A DNA stretch of 63,578 nucleotides, filler included, from Octopus bimaculoides (GCF_001194135.2; 4 parts of 4 records of this genome joined end to end with filler, not necessarily neighbours in it), one strand, 5' to 3'; positions 1 to 63,578 are shown, counted from the first letter of the whole stretch. Made by a program: numbers and translations. Notes: a model not told the origin generated them from the letters alone.

Positions 1-372
1 GCATCATCATCTACTGCCCAATCTGATAGAATTCTGGCAGAACTGTGTAGCAACAGATCGCCAGCAATTGCTTCATCAGAAATTGCCGTCCTACCTCCTG
101 CGAAAAGGAATTACCCTGCTATGTATAATCAAGGCAGCGCAAAAAGTTGTTTTGCACAAGCATTTGTATAGCCAATTAGATGGATGAAATTTACGTACAC
201 TGACGATCTGAAGAAGGAATTGTAATTCCGAAATATCATCGGACTATAGATAACCAAATTACAACAGGTGTATAGTCCATTTTTTGTTTTATAGTGCATT
301 GTTGTACCATTCTAAACTTTTTATTCTTTACAAACAATACACAATGCTTCAAGCGAACTACAATACTCTCCT
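1..372 (+). mobile_element. 3' end of a Penelope-like element (PLE): ORF tail plus pseudo-LTR with a hammerhead motif
   Basis: Frame 1..171 (RILAELCSNRS..SEIAVL..KRNYPAMYNQ..SCF) loosely resembles the C-terminal tail of PLE GIY-YIG ORFs. A hammerhead motif follows at 204-241. The stretch 205-369 has a diverged copy at 52547-52716 on the minus strand. Confidence 0.5.
204..241 (+). ncRNA. Minimal type-I hammerhead ribozyme motif
   Basis: cgat-CTGAAGA-a-ggaat(tgta)attcc-GAAA-TATC-atcg: intact core, 5-bp stem II, 4-bp stem I, palindromic ATAT stem III and an AUC cleavage triplet. Confidence 0.72.
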
Positions 373-3300
373 ATCATCATCATCATTTCACGTCCATTGT
401 CCATGCTGGCATTGGTTGGACAGTTTGACTAGGCTGGTACACTGGAAGGCTGCACCAGACCCCAGTCTGATTTGACATGGTTTTCTACAGCAAGATGCCC
501 TTCCTAACTCCAACCACTCCGAGAGTGCTTTTATGTGAACTGGCATGGGTGCAATTTGTGTGACACTAGTGTGCATTTATGTGCCACCAGCATAGGTACC
601 AATTTGTGTGACACTGGTATCTGTCACAACTGTGATTTTGCTGGGCTTGATGGGTCTTCTTCTCAAGCATGACATAATGCTACAGGTCTTGGTGATTGCC
701 TCTGTGAGGCCCAACACTCGAAAGGAATTCAGCCACTTTGCCTCTGTGAGGTTCAACGCTCAAAAGGAACTCAGTCACCTTGCCTCCATGAGGCTCAACG
801 CTTGAAAGGAATTTAGCCATTTTACCTCCGTCAGGCTCAATCCTTGAGAGGAACTCAACCACTTTGCATATGTCAGGCCCAACACTACAAAGGAACTCAG
901 CCACTTTGCCTCTGTGAGACCCAATTTTCAAAAGATGTTCTTTACGTGCCACTAGCACGGGTACACTTGGCTTGATGGGTCCTCTCAAGCACAGCACATC
1001 ACCAAAGGTCTTGGTAACCAGTCATTTTCATGCTTTACCACCTCATCCCATGTCTTCCTGACTCTACCTCTACCATGGGTTCCCTCCACAGTTACAGTTC
1101 AGCACTTCTTTTACACAGCTGTCCTCTTCCATATGCATCACATGATCATACCAGTGCAGTCATCTTTCTTGCACACCACATCTGATTCCTATTATGCCTA
1201 ACTTTTCTCTCAAGATGCTTACACTCTGTCAAACATGCACATCCAATGAAGTATATTGGTTTCATTTCTCTCGAGTCTACGCATGTCCTTGACTGTCAAA
1301 GGCCATGTATCACTGCCATGCAGCATAGCTGTTTGCATACAAGCATCAATCTGCCTTTTACTCTGAGTGAGAGGTCCTTTATTGCCAGCAGACGTAGGAA
1401 CTCTCTGGACCTTGCCCAGCCTAATCTTATTCTCACAGCTACGCTCTTGGAGCATCCACCTCCACTACTAACTTGGTCACCTAAATAACGGAAGCTATCT
1501 ACTACCTCTAGCTTGCCCCACTGGCATTTGTTGGAGTCTATTTTCTGGGCATTTTCAGCATTTATTGTACCTGTGCACCTTCCACATGCAAAAGTTAGTT
1601 TCCCTGCTAATCTTCCTGTAATGTTGCTGCACCTTTTATGTGTCCAAAGCTTATACTGGGTGCATCTTGTGGAGTTTCCATCTATACCTTTTCCACAGAT
1701 TGAGCAAGACCATCTACCTGAAGGGATTTGTAATTTGTCTGCCTTCCTACTTACTATGACTTTGGTTTTTGCTAGGTTAACTCTAAGGCCCTTTGATTCT
1801 AGACCTTGCTTCCATACCTGGAACTTCTCTAGTTCAGGTAGCGATACAGCTATAAGAGGAGCTCCCAGGAGCAACCTGTCTTGAATTCCTCTGTTACTGC
1901 CTGAAGAACTATGATGAACAAGAGGGGGCTGAGCACCAATCCATGGTGAACCCCTACTCATACCCTGAATACTTCACTATACTTGTTGCTCACCTTTACC
2001 TTACTGGTAGCATTTCTGTACAATACAAGGTTTGTATGGCTCTCACTATCCCTTTCCGCACTGACCACTAGATAAGGGAGTGGGGGGGGGGGACCCTGTC
2101 AAAGGTTTTCTCCATGTCAACAAAAACCAAGTACAAAGGTTTATCTTTGGCTAGGTATTTCTCCTGCAGTTGCCTTACTAGAAATATAGCATCAGTGGTG
2201 TTTCTACCAGACACAAAACCGAACTGCATCTCATCTAGACTAATTAGGGAGAGCCCTAATTAGTTGCACTATGACAGTCTCCGCAACTTTCATCACCTGA
2301 TCCAACAATTTGATACCTCTGTAATTATTTCTATCTAGCAGTTTGTAGCAGTTGACTGTGGTGCAGCTACACCAGTCATTGGGCATGACTCTTTCATGAA
2401 CCACCTGATTTACAATATGGGTGACTAGACCATAACCCATACTGCCAGATATTTTAAACATTTACCAGGGTACTGTCGATTTGGGTAGCTGGTTCCTCAA
2501 TTGGGTCAACATTTGGCAGACTCTCCTCTTCCCATTTATTCTCCACGTTCAGTAGTCTTTCATAGTGGCATCTCAAAGCATCTTTCTTTGCAGATTCATT
2601 AAAAGCAAGTGCATCATCATCCATGCAGAGACAATTCTCTCCTATGACATCACAATTTTCTCACACACTGTTTTGCAATCCAAAATACTTCAGTTCTTTG
2701 GTCCTAACTAGGAAAACTTTTTCTTTTCTCCTTCTCCCTTGGCTAGATATACATGTCTCCTAGCTTCCCTTCTGGCTATCTGATACAGTTCCCTGCTACC
2801 CCCATTCATTCAAATCTTCCAAACCTGTTTCATTGCTCTAATGGCTTTGTCTACAGTATTGTTCTACCACCACATTACCCTAGGTCTGGAAGGGACTTTG
2901 CACCAACCACAGATTTGGTCTGTGGCACTCAGCAGGCTGTCTTGCAGGAATTCCCAGTTGCCTCCTATATCACAAGTTTGTAGCTCCTCCTCCCCCTTAT
3001 CAAATTTCTCAATTAGGATGTCCCTAAATCTCTGACCATACGAAAGGTCCTTAAGCTTCCAAATCCTTCTTTTCCAGACTGGTTTACTTCTTGGCATACT
3101 TCTGGCCTGGAGTCTAAAGTCACTAATAACTAGTCCATGCTGGGAGATACATTCTTCACCAGGGAAGGTCTTTGTATTTAAGAGCAACCATGCATCCCAC
3201 TGTCTGGTGAGAATGAAATTGATCTGGCTAGCAGGATCACATGATTGATAGGTTATCAGGTGACTGGCTGCCTTCCTGAAGTTAGTGTTGCCGATAAAAA

Positions 3301-3945
3301 GGTTATTTGCCTCACAGGACTCCAGTAGCCTTGTTTCCTCTTCATTTTGGGAACCGATCCCATGGCTCCCATGAACGCCATGGAAGATACCAGGCTGCCG
3401 TCTGACTACCCATTAAAATCCCCAGCTATGAAGATGAAATCATTATCACTTGTCATTGAGGTAGCCTGCAGCAGAAGATCATAAAAGTGGTCCTTCTGTT
3501 CATTTGGTAGGCTCACTTGCGGGGCGTAGGTAGGTATAATTGTAGCTATACTATTTTGCAAAACTAGCCTGAGCTTAAGTACTCTATTGCACACTTTGAT
3601 TACCTCCATGACCTTATCACCCATTTCTCAGCAAGAAGTATGCCCAAACCACCTACTCCATCACTGTTACATTCCAAGAAGATTTTATACCTATGCGTCT
3701 TGCTAGTGAGGAACCTGGCTGAAGCTCCTCTCCACCTTACCTCTTGGAGGCAACATAGATCAACACGCCTCTGTTCAAGCATCTCTACAATCTCACTAGA
3801 CCTACATTTACAGTGCCAACTCTGAAAGCTGTGAAAAGGATGTGGGAGGGAACATGGTAATAAGAGATGTTATTCAGCACCCGAAAAGAAGGTTTCCATG
3901 ATCGTTTGATAACAGACATGTCATAACAGATGTTCTCACTTCTAA
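373..3945 (-). mobile_element. RTE-clade LINE, probably full length, inactivated by stops and frameshifts
   Basis: APE endonuclease remnants (RVDLCCLQEVRW, IAGDFNG, SQHGLVISDF) and RT remnants (NYRGIKLL, MQFGF, VDMEKTFDR, LSPLLF, GLRVNLAKTKV, FRYLG). (GAT)n tail at 373-386. cctatcatcat at 370-380 and 3946-3956 is a candidate 11-bp TSD. Confidence 0.93.
697..934. repeat. 42-bp tandem array (~5.7 copies) in the RTE 3' region
   Basis: Units start at 697, 739, 781, 823, 865 and 907; approximate consensus tgcctctgtgaggcccaacactcgaaaggaactcagccactt. Confidence 0.95.
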
Positions 3946-4725
3946 CCTATCATCATTTAAACATGTTAAAATTCTTGCCTCTGCTGGAGGTGAGAGTAAA
4001 GTAAGCATTGTAAATAAAAGCGTTGCTGCAGCTGAAAATATATGCCAATGTTAAATTAAGTAAGTAAGTAAATGCTATTTGGTTGGGTTATTTATATATA
4101 NNNNNNNNNNNNNNNNNNNNNNNNNNNNNNNNNNNNNNNNNNNNNNNNNNNNNNNNNNNNNNNNNNNNNNNNNNNNNNNNNNNNNNNNNNNNNNNNNNNN
4201 NNNNNNNNNNNNNNNNNNNNNNNNNNNNNNNNNNNNNNNNNNNNNNNNNNNNNNNNNNNNNNNNNNNNNNNNNNNNNNNNNNNNNNNNNNNNNNNNNNNN
4301 NNNNNNNNNNNNNNNNNNNNNNNNNNNNNNNNNNNNNNNNNNNNNNNNNNNNNNNNNNNNNNNNNNNNNNNNNNNNNNNNNNNNNNNNNNNNNNNNNNNN
4401 NNNNNNNNNNNNNNNNNNNNNNNNNNNNNNNNNNNNNNNNNNNNNNNNNNNNNNNNNNNNNNNNNNNNNNNNNNNNNNNNNNNNNNNNNNNNNNNNNNNN
4501 NNNNNNNNNNNNNNNNNNNNNNNNNNNNNNNNNNNNNNNNNNNNNNNNNNNNNNNNNNNNNNNNNNNNNNNNNNNNNNNNNNNNNNNNNNNNNNNNNNNN
4601 NNNNNNNNNNNNNNNNNNNNNNNNNNNNNNNNNNAGGATTTCTGGTACGAGAGAAAGGATTTCTGGTATTGGGGGGGGGGGGCAGGAAAGGGTGGGCACA
4701 TTGCGAACAAGAAATGGAAGAAATG

Positions 4726-5180
4726 GCTAGCTTCGCCACATGCAAATTGAAATAGTGAAGCAAAGAACGATAGAAGCACAAGTATAGAAGTTATTAGAGA
4801 AAGTAACGGTTTACAAGTTACAAAGTTATTTTAACTCAAGAATGTTAGTATGTTTGTAATACATGTTAAATTAATGAAAAGAAAGACGAATGATTAAAAA
4901 CTAGAGAAGTTTCTTAGCTTAGCAGCTGGACATTTTGCGTCATGATATAATGGTGTCAAATAGCAGAGCAAGATCAGGTTTGAGAGAAACCAAATGCAAT
5001 GGGGTTGTTTATATAATCTACAGCCAGAAATGGTCAAATAAGTGGCTGGCTTCGCCACAAGAAAATTGAAATAGCAGCAAAGGACAATAGTGAAATAGAA
5101 CAAATGGCTAGCTTCGGCACAAGAAAATCGAAATAGCAGCAAAGGGCAATAGTGAAGCAAAAAACAATAGAAACACAAAT
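4726..5180. repeat. Three diverged ~60-bp direct repeats
   Basis: gct(a/g)gcttcg(c/g)cac..aaat(t/c)gaaatag recurs near 4726, 5044 and 5106. Confidence 0.6.
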
Positions 5181-5315
5181 GAGTATTTAAAGGGGAACGA
5201 TAAATGTATGATACAGGGATTTAGGTGTAGGAAGAAAGTTAGCTTTAAGCAATCCATAGTAAATATAAAAAAACAACTTTCAAGAACAATAGTGGTTTGA
5301 GATGGAAGGTTACAC

Positions 5316-5721
5316 TTTACTCTTTTATTCTTTTACTTGTTTCAGTCATTTGACTGCAGCCATGCTGGAGCACCGTCTTTAGTCGAGCAAATCGACCCCA
5401 GGACTTATTCTTTGTAAGCCTAGTACTTATTCTATCGCTCTCTTTTGCCGAACCACTAAGTTACAGGGACGTAAACACACCAGCATCAGTTGTCAAGCAA
5501 TGTTGGGGGGACAAACACAGACACACAAACACACATATATATATATACATATACATATATACGACAGGCTTCTATCAGTTTCCGTCTACCAAATCCACTT
5601 ACAAGGCTTTGGGCGGCCTGAGGCTATAGTAGAAGACACTTGCCCAAGGTGCCACGGAGTGGGACTGAACCCAGAATCATGTGGTTGGTAAGCAAGCTAC
5701 CACACAGCCACTCCTGCGCCT
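5316..5721 (-). mobile_element. tRNA-derived SINE (family A), full length, with internal (TA/CA)n microsatellite
   Basis: On the minus strand: A-box-like gtggctgtgtgg, B-box-like ggttcagtccc, body gcaccttgggcaagtgtcttctactatagcc, and a short (taaaag)-type repeat tail. Several other copies occur in the window. Confidence 0.88.
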
Positions 5722-5902
5722 GTGGATTTTTTTTGTATCAAAGTATGATAAGCTGAAAAAAGAAGTTCTTTTTATATTTCACAGTAGACGACCAGGGATG
5801 CTGGGTGTGCGAATAAGAATACAAGAGTTGCAGAATGGAGTAGGTGAGATCTAGTCTACATATGTTTCATAGCAAGCAGCACCTCAGAAGTGGTAAAAAT
5901 CC

Positions 5903-6035
5903 AAGCGAGGTGTATTCAATCAGATTCTGATTGAATCTCCCATGCATCAATGTGTACCTCCTTGCAACAATGTAACCTATAATTTAATCAAGATATCCTT
6001 GGCCTGAAGAATAGTTGGTGGTATACACCTCGCTT
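5903..6035. mobile_element. Short MITE-like element
   Basis: 13-bp perfect terminal inverted repeats aagcgaggtgtat/atacacctcgctt, and an internal 10-bp hairpin attcaatcag/ctgattgaat at 5914-5936. Confidence 0.45.
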
Positions 6036-6589
6036 ATATATATATATATATATATACAAATATATATAAGATAAAAATTCAGTTAGGTGTTAAATAACTA
6101 CCTAAGGGATATTATATATTCAAAAAATTTACTGCTTTTTTTTTTAACCTATATAAATAACATTGTTATGAACTATCGCTCATAACAGATAGGTAAATAA
6201 AATAAACAATCAGTTTATCAATATATCATAAATTAGAAATGGAAACAAAATAATAAATTGAATAATTGAATCATCTGTATATATATAAAAGAGAGGATGT
6301 TTGTGTGTGTGTGTACGTGAATGTGGTTTATGCACGTCCACAAATTAGCACGCATGTCGCTCCAATTTTAGGAGGTGATGTGTCATGACCTTATGTGCAT
6401 TTTCGCCAATTTTTTCTCTCAGAGGCACCCTCGTATAGCTGTAAAAATTGATAAACTTTTACAAATTTTTAAGTTTGTTGACATGGCGAAGTCAAATCTG
6501 TGCGTACGCGCGTGAAGGCAAGAGAGAGAGAGAGAGAGAGAAAGAAATTGTATGTTTGTGAGAGGGAGGATGAAGGAGANNNNNNNNNN

Positions 6590-6870
6590 CTCTCTCTCTC
6601 CCTCCCTTACACACACATGCCAGTTATCTCTCTTTCTTTCTTTCTTTCTTTCTCACACACACACACCAACATTACACACAAAACACATGTTGCCGAAAAG
6701 AAATACACGCTATCTTTTTATAGTGAGTATGCCACTCAGAAAGTGTGGTGTGTATGTGAAGTCCTTTTGTTAGTGTGAGAGAGCAGCATGTGTGTGTGTG
6801 AGACAGGGAGAGAGAGAAAGAAAGAAAGAGAGATAACTGGCATGTGTGTAAGGGAGGGAGAAAGATAGAG
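6590..6870. repeat. Inverted repeat with microsatellite-rich arms
   Basis: ctccctcccttacacacacatgccagttatctctctttc is mirrored by gaaagagagataactggcatgtgtgtaagggagggag across a spacer of ~110 bp. Confidence 0.7.
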
Positions 6871-8169
6871 AGGCAGAGCGCGCTNNNNNNNNNNAAGGGA
6901 GGGAGAAAGATAGAGAGGCAGAGCGCGCTCTCTCTATCTCTTTCCCAACACTTTTTATGGAAACTGCCGAATTGATGTAAACAAACCCATGTGGTCTGAT
7001 TTTCATGTTTCTAGGCATTGTACTGTAAATCGCCATTTCCAAAATATATTTTATTTTAAATCATTTATCCGTATATATATGTAACGCAAGATGTGTGTAT
7101 GTGTTTTGTTGATATACGGGCAACACACACACACACACACACACACACACATCCGAACATGTATGCNNNNNNNNNNNNNNNNNNNNNNNNNNNNNNNNNN
7201 NNNNNNNNNNNNNNNNNNNNNNNNNNNNNNNNNNNNNNNNNNNNNNNNNNNNNNNNNNNNNNNNNNNNNNNNNNNNNNNNNNNNNNNNNNNNNNNNNNNN
7301 NNNNNNNNNNNNNNNNNNNNNNNNNNNNNNNNNNNNNNNNNNNNNNNNNNNNNNNNNNNNNNNNNNNNNNNNNNNNNNNNNNNNNNNNNNNNNNNNNNNN
7401 NNNNNNNNNNNNNNNNNNNNNNNNNNNNNNNNNNNNNNNNNNNNNNNNNNNNNNNNNNNNNNNNNNNNNNNNNNNNNNNNNNNNNNNNNNNNNNNNNNNN
7501 NNNNNNNNNNNNNNNNNNNNNNNNNNNNNNNNNNNNNNNNNNNNNNNNNNNNNNNNNNNNNNNNNNNNNNNNNNNNNNNNNNNNNNNNNNNNNNNNNNNN
7601 NNNNNNNNNNNNNNNNNNNNNNNNNNNNNNNNNNNNNNNNNNNNNNNNNNNNNNNNNNNNNNNNNNNNNNNNNNNNNNNNNNNNNNNNNNNNNNNNNNNN
7701 NNNNNNNNNNNNNNNNNNNNNNNNNNNNNNNNNNNNNNNNNNNNNNNNNNNNNNNNNNNNNNNNNNNNNNNNNNNNNNNNNNNNNNNNNNNNNNNNNNNN
7801 NNNNNNNNNNNNNNNNNNNNNNNNNNNNNNNNNNNNNNNNNNNNNNNNNNNNNNNNNNNNNNNNNNNNNNNNNNNNNNNNNNNNNNNNNNNNNNNNNNNN
7901 NNNNNNNNNNNNNNNNNNNNNNNNNNNNNNNNNNNNNNNNNNNNNNNNNNNNNNNNNNNNNNNNNNNNNNNNNNNNNNNNNNNNNNNNNNNNNNNNNNNN
8001 NNNNNNNNNNNNNNNNNNNNNNNNNNNNNNNNNNNNNNNNNNNNNNNNNNNNNNNNNNNNNNNNNNNNNNNNNNNNNNNNNNNNNNNNNNNNNNNNNNNN
8101 NNNNNNNNNNNNNNNNNNNATATATATATATATATATATAAATAGGTTATGAGAGGTAATGGTGTCAAT

Positions 8170-8450
8170 TAGACCCAGATGTTTTGGGTAATGCTGAGTA
8201 AGTGCTAAGCATAGACCATAGTTAAGTTCCAGGTTTGGTGATTATGCGAAGAAGGGGTCCTACATAGGTCATATATCAGCGTGTGAATATAAGGATTTAC
8301 TTTTCACAATGAGATAAAAAACCAAGGCTGTGTATATTTTAGAACATTTATAAATAGGTCTTACAACTATTTCCAGGATATTTATTATATCCTTTCATCG
8401 GGGACGGTGTGAGAGGATGGTTAAGCAATAGATATCTAAATTAACTATTG
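8170..8450 (-). mobile_element. PLE pseudo-LTR / 3' end fragment
   Basis: Homologous along its length to 58680-58930 and contains a hammerhead-like motif at 8358-8405. Confidence 0.65.
8358..8405 (-). ncRNA. Degenerate variant hammerhead-like motif (CCGAUGA family)
   Basis: gtcc-CCGATGA-a-aggatat..atatcct-g-GAAA-tagttgta-agac. Confidence 0.4.
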
Positions 8451-8948
8451 CTTACGAAAAGTAAATCCTTATATATATATGTATATATATATGTATATAT
8501 ATATATATATATATCCATATATATACATATACATATATATATATACACACACACATACATATGTGCATACTCACATACACAAGTTTACGTATTTATCTCC
8601 ATATATACTTACATCATACACACATACACAATTCCATATATATATGTGTACATATATATCTGGTAAAAATTTAGTTTATATATGAATTAAAATCTAAATA
8701 AAAGAAATTTATAAAATAAATTAAAACTTAGGATTTTTTTTATTGTATATACAGGGGAGATAACTATTTTCCTATTTAACGGAGCAAAACAAAAAACAAA
8801 ATCTACTACATATGAAAAATATAAAAAGAGCTAAAAACAATAAAATCTACTTAATATAAAACATGAGCTAAAACAAAATTAAACATGATAAATATGCTAT
8901 ATCTTCTTATATATTATATTATACATTCATATATACACATATATATAG

Positions 8949-8985
<37 letters not shown>

Positions 8986-9615
8986 CATATTTATATATAC
9001 ATATACATATATACACACACACACACATATATACATACACTTTCATATGCATTAGTTAATGTACATATATTTTTTAAAATTATTATATATATTTTTACAT
9101 TACATAAACATGCACAATTCTATACGTATATCTATTTATATAAATAATTCAAAAATAAAAGGTTATAAAATAATTTAACATATTTAATCTACTAATTAAT
9201 GTGTAAATTCAGGGGAGATAACTACTATTTTAGTATTTATTGCATCAGAAATGAAAAACAAACTAAATGAGAATAAACATTTTAAATAGAAAATTAATAT
9301 TTGATATAATATTAGGATAAGACAATATATTAATCATATTTGATATTCTTTTTTTCAGTGTGGGGGAAATGAAAATAATTATATAATCTTCTCATATAGA
9401 GATAAATACTCACACATATATATATACATATACACTTACACACACACACACATATATATATACATAGACACACACACACACCTACATACACTTACAAATA
9501 TATATCTACCTACATATAGACCCCCATATATACATATATGCTCATATGTACTTGTGCATATATATAGATATATATACCCCTCCACATATATGAACAAATA
9601 AATATACAAATATAC

Positions 9616-9665
<50 letters not shown>

Positions 9666-10113
9666 CCCTAAACATACATATATATACACACACATATACA
9701 TATATATATAGACCTGCATATACCTTCATTATATTTATTTATATCTATTCACATTGATACATTAGGGAAACATGACTTATTTAAGTTCTATATCTTAATT
9801 ATAAAAGTTTATATTTATGCTAAATAATAGTTAAAGTTATCTATAGTAGCATATTAATTATAATAATTATAAAAATCATTTATATCTAGTAAATACATAT
9901 TTATTTTTATGTAGGCAAGAAATATCTTATCTATTCCTCATTATATTTTAAAAGGGTAATTTGTTAATCTTAGACAAAACCTGTTTTTAATGAAGAAGAA
10001 ACAGCTATAGCTTGATTTGTCATTTGTTTATATAGAAATAATAAAACTGAATTTATCATTCAATGATTCAATGATTTAATTTATTATTTTGTTTCTATTT
10101 CTAATTAGTATTG

Positions 10114-10144
<31 letters not shown>

Positions 10145-10891
10145 AGGAAAAAAGTTAGGGTAGAAAATGCTAAAATAATTTTATCATAAAAAACATTTTA
10201 GTACCAGTTTTAGTCATTGAGACTTTTTCCACTGTAAGTATGGAAAAACAATTAAATTTTGGAAAAATTAAATGAAAAGTATTTAAAAGAATATTTGCAT
10301 AGTATTCAAATACAAGGGGCATTTTCCTTGTTTCTTCCTGTCTCTGTCTCTCTTGTTTACTCCTGTGGGTTTGAGGTCATTGTGAATTCTTGGCAGAGGA
10401 GGAGGAGAAGAAGAAAAGAATGCAGGAGTATGATAGTAGTAAGATGTTAAATGGTCAAGTGCCCTGAAAGTGACCTGTGGATGGTAGTAGTGATTGAATT
10501 CTTGAGATATCTCTTTCAAATGCATTATTTTTTATATTTGCATGGGTGTTATTCAAAGCAGCAGTAGTAGTAAAGTAAGGAAGAAGGTGGCAGAGAGGAA
10601 GAAGAAGGAGAAGAGAAAGAATAATAAAAGAATGCGGGAGTGGTATCTCTTTTGAATGTATCATTTTTAATATTTGTGTGTGTGTTAGTCTAAGGTCGGA
10701 TGGATATGTCATTTGTTGTAGATGCGTTCAAAAGGGGTCTGAATTTTGTGATAAAGAACAACTCTTTACTAATTCATTGGCTACAGGTTGTATCGTCCCT
10801 GAATTGATAGAGGGGAAAAATTCTGAAGCTTGAATTCTTGTTATTAGATGTGTTGGCTGAATGCTTCGGAATTTTGATCTGGGATCTGTGC

Positions 10892-11062
10892 ATATATATA
10901 TGACAGGTTTCTTTCAGTTCTGTCTACCAAATCCACTCACAAGTCTTTGGTCAGCCTGAGGCGACAGTAGAAGACACTTGCCCAAAGTTCTACACAGTGG
11001 GACTGAATGCAGAACCATGTGGTTGAGAAGCAAGCTTCTTATCACAAAGCCATGCCTGCGCT
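10892..11062 (-). mobile_element. SINE family A, 5' half
   Basis: Homologous to 5550-5721. Confidence 0.8.
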
Positions 11063-11139
11063 TAAAGATGTTCAAAGATTTTGTTACATTTTTTCTTTTA
11101 ACCAGACAGGTAAGTATTTTTATATTTGTTACATTAAAT

Positions 11140-12310
11140 GACTTTTATAAAATATTACCAGATTATTACAATTCAGCTCTAAGAAAAGCAGGGCATAGGA
11201 AAAATTTGAAATTTTGTGAAACAAATAACACTGAGGATAAACATAATAGAGCCCAAATTAATCTGGAAACCAATGATAATAATTGGATAGTTAATTCTGA
11301 TAACAAAACTAAATAAAATTCAAGTGGATAGGAAAATTAGAAATAAGGATATGGTTAATGATTGTAACAAACATATAAATAAAAGCTACAACCCTAATAA
11401 TGAGAGACTGATATCTAATCACAAGCTCAACAATCTAAGGAATAATAACAAAATACAAAACTGTAATAATGTAAAAAGCTGTAACAATGACTTTAACACC
11501 TGACCTAAATCAATGAATAAAAAATACAATAACAATAAAATTAAACACTAAAACTTTAATACAAGAAACAAGATTAAAATGTTTACTCCAGCCACAAACA
11601 CTAATTACAATTCAAACTATAGTTTAAGAAATTGTTCTAAAGATATAGACTGGGTGATAATCCCCTTCACTAAGTAAGTTAAATCAAAAATACCTAGAAT
11701 GTTCTATGAGGCACTGGATAAATTTTTTCCAGTAATGAATAAATACCATAATTTATTTAATAAACAAAAAATCAAAATTGTGTTCTCCAACTCTAAAAAT
11801 TTAGCTCAAATTATAGCTGCCCACAACACCAAACAAATTGTGAGAGCACAGGACAATAACATTAATAAGGTAAATAATAATAATGACAACCAAATTAAAG
11901 ATAATAATAATAATAATAAAACCAATTTTAAAAACAATAGTAAGATGATTAATCCAAATTCTATTGAAATCGCCACTAAGACAGTAAATAATGATCAAAG
12001 GGAAACTACTCAATTAAGTAATTCTGTAACTAATAGGCAGGCACACATGGTGACTAGAAAGGGCAGCTTTGAAGCAGTTTGCCAATGGAACTTAGCCACA
12101 ACACATCTCTTGATACACTCAGTAGCTACTACTAACTCCAGGCCATGACAGACAGAGAAGATGCTCTTGAAGTCAAGAATTTGAATTTATGGAGACAATA
12201 TTTATAAATCGCCTGAGGAAACACAACTAGATCTCATAATGCAGGGAAATGGTTGCATAACCAAATACCTGCAAGCCTGGAGAACTATGCTCTGTAGAAA
12301 CAATTGTAAT
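11140..12310 (+). mobile_element. Decayed PLE ORF fragment (RT C-terminus, Asn-rich linker, probable GIY-YIG remnant)
   Basis: DYYNSALRKAGHRKNLKF and IPF..VKSKIPRMFYEALDKFFP..KYHNLFNKQKIKIVFSNSKNLAQIIAAHN match the PLE pattern YNxAL.SGY / PP.S..V...IG..F..LIDKHFP....HKIFN.NT.K.SYSC..N...II..HN. Confidence 0.75.
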
Positions 12311-12374
12311 GATTGCAAATAAATATTCAACTATACTCCTTCTTGTTGACTCCAACTTATTCAATTATTTATAT

Positions 12375-12570
12375 ATATATATATTTGTGTGTATGTGTGT
12401 ATCTCCCCCTCATCACTTGACAACTGATGCTGGTATGTTTATGTCCATGTAACTTAGCAGTTCAGCAAAAGAGGCAGATAGAATAAGTCCTGGGATCGAT
12501 TTCTTCAACTAAAACCCTTTGAGGTGGTGCTCTAGGATGGCTGCAGTCAAATGACTGAAAAACTAAAAAA
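12375..12570 (+). mobile_element. SINE family A, 3' half
   Basis: Reverse-complement homology to 5316-5540. Confidence 0.7.
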
Positions 12571-13380
12571 GAAATTTGACCTGATGGTAATTGATGTTGC
12601 TCATTAGATATTCTTTTATATGTTTCAGCTTTGAAGCTGTGGCTATGCTGGATAATTATTGATGTTTAACAATCAATATATTTTCTTCTGTTGGATTCCA
12701 CATCAATTTCTTTCCCCACACTGTTGTCTAACTTAATCATTTTCAATTTCCCAAAAATATCTAAATTTGGACAAAATGAGTAATGACTAATTTCAATAAT
12801 TTCTTTTCTTTAATTGCATGGTGCATAAATATATCAGAAAGAGAGCCACTCCAACAGATTATGAAGAAGCTATAGTAAATATTTTATGTTGAGTTTTTAG
12901 ATTTAGTTAAGTTTTGTTAATTTAAATTCATTTGCTATTTTTCCATGAGCCTCTTTCATTTGACCAAGATATTTTAAATTTTTGCTGAAGTTCTAATCTT
13001 TCTGATGCCTAAGGTTGGATATTGATACCTATGAGTCTTTTTTCAAATGTAATTCTGGAGACTTGAAGAGGCAAATTTATCATGCCTTGTCTTACTAATT
13101 TTGCCCCATCTAAATTTGTCTTTTATATGCTTTTATAATCTTGTGTAATAGTGTTCTGAATATGTTATTTGCTTAGCTGATTTGTTTTTGTAAGATAGTG
13201 AACATAGGTAAAATACAGCAAATATTGTGCCCCACCACTGAAACTGGAAAGCTGAACTGTCGTAATATAATTTGGAATTTCCTTGTTTTTATCAGGAGTT
13301 TCCCTTTTTTCTCTATGCATTGCAAAACAAGGAAGCCTTTTAAAAACAAGAATTTTAAAAATCCATGTCTTTTAAAAGTA

Positions 13381-13642
13381 CAAGGCATGGCTGTGTGGTA
13401 AGAAGCTTGCTTCCCAACCACATGGTTCTGGGTTCAGTCCCATTGCATGGCACCTTGGGTGTCTTCTAATTATAGCCTTGGGCCGACCAAAGCCATGTGA
13501 GTGAATTTGATAGATAGAAACTGAAAGAAGCCTATTGTGTATGTTTGTCTCCCACTCCTTGCTTGACAACTGTGTTGGTGTGTTTTTGTCCCGGTAACTT
13601 TGTGGTCTGGCAAAAGAAACCAAGAAAGTACCAAACTTTATA
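13381..13642 (+). mobile_element. SINE family A
   Basis: ggctgtgtggtaagaagcttgcttcccaaccacatggttctgggttcagtccc head followed by the family body. Confidence 0.85.
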
Positions 13643-14151
13643 AAAAGATAATAAGTACCAGGNNNNNNNNNNNNNNNNNNNNNNNNNNNNNNNNNNNNNN
13701 NNNNNNNNNNNNNNNNNNNNNNNNNNNNNNNNNNNNNNNNNNNNNNNNNNNNNNNNNNNNNNNNNNNNNNNNNNNNNNNNNNNNNNNNNNNNNNNNNNNN
13801 NNNNNNNNNNNNNNNNNNNNNNNNNNNNNNNNNNNNNNNNNNNNNNNNNNNNNNNNNNNNNNNNNNNNNNNNNNNNNNNNNNNNNNNNNNNNNNNNNNNN
13901 NNNNNNNNNNNNNNNNNNNNNNNNNNNNNNNNNNNNNNNNNNNNNNNNNNNNNNNNNNNNNNNNNNNNNNNNNNNNNNNNNNNNNNNNNNNNNNNNNNNN
14001 NNNNNNNNNNNNNNNNNNNNNNNNNNNNNNNNNNNNNNNNNNNNNNNNNNNNNNNNNNNNNNNNNNNNNNNNNNNNNNNNNNNNNNNNNNNNNNNNNNNN
14101 NNNNNNNNNNNNNNNNNNNNNNNNNNNNNNNNNNNNNNNNNNNNNNNNNNN

Positions 14152-14506
14152 AAAGTGAAATCATTATGGCACCTGTGCCCAGCGTCGCCTGTAAAGACAT
14201 GTAAAGACATTCGAGCGAGATCGTTGCCAGTGCCGCTGGACTGGCTCCTGTGCAGGTGACACGCAAAATACACCATTTTGAGCGTGGCCGTTGCCAGTAC
14301 CGCCTGACTGGCCTTCATGCTGTTGGCACGTGAAAGCACCCACTACACTCTCGGAGTGGTTGGCGTTAGGAAGGGCATCCAGCTGTAGAAACTGCCAAAT
14401 CAGATTGGAGCCTGGTGTAGCCATCTGGTTCACCAGTCCTCAGTCAAATCGTCCAACCCATGCCAGCGTGGAAAGCGGACGTTAAACGATGATGATGATG
14501 ATGATG
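14152..14506 (+). mobile_element. RTE LINE 3' UTR with (GAT)n tail
   Basis: Homologous to the reverse complement of 373-560; ends aaacgatgatgatgatg. Confidence 0.85.
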
Positions 14507-14572
14507 TGTCCATAAAGTGGCATTTTCAGTTGTTTATTTAAACTTTGTCGGCTAGCTCGCCAAATTCAATTA

Positions 14573-14762
14573 CGTTTTATATCCTGCCACAGGTTAGTAT
14601 ATATAAAATTAGGAAGTGGAAGTTTAATCAATGTGTTCATATGACGTACTTTGCGAGACTACCAAAACACTCTCCCTGACTACTTACTAACTTCTACTCT
14701 TTATAAGAATTTGGCTAGTCCATTCTCCAATCTGCCAGGGGTGTCAGACTCTCACCACAACA
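14573..14762 (-). repeat. 3' LTR (~190 bp)
   Basis: Begins TGTTG on the minus strand, directly after the polypurine tract. About 17 substitutions and 2 indels relative to the 5' LTR (~90% identity). Confidence 0.9.
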
Positions 14763-17700
14763 TCTCTCCCTTTGAGATTGACTTCTGTTGGAAGTTAATA
14801 TTTTTATTTCTTTTTACGTTGTCACTTTTACATCCTGACAACTCATTGCGAGATGTTGTAACGTAATTGTTACCTAGTATTGTTCATTTTCACACAGCAC
14901 TATTGTTTCTTGTTGTACTAAGCACTCTTGTTTTTCACTCAAACAGACTTTAGTACAATTTTTTAAGTCAGAGAAGACATCTCTATCTGGTTAACACTGC
15001 ACAGCTGCATCCGATATATTGTGAGCAGGAGAGTTGAACCCTTACCACATTCCAGCGATGGAACCAACACACAGTAATTCGAACAACTACCAGTACAGCA
15101 ACTTACGTGTTCAGTGCGAGTTCAACGCGAAACTAACACACCGACTCTTACCAGCCTCTAGCAAAACTCTTCCACAACTTCTGCCAACTTGCTGCCTTTT
15201 CACAGGACATGACAGGTATTTTACTGATGGTACTTTGACTGTCAAGCATGCAACCTCTACCAGCTTTCACCAATTTCTCAATGTCCCAGTGCATGCAACA
15301 GGTTGTACTGGGTTACATGTTACCAGTAGCACCAAAACAAGTGACCTGACCAGTGCGACAGGTTGTACTAGGTTACAGCTTACCAGTAGCGACAAAGAGC
15401 AACCTGATGTTGTAGTGTTGTAGGCATTACGACCCTCTGTGCATACATAAGCACATTATGACATATTGAATACAGATTTGAAATTGTGTTACGTCCAGCC
15501 ACATATTTTTTATTTGTTTCTTCTGATCTCACTATTTCTTTTATTTCATTTTCAGCTGTCTGCTAGTGGTTTACTGTATTTTGGTATTAATCTTGACAAA
15601 CCATCTGCATGTCCTAAATTTTTTGATGGCATCTTGAAGTCGTAATTCAGTAGGATTGTTTGCCAGTGCTGCAATTTCTTGGCTGTATGAGTGGGGATAC
15701 CCTTTTTTGATCCATAGGTCAACAATAATGGGTGGTGTTCTGTCTACAAACGGAACCTTATAAATTTATGGAATTTTTTTTACCGCAAATATGACTAATA
15801 CCTCTTTTCCTATTTGACTGTAGCTTTTCTCAGCCAGCAATAATGAGCATGAAGCATGAGCTACTGTTTACAGGCTACCATCTTCATACTTATGTAAAAT
15901 CACAGCTCCAATACCACTTTCACTAGCATCTGCTGTCACTACTATTTTTAAATTTGGGTCAAAATGTGATAATGACAATTCTAACATTAAGACATTTTTA
16001 ATTTCGTCAAAGACTCTTTGGCATTTGCCCAACCAGTTTCACTTAATGTCTTTTTTTTAACAAGTTATTCAGGGGTGCTCTTAAATCATGCATATTCGGT
16101 ATGTATTCCTAGTAGTAATTTGCAAGCCCCAAAAATGCTTGTAACATTGTAATATTCGTTGGGAGAGGCATATTTTTTTTATTGCATTCGCCTTAGATGG
16201 GTCTGGTCTGCTTCCATTTTTACCAATAATCTGCCCTAGATATTTTTTATTTTGGCATAAAAAATTCACTCTTTTCTTCACTGAGCTTAAACCCATAATC
16301 TTTTATTCTTTCAAAGATCTTTTTAACCTGCTCAGCATGCTGACCTTGAGATTCACTTTTTATGAGTATGTCATCAAGGTAAGCTACAGCGAAATCCGAA
16401 CCTGCGAGCATAATGTTCATAATTTGTTGGAAAATACCAGGTGCTACCTTTATACCAAAGGGGAGTCAATTAAATTTATACAACCCTTTATGGGTATTTA
16501 TTGTCAATAATTTTGAACATTCCTCATCAACTTTCACCTGCAAATATGCTTCAGATAGGTCCAACATTGAAAAAAATTTTCCTCCATTCAACTTAGCGAA
16601 AATTTCTTCCGAACTTGGTAACAGGTAATTATATGACATCAAACATTTGTTTAATTCCATTGAGAAATCAGCACATGCTTGAATTTTATTTTTTTTCTTG
16701 ACATAAACTGTAGGGGACGCCCATTCAGCATAATCAATTTTTTTCAATGACCCCCAAGCTTTTCAAGTCTATCCAATTGTTCATTGACTTGTTTTAACAC
16801 CGCAAAAGGTACTTTTCTTTGTGGTTTAAATACTGGTATAACATTTTCTTTCAATTGAAACTTCACCTCTGTTTTGGTGCAAAGACCCAAATCCTCAGAA
16901 AAAACTTCAGGAAAATTTTTTAAAATTCTTTTTTTATAAATTCTCCGATGCCTTATTTGTACTGATGGAAGAACCATTTACATTCTTACAAAAGATATTT
17001 ATGGGTAAGTCCCATACATTAAATAGTTCCATCCAGTCTGTTCCAAATAAATTTGTCATATTTTTCAACACAAAAACTTTGGCTTTCAAGATTTTTCCAT
17101 GAAATGTAACATCACTTATTTCGCCCATAAAATGCAATTTTTTTCCTGGAACACCTTGCGCAATTTTCAAAGTTTCTTTTAATCTAGGTTTCCCTATCTT
17201 TCTCCATGTATCTGTATTAATTATTGTGATATCACTGCCCATATCCAATTGTAACTTGATATTCATGTTATTCCTTTTTATGGACACAAACTTTCTTTTC
17301 TTAGCTTCACCTAGAATTTTTTTTTGCAATACATTTTTTTTGTTTGACCCTTTTGTTTCGTGATACAGTGTGAGCTTTTATGCCTGATTTTTCTACAATC
17401 AAAACATTTATGATTTTTAAAAGGACAATTTCTTTTAAAATGTAAACCTCTGCAACCATAGAATGGATTTGGCCTAGACATTCGTTTTTCTTTTTTCTTA
17501 TCCATTTCAGGACAACATGCATGTATCTGAGAACAATCTTTTTCTTCAATTTTATCCGTGTCATGTCTTAAATTTATAATCCTCTAGCATTCTCCAGCCA
17601 CTGCCTGTAGAGTTAATTTTTGGTCCTGTTCTAATTTTGTTAATATACAGGAACGTATATCAGTACCTTTTCTTGCTGTTAACCCTTGAACAAAAATTAG

Positions 17701-18266
17701 ACATTTGAACAAATCTGGGGTTAATTCATTTAATTTGAATTTTTCACACTCTCTGTTAATGACCCCAGCATAGTTGATGAAATCTTTGTCTTATTTAACT
17801 AAATTTAAACACTGCCAACGCATATTGAACAGGGAACTTCTTTCACTAAAAATTCTCAATAACAAATTAACTGCTTCATCGAAACAAATCTCACCTGGTT
17901 TCTTTGGCAGTTTCATGTTTGAGAGGGGATAACTTTCTTAAAAGTAGTCGCACTTTTTTCTCATCAATCCAATTTTTACAACCTTCTTTGAAGATTTCTT
18001 TGAATCTTTGAAAATATGAAGAAAAAGTAGTACCTTCTTCTGGGTTATAAATAAATTCTCCAATTGAATTTGCTATGCTGTCTGGTGAGAATGAAACTGA
18101 AGTATTTTCAGACTTCTTCAACATTACTTCAAGTAACTGTTGGTATTGTTGTTGCTGTTAACTGTATCAGATGAGCCAACAAGTCTTCCATGTTAAATAA
18201 TTTTTTTCATTGGTTTTGTACCAACAAAAAACAATTTAAATATCCTATACAAGCATTTCGTCATTA

Positions 18267-18456
18267 CTTTTATATCCTGCCACAGGTTGGTATATATAAA
18301 ATTAGGTAGCAGAGGTTTAATCAATGTGTTCATATGACATACTTTACAAGACTACCAAAACGCTCTCCCTGACTACTACTGACTTCTACTCTTTATAAGA
18401 GTTCGGCTAGTCCATTCTTCAATCCACCAGGGGTGTCACTGACTCTCGCCGCAACA
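18267..18456 (-). repeat. 5' LTR (~190 bp)
   Basis: Begins TGTTG on the minus strand and is followed by a decayed PBS-like taatgacgaa and then the gag start. Confidence 0.9.
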
Positions 18457-18751
18457 ACATGCAATAAACAGATTTTCAGATTTAAATTTGGTAATTTTCC
18501 AAGATTTTTATTCTTGTGTATGAGTGCCCACTGAAATCGAAGTGCCCAGGACCCTCTGGCTTAAATCTGGTCCAGCATACAAAAGTCATGTTCATTCAAG
18601 TCCAGCATCAAGAGTGTGTTTCCTGAGACAAATGTAGTCATATGTACCTGTAATATATATGAATTGTTCTGAGGATTAGTCTGTTAGCTCCCTTCTCAGC
18701 ACTCTTGTAATATATGGGTGTATGCACACATATTTATTTATATATATATTT

Positions 18752-19102
18752 AGAAGGGGATATAGCATCATAGAAGGGGATATAGCATCATACAACGTGG
18801 AAGACAATTGGAGATTTCTGCGGGACAACCTGTTGAAAGCCACCGACCAGATTTGTGGGTGGTGTAAGGTCCCCTCCCGACCCAGAGTAACGTGGTGGTG
18901 GAACAAGGAGGTAGACAGGGCTATTAGACAAAAGAAACAGGCTTGGAAGGACTGGAAGAACGGTGGTAGCAGGGAATTGTACCAATGTGCCAGAAGGGAG
19001 GCTAGGCGACAGGTTTATTTAGCCAGAGGGGAAGCAGATAAGAAAAGATTTGCCAATGTTCTGCGCCGTGAGGACCAAAGACTCGAGGTATTTCGTGTTG
19101 CA
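18752..19102 (+). mobile_element. RTE LINE internal fragment (less decayed copy), cut by a gap
   Basis: Open frame NWRFLRDNLLKATDQICGWCKVPSRPRVTWWW matches the 373-3945 element. A 20-bp tandem duplication agaaggggatatagcatcat lies at the 5' junction (18752-18791). Confidence 0.9.
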
Positions 19103-19146
19103 NNNNNNNNNNNNNNNNNNNNNNNNNNNNNNNNNNNNNNNNNNNN

Positions 19147-19158
19147 TTAATTAATTAA
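19147..19158. other. Artificial scaffolding linker (six-frame stop) inside a 100-bp gap
   Basis: N44-TTAATTAATTAA-N44, identical to the linkers at 39374 and 61086. Confidence 0.95.
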
Positions 19159-19470
19159 NNNNNNNNNNNNNNNNNNNNNNNNNNNNNNNNNNNNNNNNNN
19201 NNAATAACTTGCAGTTGTTTCCTTCAAAATTCCTACATGCTCGAAATGTACATACATCAAGGTATATTTGTAGAAAATTTCACGAAAAAATATTAATTTT
19301 CCTGGAAGTTAAGAAGAATTTAAGTGGACTCTGTTGGAATTTCCGAAAATTGTCCCCCACCCCCATTCCAAAACACTTTCACCGGAAATTTTTGTATATT
19401 CGAATTCTACATAGTAAATACTATATGCATAGAAAATTTCATTAAAAAATATTCATTTTTCTGAAAGTTA

Positions 19471-19549
19471 TGACCTCCCAAAGTCTGGGGGGTAAAACCC
19501 TGTAGTTGGCATAACTACAGGGTTTTACCCCCCAGACTTTGGGAGGTCA
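19471..19549. repeat. Perfect hairpin with 37-bp arms and a 5-nt loop
   Basis: tgacctcccaaagtctggggggtaaaaccctgtagtt-ggcat-aactacagggttttaccccccagactttgggaggtca. Confidence 0.97.
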
Positions 19550-20149
19550 ACAGTTATACTAAACTTTAATATTATCTAACCTTTAACGCTGGGGTACAAA
19601 GAGAGACAATTCAATAAAACGCTGGGGTAAATTTCTTACTTAAAGACGTTAACTGTGGGGGGTGGAAACAGATAAGCAGGCAGCGTTTGTTTACGTATTG
19701 ATTGTTGATACGGTTGACTTTTTATTTTGAAATGTTTATTTAACACGCCTACCTGGTTGCTCCATTTAATGAGTCTTTCATCACTACTTCTGCAAGAAAT
19801 ATTTAATATTGTTGAATCACAAGTCATCCCTGACTCTACAAAGATCAATTATTAAAGGCATTCTATCTTTAACCATTTTGTCTTGCTTTCATACCTAATG
19901 AATCTATTATCCAGTATGTCCTTTATTTAGGACTATAAGTTATGATTTCAGGAAGATTTCGCTGTTATCTCTTGTTGGTCAAAACAACCTAGAAGTTCTC
20001 CCATTGTCTAGTTTTTAGTGTTATTTTTATTCAAAAGAATGGGAGAATTTAGCATTGATACATTTCTTTTTTTATTATTTTACTGGTTTCTGTCTGGGAT
20101 GCTGACTTTTAGGGCATAATCAACTATATCAGCTGGTTCATATTTTGCC

Positions 20150-21090
20150 CATGCAGGTTAATGGCAGATTGCTTCAGCTTGACACAAAGGCCAAATAGAA
20201 CAGCTGGATCCAGTATCAACCATGAAAAGTCCGTTAAACACACGATCCTTAACAAAGAATACAAGATGAGATGAAAAATTGTGGGAAGAATTTGACGTGC
20301 CCAAATCTTCCGTAACTAGTTTCCCAACAGCTTGAACGAACAGGGCTGGATGCATCAACAGGCTTTATCCTTGAATGTGGCATGGTACCAACAGAGACTG
20401 GAAACCATTGGAGTAGAACTAGACGACTGTGACTTAGAACAGCTTCTGCTGCGAGGACGACGAGAGCTGGTGTGTTCTTGCCACAATGTGTCCATGTGAC
20501 ATGCTAATGCATTGACTCTCTCCAAAATGTCGTAATGTGACGAGGGAGAAGACTTTGTGGTAGTAGAGGAAGCTACTACGGGGTCCGAACACATATGGTG
20601 AGGTGCGGGCTGCACAGTGAACTCTATGATCTTGTTCACCATGGTGGCTATCTGATCGAGCGAATTGGAGTTGACCATTGTGGCCAGTATGGATTGGACA
20701 TTTGGTGGTAGCCAAGAGAAAAATAATTTTCTAAGCAGAGGATTGTCGTCAAGTGGAGTGTCACAGAGTTCACACAAACAACAAAGAAACTCAGATGGCG
20801 TCCTATCTCCCAGGTGTTCATCCTACATCAGTGTTTGGAATTTACTTTCCACGAATTGTGTGTTCCAACAGAGAACCTCAGATTTGACGGACGCATAAGT
20901 CGTGTCCGGATGTGGGTCAGTGATGAGATCATTCACTGAGCATGCAAGGGGTGCAGGCATCCCACAGTACAAAAGATTTAGCTGTTGTTGGTGAGGCACC
21001 ACATGGGCAGAAAAATATGCATCCAATTGAGCGAACCAAAGCGTGACATCACCAGAGTACACGGGTAAGTTGGGAAGACTCTTTATATAG
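20150..21090 (-). mobile_element. Ty3/Gypsy gag-protease fragment from a different lineage than 14573-18456
   Basis: LPVYSGDVTLWFAQLDAYF, LRKLFFSWLPPNVQSILA, LCWYHATFKDKA.CI.PC and LFMVDTGSSCSIWP. Confidence 0.85.
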
Positions 21091-23234
21091 AGAAGAGAAA
21101 AAAGGACCAAAGAACCGACAAAAGTGTTGCTGGAATAGTAACGTGTGCAAAAAAAATATTCTTAGCAAAATTTTTGAATTCTTTTGTGTACTGTGAGCAG
21201 CAATGAAAAGAAATTTCTTTTTTAGTCGCCAAACCTGTGTTGCAGTCCACTGAAAAAAACAAATGTTTGTGTTTTCTTTTTTTTAAGAAGTCATCAGAAA
21301 ATGGCAGGTGAACCGGTGATTTCTTTTTTTCAACACATGAGGCAATCCAAACATTGCAGTAGACAGGAACGATGGGTGGAAGTTGATGGTTGGCTTGTTT
21401 GAAGTGTCCTCCCGTAGCTGCATTTGGTGTATGTACTGGCATCAAACGTTGATGGTCGACATTGTGGGAGAAATTACTTCAAAAGGAGATTACTTGAAAG
21501 AATACCATGTAGTTCCTTGCGGGAAGAATGCATACTCTGCGAGGTACAAGTTCGAGGTGAAAAACACAAATTCTAAAGGTTCACTTGAATGAAAGAAGAT
21601 ATTGTGACGTCGGGTCAGGCTGCCATTCTGTAGTTCGGGTGAGGCATCTACGAGAAAGCTTGCAGCGGCCAAAATCCTTTTTCTGTCAGGGTCACCATTT
21701 TATAATGGAGTTGAAGGCTTGTGATACCTGTGGAGTATCTCCTTCTCAAATTATAATTATTTCTGTAGTCTTAAGGATTTGGAACATGAAGAACAAATTT
21801 ACAAGCGGAGTGCAATTCAATAGTTGTATATTTTTAGTTCTTGTTCATGTGGCTCCCTCCCAGTGACCATCTTTATGACAGCGTTATAGCTCCATTCATG
21901 TGAGGTTCATTGCCTCTGGAGATAACAGGTGAAGTTAGAGTGGGATAAGAGTCCGCTGTGAGCTGCCAGCTTCGCAGTGTTTCTCAGCATAAGCAAGAAG
22001 GAAGAAAGAGAAAGAATGTCTTAATTCTCCTGCTTAAATAGTCGTTGCTGATGAGTCTCATGCATGGCAAATGGTTGCAGGTGAGATCTCGCTCCTGTCT
22101 CGGACATGGTAATGGCTACCGGTGAGATCTTGTACAAAATTGCATTGGCTTCTTGTGCCTCTCTATAGTTTCCAAAAGACCTTGACCAAAAAGTGTCCCC
22201 AAAAGCATTGCTATTACATATACATACATGTATATACGTATATATACCCATACATGTGTTCAAGATGTGGAAAGAATAATAGAACCATTATTTACTTACT
22301 CATTCATGTCTGTAGATCAATGTTTTGTAAGTTTATGCTGAAAAGTTGTCATGGGTAAGAAAGAATTTGGCTGTGAATTAAGTTCCTTATAAAGATTATT
22401 TGACTATCTTCCTTTGACAAGGATGATGAAACATTTTCTCTTTTAGTGCTGCTATGACAATAAAATGTACCTAGTTAACTTCGTAAAGGGGCTAGTGATC
22501 AAATGGAGACAACAGGGGTTTGAAAGGACCCTTTAGTCATGCTGAGAACATGACAACATCTCTAATATTGGTGCCATAAGAAAATGTACCCAGTACACTA
22601 TGAAGAGTTGATGATAGGAAAGATATCCAGTCATAGAAATCAAGTCAAAAATGATATATACAAGCAAGACATGGTTTCCTGGCAGTAACTCTGAATAAGA
22701 ATTGAATGACTCGTCCAACTTATGCCAGCATGGAGAGCAGAAAACGATGACGATTATGATGATAATGACTTGCAATCACACATCATTTATGAGATTGTTT
22801 TTATTTTGTAAATTTTACATTGGAAGGAAATGGTTGTTTCTATTGACCATGTGATAAGGCCAGTCACCCAAAATTTCAGGCCTTATGCTTGTAGTAGAGG
22901 CAGTGAATTGGCAGAATCGTTAACATGTTAGATCAAATGCTTAACGGCATTCTGAGTTCAAATTCCGTCAGTTATTTCACTTGAGAATTATATAAGGGTG
23001 TGTGTGGAATATTCGACCACTTACATAATCCAATGAACAGGCTGTTCAGTTGATCAAACAATTGAATATTCATCATAAAGAAAAAACAGACATAAAAACA
23101 GTCTTTTATTTATTTACTTACTTATTACCTAAGAGCATAATGTAAAGCCATGAAAATGGTTTGAATTTATGACTTCTTAATCATTAAAACAACATATTAT
23201 CATCCCAACATCCTTAAAAACTAGTATGAAATAA

Positions 23235-23650
23235 TCCTTTCAACTCTAGACACAAGGCCTGAAATCAACCCTGGTACTTGACTGGTACTTACTTTATTGG
23301 CCCCAAAAGAGTGAAAGGCGAACTCAACCTTGGCAAAATTTGGACTCAGAAAGTAAAGCAAGAAAAAATAGTGCTAACCATTTTGTGGTGCACTAATGAT
23401 TCTGCCAGCTCACTGCCTTAAGCTTGTATGAAATAATGATGTCTAAAATTTGCACATAGCTGCAAATTTAGTTAGGTAATCCTAGCCATTTCAAGTAATT
23501 CTAGTACAAGACAGGCACTTATTTTAAAATTCCAGAAGGATGGAAAGTATAGTTAACTCTTGGATTTAAACTTAGAAAATATAAAGACATAACTAAACAT
23601 CTAAGATATTTAGTTAAGTACTCTTCCAATTTTGGCTATCTACCACTCAT
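23235..23650 (-). mobile_element. Two adjacent decayed copies of SINE family B
   Basis: tggtactt..ttta..g.cccc.aaag.gtgaaaggc.aa.tc.acc..gg..aatttgaactcagaa motif, seen twice; also present at 26340, 26540 and 40800. Confidence 0.6.
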
Positions 23651-26299
23651 TGCATACAAATAATTTCATGTAAAAGATTGTGTCTTTACATTCACAGCAG
23701 TATTTTAAATAAGTGGACAACAATCAGTAAAAATTGAATCAAAGATAAAAATTTTATAAAGCCAGAGCTTTCATCATAATTAAATATGTTATCTGAATTG
23801 AATATGAAATCTTTATCATGTTGGGAAATAATTTGTTAGCTACTCATTATACAGTTCATTAATCATAATCTTATAATTTAAACTTGTTTATCCCCTCTCT
23901 GTGTCGTGATGGATCTATTTTAATCTGTGCATCAGTAATTAATTATTTACATTAGAACAAAATATCTGATAAGAATAATATTCACACACCCCCACTCCCA
24001 CCTGTTTGTGTGAGTTTTTGTAGCATGCATAACTACAAGTGTTTGTGTAACTATAATACATTAACTTAATGCATATAAGGTTTCCTCTACTAAATATACT
24101 AAAGTACATCAACTGAACACATAAAAAATTCTTCTATTAAGCATGACTGTAGAAGAAGCCTCTAGACAATAGTTCAATCAGCTAAAAAAAACAAATTCAA
24201 CTGTATTAAAAAAATAGGACATTGGATAATATAGTCCTAGATATGCAAAAAGATGGAGATGACTATATAGATATAAGATATTTATTAGTAAGGAATTATC
24301 AAAGAAGTCTCTTAACTCTCTGGGTCACGAAGGTACCTCATAAAATCTTCACAGAGTGAAATCAGGGTAAGATGGTTTCAAATAATCAATCCCTAAGCAA
24401 TACTTATAAAATGTTTTGAACCTAGCACAGAAAAACACTTGTCAACCAGACATAGTCTCAGGGTCTGTTTACAGCAGTGAACTATACTCAAATACTCCAA
24501 CAGTTCCTATTTTCAATTAGATGTACTGTACTATTCTAAGTTAAATAATTTTGCCATTCACACAGGATATTCATTAACTATCAACTTTTCAATACAATTC
24601 ATTATTTGATAATCTGCAGAAAATAAATAAATAAATATAAAAAATATTTTAAAAATTAGCAGACTTAATCCAAATTCAACTATGTCAGCTGGCATATAAT
24701 CTCCCTGTAAAATTGCTGACAGACTTCATCTATATCTGGTCTCTTGGAATGGAGACTTCATTTTAGATCAGACCGTCACAGCATGTACTGAAGGAGCTCT
24801 GTCATACTCATACTCTATCAGTTTTAGTATGCTCAATGCTCAGTTTTGTGCCCTACATTATTCTTACTACAGAGATGACATCACTTTTTGTTCCCCCTTA
24901 ACCTTCAATATCTAAGCATTATTGGAGTATTAGCGTGAAACTTATACATCGCCTTCCAAACCAGCACTGACTCTATGAACTATAACTTCGTAAACATTCC
25001 CCAATGGATCCATGCCAATCTATCTTCTTCAACACACAAGAGATACAACTACTACACATATCAAGAAAACAATGTTGTAGCCTGTCCCAAAACATGCAAC
25101 TAAAATTCTCAAGGTTGTTACAAATGCCAGGCCTTCCCAGCAAAAACTAGGGCAAGAAATTCATCTACAAACAATTACTAACCCTTCACAAAGTTCAAGT
25201 GAGAGTTACAACAGAGTATATCTCCCACACCTATGTTAGTGCTGCACAAACAGATATTCCAGACTCCTGCATGCCTGATTTTTTTTGGCATGAAGTCATT
25301 AGTTAATATAGTCAAACCTCTTGGTCCATTGTCTTTTCACCCTGTATTTTCTGCTACTACAACAATCATCTCTGTTCTTTAGAGCTGGTTAGTCTCATAC
25401 TATCTCCACTCAACTCTCCTCTTGTCACCCACATTATGTCCCCACCCAAGATCCCACGCTAACTATTTCCTCATCTTTTCTTCTCAGAACATTTCTCTGA
25501 AATTCCATATTTTCTCATACTGATCTTAATAGTCTTGGAAGACCTGCAAAGACCAGCCATGGACACAGCCATTTTCTCCAGCCCAAATCAGATGTACTTT
25601 AGATATATTTTTACCATTTCTGCAATAGCAAAGAGAGATTCCATTTATACTTTTGTAATCCTAGAAAAAAAATATATATATAAATATATAATAATAATAA
25701 TAATAATAATAAGCTTCACACAGTTTATTTTCTTAATATTTTATTATGTAGTGGACTTGTACCAAAGTTAGTAATCAATATTTCTTTATATAAAATATTA
25801 CATACAAATTATGTGTAGTTCATAATGAAGTGCAGAGAGCTGCAAAAATTAATTAATCAATAGCATTCAATGAATAAGGACAAAAAGTTTACAATACATT
25901 ATTAATCAGTTACATTGTACACTTTATTGATTAATCTTTCAACAGAATCCAAAACATGATTCAAAACACATATTCAATAGTCAGCTTTAAATTTATTCAA
26001 TAAGTTACATGGGACGTCGTTTTAAGTTAATGTCATTAGGGGAATTGTTATTAGGGATGAATACGATCCCTCTTAAATAATATTCAACCATGAAGTTGGT
26101 ATAGCATTAGGTTTCCAAAATGGTGGATTGCCAATGGGGCAATGACATTAATAAGGATTCAATTATATGCATGTTAACTCCTATACATGTTCATCATAAT
26201 CTCAAACAACAGCTATAGCTCTATAACAATAATATAATTATATAATAGTAATAACAACAATAATAGTTGTTTCTGATTTAGGCAAAATGTCATCAATTA

Positions 26300-26710
26300 A
26301 ATTGACCCCAATATTTGACTGACATTTATTTTACCAACTTGTCTGGTACTTTATTTTATCAACCCCAGAGGGATGAAAGGCAACATTGGCCTTGGTAGGA
26401 TTTGAACTCAGAATGTAAAAAAACCAGAACAAATACTGTAGGGTATTTTTTCTGACACTTTAATAATCTGCCTATCTACCAGCTTCTAAAGAGTTTTTAA
26501 TATAAGCACAAGGCCTGGAATTTTTAATGGAGAAGGTTAGTTGATACCATTTACTGCTGTATTTGACTGATACTTTTTTCTTATTGACTGCAAAAGGACA
26601 AAAGACAAAGTTGACCATCGCAGTATTTGAATTTAGATTGTAAAGAATAGGAACAAATACTGCAAAGCATTTTGTCCAATTCTTTTGCAATTCTGTCAAC
26701 CTGCCTTCCT
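26300..26710 (-). mobile_element. Two tandem decayed copies of SINE family B
   Basis: gatgaaaggcaa...ggatttgaactcagaatgtaaa...aaatactg motif repeated. Confidence 0.65.
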
Positions 26711-27175
26711 AATCTTAATAACAATATCAATATTAACAAATAATCATTTCTGTTAATCTTAAATAAGTATTTCTACTCTTAAATAAGGAATATTTATGAA
26801 ATGCAATTTAGCTTTGATAAAATTTAAGCAATGCAAAAGTGAGAGACAGTTGAGACAGTAGAAAGTTAACATAGGTTGTTGTTCTGAGTTTAACTCCTGC
26901 CAAAGTTGACTCTGCTTTCATCCTTCAAAGGTTAATTACAAAAAATGAAAATAAGTAAACATACTGATCTGGTTCAATCGTTCATATCTTCTCTGTCATA
27001 CAAACTTGGCTTTGTGATTAATCAAGAGAAATTAATATTTAACAAAAGCAGGAGAATAAATAATATATTGCATTTAATATTTTTTTTAAAACATAAAAAC
27101 AAATAAACAAGACAGAAAAAATACTATTGATACTATTGTATTTGTATTGCACACTATTGTATTATTCTCATCTGG

Positions 27176-27253
27176 TTAACTTGTTATATCAGTAAAGATG
27201 CCATATGGTCGTGTACGTAATTGGTGATCATCCCCTAAAGTATCTCGCACCAT
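27176..27253 (-). CDS. EXOC3: EXOC3/Sec6 terminal coding exon (MVRDTLGDDHQLRTRPYGIFTDITS*)
   Basis: Acceptor ttgtttattttAG, phase 0, TAA at 27178-27176. In frame with the previous exon; IFTDI aligns with the LFKDI/IFKEI end of animal Sec6. Confidence 0.85.
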   Translation of the reverse strand: MVRDTLGDDHQLRTRPYGIFTDITS

Positions 27254-27473
27254 CTAAAATAAACAAAGTTATACAATTTAGTTGGTGAAGCATTGTGAAG
27301 CATTACTATTTCAAGAAAAACAAATACACACACACACACACACACACACACAAATGGTACAAAGCCAATGGACAAGCTGTTGACAAGGGAAATGACAGCA
27401 ATGTCAATACTTGCAGTTTAGCAATTTTCAGAGAAGCATAAATGTAAACAAACATGAATGCACGCACGCACAT

Positions 27474-27521
<48 letters not shown>

Positions 27522-27772
27522 CGAGGATGGCATTTGTTTTAGTTTCTGTCTACCAAATCCACACACAAGACTTTGGTTGAACTGAGCCTATAGCAGAAGT
27601 CATGCTACAGATTGAATACTTTTTTCTTGTTTGTATGCTTTAGCATGCATTAACTCACACACACACAAACACATATCTGCAAGCACACAATTAAAGATAT
27701 ACACTACAAAAATTAATAACTTGGATTAAATTACATGTTAAGAAACTTGAGATACAAGAACATAGTACTGAC

Positions 27773-27865
27773 CTTCTGAGCTTCTGATCTTGTCATATCA
27801 CCTCGACAAAGCAAAAGATTGATCAGTTGATCTCGACGCATGTCTGGGTATTTATGCACTAGACC
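27773..27865 (-). CDS. EXOC3: EXOC3 exon (GLVHKYPDMRRDQLINLLLCRGDMTRSEAQK)
   Basis: T-tract-gcAG acceptor and AAG|GTCAGT donor. Matches the Sec6 LVSKYPDIRDDHI.ALL.VRGD motif. Confidence 0.96.
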
Positions 27866-28494
27866 CTGCAAAAAAAAAAAATTATATATATATATATGTG
27901 TGTGTGTGTGTATGTGTGTGTGTGTGTATGTGTGTGTGTATATATATATATACCAGAGGTAGAGTAATTATATATATTCAAGGTGAATTATAGATGTTTC
28001 ATTAAAGCATCTATTTTTCAACATGCATGGAAACAGTCGCTTCTGTCTCACTCCCTTTTTATATATGTATATTTGAATTTGCTGCCAAGCAGAAGCATGT
28101 TGAAACCTGATAGGTTTTTTTTTCACTCTTGTTTTGAAATAATTTTCTACCTTGAAATTTGAATGGCTGTGGACAAATAAGGTAATATATTTTAAATTAT
28201 TCATGTTACTTTGTAAATATGGAGGGATAGTGCTGAGAAAGGTTATACTTGACAAATTTAAATTAAATTAATTTTTTAAAAATTGATTTATTTAATTTTC
28301 AAGTTAAACCCCTAACTATAGTACACTATTAACTCACAGTAAGTTTTTAAAAAGTATTCTGTTCGTCTCACCCGCTGACAGCTTTTATTCATATCAAGGT
28401 GAATTATAGATGTTTCATAAAAGCATCTATTTTCCAACATGTATGGAAATAGTCACTTCTATCTCCCTCTCTTTTATATATATATATATATTAT

Positions 28495-28880
28495 CTGCTT
28501 TCCATGTTGGCATGGGCTGGTCAGTTGACAGTTTGACACCAGACTTCTGTGACTGATTTGGCATGGATTTTACAGCTGGATGCCCTTCCTAACACCAACC
28601 ACCCCGCAGAGTGGACAGAGTGCTGTTTATATGGCACCAACACAGGCGAAGTCAGAATTGGTATGGCTTTTACAGTTGGATGCCCTTCCAAATGCCAACC
28701 ACTTCACAATGTGGACTGGATGCTTTTTACATGGCACCAGCACTGGCAGAGTCACCAAGTAACTTGCAAGACAAGGAATTTTGAGAGGAGGTGATCTTGT
28801 GTCAGACGATGAAAGGTTAGAGTGTGACAGAGAAGCAGAAACAGATATCTTGCTATAGAGGAGGTACATGGTTACTCAGA
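28495..28880 (-). mobile_element. RTE 3' UTR remnant in an EXOC3 intron
   Basis: gctggatgcccttcctaacaccaaccac motif, present twice. Confidence 0.7.
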
Positions 28881-29769
28881 GAGAGAGAGGGGGGGGGGGT
28901 CATAAAATAATTAAGAGCGGTTGTCTGCACAAAGAACTGCATGCTGATGACCTAATTCTTATAGTCAAATCTGCAGATGATTTAAAAAGAAATTGCAAAT
29001 ATGAAAGCAAAACCTAGAATCAACAGGCTTCCATGCAAACTTAGCAAAGACCAAAATATAAACAGTGTAAACTATTGATATACAACAGATGTAAAGGGAT
29101 TACAAGCAGGCTAGTAGAGAAGGTAGATGCCATGTATGGCAGATGTATAGGAGTGATTAGCAGTAAGACTATATAATGAAATAAATTCCTTAAGATGTTA
29201 GGAAGACTCACTAGAAGTAGTTGGTAGTTTTTCTTTATGTCTTTACATCTAACTAGTAGTGGAGGGTGGATGTTCCAAAAGCATAGTATTCAGATTGAGA
29301 AGAAGATAAGAAAAGCTAGCTGAGGGAGATATTGCCTCAGCTAGCAACAAAGGTATTTATCTCTCAAAGATTATGGTGTATGCAAAGTGCAATGATGCAC
29401 AGGCATTTGAAACAGCTGGAAGGAAATTGATACAGACATGTAATGTATATAGAGGATGTTAGTTGTGCCAAGTACTTGAAGCAGTTGACAGTTTGAAGGG
29501 CAACCACCTATGGAAACAATGCCAAAACTGGAATATATAAGGGAAACATAACCCCAACATGCCTAGGAGCACAGTAACTTCAAATAAGACCTAACTTGGA
29601 TTGTAAGAAACCATCCAACACATGACAGCATAGAAAGAGGACATAAAATGGTGATGATACATACACACACACATGCTTTTTTTATATATATGTTGGGGGT
29701 TTGTGATTCATTGCTACATTTGTCACTGTAAAGGGTTTTAACTTTGGTAGAACTAAAAGTAGTTTGTGT

Positions 29770-29910
29770 TAGGAAGAGCATCTAGCTGTAGAAACCATGC
29801 CAAAACATATTATGGAACCTGGTGTAGCTCCTGGTCTTGCCAGCTCCTGTGAAACCGTCGAACCCATGCCAGCATGGAAAAACAGATATTAAATGATGGT
29901 GATGATGATA
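29770..29910 (+). mobile_element. RTE 3' end
   Basis: ttaggaagagcatctagctgtagaaacc...cccatgccagcatggaaaa...atgatg. Confidence 0.75.
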
Positions 29911-30528
29911 GGATAGATGCCCCTGAGTGATTGAAGTATTAGACAACCTGCTAATGGATTACAAATTCAAATTTGCTGCTGGTTCCTTGTATTTCTGAAC
30001 AGAACACTTTATATTAAATTGCCTCAGTTCTACTTGCTCTCAGTGCAAGAGGGTAAGTACTCATTCAATTTGGCTTATCTTAAAACCAGCTGTCTCAGTC
30101 ACCCATCTTGCAATTAGATGAGAAATCTGGTTCTAATTACAGGCTAGCATACAGATATTAATTCAATCTGTTGTTTGTTAACATGTGATTGGGCAAAGAA
30201 TACATCATCATTATCATTTTATGTCTGCCTTCCCATGCTGGGATGACTTGGATGGATTTTCTGAGGCAGTATTTTATGGTTGGAAGATAATATAGTTGAA
30301 AGCAATTAAAATATTTAGTGTCTCCACGACTTCCTTCACTGGAGAAAATATGACATTTCTCTCGATTCTTTACTACTGTAAAAGAACACAAAAGAAAAAG
30401 AAAAAAACAACAGAAAAAGAATGGAAGACAGAATAAGGAATTTGAAGAGATAAAAAGAAAACAAAAGTGAAAGAAGAACAAAAACAACGAAGAGAAAAAA
30501 AGAAATCATAGTGATACCAAATACTCAC

Positions 30529-30606
30529 AGTAATTTCTAGTGACATCATAGATGTGTCTCGCAGACGAATAACTTCAGCTAAATTGTTCAACACAGAAAA
30601 ACTGTC
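30529..30606 (-). CDS. EXOC3: EXOC3 exon (DSFSVLNNLAEVIRLRDTSMMSLEIT)
   Basis: tttttatcacAG acceptor and ACT|GTGAGT donor. Matches the AVAEVIKLTDPSLLYLEV motif. Confidence 0.96.
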
Positions 30607-31120
30607 CTGTGATAAAAAGAAAATAGTGATTTTACCTCAATTTTCATTTAGAGTAATCAAACAATAAATCTTTCTGATGGTCATCAAGAAGAAAGAAGCG
30701 ACTGACTTTCAATAAATACAGTAGAATAATATCAGCAGCCAGGTCATAGATGTATGACAAAGTCTTTGAATGCTTTATGATTTATGATACTAGAACAAAA
30801 ATAAAATACAAATGAATAAAATGGTTAATGTATGCTTCACATGATTATCATGATTCTTCCACAATACATACGTTTTACTTCCATGATATGATCTTTGATC
30901 AAGTCATTTGCTAAACAAATTGTAAATTTTTATTTGCATAAATTTATTGTTTCATATCAAAGCTTCAGAGTTTTAATACACAGTTTTCTCATTTAGCAAT
31001 CTTAAGATGATCATGTGATGTTTTAATTTTGGAGGAATAAATTAGGAAACCATACAAGTATTATTTTGGTTGACTTTTCATTTCAGAGTTCTACAAAATA
31101 TGCTTGCTTCTATACCTTAA

Positions 31121-31329
31121 CTCTTTAGCATTCAAATTACTCTGTCATATGCTTATTTATACATATTGCATTATCATGCATTATCTTGTACCTTTCAGAT
31201 TTCAATGATGTGATTCCTTACTTTTAGAATGACATTGTAAGGTTGGTGTAAGAGCCCAAATCTGGCCAGTTTTAACATAAAACAGGTAGAATATTTGGGT
31301 CGGATATGGCCAGTTTAAATGTTAAAGAG
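31121..31329. mobile_element. piggyBac-type MITE (209 bp)
   Basis: TIRs ctctttagcatt / aatgttaaagag, flanked by TTAA on both sides (31117-31120 and 31330-31333). Confidence 0.8.
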
Positions 31330-31598
31330 TTAAAGGGCTTCTTTGTACTCTTAAAAACTTACGCATATATTATATATATGAAAAATGTATATTTTTATAT
31401 AATGTTATGATGTCAGTTTAGTTCATGGTAAAAATAAGAGCTAGTAGGCTGATCATGAAGTTATTTTAATAAAATAAATTTACATAGGAAAAAATCTTTT
31501 GCAACATAAGTTTTTTAAAAAGTGAGCTGAACAGTAAATAATAGTTTAAAGATTCTGATAGCAATAATAATTCAAAGGAAAGAAAAGATTTCTTTTAC

Positions 31599-31710
31599 CT
31601 TCTTTGGAGTTTTTGAGAGACTAGCAAAAAATTCTTCAAGTTGTTCTGCTTCATTACAAATTTTTTCAGCAACTCCTTTTCTGTCTTCGTAATTACGGAA
31701 AGAAAGTCTC
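31599..31710 (-). CDS. EXOC3: EXOC3 exon (K|RLSFRNYEDRKGVAEKICNEAEQLEEFFASLSKTPKK)
   Basis: tatttatttacAG acceptor (phase 2) and AAG|GTAAAA donor. Matches KRISFRS.EERKE.AEKM..EAEQL. Confidence 0.97.
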
Positions 31711-32351
31711 CTGTAAATAAATATAGTTACTTTAACGTAAAAACCATAGACTTCACTCACAAGCAAGAGTGACACAGTAGCATGTCCCTTACTCTTACAG
31801 TTTAAGGTGTCTATGTAGTTGCAAGAAAACACAGACACCTTGGTCCATCCACCCCTTGACTCAGTTGAACATCAAAGACAGCAGCTGGAAAGAAAAAGAG
31901 CTAACCCAGTCCAATGCTGGCACTCATTTTCAGCTGAGTATTCTCGAGCAATGTAAAATGAAAAGCCTTGCTCAAGGATACAATGCACTGACCAGTCCAG
32001 TACTGAATACACAATCTAATGACTGTGAGCCAAATACACAAACCACCAGGCCATGTGCTTTCACTACTACTATAATATAGAAAGCATAAATATTTGTAAT
32101 TTTAAGTTAGCTGATACTTTTAGAGGTAATCTACTGATAAATACTGAATGAAGAAAAAAGGAAGATTTCCCAAAAGAAGTATAGAATCTACAATTGTTTT
32201 AAGTTAGACTCATTCATATATTCATATGGAGAGAAATGTATATTCTTCAAATTTAATCCTGAATATAAATGTACATGTCTTTATATTTATATAACTGTCA
32301 ATATATACAGATATAGACATACACATACATACAAACACACACCCAAGATAT

Positions 32352-32520
32352 ACAGGCATTGCAGTGTGGCTAAGAAGTCCATTTCACAACCACATAGTTT
32401 GGGGTTCAGTCCTGCTGTGCAGTATAAGGAAAAACTGTTCCTTACAATAACCTCACACCAACCAATGCCTTTCTGAATGAATTTGGAAGATAAAAACTGT
32501 ATGAAAGCCTGTCATACAAA
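32352..32520 (+). mobile_element. SINE family A, 5' half
   Basis: gcagtgtggctaagaag...ggggttcagtcctg...accaatgcc...gaaaaactgtatgaaagcc. Confidence 0.7.
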
Positions 32521-33466
32521 TGGTAAACTTAATCTGTCGTCTGGCTCAACGTCCCTATCAGGTACTCTGGTACAAGCATTCAGGCCAGATTCCTGTTTGA
32601 GAAGACTTCTCTCTCTCTGTCCCATTAATCTCAAAGGCCATGTGAAGGGTCATGGACACTGCTTTCTTTTTTGGCTATAATGATTACATCATCATCATCA
32701 TTTAGCATCCATCTTCCATGCTGGCATGGATTGGACAGTTTGACATGATTTGTCAAACTAGAAAACTATGTCTGTTTTGACACACACACACACAAAGAGA
32801 TTTGTCTTCAAACAACAAGTGACCGTTCCTAAAGCATGAAAACCGCTCATAAACTTGTGTTTTGCTCATGACAGAGACCTTCTAAGCTGTTTGAAGCATG
32901 AGAACTGTTTCAGTTAACATTCCCCCCCCAACAGAAAACAACATTTCATGGAAGCATGCTGCTTCAGCCACTACAAAATTCAATGAACAGGGAAGAAGCA
33001 CTGCAAAAGAAAAACACATCATGTGGCAGTACAACTCTACCCAACGCCACTAGTCAGCAGACTGACACATAAGTGTCACATCAAATGGCTTCTAGCCTGA
33101 ACTACCACAGGCTTGTCCCACACAGAACGTTTCCAGCTACTTTTGGGCACCTCCTCATGTATGGTGAATATAAGGGGTTATAATTCAAGTCATGTCTTCA
33201 TAAAACTCATCTTCATGTTCACACTAATCCAATATATGTATAGAGATGTTTTATTTTAAATGTGATATACAAATCAACTGAAATTTTTGGTGAATTCAGT
33301 CTGCAAAGTAAGTACATATTAAAGCAGAAGACTGAAAAATATATACCAAATTATTCCAGTAGACTGTTTTAGTATGTTTTTGTGTGTGTGCACGCATGTG
33401 CATGCACACACATCAGTGAAGAGTTGAAAACAGGATAGAAAAAAAAAATAGTAAAATAACACTTAC

Positions 33467-33619
33467 TTTAAGAGTATAGCCTTTAGGTATTGATGTAGAA
33501 CCTTTCTCTCAGCTTTTTCGAGGATTTTGTCATAAGCTTTTGGTCGGAGATGTACAAAATCATTATTATAATCTTCTAAAGTAGCACAAATAGTTTTCAC
33601 AGCATCACTACTTGTCATC
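33467..33619 (-). CDS. EXOC3: EXOC3 exon (W|MTSSDAVKTICATLEDYNNDFVHLRPKAYDKILEKAERKVLHQYLKAILL|K)
   Basis: tttctttcttttAG acceptor and AA|GTAAGT donor, 153 nt, phase 2-2. Matches KW..SNAVD.ICVTVEDYFNDF..I/LR. Confidence 0.98.
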
Positions 33620-33656
33620 CTAAAAGAAAGAAACTTCATTACAAATTTTGGCTTTT

Positions 33657-34013
33657 GAAGTAGTTGTGTGCTGTCAACTTAATGTGACAGTCCCCTGAAA
33701 GGAATACTACTGTTGGTTAGACCTAGGAAGCTGCACCGCTTCCTGTCAGCCTTGACACATTTCCTGTGTCCTTATGTTTACAAGGGAGAGACAAGCAGCT
33801 CCACCCAGCTAAACCTGCATCCAAAGACATGTTTCTGAGTTTCTGGATGCAGGCTTAGCTGGGTGGAGGTGCTTGTCTCCCCTTTGTAAACATAAGGACA
33901 CAGGAAATGTATCAAGGCCGACAGGAAGCGGTGCAGCTTCCTAGGTCTAACCAACAGTAGTATTATTCCCTTCAGGGGACTATCACATTAAGTTGACAGC
34001 ATACAACTACTTC
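33657..34013. repeat. Long foldback (arms 33657-33823 and 33844-34013, ~95% identical)
   Basis: The arms differ by 9 substitutions and one 3-bp indel. A 14-bp direct repeat aaattttggctttt lies at 33643-33656 and 34068-34081. Confidence 0.97.
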
Positions 34014-34184
34014 ATCGTATCACTACTGCATAAATCTCTCTGAAAGATTTAGAAATGTATTATTTCTAAATTTTGGCTTTTATTCTCAATAACAATTTTA
34101 GCAATGACAAAACAACTACTACTTGCCTGGTGAGTTTCAGAAAGAAGCTTTGTACTTGCTGTTTAGAAATTCTATGTAGATACA

Positions 34185-34345
34185 GATATGGCTTTGTGGT
34201 CAAGAAGTTTCCTTTACAACCACATGGTTTCAAGTTCAAGCCCACTGTACAGCACCTTGGACAAGTGAGTGTTTCCTACTATAATCTTAGGCTGACCAAT
34301 AGATTGTGAGTGAAACTTGATAAGTGAAAACTATGTAGAAGCACA
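34185..34345 (+). mobile_element. SINE family A, 5' half
   Basis: ggctttgtggtcaagaag...ggttcaagcccactgtacagcaccttggacaagtg. Confidence 0.75.
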
Positions 34346-34399
34346 AAATCAGACCTAAAATAACTTTCCTAAGCCTTGATTTTTTATACATTGCAAAAT

Positions 34400-36366
34400 A
34401 GGGCAATTTATTCAAGATGGCTGTGCCCTTATGAAATATGTGCTTGCATGCTTCAGCATATATAATAGCATATTGTAATGATGAGGCCTCATCGTTTTCT
34501 TCACATTCCAAGAAAGTAGCAGCTGCTGAATTAAAATACTGTGCATTTGTTGCTGAGCATAATTTCCCAATTTCTATTTTGGACCACTTACCTGGCCTTA
34601 TTGCAAACACCTGTCCTGATTCTAAAATCGCCCAGGATGCAAAGTGTGCCTGAATGAAAGGCACATACATCTTTCTTAAAGCCATTGGACCCTATGGCTT
34701 TAATGCTTTATTAAAAAAACTTCATTCATCAAAATTCTCACTCGTTATTGATGAAACAACTGATGTTTCAACACTAAAACAACTTGTCCTGGTTTCCAGA
34801 TATTATGACGTTGAAATTCAAAAGACAGTCGACGATTTTCTTACACTTATAGAAAAACAGGATTGCAGTGCTACAGGTATATACAACTGTCTTCTATCAT
34901 TTTTAAATGAACATGCTATTCCTCTGGAAAATTTGATAGGTTTCGCCTGTATAATGCAAATGTTATGATGGGAAGCAAAGGAGGCGTTCAGCACTTGTTG
35001 AAACAGAACAGGCCAGATCGTTTTGTGCGAGCCTGTGTTTGTCATTCTTTACACTTAGGTTCATCAAATGCGTGCAATGAATTACCGAATTCTGTCAAAG
35101 AATTGACAAAAAGTGCATACTTTAGTCACAGTCCTAAAGATCTGCAGAAAATAGCTTCAATTGATCCTCACAAAATCCTGCATGCAAGTTGCACTAGATG
35201 GCTGTCTCTCAAGCAAGTTGTGCAGCGCATTTCAGAGCAGTGGCCAACACTGCTGGCACATTTCATACAAGCAACATTAGAGGGTGGGTATCCGATTACG
35301 GCTCGACAAATTCTCATTGAAATGAAGCATCCTCTTACAAAGATGTATTTAGCATTTCTCTTTCATTTTAAACAACGTTAACAAACTTAATCTGGAATTC
35401 CAGGCCAAAGGCTATCAGATGCATAAGCTTAAAAGAGCCATCAACGCTGGAATGAAGGGAATTTTGAGCAATTTCATCAGACCTGACTTACTTTCTGTCA
35501 TCAATGTGTGTGAGACTAATGTCAATGATGCAGCAACACACCAACCATTAGATTGTATCTACTTTGGTGCTGTAGCTGAGAGAATTTTATATGAAAATGC
35601 TACCATCATTGCCCCTGATGAATTGTTGACTTTCCAACAGAATATACTACGATTCTTTGTTAGTCTTTCAAATCAAATGCTCGTGCGGCTTTCGTCTTGC
35701 GATATGCAGAACAATTTGGAGCCTGGTGCAGCCTTCTGGCTCGCCAGTCCTCAGTCAAACCATCCAACCCATGCCAGCATGGAAAGCAGACGTCAAACGA
35801 CGACGATGATGATGATAATATTCAGGAATGGTGCCACTTGATGGTGCAAGGTTGTTCTTTCATCCCGTATAACGAGCTAGAAAAATTTTGGTTTGCTGTT
35901 TCACAAGAGAAATGTGGTGTACCGCTATCCACTGTCGTCATCCTTTATGCTCAGTCTTCTTTCTTTACCACACTCCTCTGCATCGTCAGAAAGAATTTTC
36001 TGTTTCCCACAATATCAAAACTAAAAATCAAAATTGCTTGAAAACTTCTACACTTATTGCTTTTATGAAGTCGAAAACTTTGTTATGAAATACTGATTGT
36101 ACAACACGGGAGCCAAATGAACAACTTTGTAAAACATTATTTGAAAAAAATTGGTACAACAGAGAACCTTCTCACAAAGATGATTTTTCTTTTTGATGTC
36201 CAAATATTCAACGTTTCAATAAATGTTTTCCAAATCAGAAAAATGTATAAAAAGTTCGTTTTGACTGTATTTGTGGGCTTCAGTAAAATTTTATATATTT
36301 TGATCAGATTCTGTACGTTTTTAAAAAAAATTCTGTATGTTTTGAAAAAAACCTTTGGCAATGCTG
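34400..36366 (+). mobile_element. hAT DNA transposon, decayed and 5'-truncated, antisense to EXOC3 within its intron
   Basis: FSLVIDETTDVSTLKQL, NANVMMG, CVCHSLHL (CxxH) and TRWLS. Right TIR ggcaatgctg (reverse complement cagcattgcc) ends at 36366, with ctgta(c/t)gtttt subterminal repeats. Confidence 0.9.
35716..35818 (+). mobile_element. RTE 3' tail nested in the hAT transposase
   Basis: tggagcctggtgcagcc...cccatgccagcatggaaagcagacgtcaaacgacgacgatgatgat. Confidence 0.85.
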
Positions 36367-37005
36367 ATAGTGATGTACCTTGATGTCCTGTAACCATAGT
36401 AGTTTGTAAGAACAAAAGAGACTGAAATAAAAACTAGAGTTGATATGAAGGAAGCATCCCAACATTTCTTCAATCCCATGATAAAAATGAGTGAAGGAAT
36501 AAAAAGAAATAGAGAAAGAAGAATCAAAGGGACATGTTATGACCAACTTGATTCCTTTAAATCTATTACAGGAAATTTTAACTCAACAAAATTTAATGGT
36601 TTTGGTTGGGAATTTCACTGATGAAAGCAAATAAAAACTAAAGCATTTAAAATACAATAATAAAGCTGAGTGTAGGAGTATTCACAATAAGGTATTTTCT
36701 TGAAGGTGTGGATCTGACACTAAATGTTTATCTTGGTAGACTGGTCTGAAAGTTGTTCTTGAAGAAATTTTATAGATGGATAATTATCCAGAGTATCATG
36801 ATCTCTATCATGTGAAAGCGTTACTTATTTTCCTGTACGATAATCTAAGGCAAATTTATTACTCTAATCCCTCAATAACAACCACAGAATTCATGTAGTG
36901 GATGATGGGTTCATCAACATATGCAATTATAATCAAGACATAAGTTGTTAACCAATGAAGAGATGGTGTATATTGTTAAAGATATCAAAAGTAATTCTAA
37001 TTTAC

Positions 37006-37083
37006 CATTGTTTAGTCATGAGTTGTTCTAAGTGACCACTTGTATGTAAATCCAACAACACCACATCTAATAAGATCTCTAAC
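37006..37083 (-). CDS. EXOC3: EXOC3 exon (G|LEILLDVVLLDLHTSGHLEQLMTKQ|W)
   Basis: tttatttatttttccAG acceptor and TG|GTAAAT donor, phase 2-2. Matches G..LLEEVFLDL..HL.ELMTKKW. Confidence 0.96.
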
Positions 37084-37149
37084 CTGGAAAAATAAATAAA
37101 TGAATATTCATTAAAACATATTTTTATAAAATGAAAAGTATTGAAAAGT

Positions 37150-37835
37150 AGAAGGATACTTTGAAAGAAATGAAGCTAGTATGCTTTGCTGGATGTGCAA
37201 TGTCAGTGTGCGAGTACAACAAAGTATAAGCATCTTGAGAGAAAAGTTGGTATGGTCATGTGATGCATATGGACAAGGACAGCTGTGTAAAGAAGTATCA
37301 ATCTCTAATTGTGAAGGGAACCTGAGGAAGAGGTAGACCCAGGAAGACATGGGATGAGGTGGTGAAGCATGATATTCAAAAGTTGGGCCTCACAGAGGCA
37401 ATGACTAGTGACTGAGACTTTGGTGATACACTGTTCTTGAGAAGACCTGTCAAACCAACTGAAATCGTAGTTGTGGCTGATGCTGGTGTTATGCAACAGG
37501 TACCTGTGCTGGTGGCACGTAAAAAGCACCTTTACTTTACATAATGATATTTTATATGATTTAGACAACCTTGATTGATTAGTATGTAAAAAATACTGAG
37601 TAATAGATTTAAATCATGGACTGCAAGTAATAAAAATCAGACTGCTGGTGCAGCAAAAAAAAAATGCACCTAGTACACTCTCTTAAATGGAATGGTGTTA
37701 GGAAGAGCATCCAGCCACAGAAACCATGCTAAAACTGAAACACTGGATCAAGAAATGGTCCTCCAATCCACTGAAGTTTGTCAAACCATCCAGACCATAT
37801 CAACATGGAAAGTAGCTGTAAAATGATGATGAGAT
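37150..37835 (+). mobile_element. RTE ORF end and 3' UTR pieces
   Basis: GRGRPRKTWDEVVKHDIQKLGLTEAMTSD near 37320-37410; a second tail remnant lies at 37650-37835. Confidence 0.8.
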
Positions 37836-37924
37836 AACATACTTGAGGATATTTTTACTACTGTTCAATGCAAATTTAACATCAAAATTTAACTATTATT
37901 TGAAATATATATAAAAAGGAATAC

Positions 37925-38103
37925 CCAAACTCTCCGACATCAGTAAATTTATCAGCAAGTTGAAGGAAATTATCTTTGCGTATCATATTGTGATCATCTT
38001 CATCTTCTGTACGTATATTTTCTTGACCTTCTAGCTCCAAAAACCGTTTACGAAGTTGTCTGACATAACCAGCAAATGCCAAACAGTTGTTGACATGAGC
38101 AAT
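37925..38103 (-). CDS. EXOC3: Most upstream EXOC3 exon found (IAHVNNCLAFAGYVRQLRKRFLELEGQENIRTEDEDDHNMIRKDNFLQLADKFTDVGEF|G)
   Basis: tttttcttgtttctcaccAG acceptor (phase 0) and GG|GTATTC donor (phase 2), matching the next exon. Aligns with IAIINNC..F...V..L..K.L of Sec6. Confidence 0.92.
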
Positions 38104-38680
38104 CTGGTGAGAAACAAGAAAAACCAATAAAAAAAATTTTAATTTTTATCTTGAAAAAATATTATATAAAATTATTTGTCAAAATGTTAGTGTTAAACCT
38201 CTGACCACATAGGCAGAAGTTCAGATCTTGTTGTGCCCTTCAGCAAGGCATCTGATACTACTTGCCTGACTGAACTAAAATGAAACTAGCTCTCCTCCTC
38301 TTCTTTCATGATTGACTCAGTGCTTAAAAAGGTATCAAAGTATAAAAGTGATCCAACTAACAAACCATTGCAAATATCAAGGGAGGAAAATAGATACGTT
38401 TGTTTTTTAATGAAAGAATTAGAACTATCAAAATGCTTTATTCACAAGCAGTACTTGTAAGACAAAAGAAAAATGAGATGAAAGATAAAGGAACCAATTT
38501 TATGCCACTATTAATTAAAATAATGGGTATTAGTACAATTAAATTATAAAATAGACAAGTGTGAAGAATATCTAAATATTAGCATAAGAATAAAATTATT
38601 TTTTTTCCATGAGAAATTGTTAGGAATAACCACAAGGAATAAATAAACATTTATCATTTGCTCAACTACACATCCAATGG

Positions 38681-38850
38681 ATGACCATCCAGTCTTTTTG
38701 TGTTTTGCAATGACCATCCTGTCTTTTTGTGTTTTGCAATGACCATCCTGTCTTTTTGCCTTTTGCAAAGACCATCCTGTCTTTTTGTCTTTTGCAATGA
38801 CCATCCTGTCTTTTTGCCTTTTGCAAAGACCATCCTGTCTTTTTTGTCTC
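38681..38850. repeat. 29-bp minisatellite, ~6 copies
   Basis: Units a(t/a)gaccatcctgtctttttg(t/c)(g/c)ttttgca start at 38681, 38710, 38739, 38768, 38797 and 38826. Confidence 0.95.
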
Positions 38851-39193
38851 TCCAGGACTAAAGCGTATAATTAGTTAGAGATAAAATAGTTACATAAATA
38901 ATTTATGAAATAACTAATTCACAATTTATGAATTCAAATCCACTGTAAACTTTCATTGTTTCTAAGTACAGTACTATAGGAATAATAACTATATTATCTG
39001 GGAATGTTACCAACAAAAGATGGACATCAAATCCAAGAAGAGAGGTATTTCTCATCCACATCAGAATATAAACTCAAAAGCCTTATATGTTTCAGAGATA
39101 TTTATGTAAAAGATTTATGCTTAGCTGAAATAAGAAGATAAACGGGTGCCATTTTACTGGTTAATAGTTGACCTGCTATACCTCATGCAGCAT

Positions 39194-39226
<33 letters not shown>

Positions 39227-39373
39227 ATACATGCATATATATAATATATATATGTATACATACATATATATAATATATATATGTATACATACATATATAT
39301 AATATATATATGTATACATACATATATATNNNNNNNNNNNNNNNNNNNNNNNNNNNNNNNNNNNNNNNNNNNN

Positions 39374-39385
39374 TTAATTAATTAA
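39374..39385. other. Artificial scaffolding linker inside a 100-bp gap (39330-39429)
   Basis: N44-TTAATTAATTAA-N44. Confidence 0.95.
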
Positions 39386-39570
39386 NNNNNNNNNNNNNNN
39401 NNNNNNNNNNNNNNNNNNNNNNNNNNNNNTATATATATTTATATATATATGTATATGTATATGCATATATGAAAGTTTATGCAACTGTATGTGTCTAGGT
39501 ACAAGGAATTCCTATGAAAATTAAATAATATATATGCAGACGCATACACACGCATATATCCCACATTTTC

Positions 39571-39694
<124 letters not shown>

Positions 39695-40744
39695 TGTATA
39701 CCACGAATAAAGGCAATTCTGACCACAATATTCGATATTAAATTTAGTATTTTCAATTTGCAATTGTGCTAAATTTATTGAGCAATTTGAAATTGTAAAA
39801 AAAACATTCTACATTTATACATACCTATATAGACACACACTCACACACATACATACGCTCAGCCGTACACTCTCATAGATTTCAGAGATGTCACAAGATT
39901 CTTTATTCAAAATCCTGCACATTGTTTCCAGGAAATTATGGCTGATGAAAAAATGTTATACTATTCTGACTGCAGAGATACCTGTTATTCTGTGTTGAAA
40001 TCACTACTTTGTTGTTGTTGACGTTTTGTAGCTCTTTCCTTATTCTTATTATTATAGTTTATCTGGTTACAATAACAGTGCAGAATGATCTATTAATATA
40101 AATTATAGAGTCTTGTATTTCCCAAATTTTGAGTCTTCATTATATCAAAGAGTTTTTGTCATCGTGTTGTCAGTCTTCAGTATGCCATATTTAACATATC
40201 ATAATAACATTGCCCCCTCATTTGCCACTCTGAAACAATATATGACAACACAGTGACTGGAATTACATCTGTTAGTATTTCTTAATAAAATATCGAATCT
40301 GTGTTTTCATTCATTTGTCAACCTAGGTATTTGTTACATTTTAATCAACAAATTCCCAATAATAGTTTCTTTCTTTTAATGCTTTATTCAAAACATCACT
40401 CGAAACTAGTGTCTTTTATTAAGAGTGTTCCTTCCAAAGTAATAACAGAAACATACTGTTTACTTTTTCCATTAGCCACTAATATATTAACTCCAATATC
40501 TACGATGTATTTTATAACAGCTGTTGATTCGCGAATATTTCATCTCAAGAAAATATCTGTTTGTATTTTTGGAGTGAAAACATAGTAGATAAAAACATGA
40601 AAGTACGCGATTAATGCATACACTCGATCTGATTCCAATCATTCATCACTGTGATATATGTTTCCTAATCTGTATTCTATGACAATAGTTTTGTACCTTA
40701 ATTTTGTATTTCTTCAATTGTGTTGTATTATACTAGCAAGCTTT

Positions 40745-40935
40745 AACTTTTGACACCAGGCCAGCAATTCAGATGGTGGCCGGGAAGTCGATTATATCGG
40801 CCCCAATTCTCAACTGGTACTCATTTTATCGACTCCGGAAGGATGAAAGGCAAAGTCAACAACAGTGGTATTTGAACTCAGAGCGTATAGTCGAAAACAA
40901 CAAATCCCGCTAAGCTTTTTGTCTCATGCGGTAAC
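40745..40935 (-). mobile_element. SINE family B
   Basis: ctggtactcattttatcgactccggaaggatgaaaggcaaagtcaac...atttgaactcagagcgta. Confidence 0.75.
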
Positions 40936-43116
40936 TATACAGCAATACATTTTTACGATACAAAATGTATGTATGCCTAACTTTGATAATATTGATATAA
41001 AGATTTCACGATTATTTTAGCCCGGGAATGATGTTACATTTTTTCTTATGTTTATCCAGGGTTTCCATCTATATTACCAAAAATATTACAAAAGATGAAT
41101 AAGACGAACAATTCCTTTTTTTATTTTTCCTTCTGATAGACTTTTAACAAAAGTTATATTGGCCTACGTTAACATGATCCCCTATATTTCAGATTCATGA
41201 CATTACTGGTTATATATGTAGCACAATAAAAAATAAACACCAAAATAAAGTCGGTAGTGAATTTTAAGAAAACTTTACATTTTATTGCGCGTCTAACAAA
41301 ATGACGTTATCTCTTAATCTTTTCCAGAACTGAGTAGATGGTATATTCTTGAATCCGCCAACATCTACGTACTGTGATTATCGTAATTCATTTTTACCAA
41401 CGTTGTAAAATGGGAAGCGATTAAATTGTATGAATCTAATCTTTCAAACATTTAGACCGTAAATACAAAGATCGCAATATCTGGTATAAGTTTTATATAG
41501 AAGGAAATGTGAAAATTAGAAATTTACGACTTTATAATTGTGCTAATAAATCAAAATACGATCGTGTTATCAGTAAGAAGAATGTGCAGTCAGGCGTTAT
41601 ATATGGATGGTCCATTATTCCATAAGCACCGAGATGCCTAGTTCTAGCAAAGTGATAACTTTGAACAGAAGAGAACCCTACGCTTCGAATATATTCCACA
41701 ACAATTTGCATAATGTTCAACTGAAATAGAGTCCATTTTGTTATTGGTTCTCTTCCATAATTTCAATCAATCCGCACAGCTCATATATAGGCAACGAAGG
41801 AATATTAATGATTTTATGTCCTGGAAAAAAATGGTATCGGGCAATCCCCTTCATAGGAAACGGAAAAAAGAATATGGGTTGTATTACGTGAGATATGGTT
41901 AAAAAAAAAATATTGTCAGATGATACGATATCATCCACTTGAGAATAACAGATGCCATTCTAGTGCCGTTTACTAGTAAAACAATACCTGTTTAGCTTTT
42001 ATTAAAATACAATTGCATTAAAATATAATTGTCCCTCAGCCACACTAAAATGTAGGAGCTAAATCTTTATTAAAACATGGATTATGCCAAACTTTCCTCA
42101 ACCGACGAAAATATACTCTTCTACACTTGTGTTAATATTACTAAAAAGGAATTACAGTTAACAGTACTCCACTAATCAACACTTTTCGACTGGGAATTTA
42201 TGTCTGATAGCCAAGTGCGAGAGCTGTTATAATATATATTTGGAGAGTTATAGCAAATGCACATTTTCAGTGTTAAATTCAAAGTTTGTGTTAACATTGA
42301 TTCAACTATCTAATATTGAATTCTACCCAAACAAAATAAAAAGTAGTCATAGTCTACAATGCGAATGCTGTGCTAAAATTGTGCCACATTTCCATTTACA
42401 AATGCTTTTTAGTGCATTTTATATACAAACTATAATGTGGCCGACAAAATGTTTCTACGATACAAAATGTATATATGTGTAACATTGATAAGGTTTATAT
42501 AATGATTTCGCTATTATTTCTACCCGGGAATGAAGTTAGTTTTTTTACTTAAGTTTATCCAAAGTTTCCGTCTTTATTTCTATGAATGCATAAAATGTAT
42601 CAGTTGTGATGAAAGCTGGAAATAATAAAACAGAAATAATACACAAATATTTCCTCAGTGTCCAAGAATGGATGTGAAAACATGGATATTTTGCAAAATA
42701 TTATCATTCTTTTCATTGCTTATACCATAAAGCACACTGCTATGCTATTATGTTACAGAAGAAAATATAGCAGTATGAATATAACAATATCGCTCTTTTG
42801 TGAGTTTCTAAGTGTCTATTATAAATATACTTTGTTATATATTATTTTTAGGAGTTATTGCTACATCTGTACAGTTGTTCAGTTACGAATATGACAGAAA
42901 CTTAAAAGTATGTACTTTGTCTTATACACACAAACACACGTGTGTAGTGTGTATATGTATATGCAGGTTTGTATACATATAATGCATAAATATTTATATA
43001 CGTACATGTATGTATATGGAGGTGTATATATGTATATATGTATCAAGGTATGTAGGCAGCTGGGAAGCTAGATAGGTAAGAAGGTAGGTTAGGTAAGTAT
43101 CTATACATGAACGTGT

Positions 43117-43281
43117 GTATGTATGTATGTATGTATGTATGTAGGTAGGTGGGTAGGTAGGTAGGTAGGTAGGTAGGTAGGCAGGCAGGCAGACAGGCAG
43201 GTAGGTAGGTAGGTAGGTAGGTAGGTAGGTAGGTAGGTAGGTATATAGATAGGTAGGTAGGTAGGTAGGTAGGTAGGTACG
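43117..43281. repeat. Compound (ATGT)n-(GGTA/GGCA)n microsatellite
   Basis: Read directly from the sequence. Confidence 0.95.
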
Positions 43282-43706
43282 TACTTAGGTATCTATAAAG
43301 AATTATATAATCAGAAATGGTGAGATAAGGAATTTATAATAAGCAAGACTTCAATGATGTTAAAAAAGCATACGCAAAAATGAATCGACAGCTTCATGAA
43401 TTTGTGTGTACATATGTGTTGAGAGATTATATAATTACATGAATGCACAAAATTGTACACATTTTATATGGGAATAATATTATTTGATAATGAAATCTAC
43501 TTACTTGGCGTTATGCTATATACTGATTGAGTTGTATGTGGCAATAAGCATATGTACATTATGAATGAGAAAATGTTTACACACAACCGCACACAAACAC
43601 ACAGACATATACATGCAATTTTCTGCATACACACACATATATGCGTATATGTGTGCCAGTGTATGAGTGTATCCGTGTATGCGCGCGTGTATGCGCGCGT
43701 GTATGG

Positions 43707-43737
<31 letters not shown>

Positions 43738-43856
43738 NNNNNNNNNNNNNNNNNNNNNNNNNNNNNNNNNNNNNNNNNNNNNNNNNNNNNNNNNNNNNNN
43801 NNNNNNNNNNNNNNNNNNNNNNNNNNNNNNNNNNNNNNNNNNNNNNNNNNNNNNNN

Positions 43857-43906
<50 letters not shown>

Positions 43907-44954
43907 GCATGCATGTATTTATGTATGTATTTACATATGTATGTATTCTATGCATATTCATGTTCGTGATTTTGTATGTGTGTATGTGTGTTTGTGAATC
44001 AAAGTTTTACACAAATAATCCATACAGCATTGTACGATATTTTTACTTACTTTATTACGTAATATGCACGAAAAATAGGACATCTAATATAATAATAGGT
44101 AGTTTCATGCTGCTTACATCAGCAGAGATTTTGATATATCTTTCATATTTAGAAATCAAAAATACGAACATTGAAAGTAGTAAATTTATATTTCTGATAT
44201 TTACTTCGCAATAAAGAAATACAAGAAGAGAAAAGAGGCATCTTTTACAACTATATAGGAATGCAAATATGTATCTATTTTCTAATTTAGTATATACTGA
44301 AACTATATCCAAAATATCTTCGATACTCCCTGTATGTACATATATGCGTGTATATGTGAGTTTGTCTGTCTTTGCGCTTGTGTTTGTTTGTGCCATATAG
44401 ATTTTCGTCGTTGAATACAACAGAACGCATAGATATTTATACGCACTGGGCGCAATATATAACATCCTTATACATGTTTATATATGTGTGAACGATTGTG
44501 TGTACGTATGTTGCTAAACAGATGGGTATTTAATTAAAAACTGCATCCGCTATTCAAGAAATTCTTATTCTAAATGATAATTTGTGCTAAGTGGGATGGA
44601 GGCGCACATTTCGATTCTTTCTTCTTTCACTGATTTAGCAAATACCCAGTAGACACAAGTTTCAATTTTCCAGTTTCTAAAGGAAGTTTGCATTTCAAGC
44701 AAAAGAGATAACACAAAAATGAACTTGGAAAGTATGAGAAGGTTATAATTTGAGATGCATTTGCCAAAAAAAAAAAAGAAAAGGAAGTGTAACACAAAAA
44801 GAAATACAATTAAACAGGAGAACAGAAAAAAATTGCATCATCTTCTTTAAGTCTTATTATTTGGTTATATTCACGAAGTCATTGTTTTTCTTTTATGATT
44901 GCTCATGCCGTCCTCCTCATTCTCAATATAATTATCCACCCTTCCTTCTTATAC

Positions 44955-45000
44955 TATTACTAGCAATGTCTCCCGGTGTTGCCCGGGTATTATGACCCAG
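44955..45000 (+). mobile_element. Possible Helitron-type 5' end
   Basis: tactagcaatgtctcccggtgttgcccggg resembles the ACTAG..CCCGG..TTGC.CGGG start of non-autonomous Helitrons; no 3' end was identified. Confidence 0.35.
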
Positions 45001-46312
45001 AAGCATATTGTATTATTTGCTCCTTTCTTATGGGCAGAATCGGCAAAGTGATACGTAGTTAATGGAATGATGGAAGTTATCTTTTGTTTGATAGTGAAGA
45101 CCGAGGGCACAATTTGCATGGGTTTGCATGAAAGTACTTTCTGTTCTTAAGAATAATCAGGAACTATGTATTGTTTCCTACAATTTTGTTCAGAAATCAC
45201 GTTTACAAAATTTTTATTTCCCTCTATCCCCACAGCAATTTCTTAATATGTAACATTTTTCAATGTTTTTTTATTTGTTTTTTTTTTCTGTTTTCTACGT
45301 ACAAAATACAGAGATGACGAATGGGGGAAATATATATATATATCGTTTTATAGTTTAATTTTTCTTAAAGAAACACTCATAGCCCCTTCCCCAACCTATC
45401 ACACCTACCAGCTTTCAAATAGCTAAAATCTTCCACTCTCACTTTTGACTGACGTTTCTGATGCACAGAATTCTGCTGAAATAGTAGACTTAAAAATTAC
45501 CTGACCACCTTCAGAAAACCCGACATGCTAGAAACAACAGGTAAACGACATTATTTCTGAAGAAACATCCCTGCTTTCCAAAAAGATAAAAGTGAACATT
45601 GGGAGGGTGTAGCTTTTTGAAAGTGATGAGGTGACGGGTAAAATTCTCAAAGATGCGTACTCTCTGTGTTTCCTCCATGTATTACCAATAATAAAAGTTT
45701 GAAAAAGAAAAAATAAATTTGGTGTGGAGAGGGAGAAAATTAAATTATTGAGAACAATTATTATTGTTTTGTGGGTAAAATTCTAATCTCTTGTATCGCA
45801 AACAAAGGAATCGGAAGAAATTTAGGAAACAAAAAGGGGGCAGGCGGAAATGTCGACTCGGACATGCTAAAAAGAAGAGGTAAAGAACAGGATTTCTAGG
45901 AAAACTTCCTTTTAAGATCAGGTTTTTAAATACACTCATCACAAACAGAAATTATACAATAGAAAAAGATCATTCTAATTGGGTTTAAGCTGTAAATTTT
46001 CGCGTGCACACTGCAAGAATTAACATCATTCGTACTGAAGTTTTATCTACACTATGTGTATGCATATGTGTGTGTCAAGGACAGTTATTTTATGGCATTC
46101 TTTCATTTGAAGAAGCAAAGTTTTCAACTCGAAATACATAGGATCATATGATTGTTCGTCAATTTCCGTAAAATTGTTTTAATTTCTGTATGCTTTGAAT
46201 GAAGCAGAAATTGAGAGAGAGGATAAAGTGAAGAAGCGACATTTGCTTTGAAGTGAGAGGAGAAAGTAAAAGAGAAGCAAATGTGTAAGTTGTACGTGTA
46301 TATGAAAAGGAC

Positions 46313-46348
<36 letters not shown>

Positions 46349-46407
46349 AAGTGAGAGTGAGTGAGTGAAGGTGTGTGTTGTGAGGTATGCATGTGTAAGT
46401 GGCATTC

Positions 46408-46438
<31 letters not shown>

Positions 46439-46552
46439 GTCTCTCTCTCCCTCTCTCTCTCTCTCTCACACACATAAACATTATCTTTTATATACACGTA
46501 CATAAATAGGCGGAGATAAAGAATACGCAGACAATCTTAAATCTACGAAATA

Positions 46553-46875
46553 TAATAACCTCTTTCCCACTGGACAAAAAGGATGCAGACGAGGCTCATA
46601 CGGATACAAAGATCAGCTCATAATTAATCGCATGATCCATGAGAACTGCCTTAACAAGCGCAGAAATCTCAGCTCTTCTTAGATTGATTATCAAAAAGCC
46701 TTTGACAGCATACCACATTCGTGGATTCTGAAATCGCTAGACATATTCGAAATTCCTCCTGTGATTTCAGATTTTGTAAAGTATATGTCACTATGGAACA
46801 CGAAGCTCCAATTATATCATTTTAATGGAGTATTGCGCTCAAACAATATTAGCATAAACTGTGGCATTCAGAAGG
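46553..46875 (+). mobile_element. R4/Dong-clade LINE RT segment, inverted relative to its upstream part
   Basis: NNLFPTGQKGCRRGSYGYKDQLIINRMI..IDYQKAFDSIPHSWI..NCGI. Confidence 0.88.
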
Positions 46876-46925
46876 CATAATTCAGTTTTACATACAAAAA
46901 TAATTCTAGTGGAGAAAACATATTC

Positions 46926-47515
46926 GTTTTCTCCACTAGAATAAATGTCAAAATCTTATAGGTAGTAGACAAACATGTTATAGGCCAGTAGTTTTGCGGG
47001 TCTTTGGTTTCGTTATTTTGGGGGAGGAGGTAAGTAATACCATTTTCCATTCAATGGCGAGTTTTTTCTGGGTCTTTCATAATACTATGAAATAGTATTA
47101 CTAACATTTTGTGTGCAGACGAGAGTGCTGAAAGCCAGAACTTTGGTACTCTATCAATACCAGGGAATTTCCATTTATGAGCTTTCGTTAGTACCCTCCT
47201 TAGGTCGGCGATTGAGATGTCTTTCCATACCTGTTCTTGTAAATGTTTGTAGGCATCTTGGGTGCGTTTGATCCGGTCTGCATTTTCCTTGTATGGCTTC
47301 TCATCACTCCAGATCCCTTTCCAAAAGTTTTCAACTTCTCCCATTAGGAGTGGATTTTCAATGATTACTTTTTCGTTCTCTATTTCCCTGTGAAATGATT
47401 TGACGTTGGATTTGAACATCTTATTTTGCTTGTAGAATTTGATTCTTTTCTCAAATCACGTATTCTCTGAGCCTTTGCTTAAACTTTTTATTTGTTTAAG
47501 TGTTTCTTTTGCTGA

Positions 47516-47517
<2 letters not shown>
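46926..47517 (-). mobile_element. R4/Dong-clade LINE copy B (5'-truncated)
   Basis: QNKMFKSNVKSFHREI, EVENFWKGIW, KWKFPGIDRVPKFWL and QNYWPITCLSTTYKILTFIL. Confidence 0.88.
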
Positions 47518-47554
<37 letters not shown>

Positions 47555-49890
47555 TCTTATTCAGTAGTTTTAATTTTATCATGTGCTTTCACTGCACTAA
47601 AGAGCCCAGCTCTGTGTGCCTTGGGTATGTGCTGTGGTTTGTTGTGATGGTCTTATTATTACTGTATTAAAAATGTTTTACGTAGGATGCGTGCGGTGCC
47701 ATGTAGTGTTATTTTCTGTGTGTTACATATGATTTCTTTTTTGTAATTGTCAGCTTTCTTCTAGAATGAAAACAGTTTCTTTTGTTTTGTTTGTGTTTTG
47801 TGGCTATTTGTATTTCTCTTCTGAAGTAGGTATTTCTGTAATCCCATTGTTGTTATTTTGTAATAGTTTTCTAGCTGTATAAGGCCTCTACCACCTCCGA
47901 TACATTGTATATATAACTTTTCTATGTCAGATTTTGGGGGCTACATCCTAAATCCTATCATTATTTTTCTTGTTTTCCTATCTATTCTGATTAGTTCATT
48001 TAGTTTCCAGTTCAGAATATTGTAGCTATAAGTCATTACTGGGACGGCTACAGTGTTGATTCTTATTATCTTGCATTTCGCATTGAGTCCTGTTTTCAGT
48101 ATTCATCTAACTCATGTATAGGGTTCTTTTCTTAAGTTATGTTTCATTTGTGTGCATTGTATCGTATCTAGTTCATTGATTCCTTTGTATGTGTGGCCTT
48201 GGTCTAATTCTCTTATTTCATTTGCTTTATCTAGAGTGATGTTGTTACTCTTAATTAGTTTTCCTATTCTGAAGGTGGCTTTGGCACATTTTGCCAAATC
48301 TCATGTTTATTTCATTGAAACATCCATGTACTGTCTGTAGCAATGTTTCCAGCTGTTTATTTGTAGCGTAGATTTACATCATCCATATATAAGAAGTGGT
48401 TAATTGTTTTTTCGTAACAGTTGTATTCACATCCTGTTCTCTTTAATATGTCAGATAAAGGTGTCAGTTCCAAGCGGAAAAGGAGTGTCTGCGTGGAATA
48501 TTCCTGTTCTAATGAGGATCACTTTGATTTTTATGAGTCTCTTTTGTTTGGAGCTGTAGCACTGTCTACATGGAATATTTCATATATTCTATGATTATTG
48601 TGCTACTATGATCATCGCTAGTATTTCTAGGATATTTGCATGGGGAAAAAATCATTTCGGTAATCGATACAGTTCATACTTAGACCCTTCTTCTTTTTGC
48701 GGTTGTCTACATTTATTGCTTTATTTATCAGTAGCTGATATTTACAGTCGTATAAGCCCTTGCAGCATCCCTTCTGCTCTTCAGGTTGCTTTCTTCCACA
48801 TGCTTGCTCATTCTCTGCGATATGATTGCAGTAAAGGCTTTGTAAATTTTAGGGAAATAAGTTATGGGTCTGTAAGCTTGTCGGTTTGCCGTTTCAGAGT
48901 ATTTGGGTATTAGCATAGTTTTCCCTTCCGTGTGCCACTCAGTCATTGTCTCTGGCTCTGCTAGTATTTCATTAAATTTCTCAGCCAGCTTTTTATATGT
49001 TCATGTTATGTATTTTAACCAGAAGTTTGGAATTTTTATCTTGCATGGGTGCTTGGATATTGCAGTGCCTGGGTGAAATCTCCAGTTATAAGGGTCCAGA
49101 GATTTTCAGGTACTCTGGCAGTTGTTTTGATAGACCTTTTCTGAGAATATTCCTTCGCCAACCATATTTCTTTCCAAAATTCTTCCACTTCTGCTGTTGG
49201 TTCTACATTGATCTCTATTTCATTTTTGCCAATTTCTTGGTAGAATATTTTGGGGTTGAAGTTGAGCTGTTTATTTTGTCCAAAGAAACGTTGACGTTTC
49301 TCATACCGGCTGATTCCTTGTGCTTTGGCGAGCATATCTTGCTTTAGCTGTACTTTTACCTCATGTGTACATTGTACAGGATGGTGATACTCCTATTTGG
49401 ATGGGTTTCAGGGAGTATCCAGCGTCTTTTGTCGCCACAGATGCTGCTGCATATATTATAACATTTAGCCTGGTCATATTGACATTTGATTCTCTGGCTA
49501 TTAGTTCTTTGACGGCCAGGTTCATGCTACTTATAAATGATGCTACCGATCAAATGACGAATATTCTCTTGAGGAATTTCTTGCCAAGTTTCATGCAGTA
49601 ATCTCAAAATATTTGGCTTTTACGATGCGTTCTTGTTTTTCTATGAAGTGTCCTGTCCAATATTTCCCATAGGTGTTCAAGATATATATATTGATGTATC
49701 GAAACTTCGTAGGTCTGGATTTAATCAGTACAATTGCCAGAATATTGAAAATAAGGGAAATTAATGGAGAGGGCAAATCTTCTTCGAATATTTTCTTGCA
49801 TATTTTCATGTTAACTAACAAGTTATTTGCCCCTGTTCTACTTCACATGCATTCGACCATTTTCTGCTAATCCTCAAGTATTCCAAGAGA
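47518..49890 (-). mobile_element. R4/Dong-clade LINE copy A, decayed, with intact 3' end and (TAA)n tail
   Basis: EVEEFWKEIW, YRPITYF, GIFHAD, INHLLYMDD, GGRGLIQL, a HILRKTF-type ORF end, a short 3' UTR and (TAA)n at 47518-47553. Confidence 0.88.
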
Positions 49891-52546
49891 GAACGGTGTG
49901 GGACACTGTCATGAGCGTTCTTGAATTCTGTTCGTGCTTCATTCACTATCATACTATAAATATTCAACGGCCCGATAATGATTTTCAGGTTAACAGTAAG
50001 AAGTTAATAGGTCAATAATTGCTGACTAGCTCCATTTTTTTTTTCTTTTTCGTCTAGCTGTATGATCACCATCTTTCCTTCTGTTGTCTATTTTGATGTT
50101 CCAGTTTCTATACAGTTATTGTATATTTGAGAGATTATCATTTAAAATGTTTGGAAACCACACGGTCTGGGGTTTTGCAATGCTGTAATTTCATAAGCAT
50201 ACCTTTTAAATATTTACCACTTATATTTATATTTTCTTGTTTCGTTCTACTAAATTTTCTTAAGCAATCCGCTTCCAAACTATGCTGGCATATGCTTTGC
50301 TCCAGTTGTTCTTTGCTACTTCAGGATCTGGGGCATGATTATTATTATAAAATGAGTTTGATTTTCTCTCATTCATAATTTGCATGATTATTATTTTAAA
50401 ATAAGTATGATTTTCTCTAATTCATAATTTGCAATTTACTTTTGTTAGTTATGAATACCTTTCATTTACTTTCGCCTTTCTAGGTTCTGTTTAAGTTTAC
50501 ACAAAGTTTCTACAGGCAAGTGATCGGATATATCACAGCATTTTTCATGCGCTTTGACGAAATATATCGCCGTCGAGTATTATGCGGTATTTGATCCCAG
50601 ATTACTAAAAGTCGCTACATATTAGCTAAACAGCTGCCAAATTCAAAATTAGAAATATAACGTCTGGTCCGAGTGATATCATATCACCAGAGCTGCTAGA
50701 CTTACAAGCTGTACCACCCTCATATCAATAAATGATTTAAGTAAATAAGGAAATAAATGGTGCATTATAAAAGATAGATCTATAACGATAAAAGACAGAA
50801 TGGTTATGCTTTGCGTATCTTTGAGATCAGCACATCTCTAAACTATGATACCCTTAATAAACTAATTTGATTTAAATTCTTAAATACTGAGTCACATACT
50901 TAGAAAAACATCGCATTTCTTTTCTTTATTATGAAAGTTTCTTTCAGAAATCAATTCGTTTGAGAATGCCGTCTACAAAAGTCGCTTAGATAATATGCAA
51001 AATACTTCCCTGTATCTATTCCCAACTTAAGACCAATATTATGTAGATCGATTCCACTGCAGTTTTAAATTATTTTATATTTGAAAAGTATGTCTCGATT
51101 ATAATCAAAGACAGTATAAGCTGGCACATCATGCAAGAATGTTACACAAGGATTATTAGCATAGTCTGAAATATTTTTTTAAAATTATATATCCTGGTAC
51201 AAATGGCACGGTGTTTATATAGATACTGTATTTTAAATCTATATCTTCCATTTGAATATTAAATGATGCCAGTACTAAAATATAGATACAATTTAATATT
51301 TTAAAATTGTATATTTTACTCCATTAGTGTATTAATGGTTTTCTTTCTCTATGACACATATTATAAAATACTTTTTTGATTTTAAGAATACCAAATGAAG
51401 TAAAGCTATCTAATAAATAACTATGTGGGGAATAAAACAATAAAGAATGAATTATTGCATTCCCTGTTTTTGAGATATATACAAAATATCATTAGCTGAA
51501 ATATATCAATTAATTTTCTCTCACTAACATTCGTGTTTCTTCAGTACATATATATTAATAATGATATATTCCAATGAAATTACTTATAATTTTTGAATTT
51601 AAAATTTGAAATATAAGAAAACAAATTCTTTAAGTACATATAATTGCTTCAAAATTATCGACTTAATGAAAAAAGTGGTTAATGATTTTTAGCGGACTCA
51701 TTTTTCATAGCATCTGTAGCGAATATCAGAATGTATTTTCTAATATTTGTGAAGTAAGTATATTTCAATGTTTTACAGATAATCCAATATCAGATGGAAT
51801 TTTTTTCTTTATAACTATTTGTTTCAATATGTTTCTATTGCGATTGATTTTATATAAATGAATTTCTCTATTGTATAAATATTAGCTTCTGAAGCGTAAA
51901 TCTAAACAATTTTCATTACAGCAAAATACAAAAAATGTTGAATAAAGAAGGTTGTTATTACTGCGCTTAATAAGAATTTAAAAAACAAACCTAGCCCTCC
52001 TACTATTAAAGATTCTTCGTTATATAAGAACACTTAAGCAAGCAATAAGGTAACTAAATATATTTGATATAATTGCTAGCAACAATGTTTTCGCATGGGC
52101 AGGAATGGTAAAATTTGCTTCGTAATACATCAGAATGAATTTGGCGAGAACAATAACTCACCTTATGCTGTTTTGGTCTATCGTGTTATACACTAACAAT
52201 ACACTAACACAGGCATATATANNNNNNNNNNNNNNNNNNNNNNNNNNNNNNNNNNNNNNNNNNNNNNNNNNNNNNNNNNNNNNNNNNNNNNNNNNNNNNN
52301 NNNNNNNNNNNNNNNNNNNNNNNNNNNNNNNNNNNNNNNNNNNNNNNNNNNNNNNNNNNNNNNNNNNNNNNNNNNNNNNNNNNNNNNNNNNNNNNNNNNN
52401 NNNNNNNNNNNNNNNNNNNNNNNNNNNNNNNNNNNNNNNNNNNNNNNNNNNNNNNNNNNNNNNNNNNNNNNNNNNNNNNNNNNNNNNNNNNNNNNNNNNN
52501 NNNNNNNNNNNNNNNNNNNNNNTATATATATATATATATATATATT

Positions 52547-52716
52547 AGAGTATTGTAGTTCGGTTGAAGCATTTTGTATTGTTTCTAAGGAATAAAATGT
52601 TTTGAATTACACAACAATGCACTATAATACAAACAATGGACTATAAGAACTGTTGTAATTTAATCATCCGTAGTCTGATGTGATATTTCGGAATAATAAT
52701 TCCTTCTTCAGATATC
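52547..52716 (-). mobile_element. Short PLE-type repeat homologous to 205-369
   Basis: Roughly 75-80% identical by eye. It begins at the hammerhead and ends at the same point (gaactacaatactct). Confidence 0.75.
52677..52716 (-). ncRNA. Minimal type-I hammerhead ribozyme motif
   Basis: gatat-CTGAAGA-a-ggaat(tatt)attcc-GAAA-TATC-acatc. Confidence 0.7.
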
Positions 52717-52746
52717 CCTAGGAATTGATGGAGTGGCTGCAATATA

Positions 52747-53940
52747 TCAGGTCGGTGCAAAGGTAATGCTCGATTTTAAGGTTTCTATTAAAACTGAAAA
52801 AGCCTATGATTAAGACAATATTCATTCCTTAACATAATTTCCATTACTTTCTAGAACTTCATTCCCTCTGTCAACAATCTTCTAAATGCCACGCTTGTAA
52901 AATTGTTTTGGTTTTGATGCAAAATCTGAATCCATCTGATTTCAACTGCTGCTCCTGATGTCCACCTAAGACCATCCAAATAGTTCTGTAGCCCCCGAAA
53001 CAAGTGATATTAAGAAGGAGCAAGGTAAGGAGAATATAGAGTATAAGCAACATTTCTCAATCAAGTTCTTCCTAGAGATCTTTGGTCAATTGGGCTGTGT
53101 GAGGACGAGCATTATCATGATGGAATATTACAGCCTTTCTGTTGATTAAGCGCGATTTTTCTCTGTTAAAATCAGCTTTCAAACGGTGAAGTTGATCAGC
53201 AGTAATTGTTTGATTGTCATCTAACAATTCGTAATGGACAATTCCTTCAATATCCCTTCGTACACTCAAAATGATCTTCCTTGAATGAAGTACTGCTCTT
53301 GGTTGTTGAACAGGTCTTCCTCCTCGACTGATTCACAACCAGTGGTGTTCAACATTATAATTCATCACCTGTAACAAGCCATCCTAAAAATTGTTCCTCA
53401 AGGTGTCGTGAAAGCACTGACTTACAACAAACAACATTCTGTTGCAGATTCTCTGGAGACAGTACGTGCGGACCCCATTTTCCAAACACTGAAAAGTTTT
53501 CCATCCTTTTCAGTTGGCGTAGAACACTTTTATGGAGTACGTCAAACAATTCTGCAAGTTTTCTACAAGTAGTGGATGGATTTTCTGACAACAGATTCCA
53601 AGTCTTCGAAAGCAAGTTGCTTTGAAAGCCCTTTTTCAAACTCAAATACTCAATTCTATCGTGAGAAAACCATCTCCTAGAACTTCTTTCACTCAATGCA
53701 TCATCACCATAAAATCGCTGAAGTCATTTTGCTGCTGTGCTTGCATTGACACCTTTATGAAACTCATAGAGTAGGACATGGCTCCTGTGATCTTTAGACA
53801 GGACGAACATGAGTGCAAATATAGCAGAAAATTATGGCCAATGCAATCAGAATCTCAAAGAAAAATGTATAAATTACTCATGGTGAGACTCTTAAAACGT
53901 TTCTAAAAATATCGATCCTTAACTTTGCACCAAACTGAAA
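52747..53940 (-). mobile_element. mariner transposon, near full length, decayed
   Basis: GKWGPHVL (WVPHEL), LVTGDE, IVHYELL..NQTITAD, FHHDNARPH, PS.YHLFR. TIRs tcaggtcggtgcaaaggtaa / ttaactttgcaccaaactgaa with flanking TA. Confidence 0.92.
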
Positions 53941-53958
53941 TATTATAATATATATGTT

Positions 53959-54115
<157 letters not shown>

Positions 54116-54216
54116 TCATATACCATGAATGTCTTTCAAGTACTGGATTACACTTCGAAAATAAAAACATTCATGGAGTACTGGGTTATGGCTATAATAT
54201 TCACTAGGATTTGAGT

Positions 54217-54275
54217 GATATTGGAGTACTGATATTGGAGTACTGATATTGGAGTACTGATATTGGAGTACTGAT
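54217..54275. repeat. 14-bp tandem repeat, 4 perfect copies
   Basis: (gatattggagtact)4-gat. Confidence 0.97.
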
Positions 54276-54939
54276 TACCTCACCCATCGTGGACAGAATC
54301 TGATTTTGCATGCACAACGCCCGAAAACTTTTATCCCAATGGAAGAGTTGGTTATACGCTTTAAGGTGGATATGCTGTGCATTCTTTACGACTGCTGACA
54401 GAGAAGGCCTATTGACTGGCAAGAATGGTGGGACCTATACAACACATATAACATATTTCTATAATCTACCATTTCCCTATACTGAGATAGTAGTAATAAA
54501 TAAAAGCAATATATATTGAACGTTGAAAATCAATCATTATATTTCTTGCTAAACATTGAAGAATTGATCTAAGAAACAGAAGCTATATTATGCTTCAATT
54601 AGCAATTATGTATTTCTGGCAGTAACTAGCCGAAAAATGTGTTTTATAAAGCATAACATACCATTTGTTTCTGTGTTTATTAATGGTGTTTGCCTATATG
54701 AGGTTTGGTAGAGAGAAATGTAGGTAGACATTAAATGGATGTCTATAAAAAGAAATACATAGAAGTATAACGTATAATTGTGTGTGCGTAGTGCGTGTGT
54801 GTTTTTGCGTGAATGGGCGCACGTGTGTGTGTCTGAGTTACACAAAAATGAAAATAACACTGGCATCTCATTTTAATAGATATACTTACCAAAATTACAT
54901 AAAAAATATCTTCAAATACTACAGAGTAAAATTATTCAG

Positions 54940-55550
54940 TAAAATCGCCATTGGCTTGAAACACGGAATCCAGACTACTTCAGAATATTCAACCTTTATG
55001 AACGGTCACCTTGTTGAAGTTGTCGAATGCGGCCATAATCCTTGCTTTCAGTTCATCTTTAGTGCTACAAGGAGTCTTGTTGGTCTCTTGCTCAACTGCA
55101 CCCCACACAGGTGACTAGGTATTAGGGGTGATGTGGTCGCAGAAAATTCTGACAGCGATGATTGGGTTCTCCTGCTTTTGTGGCACGGTGCAGAGTCTTG
55201 TTGCCAGACATAGGGTCTTCCTGCAGCCATTCTATTGACCGAGTGCAGCACTACCTCCTCCAGGCACTTGATGTATGTCTCTGTGTCGAGTGTGAAGCCA
55301 ATGTGAGAAGATGAATGGTGACATAATGTTGCCATCACTAGTGATCACTCCAAACACCAAAATGTTGACTGGATGTTTGAATTTTACTACTCTCGGAACA
55401 GGTCCTCAGATTGACACCCAAATTCTCTGACATAGTTGTATTGCAGATTGTTGTGTGACTGCCAAGCAGTACAGCATCTCGTTTCCTAATTTCTGGCAGA
55501 ATGAATTGTGTTATGGTACTGTTTCTTTCAGAGAATATGCCCAACTGACC
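54940..55550 (-). mobile_element. Tc1/mariner-superfamily (maT/DD37D-like) transposase fragment
   Basis: KHPVNILVFGVITSDG, YIKCLEEVVL and GRPYVWQQDSAPCHKSRRTQS. Confidence 0.8.
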
Positions 55551-56769
55551 CAATATACGGTGTAGTAGATAAACTCAAAACAAGCAATGCTCATGCGCGA
55601 AATTAAAACTATAAAATGGTGACATTGTACTCATTGCACGCTGTGTATTAAATGCCTGTACATCTAATATCCATTTTTCACGTATTTATTCACGGAACGC
55701 AACGCACCTTCGTTTTTATTAACAGTAAGTTATATATATATATATATAAGTCTGCGTGCGTGTGTGTCTGTGTGTGTCTGTGTGTGTCTGTGTGTGTGTG
55801 TGTACTTTCACTTTCAAGCAAACTAGAGCTTTGTGTACCCTCTAAAATAAATATGAATTCATTGTATAGTTGTTTAATGCTAATATCGTTTGCTGTCACT
55901 AACGTTAGTATTATTGTCATTATCAATTATTTAGACTAGCAAATCTACACATTTACGATGGAAGCATAAAATGATGCAGGGAATTCATAACAGCACTATG
56001 TATTGAGAAATTCGTAAATAGCTTTAATAGCTTACTGGGTGATGTCGTAGATATACCACATTATTGTTGGTGATATAGCATTCTATTGCAGCTATATGAC
56101 ATGCGTTTGCGACTAAGTGACATGTGATAAAGATTCACACCCGAATTGAAATTGGCTCCTAGGCTCATGAATTAGGCTCATGAATGGTTATGTGGACCAC
56201 TCCTAACGAAAACCAGACCTTCCTTTTGACCACTACATACAAAGTATTAAGAAAAACATGTAATTTAGATATACTTTTATTTTAGATGTTTACACTATTC
56301 TGCGCTTGTCTATACTCTTATACATATAGCGTTGGTACCAGGGACCATGTACGTAGGAGAATGTCTGTGTATACATATTTGTATATGTATACGTATGTGC
56401 GAGGGGATAGATGGATATATACAGACATATGTACTCACATATATATATGCTCATGAATCATTTGATATCTAAGTATCGATATGCACACATCACGGACATA
56501 TATATTGGAATGTCTATAACTATTTGTATGACCTCATGTACTGTTTGTAGGCTTTTTATGTGCCTTATATTTTTTAATTTTTATATTTTATATTTTCATT
56601 TTTCATTTATTTATTTTATACTTATTGTACCCTTATTTTTATTTTTATTTTTATTTCTATTTTATTTTTGTTTTTATTTCTTACTTGATATTTGTGTGGA
56701 ATTTTTGTGAATCTCTGAAAAGACCTAGTGAATCATACATGTACCCCCATTTCAGGATTTCACCCGCTA

Positions 56770-56930
56770 ATTACTCCGGATGGAATGGGACATGCCAACG
56801 CTAGGCTGAAACAGCTGTAAGTTTATGTTTATTCTCAAATTCCTAATGTACTTTATATTTGTAACCCTGATTATCAATATAACATGGTTTGTCATAAACA
56901 TTTGTATTTTGTGGTTTTTGTCATGTTAGT
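56770..56930 (+). mobile_element. PLE-type 3' end remnant with a degenerate hammerhead-like motif
   Basis: act-ccggatgga..GAAACAGCTGTA-agt shares GAAACAGCTGTAAG with the 58850 motif. Confidence 0.4.
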
Positions 56931-57012
56931 TACAAAATAAGTTAATTAATTCAACGGAATACACTGTGTGCAAGTCGTTGGGTACAGCATATTATCCTCC
57001 ATTTTCTAATTG

Positions 57013-57043
<31 letters not shown>

Positions 57044-58445
57044 AACACACACTCACGCACCTCTCACGCACATACACACACACACACTATTTGTGAGTAA
57101 ATGCAATATGTTAATTTGTATTTCAAAGTATTGCACTATAAATAGTGCAAAAGCATTATGGCATCATATGGCAATTTGTATGGATGCATGTCTGTCGCGC
57201 GTCAGAAATAAATCATTAATGCAATCTGAGATAACGTTATTGTTTTCCGAACACAGTCAGTATATCTCTACTTGTATGAGCTCCAAAAGCGTAAAGCATT
57301 ATATGTGCAATCTAGCTTTGTTTTTGTTATCATTTACTAGCTTAGTGAAAACGTGGGGAAAATTAATCTTATTCTTTAGTTGTATTTGAATGAGGAACTA
57401 ATATTTGCTTCAGTTTCTTAACATCTATTATTTTTTGAATAGTCGAATTGTGTAAAATGTTTTATTTTTCCTTTTCACATCTCGATATAGTAGAATACCG
57501 CTCTATTTACTTTATATTTCTCTATTTTAAATTCAAGATATACGAGAAGATGGATTATTGCTTCTTTATAGACCTTGTAAAGCTTTCATCGTCCAGTTCA
57601 ACACAACTATTACATGAGTTCTTGCAGAGAGAATTCCCACATTTCCTAAGTAATTAATGTATGTAACTGCGTTATTAATTTACATACTCAAAATCCCACA
57701 GTTAATATTCTTTGCAAATCTTCGTTGATATTATTCAGTAGGGAAATATTTATGACGGTGTAAATTGAAAATGTGTATTACTAGAAAATTTTATAAAGCA
57801 CTTTAGTAACCTTCATATTGACATTGATCATTGGATACAATATATAAAAACAAATGTTAATAAATAAAATGTTGTTTTGCTCACTATCTTACAAGCACTT
57901 TTAGTCTTCAAAGTGATGTATTCAAATATTAAATTACTGCATATACTCCCAATGATTTGTCTTGGACTTATTTTATGAAACACCTGAGGGAGAAAATGCA
58001 ACAATGACTGTGATCAATGAATTGATGACCTATAACAAGATGATAACAGTTATTTAAAACAGATTGAATAATGTAGTCAAATCTGCAGAATACACGTAGA
58101 TACCAAAAATACAGAGATGACGCAGAAATGGATAAAACAAAATGGAGTTGGCTCTGTTTCCAAGCGAAACATATTTATCGTCATTTTGTTTTTAATTTTA
58201 CTTAATGAAACCTTGTATTGAATATTCAAAACTTTGTATAGCTCATTAAATATTAAAAACATATAAGCAATCCTTTCATATAGACTATACAAGTTTAAAG
58301 AAAATAATCTGTTCATTTTATTCAGTTATTTTGCACTCAGGGCTTTTGTCATATTATGCCACTGAAGTTAGAATTTTACTGCTTCTTTAGCAGAACATCG
58401 CTCAAAGGTACAACAACATATAACAGAAACATCTTTAATCTTCAG

Positions 58446-58504
58446 GTTTATGAAGACAATAAAATGTTTACTTATTCTGTTGTTTATCACTCTTTTAACG
58501 GTTG
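58446..58504 (+). CDS. Candidate signal-peptide exon of an unknown secreted protein (MKTIKCLLILLFITLLTV|G)
   Basis: ctttaatcttcAG acceptor, ATG at 58450 and phase-1 donor G|GTATAT. Basic n-region and hydrophobic h-region. No downstream exon was found. Confidence 0.3.
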
Positions 58505-58849
58505 GTATATAGATATAAAACTTGATGAAATTACAAAATTTTGACTTTGTATTATGGAATCCATTTATAATAACCTTACAATTGGTAATGCATTCTCTTT
58601 ACTGCGCACGCATAGAAATAAATATGCATGTGTCTCTATGAGTGTGTGGCGTGTATGTTTACACCTAATTACTCAGAGAATGCTGAGTAAGTGCTATGGA
58701 TAGACCACAGTTAAGCTTCAGGTTCGGTAGTTATGCGAATAAGGGGTCCAACGTAGGTCATATATCAGCGTGTGAATATAAGGATTTACTTTTTGTAATG
58801 AGATAAAAGACGAAGGCTGTGTATAATATAGAACATTTATAAATATAAT

Positions 58850-58897
58850 GTCTTACAGCTGTTTCCAGGATGTTTATTATATCCCTTCATCGGAGAC
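58850..58897 (-). ncRNA. Variant hammerhead-like motif (CCGAUGA family), best-preserved copy
   Basis: gtct-CCGATGA-a-gggat..atcct-g-GAAA-C(AGCT)GTA-agac. Confidence 0.5.
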
Positions 58898-59393
58898 GGA
58901 GTGAGAGGATGATTAAGAAATAGGTAGTTAGCTAAGATACGAAATAGAGAGTGAATGTAGGGATATTGTATTTGTAAATCCATTTTTTAGGCAAAATGGT
59001 ATACATATAAGATTCCAATACCTTGTGAGTAAGATCCAATTGTTTTTTTTTTAGATTGGTCGTTGCCTTTGTAAGTCCATTATTAAGATTCCGATACCCT
59101 ATGAGTAGAATCCAGAACCCTTGATTCAATAACAAAGTCTATAAACTCTGTATTTGGAATGACCAATTTCAAACACTGCTAGATTCTACTCATAGAGTAT
59201 TGGAATTTTAATAATGGACTAACAAAGACAGCGACCAATCTTAAAAACAATTGGATCTTACTCACAAGGTATTGAAATCTTATATGTATACCATTCTGCC
59301 TAAAAATTGGATTTACAAATACACTATCCCTACATTCACTCCCTATTTCGTATCTTAGCTAAACTATCTATTACTTAATCATCCTCTCACACC

Positions 59394-59441
59394 GTCTCCG
59401 ATGAAGGGATATATTAAATATCCTGGAAACAGCTATAAGAC
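59394..59441 (+). ncRNA. Variant hammerhead-like motif (CCGAUGA family)
   Basis: gtct-CCGATGA-a-gggatat..atatcct-g-GAAA-C(AGCT)ATA-agac. Confidence 0.45.
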
Positions 59442-59505
59442 ATTCTATTTATAAATGTTCTATATTATACACACCCTTGGTCTTTTATCTCATTACGAAA
59501 AGTAA

Positions 59506-61041
59506 ATCCCAACGTCAAATGGCCCGAAGGTCTCATACTCTCAGGAATGACTTATCGCAAGCAAGCACAAGCGGAATGCCTGCTCAACCTCAACCTCATG
59601 GAGCAAGCTGTTCTCAGACCAACTAGAGCGAATACCATTCTAGATATGTGCTTCACGAACAATACGGACATCATTCATGATATGAAAGTGACGCCGACAT
59701 TAGTTTCGGATCACAACATAATAGAGCTGCCTATGTTTGGGCCGAAAGAAACCAGAGACATTCAGTCTAAAGGAAGCACCCAAAATCTCTCCAATCTGAA
59801 CTTCCACAAAGCGGACTGGAAATCGATCCAGAAAGAAATCCTCAGAGAGGATTGGCCAAAATGTCTCTCCACACCAGACATTGACATGAAACTAGAATGT
59901 TTCATGTCCACTGTGCAAGTCATATGCCAGAAATATGTCCCAGAGCACAAGGCCAAAACAAATACGAACGAGATTCCAAGGGAGAGGAAGATCCTCATAA
60001 GACGACGGACGAAAGTTGCAAATCGACTCAACCAGCATCCCAAGAATGGCCACAGGTCCCGCCTAAAAACGACACTGATGGAGATTGAAAAAAGGCTGCA
60101 ACAATCCTATGTGAGATAGAGAGAGCAGACAAAGAAACCTGGGTTATAAAAAGCATTAAGTCAAACCCAAAGGCCTTCTTTCATTACGCAAAAGAAACAG
60201 CCTCAGTTCGCTGCAAGATTGGACCCCTCTCCGAAGAGGATGGCTCCCTCACAGACAGTCCAACTAGGATCAGTGAGGTACTGAATGAGCAATTTAAAAG
60301 TGTCTTCACCACTCCATTGGAGCACAGACAAGTGAACGAATCAGTGGACTACTTTGCTACCTCCCCTATAACCAGTGAGGCAGCTACAATGGAATACATC
60401 AACATTAGCGAAGAAGATGTACTACTAGCTATACATCAAGTGGACNNNNNNNNNNATCAACATTAGCGAAGAAGATGTACTACTAGCTATACATCAAGTG
60501 GACACAAACTCAACTGCTGGCTCTGATGGTTTCCCAGCAATCCTCCTTAAGTCGTGTAAACATGCCCTGGCAAAACCCCTCCAGATCCTCTTGCAGAGCT
60601 TTCTCGCAAACGGCAGATTGCCAAGCAAGCTGAAGGAGGGAATAATATGCCCAATCCATAAAGGGGGAAGCAGAGCAGATGCCAAAAACTATAGGCCTAT
60701 CTCTCTGACTTCACACATCAGCAAAGTCATGGAAAGGATAGTCAGAGGAAAACTAATTGCATTCCTTGAACAAAATAAATTGCTGAGTGATACCCAACAT
60801 GGCTTTCGACCAGGTAGGAGCTGCCTGACGCAGCTCTAACAACATTATGACTGGGTGTTGAGACAGTTACGCAACAACTCAAATGTGGACGTAATATACC
60901 TTGATTTTGCAAGAGCTTTTGACAAAGTGGATCATGGTGTGATATGCCACAAACTGCGTGATCTTGGCATAGCTGGAAAACTTGGAGAGTGATTACATGA
61001 CTTTCTGAAAGATAGAAGTCAGGCAGTAGTGGCTAGTGGAG
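59506..61041 (+). mobile_element. CR1-group LINE ORF2 fragment (endonuclease end and RT start), 5'-truncated and cut by a gap
   Basis: PTRANTILDMCFTN, VSDHNII, AGSDG, NYRPISLTSHISKVMERIV, QHGFRPGRSCLTQL and YLDFARAFDKVDH. Confidence 0.93.
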
Positions 61042-61085
61042 NNNNNNNNNNNNNNNNNNNNNNNNNNNNNNNNNNNNNNNNNNNN

Positions 61086-61097
61086 TTAATTAATTAA
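61086..61097. other. Artificial scaffolding linker inside a 100-bp gap
   Basis: N44-TTAATTAATTAA-N44. Confidence 0.95.
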
Positions 61098-61929
61098 NNN
61101 NNNNNNNNNNNNNNNNNNNNNNNNNNNNNNNNNNNNNNNNNTATATATATATATATATATATATATATCTGTGTGTAGATATCTACATACGTATATATGT
61201 TCATACACACTCAAACTCAAACACACATACGAAAACACACACACACACGCACACATAATAAAATAAACATATTTATATATATATATTTTTTTTATATGTG
61301 CAATATATACACATACGCCCTCAATATAATACATACATGCTTAGGCACACACAGACGCAGACAAACACACATAGACAAGCACGTAGACAAAGGCATACAC
61401 ACACACACACACACATACATACATACATACATACATACATACATACATACATACATACATACACAGCTACAGACACCCATTCCATTAAATTAACATTGCA
61501 ACAAGATAGAATTCGGATGATAGAGAACAACAGCATCAACAACGTCAACAGCCGCTAAAACAAAAAACGAAAATGAGAACATAATTGAATCTCAAATAAA
61601 AAGACACATTATAACATAACAATGATGAACCTATCGACTCTTATTTAAACACTGCAAATATTGTTTATTTTAATCGGCCTCGAATCGGATTCTTACTGTG
61701 GCGTCAGGGCCGTTTCGCGCAATGAGGTTTCTTTTAATCGTATTTATTTATTATTTGTATTATCTATAATATCATTATTTTTATTGTTGTTGCTGCTGCT
61801 GTTCTGTTTTTTATTCTTCTTTCAATTTTGTTTCCATTTCTGGCCAAGATTTTTTTCCTTACAGTTAAGGCCAAAGAAACTCACTGTATAAATTGGTAGG
61901 CCATTGTGATAGAAAAAAAATGTTATTTA

Positions 61930-62470
61930 TATTATCATTGTTATTGAGTGAGAGAGCAGTGCATACCATCAAATTGACACTGGGGTAAAATATACGAATC
62001 CCTGTATACCTATCATGACTACCCATCTGATAAGGGTACACCAGGCACATGCATCACAACCATATGTGCGTGATATGGGGGTCTCATATCAAGATATACA
62101 GCGCATGACCTCGCAGGTGGGGCCTAGTTAGAATTTTCGAGTAGCCCGTCCTTGTCGAAAGGTCCTTGAATAAAGTGTTGTTTAGGGATGTTGAACGAAG
62201 CACCATAGTTTCCAGAGTTGAAGCCTTCAAACTCTAAATAATTACTCTGAACACATGGTTATGATGCTCACCCACTACCCCTGCTCGCGATCAGAGATGC
62301 ACATATAGTCAGTCACCAAGGGACATCCTCAAATGGTTACGGCCACGCGACTGACAAGCAGATCTGTGGTTTTGATCGGAATATTTGCTGTAGCCCATAT
62401 TTTATATCAAGACAAAGCATTTACATGATAACACTTCCAATCAATTAAGATCAGAAGCCATGAGAGTCAC
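61930..62470 (-). mobile_element. Probable LINE 3' UTR with (TAA/TGA)n tail; partial second copy at 63100-63290
   Basis: tgagagagca..catcaaa..gac.c..gg..tatcatgactac..tgataagggtac is present in both copies next to trinucleotide tails. Confidence 0.5.
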
Positions 62471-62474
62471 TGCC

Positions 62475-63010
62475 AGGTACTGCAGTCACGTGTGGAACGG
62501 ATCTGTCTGTTGGCCGAGTCTGTACTGATGATCGCACCGCCAACCTCCTTCAATCGAGCAGTTTTCCTTTGCCGGGTGGCTATGGCGGAAGAGGTTCTTT
62601 GGTGGACAAGGCTGAAAGGCACGAGGACAGATACGTTCCTCATTGGTAGAGCTCTCATTGACTTTTTTAAATTTCAGTCGAAAAGGAAGTTGAGGGTGGA
62701 GAGGGAAGTGTTTTCCTCGAGTGAGTTTATTGAAAGGTGAGTGAAAGTTGCGAAAATTACAAGAGTAAATGATACCTCTCTAAGTGTAGACCTGTGAGTC
62801 GGAAAGAAGGAATTGGAGAGGGCACTTGCTCTTGGGGTTTCGGGAAAATTTCGGACGGTTCCACAACTATTCCTAGAAGCCTTCCTGTATCAGGAGGGCC
62901 ATATCTCCGTCATCCTCCCCGCTAACTTTTTTAAAAAAATCTTTGGATGCTTTGCATATGCCTCTTCGTTTTCACTGTATACCGTGTATACTTTCTTCTC
63001 TTTTCTTTCT
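62475..63010 (+). mobile_element. Tx1/L1-like ORF2 C-terminus and 3' UTR
   Basis: VFLCRVAMAEEVLWWTRLKG..FFKFQSKRKLRVEREVFSSSEFIER(W) resembles the ends of Tx1/L1 ORF2; a pyrimidine-rich 3' end follows. Confidence 0.55.
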
Positions 63011-63096
63011 TTTTAATCAGTTCATATGTAAACCCACACACTTTATGTCTGTCTTTGTACTATCCCCCTGATCCTTCGCACATGTGCAAATAGATG

Positions 63097-63129
<33 letters not shown>

Positions 63130-63578
63130 CCATCATCATCATCATTATTATTATTATTATTATCATTATTATTATTATTATTATTATTATTGGCTGAGAG
63201 AGCAACACATTACATCAAAGTGTCGCTGAGTTCCAAAGCGTACGAGACTCAATAGACCTATCACGACTACGGGTTTGATAAGGGTACGCAAGGAATATAC
63301 TTCACGACTGTATGTGCGCGTAAAACGTTATTTTGTCCTGTCCTCGCACACATTTATCAGCTTTTTCCTGTCGCCCTATGCTCTGGCACTCCCGTTAGAT
63401 AACACTGGTCTTGGTGTAAATAGCGTGAAACCACTATGAGGTTTCGGATACCAACTGATGAAAAAGTCAGCTGTAAATGTTACTTATATCGTGTTTTTGT
63501 CTCCCTTTTCTGTCCGTTATGTTTTAGCCCTGTTTTCGTGTATTTTTCCCTTTTCTGTCTAACATTGGAAATATATAT

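Follow-up and report, generated by a model that had tools for sequence, protein, structure and literature searches.

An intron of the Octopus bimaculoides EXOC3 gene contains a 411-bp segment that is enclosed by two exact copies of a 14-nt direct repeat and that consists largely of one long foldback. Judged against published insertions, the layout of this segment is likely to be a known signature of retroelement integration and not a new kind of mobile element. Our tentative explanation, to which we give a little less than an even chance, is a single insertion by target-primed reverse transcription (TPRT) of a short, heavily 5'-truncated retroelement RNA, derived either from a Penelope-like element (PLE) or from a LINE-type element with snap-back. 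Below, the window is the whole stretch of DNA that was analysed (63,578 nucleotides, filler included), and all positions in it are counted from its first letter.

A foldback insertion bounded by a 14-nt direct repeat

Direct reading of the sequence and a repeat scan placed the two copies of the direct repeat at 33643-33656 and 34068-34081. Along the plus strand the order of the parts is repeat, arm, loop, arm, tail and repeat, as follows.

33643-33656, no strand assigned: left copy of the 14-nt direct repeat AAATTTTGGCTTTT, a putative TSD whose final T is the first paired base of the foldback
33656-33829, no strand assigned: left foldback arm, 174 nt; in the proposed model an inverted copy that lacks the tail and reads as sense on the minus strand
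33829-33838, no strand assigned: loop ATGTTTCTGA, about 10 nt, the head-to-head junction between the two arms
33839-34014, plus strand: right foldback arm, 177 nt including a 3-nt indel; in the proposed model the sense copy, running into the tail
34015-34067, plus strand: unique tail of 53 nt, 28% GC, present at one end only and containing two small, non-significant hairpins
34068-34081, no strand assigned: right copy of AAATTTTGGCTTTT, an exact repeat

Alignment of one arm with the other gave 163 matches, 11 mismatches (10 transitions and 1 transversion) and one 3-nt indel around the 10-nt loop. The left repeat copy abuts the left arm, with which it has one T in common, while the right copy is kept off the right arm by the 53-nt tail. 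The GC content of the arms is 47%, compared to 36% for the intron, and the arms are compositionally foreign to their host. Tandem Repeats Finder reported nothing within 33643-34081.

A preliminary description of this DNA had proposed a single 411-bp insertion bounded by a 14-nt duplication, and this was borne out by the exact repeat and by its rarity in shuffled sequence. Among 3000 sequences shuffled with dinucleotide composition preserved, 1 had a word of at least 14 nt in common between the two 100-nt flanks of the foldback (a chance of about 3e-4). Within the window, AAATTTTGGCTTTT occurs exactly twice, even when one mismatch is allowed, and about 0.05 matches are expected by chance. Elsewhere in the real 20-kb piece, a word of at least 14 nt with the same geometry was found only at 27997-28060, where it belongs to a genuine duplication with a 416-nt period. 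Chance is an unlikely source of the 14-nt repeat. The same description had reported foldback arms of 167 and 170 bp; the foldback is real, but its arms are slightly longer, at 174 and 177 nt. Its other observations on the sequence proved accurate. The two hairpins with 7-bp stems that it placed in the tail are also present but carry no weight, since they fold no better than shuffled sequences (z = -1.6 and -0.55).

The foldback itself is predicted to form a very stable RNA structure. In the sense of the pre-mRNA its folding energy is -321.8 kcal/mol (z = -38), with uninterrupted helices of tens of base pairs, and in the antisense orientation it is -307.3 kcal/mol. Selection for an RNA stem was not significant: of the 10 transition mismatches, G·U pairs account for 7 when the foldback is read in the sense of the pre-mRNA and for 3 in the antisense orientation. 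An Rfam search of the element returned only sub-threshold generic miRNA-hairpin models, which are typical of any long hairpin, and a tRNA search of the element found none. Two further candidates were tried and rejected. The tail hairpins were dismissed as a functional 3' stem-loop because shuffles fold equally well, and a longer duplication reaching the start of the exon (a 17-nt match between 33596-33612 and 34011-34027) was dismissed because the similarity of the tail to the left flank had p of about 0.13 against shuffles.

Palindromes are a known artefact of long reads and of amplification, and we considered whether a chimeric palindromic read had been retained in the assembly. The 2015 O. 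bimaculoides model A0A0L8HX55 is truncated exactly beside the foldback, indicating that the region is hard to assemble. However, the differences between the arms (the 10 transitions, 1 transversion and 3-nt indel) have the spectrum of mutation and not of error. An artefact of this type would create neither a 14-nt flanking duplication nor a one-sided 53-nt unique tail, and the nearby exon and its splice sites are intact. We consider an artefact of assembly or sequencing scarcely credible.

The duplication does not abut the inverted repeat

Long near-perfect TIRs (163 of 174 positions are complementary here), a tiny loop and a length below 500 bp are the usual look of a foldback or MITE DNA transposon. 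On such an account the insertion would be a non-autonomous element of an uncharacterised superfamily with TIRs of about 175 nt as its transposase substrate; the 53 nt would belong to an asymmetric element or to its surroundings, and the 14-mer would be coincidental or a TSD of atypical length. Octopus has MITEs and many TIR families (PMC13282606), a hAT-like transposase remnant lies 0.3-1.8 kb away in the same intron, and palindromic repeats are known sources of edited dsRNA in other animals (PMC5625713).

The boundaries, however, argue against a transposon of this class. No exact repeat of at least 4 nt, nor one of at least 8 nt with 1 mismatch, abuts any boundary pair within about 8 nt of the TIR ends, and neither TA nor TTAA is present at symmetric boundaries. 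Chance is an improbable source of the 14-mer, whose left copy is in contact with an arm while the right one stands 53 nt off. Furthermore, the arms are without tandem sub-repeats of the Drosophila FB kind. TSDs of cut-and-paste superfamilies are 2-11 bp long, and we know of no such superfamily that gives 14-bp TSDs. The earlier statement that an ordinary MITE does not fit was therefore upheld, as no 4-14-nt duplication abuts the inverted repeat within about 8 nt, and we regard a foldback or MITE transposon as unlikely. The anatomy of the insertion, the non-random nature of its repeat and the absence of a MITE-type TSD are established by these analyses.

Two other classes of element were rejected. 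A Drosophila-type FB element would have tandem sub-repeats and an abutting TSD (9 bp in FB), neither of which is present. A Helitron would have TC and CTRR termini, lie between A and T, carry a 3' subterminal hairpin and lack a TSD. The ends here are TGAAG... and ...TTTCT, not TC and CTRR followed by T; in addition, the insertion is flanked by a 14-nt duplication, and its tail hairpins are non-significant.

A direct repeat that flanks the unit and on one side stands off the inverted repeat is also the arrangement that an att-like core would leave. In this scenario a circular DNA or RNA-derived molecule would have integrated across a 14-nt core, by a Crypton-like tyrosine recombinase or by re-integration of eccDNA, and the 14-mer would belong to the element itself instead of being duplicated target. 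Identity of 14 nt in the target by chance is unlikely, however, and no recombinase gene or family evidence was found. Integration events of the circle type are, to our knowledge, rare in animals, and we consider this origin highly improbable.

The layout may reflect insertion of a truncated retroelement RNA

The TPRT model would account for the insertion in three steps. The source RNA, of about 230 nt, would correspond to the right arm and tail (33839-34067), with its sense on the plus strand, and the segment at 33656-33829 would be an inverted duplicate of the retroposed fragment. First, an endonuclease encoded by the element would have nicked the two strands of the intron with a stagger of 14 bp, giving rise to the 14-bp TSD. 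Second, either each nicked strand would have served as primer for a copy, with two alternative start sites in use as in PLEs, or the 3' end of the cDNA would have folded back and copied itself (snap-back). Third, the expected product would be a TSD, an inverted copy without the tail, the 10-nt junction, a copy, the 53-nt 3' tail and a second TSD, which would now persist as an inert intronic repeat. A difficulty with the second step is the 10-nt loop: cDNAs primed independently would both need to have terminated at one position, which would favour self-priming or a short run-off template.

Published insertions provide close parallels for this layout. PLE insertions are strongly 5'-truncated and often have an inverted 5'-truncated copy adjacent at their 5' end; a tail of 30-40 bp is often found at just one end, and TSD length is dictated by the variable spacing of first- and second-strand cleavage (Craig et al. 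2021, PMC8557442). In Adineta vaga, inverted pLTRs of 181-218 bp, one of them with a 31-bp tail, form an insert that is enclosed as a whole by an 8-10-bp TSD, and the palindromes seen where the inverted copies join were interpreted as self-priming (Arkhipova et al. 2013, PMC3846280). Purified protein of a PLE cuts both strands of DNA and extends them, and it has two RT start sites whose spacing equals the tail (PMC11167929). TPRT by R2 in human cells generates snap-back 5' junctions, in which the cDNA is primed by its own 3' end and the upstream target becomes linked to antisense sequence (PMC11371274, PMC11331408). PLEs and LINEs of the RTE, CR1, L1-Tx1 and Dong-R4 types are abundant and recently active in Octopus (PMC13282606). 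The preliminary description had called the insertion an unusual type; this was not supported, as the same layout has been published for Penelope-like insertions and for R2 snap-back junctions. The 14-nt repeat falls within the variable TSD range of TPRT elements (about 7-20 bp for LINEs and SINEs).

We searched the insertion for the sequence features of a retroelement. A hammerhead ribozyme is a defining feature of canonical PLE pLTRs, and Naiad/Chlamys-type PLEs are without one. No CUGANGA core was present on either strand of 33600-34120, and no Rfam hammerhead match was obtained at E <= 10; a 230-nt terminal fragment might not include the hammerhead. Coding sequence is not required of such a fragment either. 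Ten open stretches of at least 30 aa in the element had no match in Pfam, and a 69-aa open stretch in one frame had none in a collection of 5.8 billion proteins. One element frame, compared with 1.84 billion representative proteins, gave a lone spurious match to a repeat protein. A 3' poly(A) or simple-repeat end, which most LINE and SINE copies have, is absent: the plus end reads ...GAAATGTATTATTTCT/AAATTTT and the minus end ...CAACTACTTC/AAAAGCC, where every A is accounted for by the repeat itself. Compared by eye with a TT/AAAA-like consensus, the right edge (CTTTT/AT) fits L1-like nicking for a minus-sense element, and ATTT/GT is a weaker fit to such a target for a plus-sense element, the sense that the architecture favours. 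Based on architecture alone, we class the insertion as PLE- or snap-back-like with some hesitation, at slightly below even probability, and do not file it as a PLE.

Non-mobile sequence can acquire a similar form. In a templated insertion during repair or replication of a staggered break (by fold-back priming, MMBIR or FoSTeS), about 230 nt would be copied from elsewhere, the nascent strand would fold back and copy itself, and fill-in of 14-nt overhangs would produce the direct repeat. Fold-back priming yields an inverted duplication with a short loop and a unique extension, and the insertion shows no recognisable TE hallmark: searches revealed neither a ribozyme nor poly(A), nor any coding remnant, nor another copy within 20 kb. 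By contrast, a clean 14-nt duplication would imply a cut with a defined stagger, of the sort expected from element endonucleases but not from spontaneous breaks, and the compositionally foreign arms mean that a distant donor would be needed anyway. A repair origin is, on these grounds, distinctly unlikely.

The insertion lies beside an EXOC3 3' splice site

The minus strand of the window carries the 3' part of a Sec6-family gene (EXOC3). Five exons correspond to UniRef A0A0L8HX55 (Octopus bimaculoides) at 100% identity inside the exon bounds, and the concatenated exons match Pfam Sec6 PF06046 with 84.1 bits (cutoff 29.7, E = 1.1e-23). The two parts of the gene that lie next to the foldback are the following.

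33467-33619, minus strand: EXOC3 exon of 153 nt, frame-preserving, encoding (M)TSSDAVKTICATLEDYNNDFVHLRPKAYDKILEKAERKVLHQYLKAILL; identified by UniRef, Pfam and ortholog matches
33620-33642, minus strand: native 3' splice region of the intron, with the AG at 33621-33620, the polypyrimidine tract uuucuuucuuuu and a candidate branch site gUAAU (A 33639)

The splice signals of the exon are an AG at 33621-33620 and a GTAAGT at 33466-33461 on the minus strand. The exon is conserved with the same boundaries, at 84% aa identity, in a contig from a distant cephalopod (L001, ENA ERZ21867824). The stretch that separates the stem from the exon is AAAAGCCAAAAUUU-GUAAUGAAG-UUUCUUUCUUUUAG. In the EXOC3 pre-mRNA the base of the stem (33657) precedes the A of the AG (33621-33620) by 36 nt, in agreement with the distance from the 153-nt exon given in the preliminary description. 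The proximity to a likely branch point that it had also pointed out is supported by our best candidate, gUAAU, which was picked by eye against the yUnAy consensus and whose A (33639) stands 17 nt from the stem and 18 nt ahead of the A in the AG. Owing to the duplicated 14-mer, the insertion has altered none of the 35 nt that precede the AG.

The public gene model A0A0L8HX55_OCTBM (177 aa) starts at an intronic minus-strand ATG at 33637-33639 (MKFLSFR...), in the branch-site and pyrimidine-tract region beside the foldback. The palindrome possibly broke an earlier assembly and left this model truncated there.

The host intron is rich in repeats and contains a tRNA-like SINE, the hAT-like transposase remnant and more SINE-like copies. 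The tRNA-like SINE copy, at 34185-34345 on the plus strand, is about 100 nt from the right repeat copy. The decayed hAT/Buster-like remnant (about 34390-35841, plus strand) lies 0.3-1.8 kb from the foldback, antisense to EXOC3, and is made up of three consecutive ORFs with frameshifts; its DUF4371 match is weak (E = 0.0026, below the cutoff). A second SINE-like family is present in introns in both orientations, at 22611-22736, 29488-29657, 29766-29880, 35754-35811, 37695-37832, 32687-32745 (inverted) and 28548-28754. Oppositely oriented pairs of these SINE-like copies could form dsRNA in the pre-mRNA as well.

Other repeats in the window

The 20-kb piece also contains a perfect 79-nt palindrome at 19471-19549, with 37-nt arms and the 5-nt loop GGCAT. 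It is flanked by AGTTAT on the left and by aac followed by AGTTAT on the right, a miniature of the layout in which a repeat, a foldback, a short offset and a second repeat follow one another. Rfam miRNA-hairpin matches to this palindrome were sub-threshold only, and it abuts an 88-nt direct repeat (19227-19314 and 19386-19473, 73%). Foldbacks of such a kind are common in the O. bimaculoides genome.

At 27978-28059 and 28394-28475, an 82-nt direct repeat with 90% identity and 416-nt spacing represents a partial tandem duplication. It adjoins a (TG)n/(TA)n microsatellite and is about 110 nt from an exon at about 27773-27865; there is no foldback between the copies. Gag-like ORFs from a retrotransposon remnant are found on the minus strand at 20823-21110 and 20355-20777 (DUF7041, E = 2.8e-8, above the cutoff), and a minisatellite at 38681-38849 has 5.8 copies of a 29-nt unit at 92% identity (consensus ATGACCATCCTGTCTTTTTGTCTTTTGCA).

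Other copies and the age of the insertion

Comparison of the element with the 20-kb piece and with contig L001 by blastn yielded chance matches only, of at most 34 nt. Exact-pattern scans of metagenome, prokaryotic genome and viral contigs, which hold essentially no octopus genomic DNA, returned no copy, and four 18-19-mers from the element had no occurrence in a full-text literature search. Neither an autonomous partner nor an empty site was recovered from these collections. Contig L001 (ctg91514l of ENA ERZ21867824) is labelled as metagenome and is really cephalopod nuclear DNA, in which the EXOC3 exons are separated by much shorter introns; at 2570-2725 and 4888-5172 it carries orthologous EXOC3 exons and a mariner-type Transposase_1 ORF. 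In this contig, the only orthologous genomic one that was found, the intron is about 860 nt long compared to about 3.4 kb here, and the two introns are not alignable, the contig being too distant.

The divergence between the arms provides an estimate of age. They differ at 11 of 174 sites (6.3%), a JC distance of about 0.066, or about 0.033 per arm. In a calibration for Octopus TEs, JC distances of 0.065 and 0.09 correspond to about 18 and 25 My (PMC13282606). The insertion would accordingly be roughly 9 My old if the arms were identical at birth and have undergone no gene conversion since. O. vulgaris and O. bimaculoides split 13.3-33.5 My ago (PMC13282606). An insertion of about 9 My would be younger than this split, and an empty site is therefore predicted in O. 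vulgaris.

Double-stranded RNA, editing and splicing

In the EXOC3 pre-mRNA, the foldback is a self-contained, near-perfect dsRNA of about 174 bp that has no pairing with the exon. Long near-perfect dsRNA is the standard promiscuous substrate of ADAR. Among 19 species, O. bimaculoides had the strongest hyper-editing signal, and the fraction of its loci that can form long near-perfect dsRNA is exceptionally high, 4.4e-3 of random 50-mers (PMC5625713). Hyper-editing of the stem by ADAR is accordingly likely, but it would be generic, given how exceptionally dense such loci are in this genome. Since the stem is self-contained, with no pairing to the exon, recoding of the exon would need an indirect effect of the recruitment type.

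The base of the stem is within about 17 nt of the candidate branch site. Splicing is probably not disturbed by the predicted stem, because the duplication has kept the branch site and pyrimidine tract in place together with another 14 nt. Both functional ideas of the preliminary description, recruitment of ADAR and an effect on splicing, would thus be plausible but generic. A bolder proposal is that the insertion represents an undescribed family of octopus hairpin retroposons, or a systematic product of PLEs, that is a major source of intronic dsRNA, and that the present copy acts in cis on the EXOC3 exon by recruiting ADAR or by modulating splicing; we find this improbable.

If the TPRT model of a truncated retroelement RNA is correct, one insertion event was sufficient to create a long, self-contained dsRNA hairpin within a gene, and the EXOC3 intron offers a clean, small example. 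PLE or snap-back insertions would then be one source of the dense octopus dsRNA that feeds hyper-editing. For EXOC3 itself the consequence is likely small, the splice signals being preserved by the duplication and the exon intact.

Comparison with known systems

The insertion resembles foldback MITEs and long-TIR transposons, such as the Harbinger-derived palindromic repeat of Xenopus and the Drosophila FB and Galileo elements, in being small, non-coding and composed almost entirely of inverted repeat. Like them, it would become a long dsRNA once transcribed and thus a substrate for ADAR hyper-editing. By contrast, their TSDs of 2-11 bp abut both TIRs, whereas the sole duplication here is 14 nt long and offset by 53 nt on one side. 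With the products of L1 twin priming (5' inversion) it would share an origin by TPRT, inversion at the 5' side and a TSD on its flanks (7-20 bp). In L1, however, the inverted part derives from a different, upstream part of the RNA, whereas the octopus arms are copies of one another.

PLE insertions are similar in several respects. They have head-to-head inverted repeats (about 180-220 bp in PLEs), a one-sided outer 3' extension and a short junction or palindrome at the inversion. They are also enclosed as whole units by a TSD of variable length, are strongly 5'-truncated and are abundant in Octopus genomes. The octopus insertion differs from them in having no hammerhead motif, in the length of its one-sided extension (53 nt, compared to 30-40 nt for published PLE tails), in its 14-bp TSD (8-10 bp in rotifers) and in its target, which is not a microsatellite. 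Many PLE targets are microsatellites. In addition, searches of open stretches of the element revealed no RT or GIY-YIG endonuclease coding sequence, and its resemblance to pLTRs is one of architecture.

The R2 snap-back junctions are engineered insertions in human rDNA made by a site-specific element, unlike the fixed natural insertion described here, and the octopus copy is without a recognisable LINE 3' module or poly(A). In architecture the correspondence is nonetheless exact, as a self-primed cDNA predicts the very order of TSD, inverted copy, loop, copy, 3' end and TSD that is present in the EXOC3 intron.
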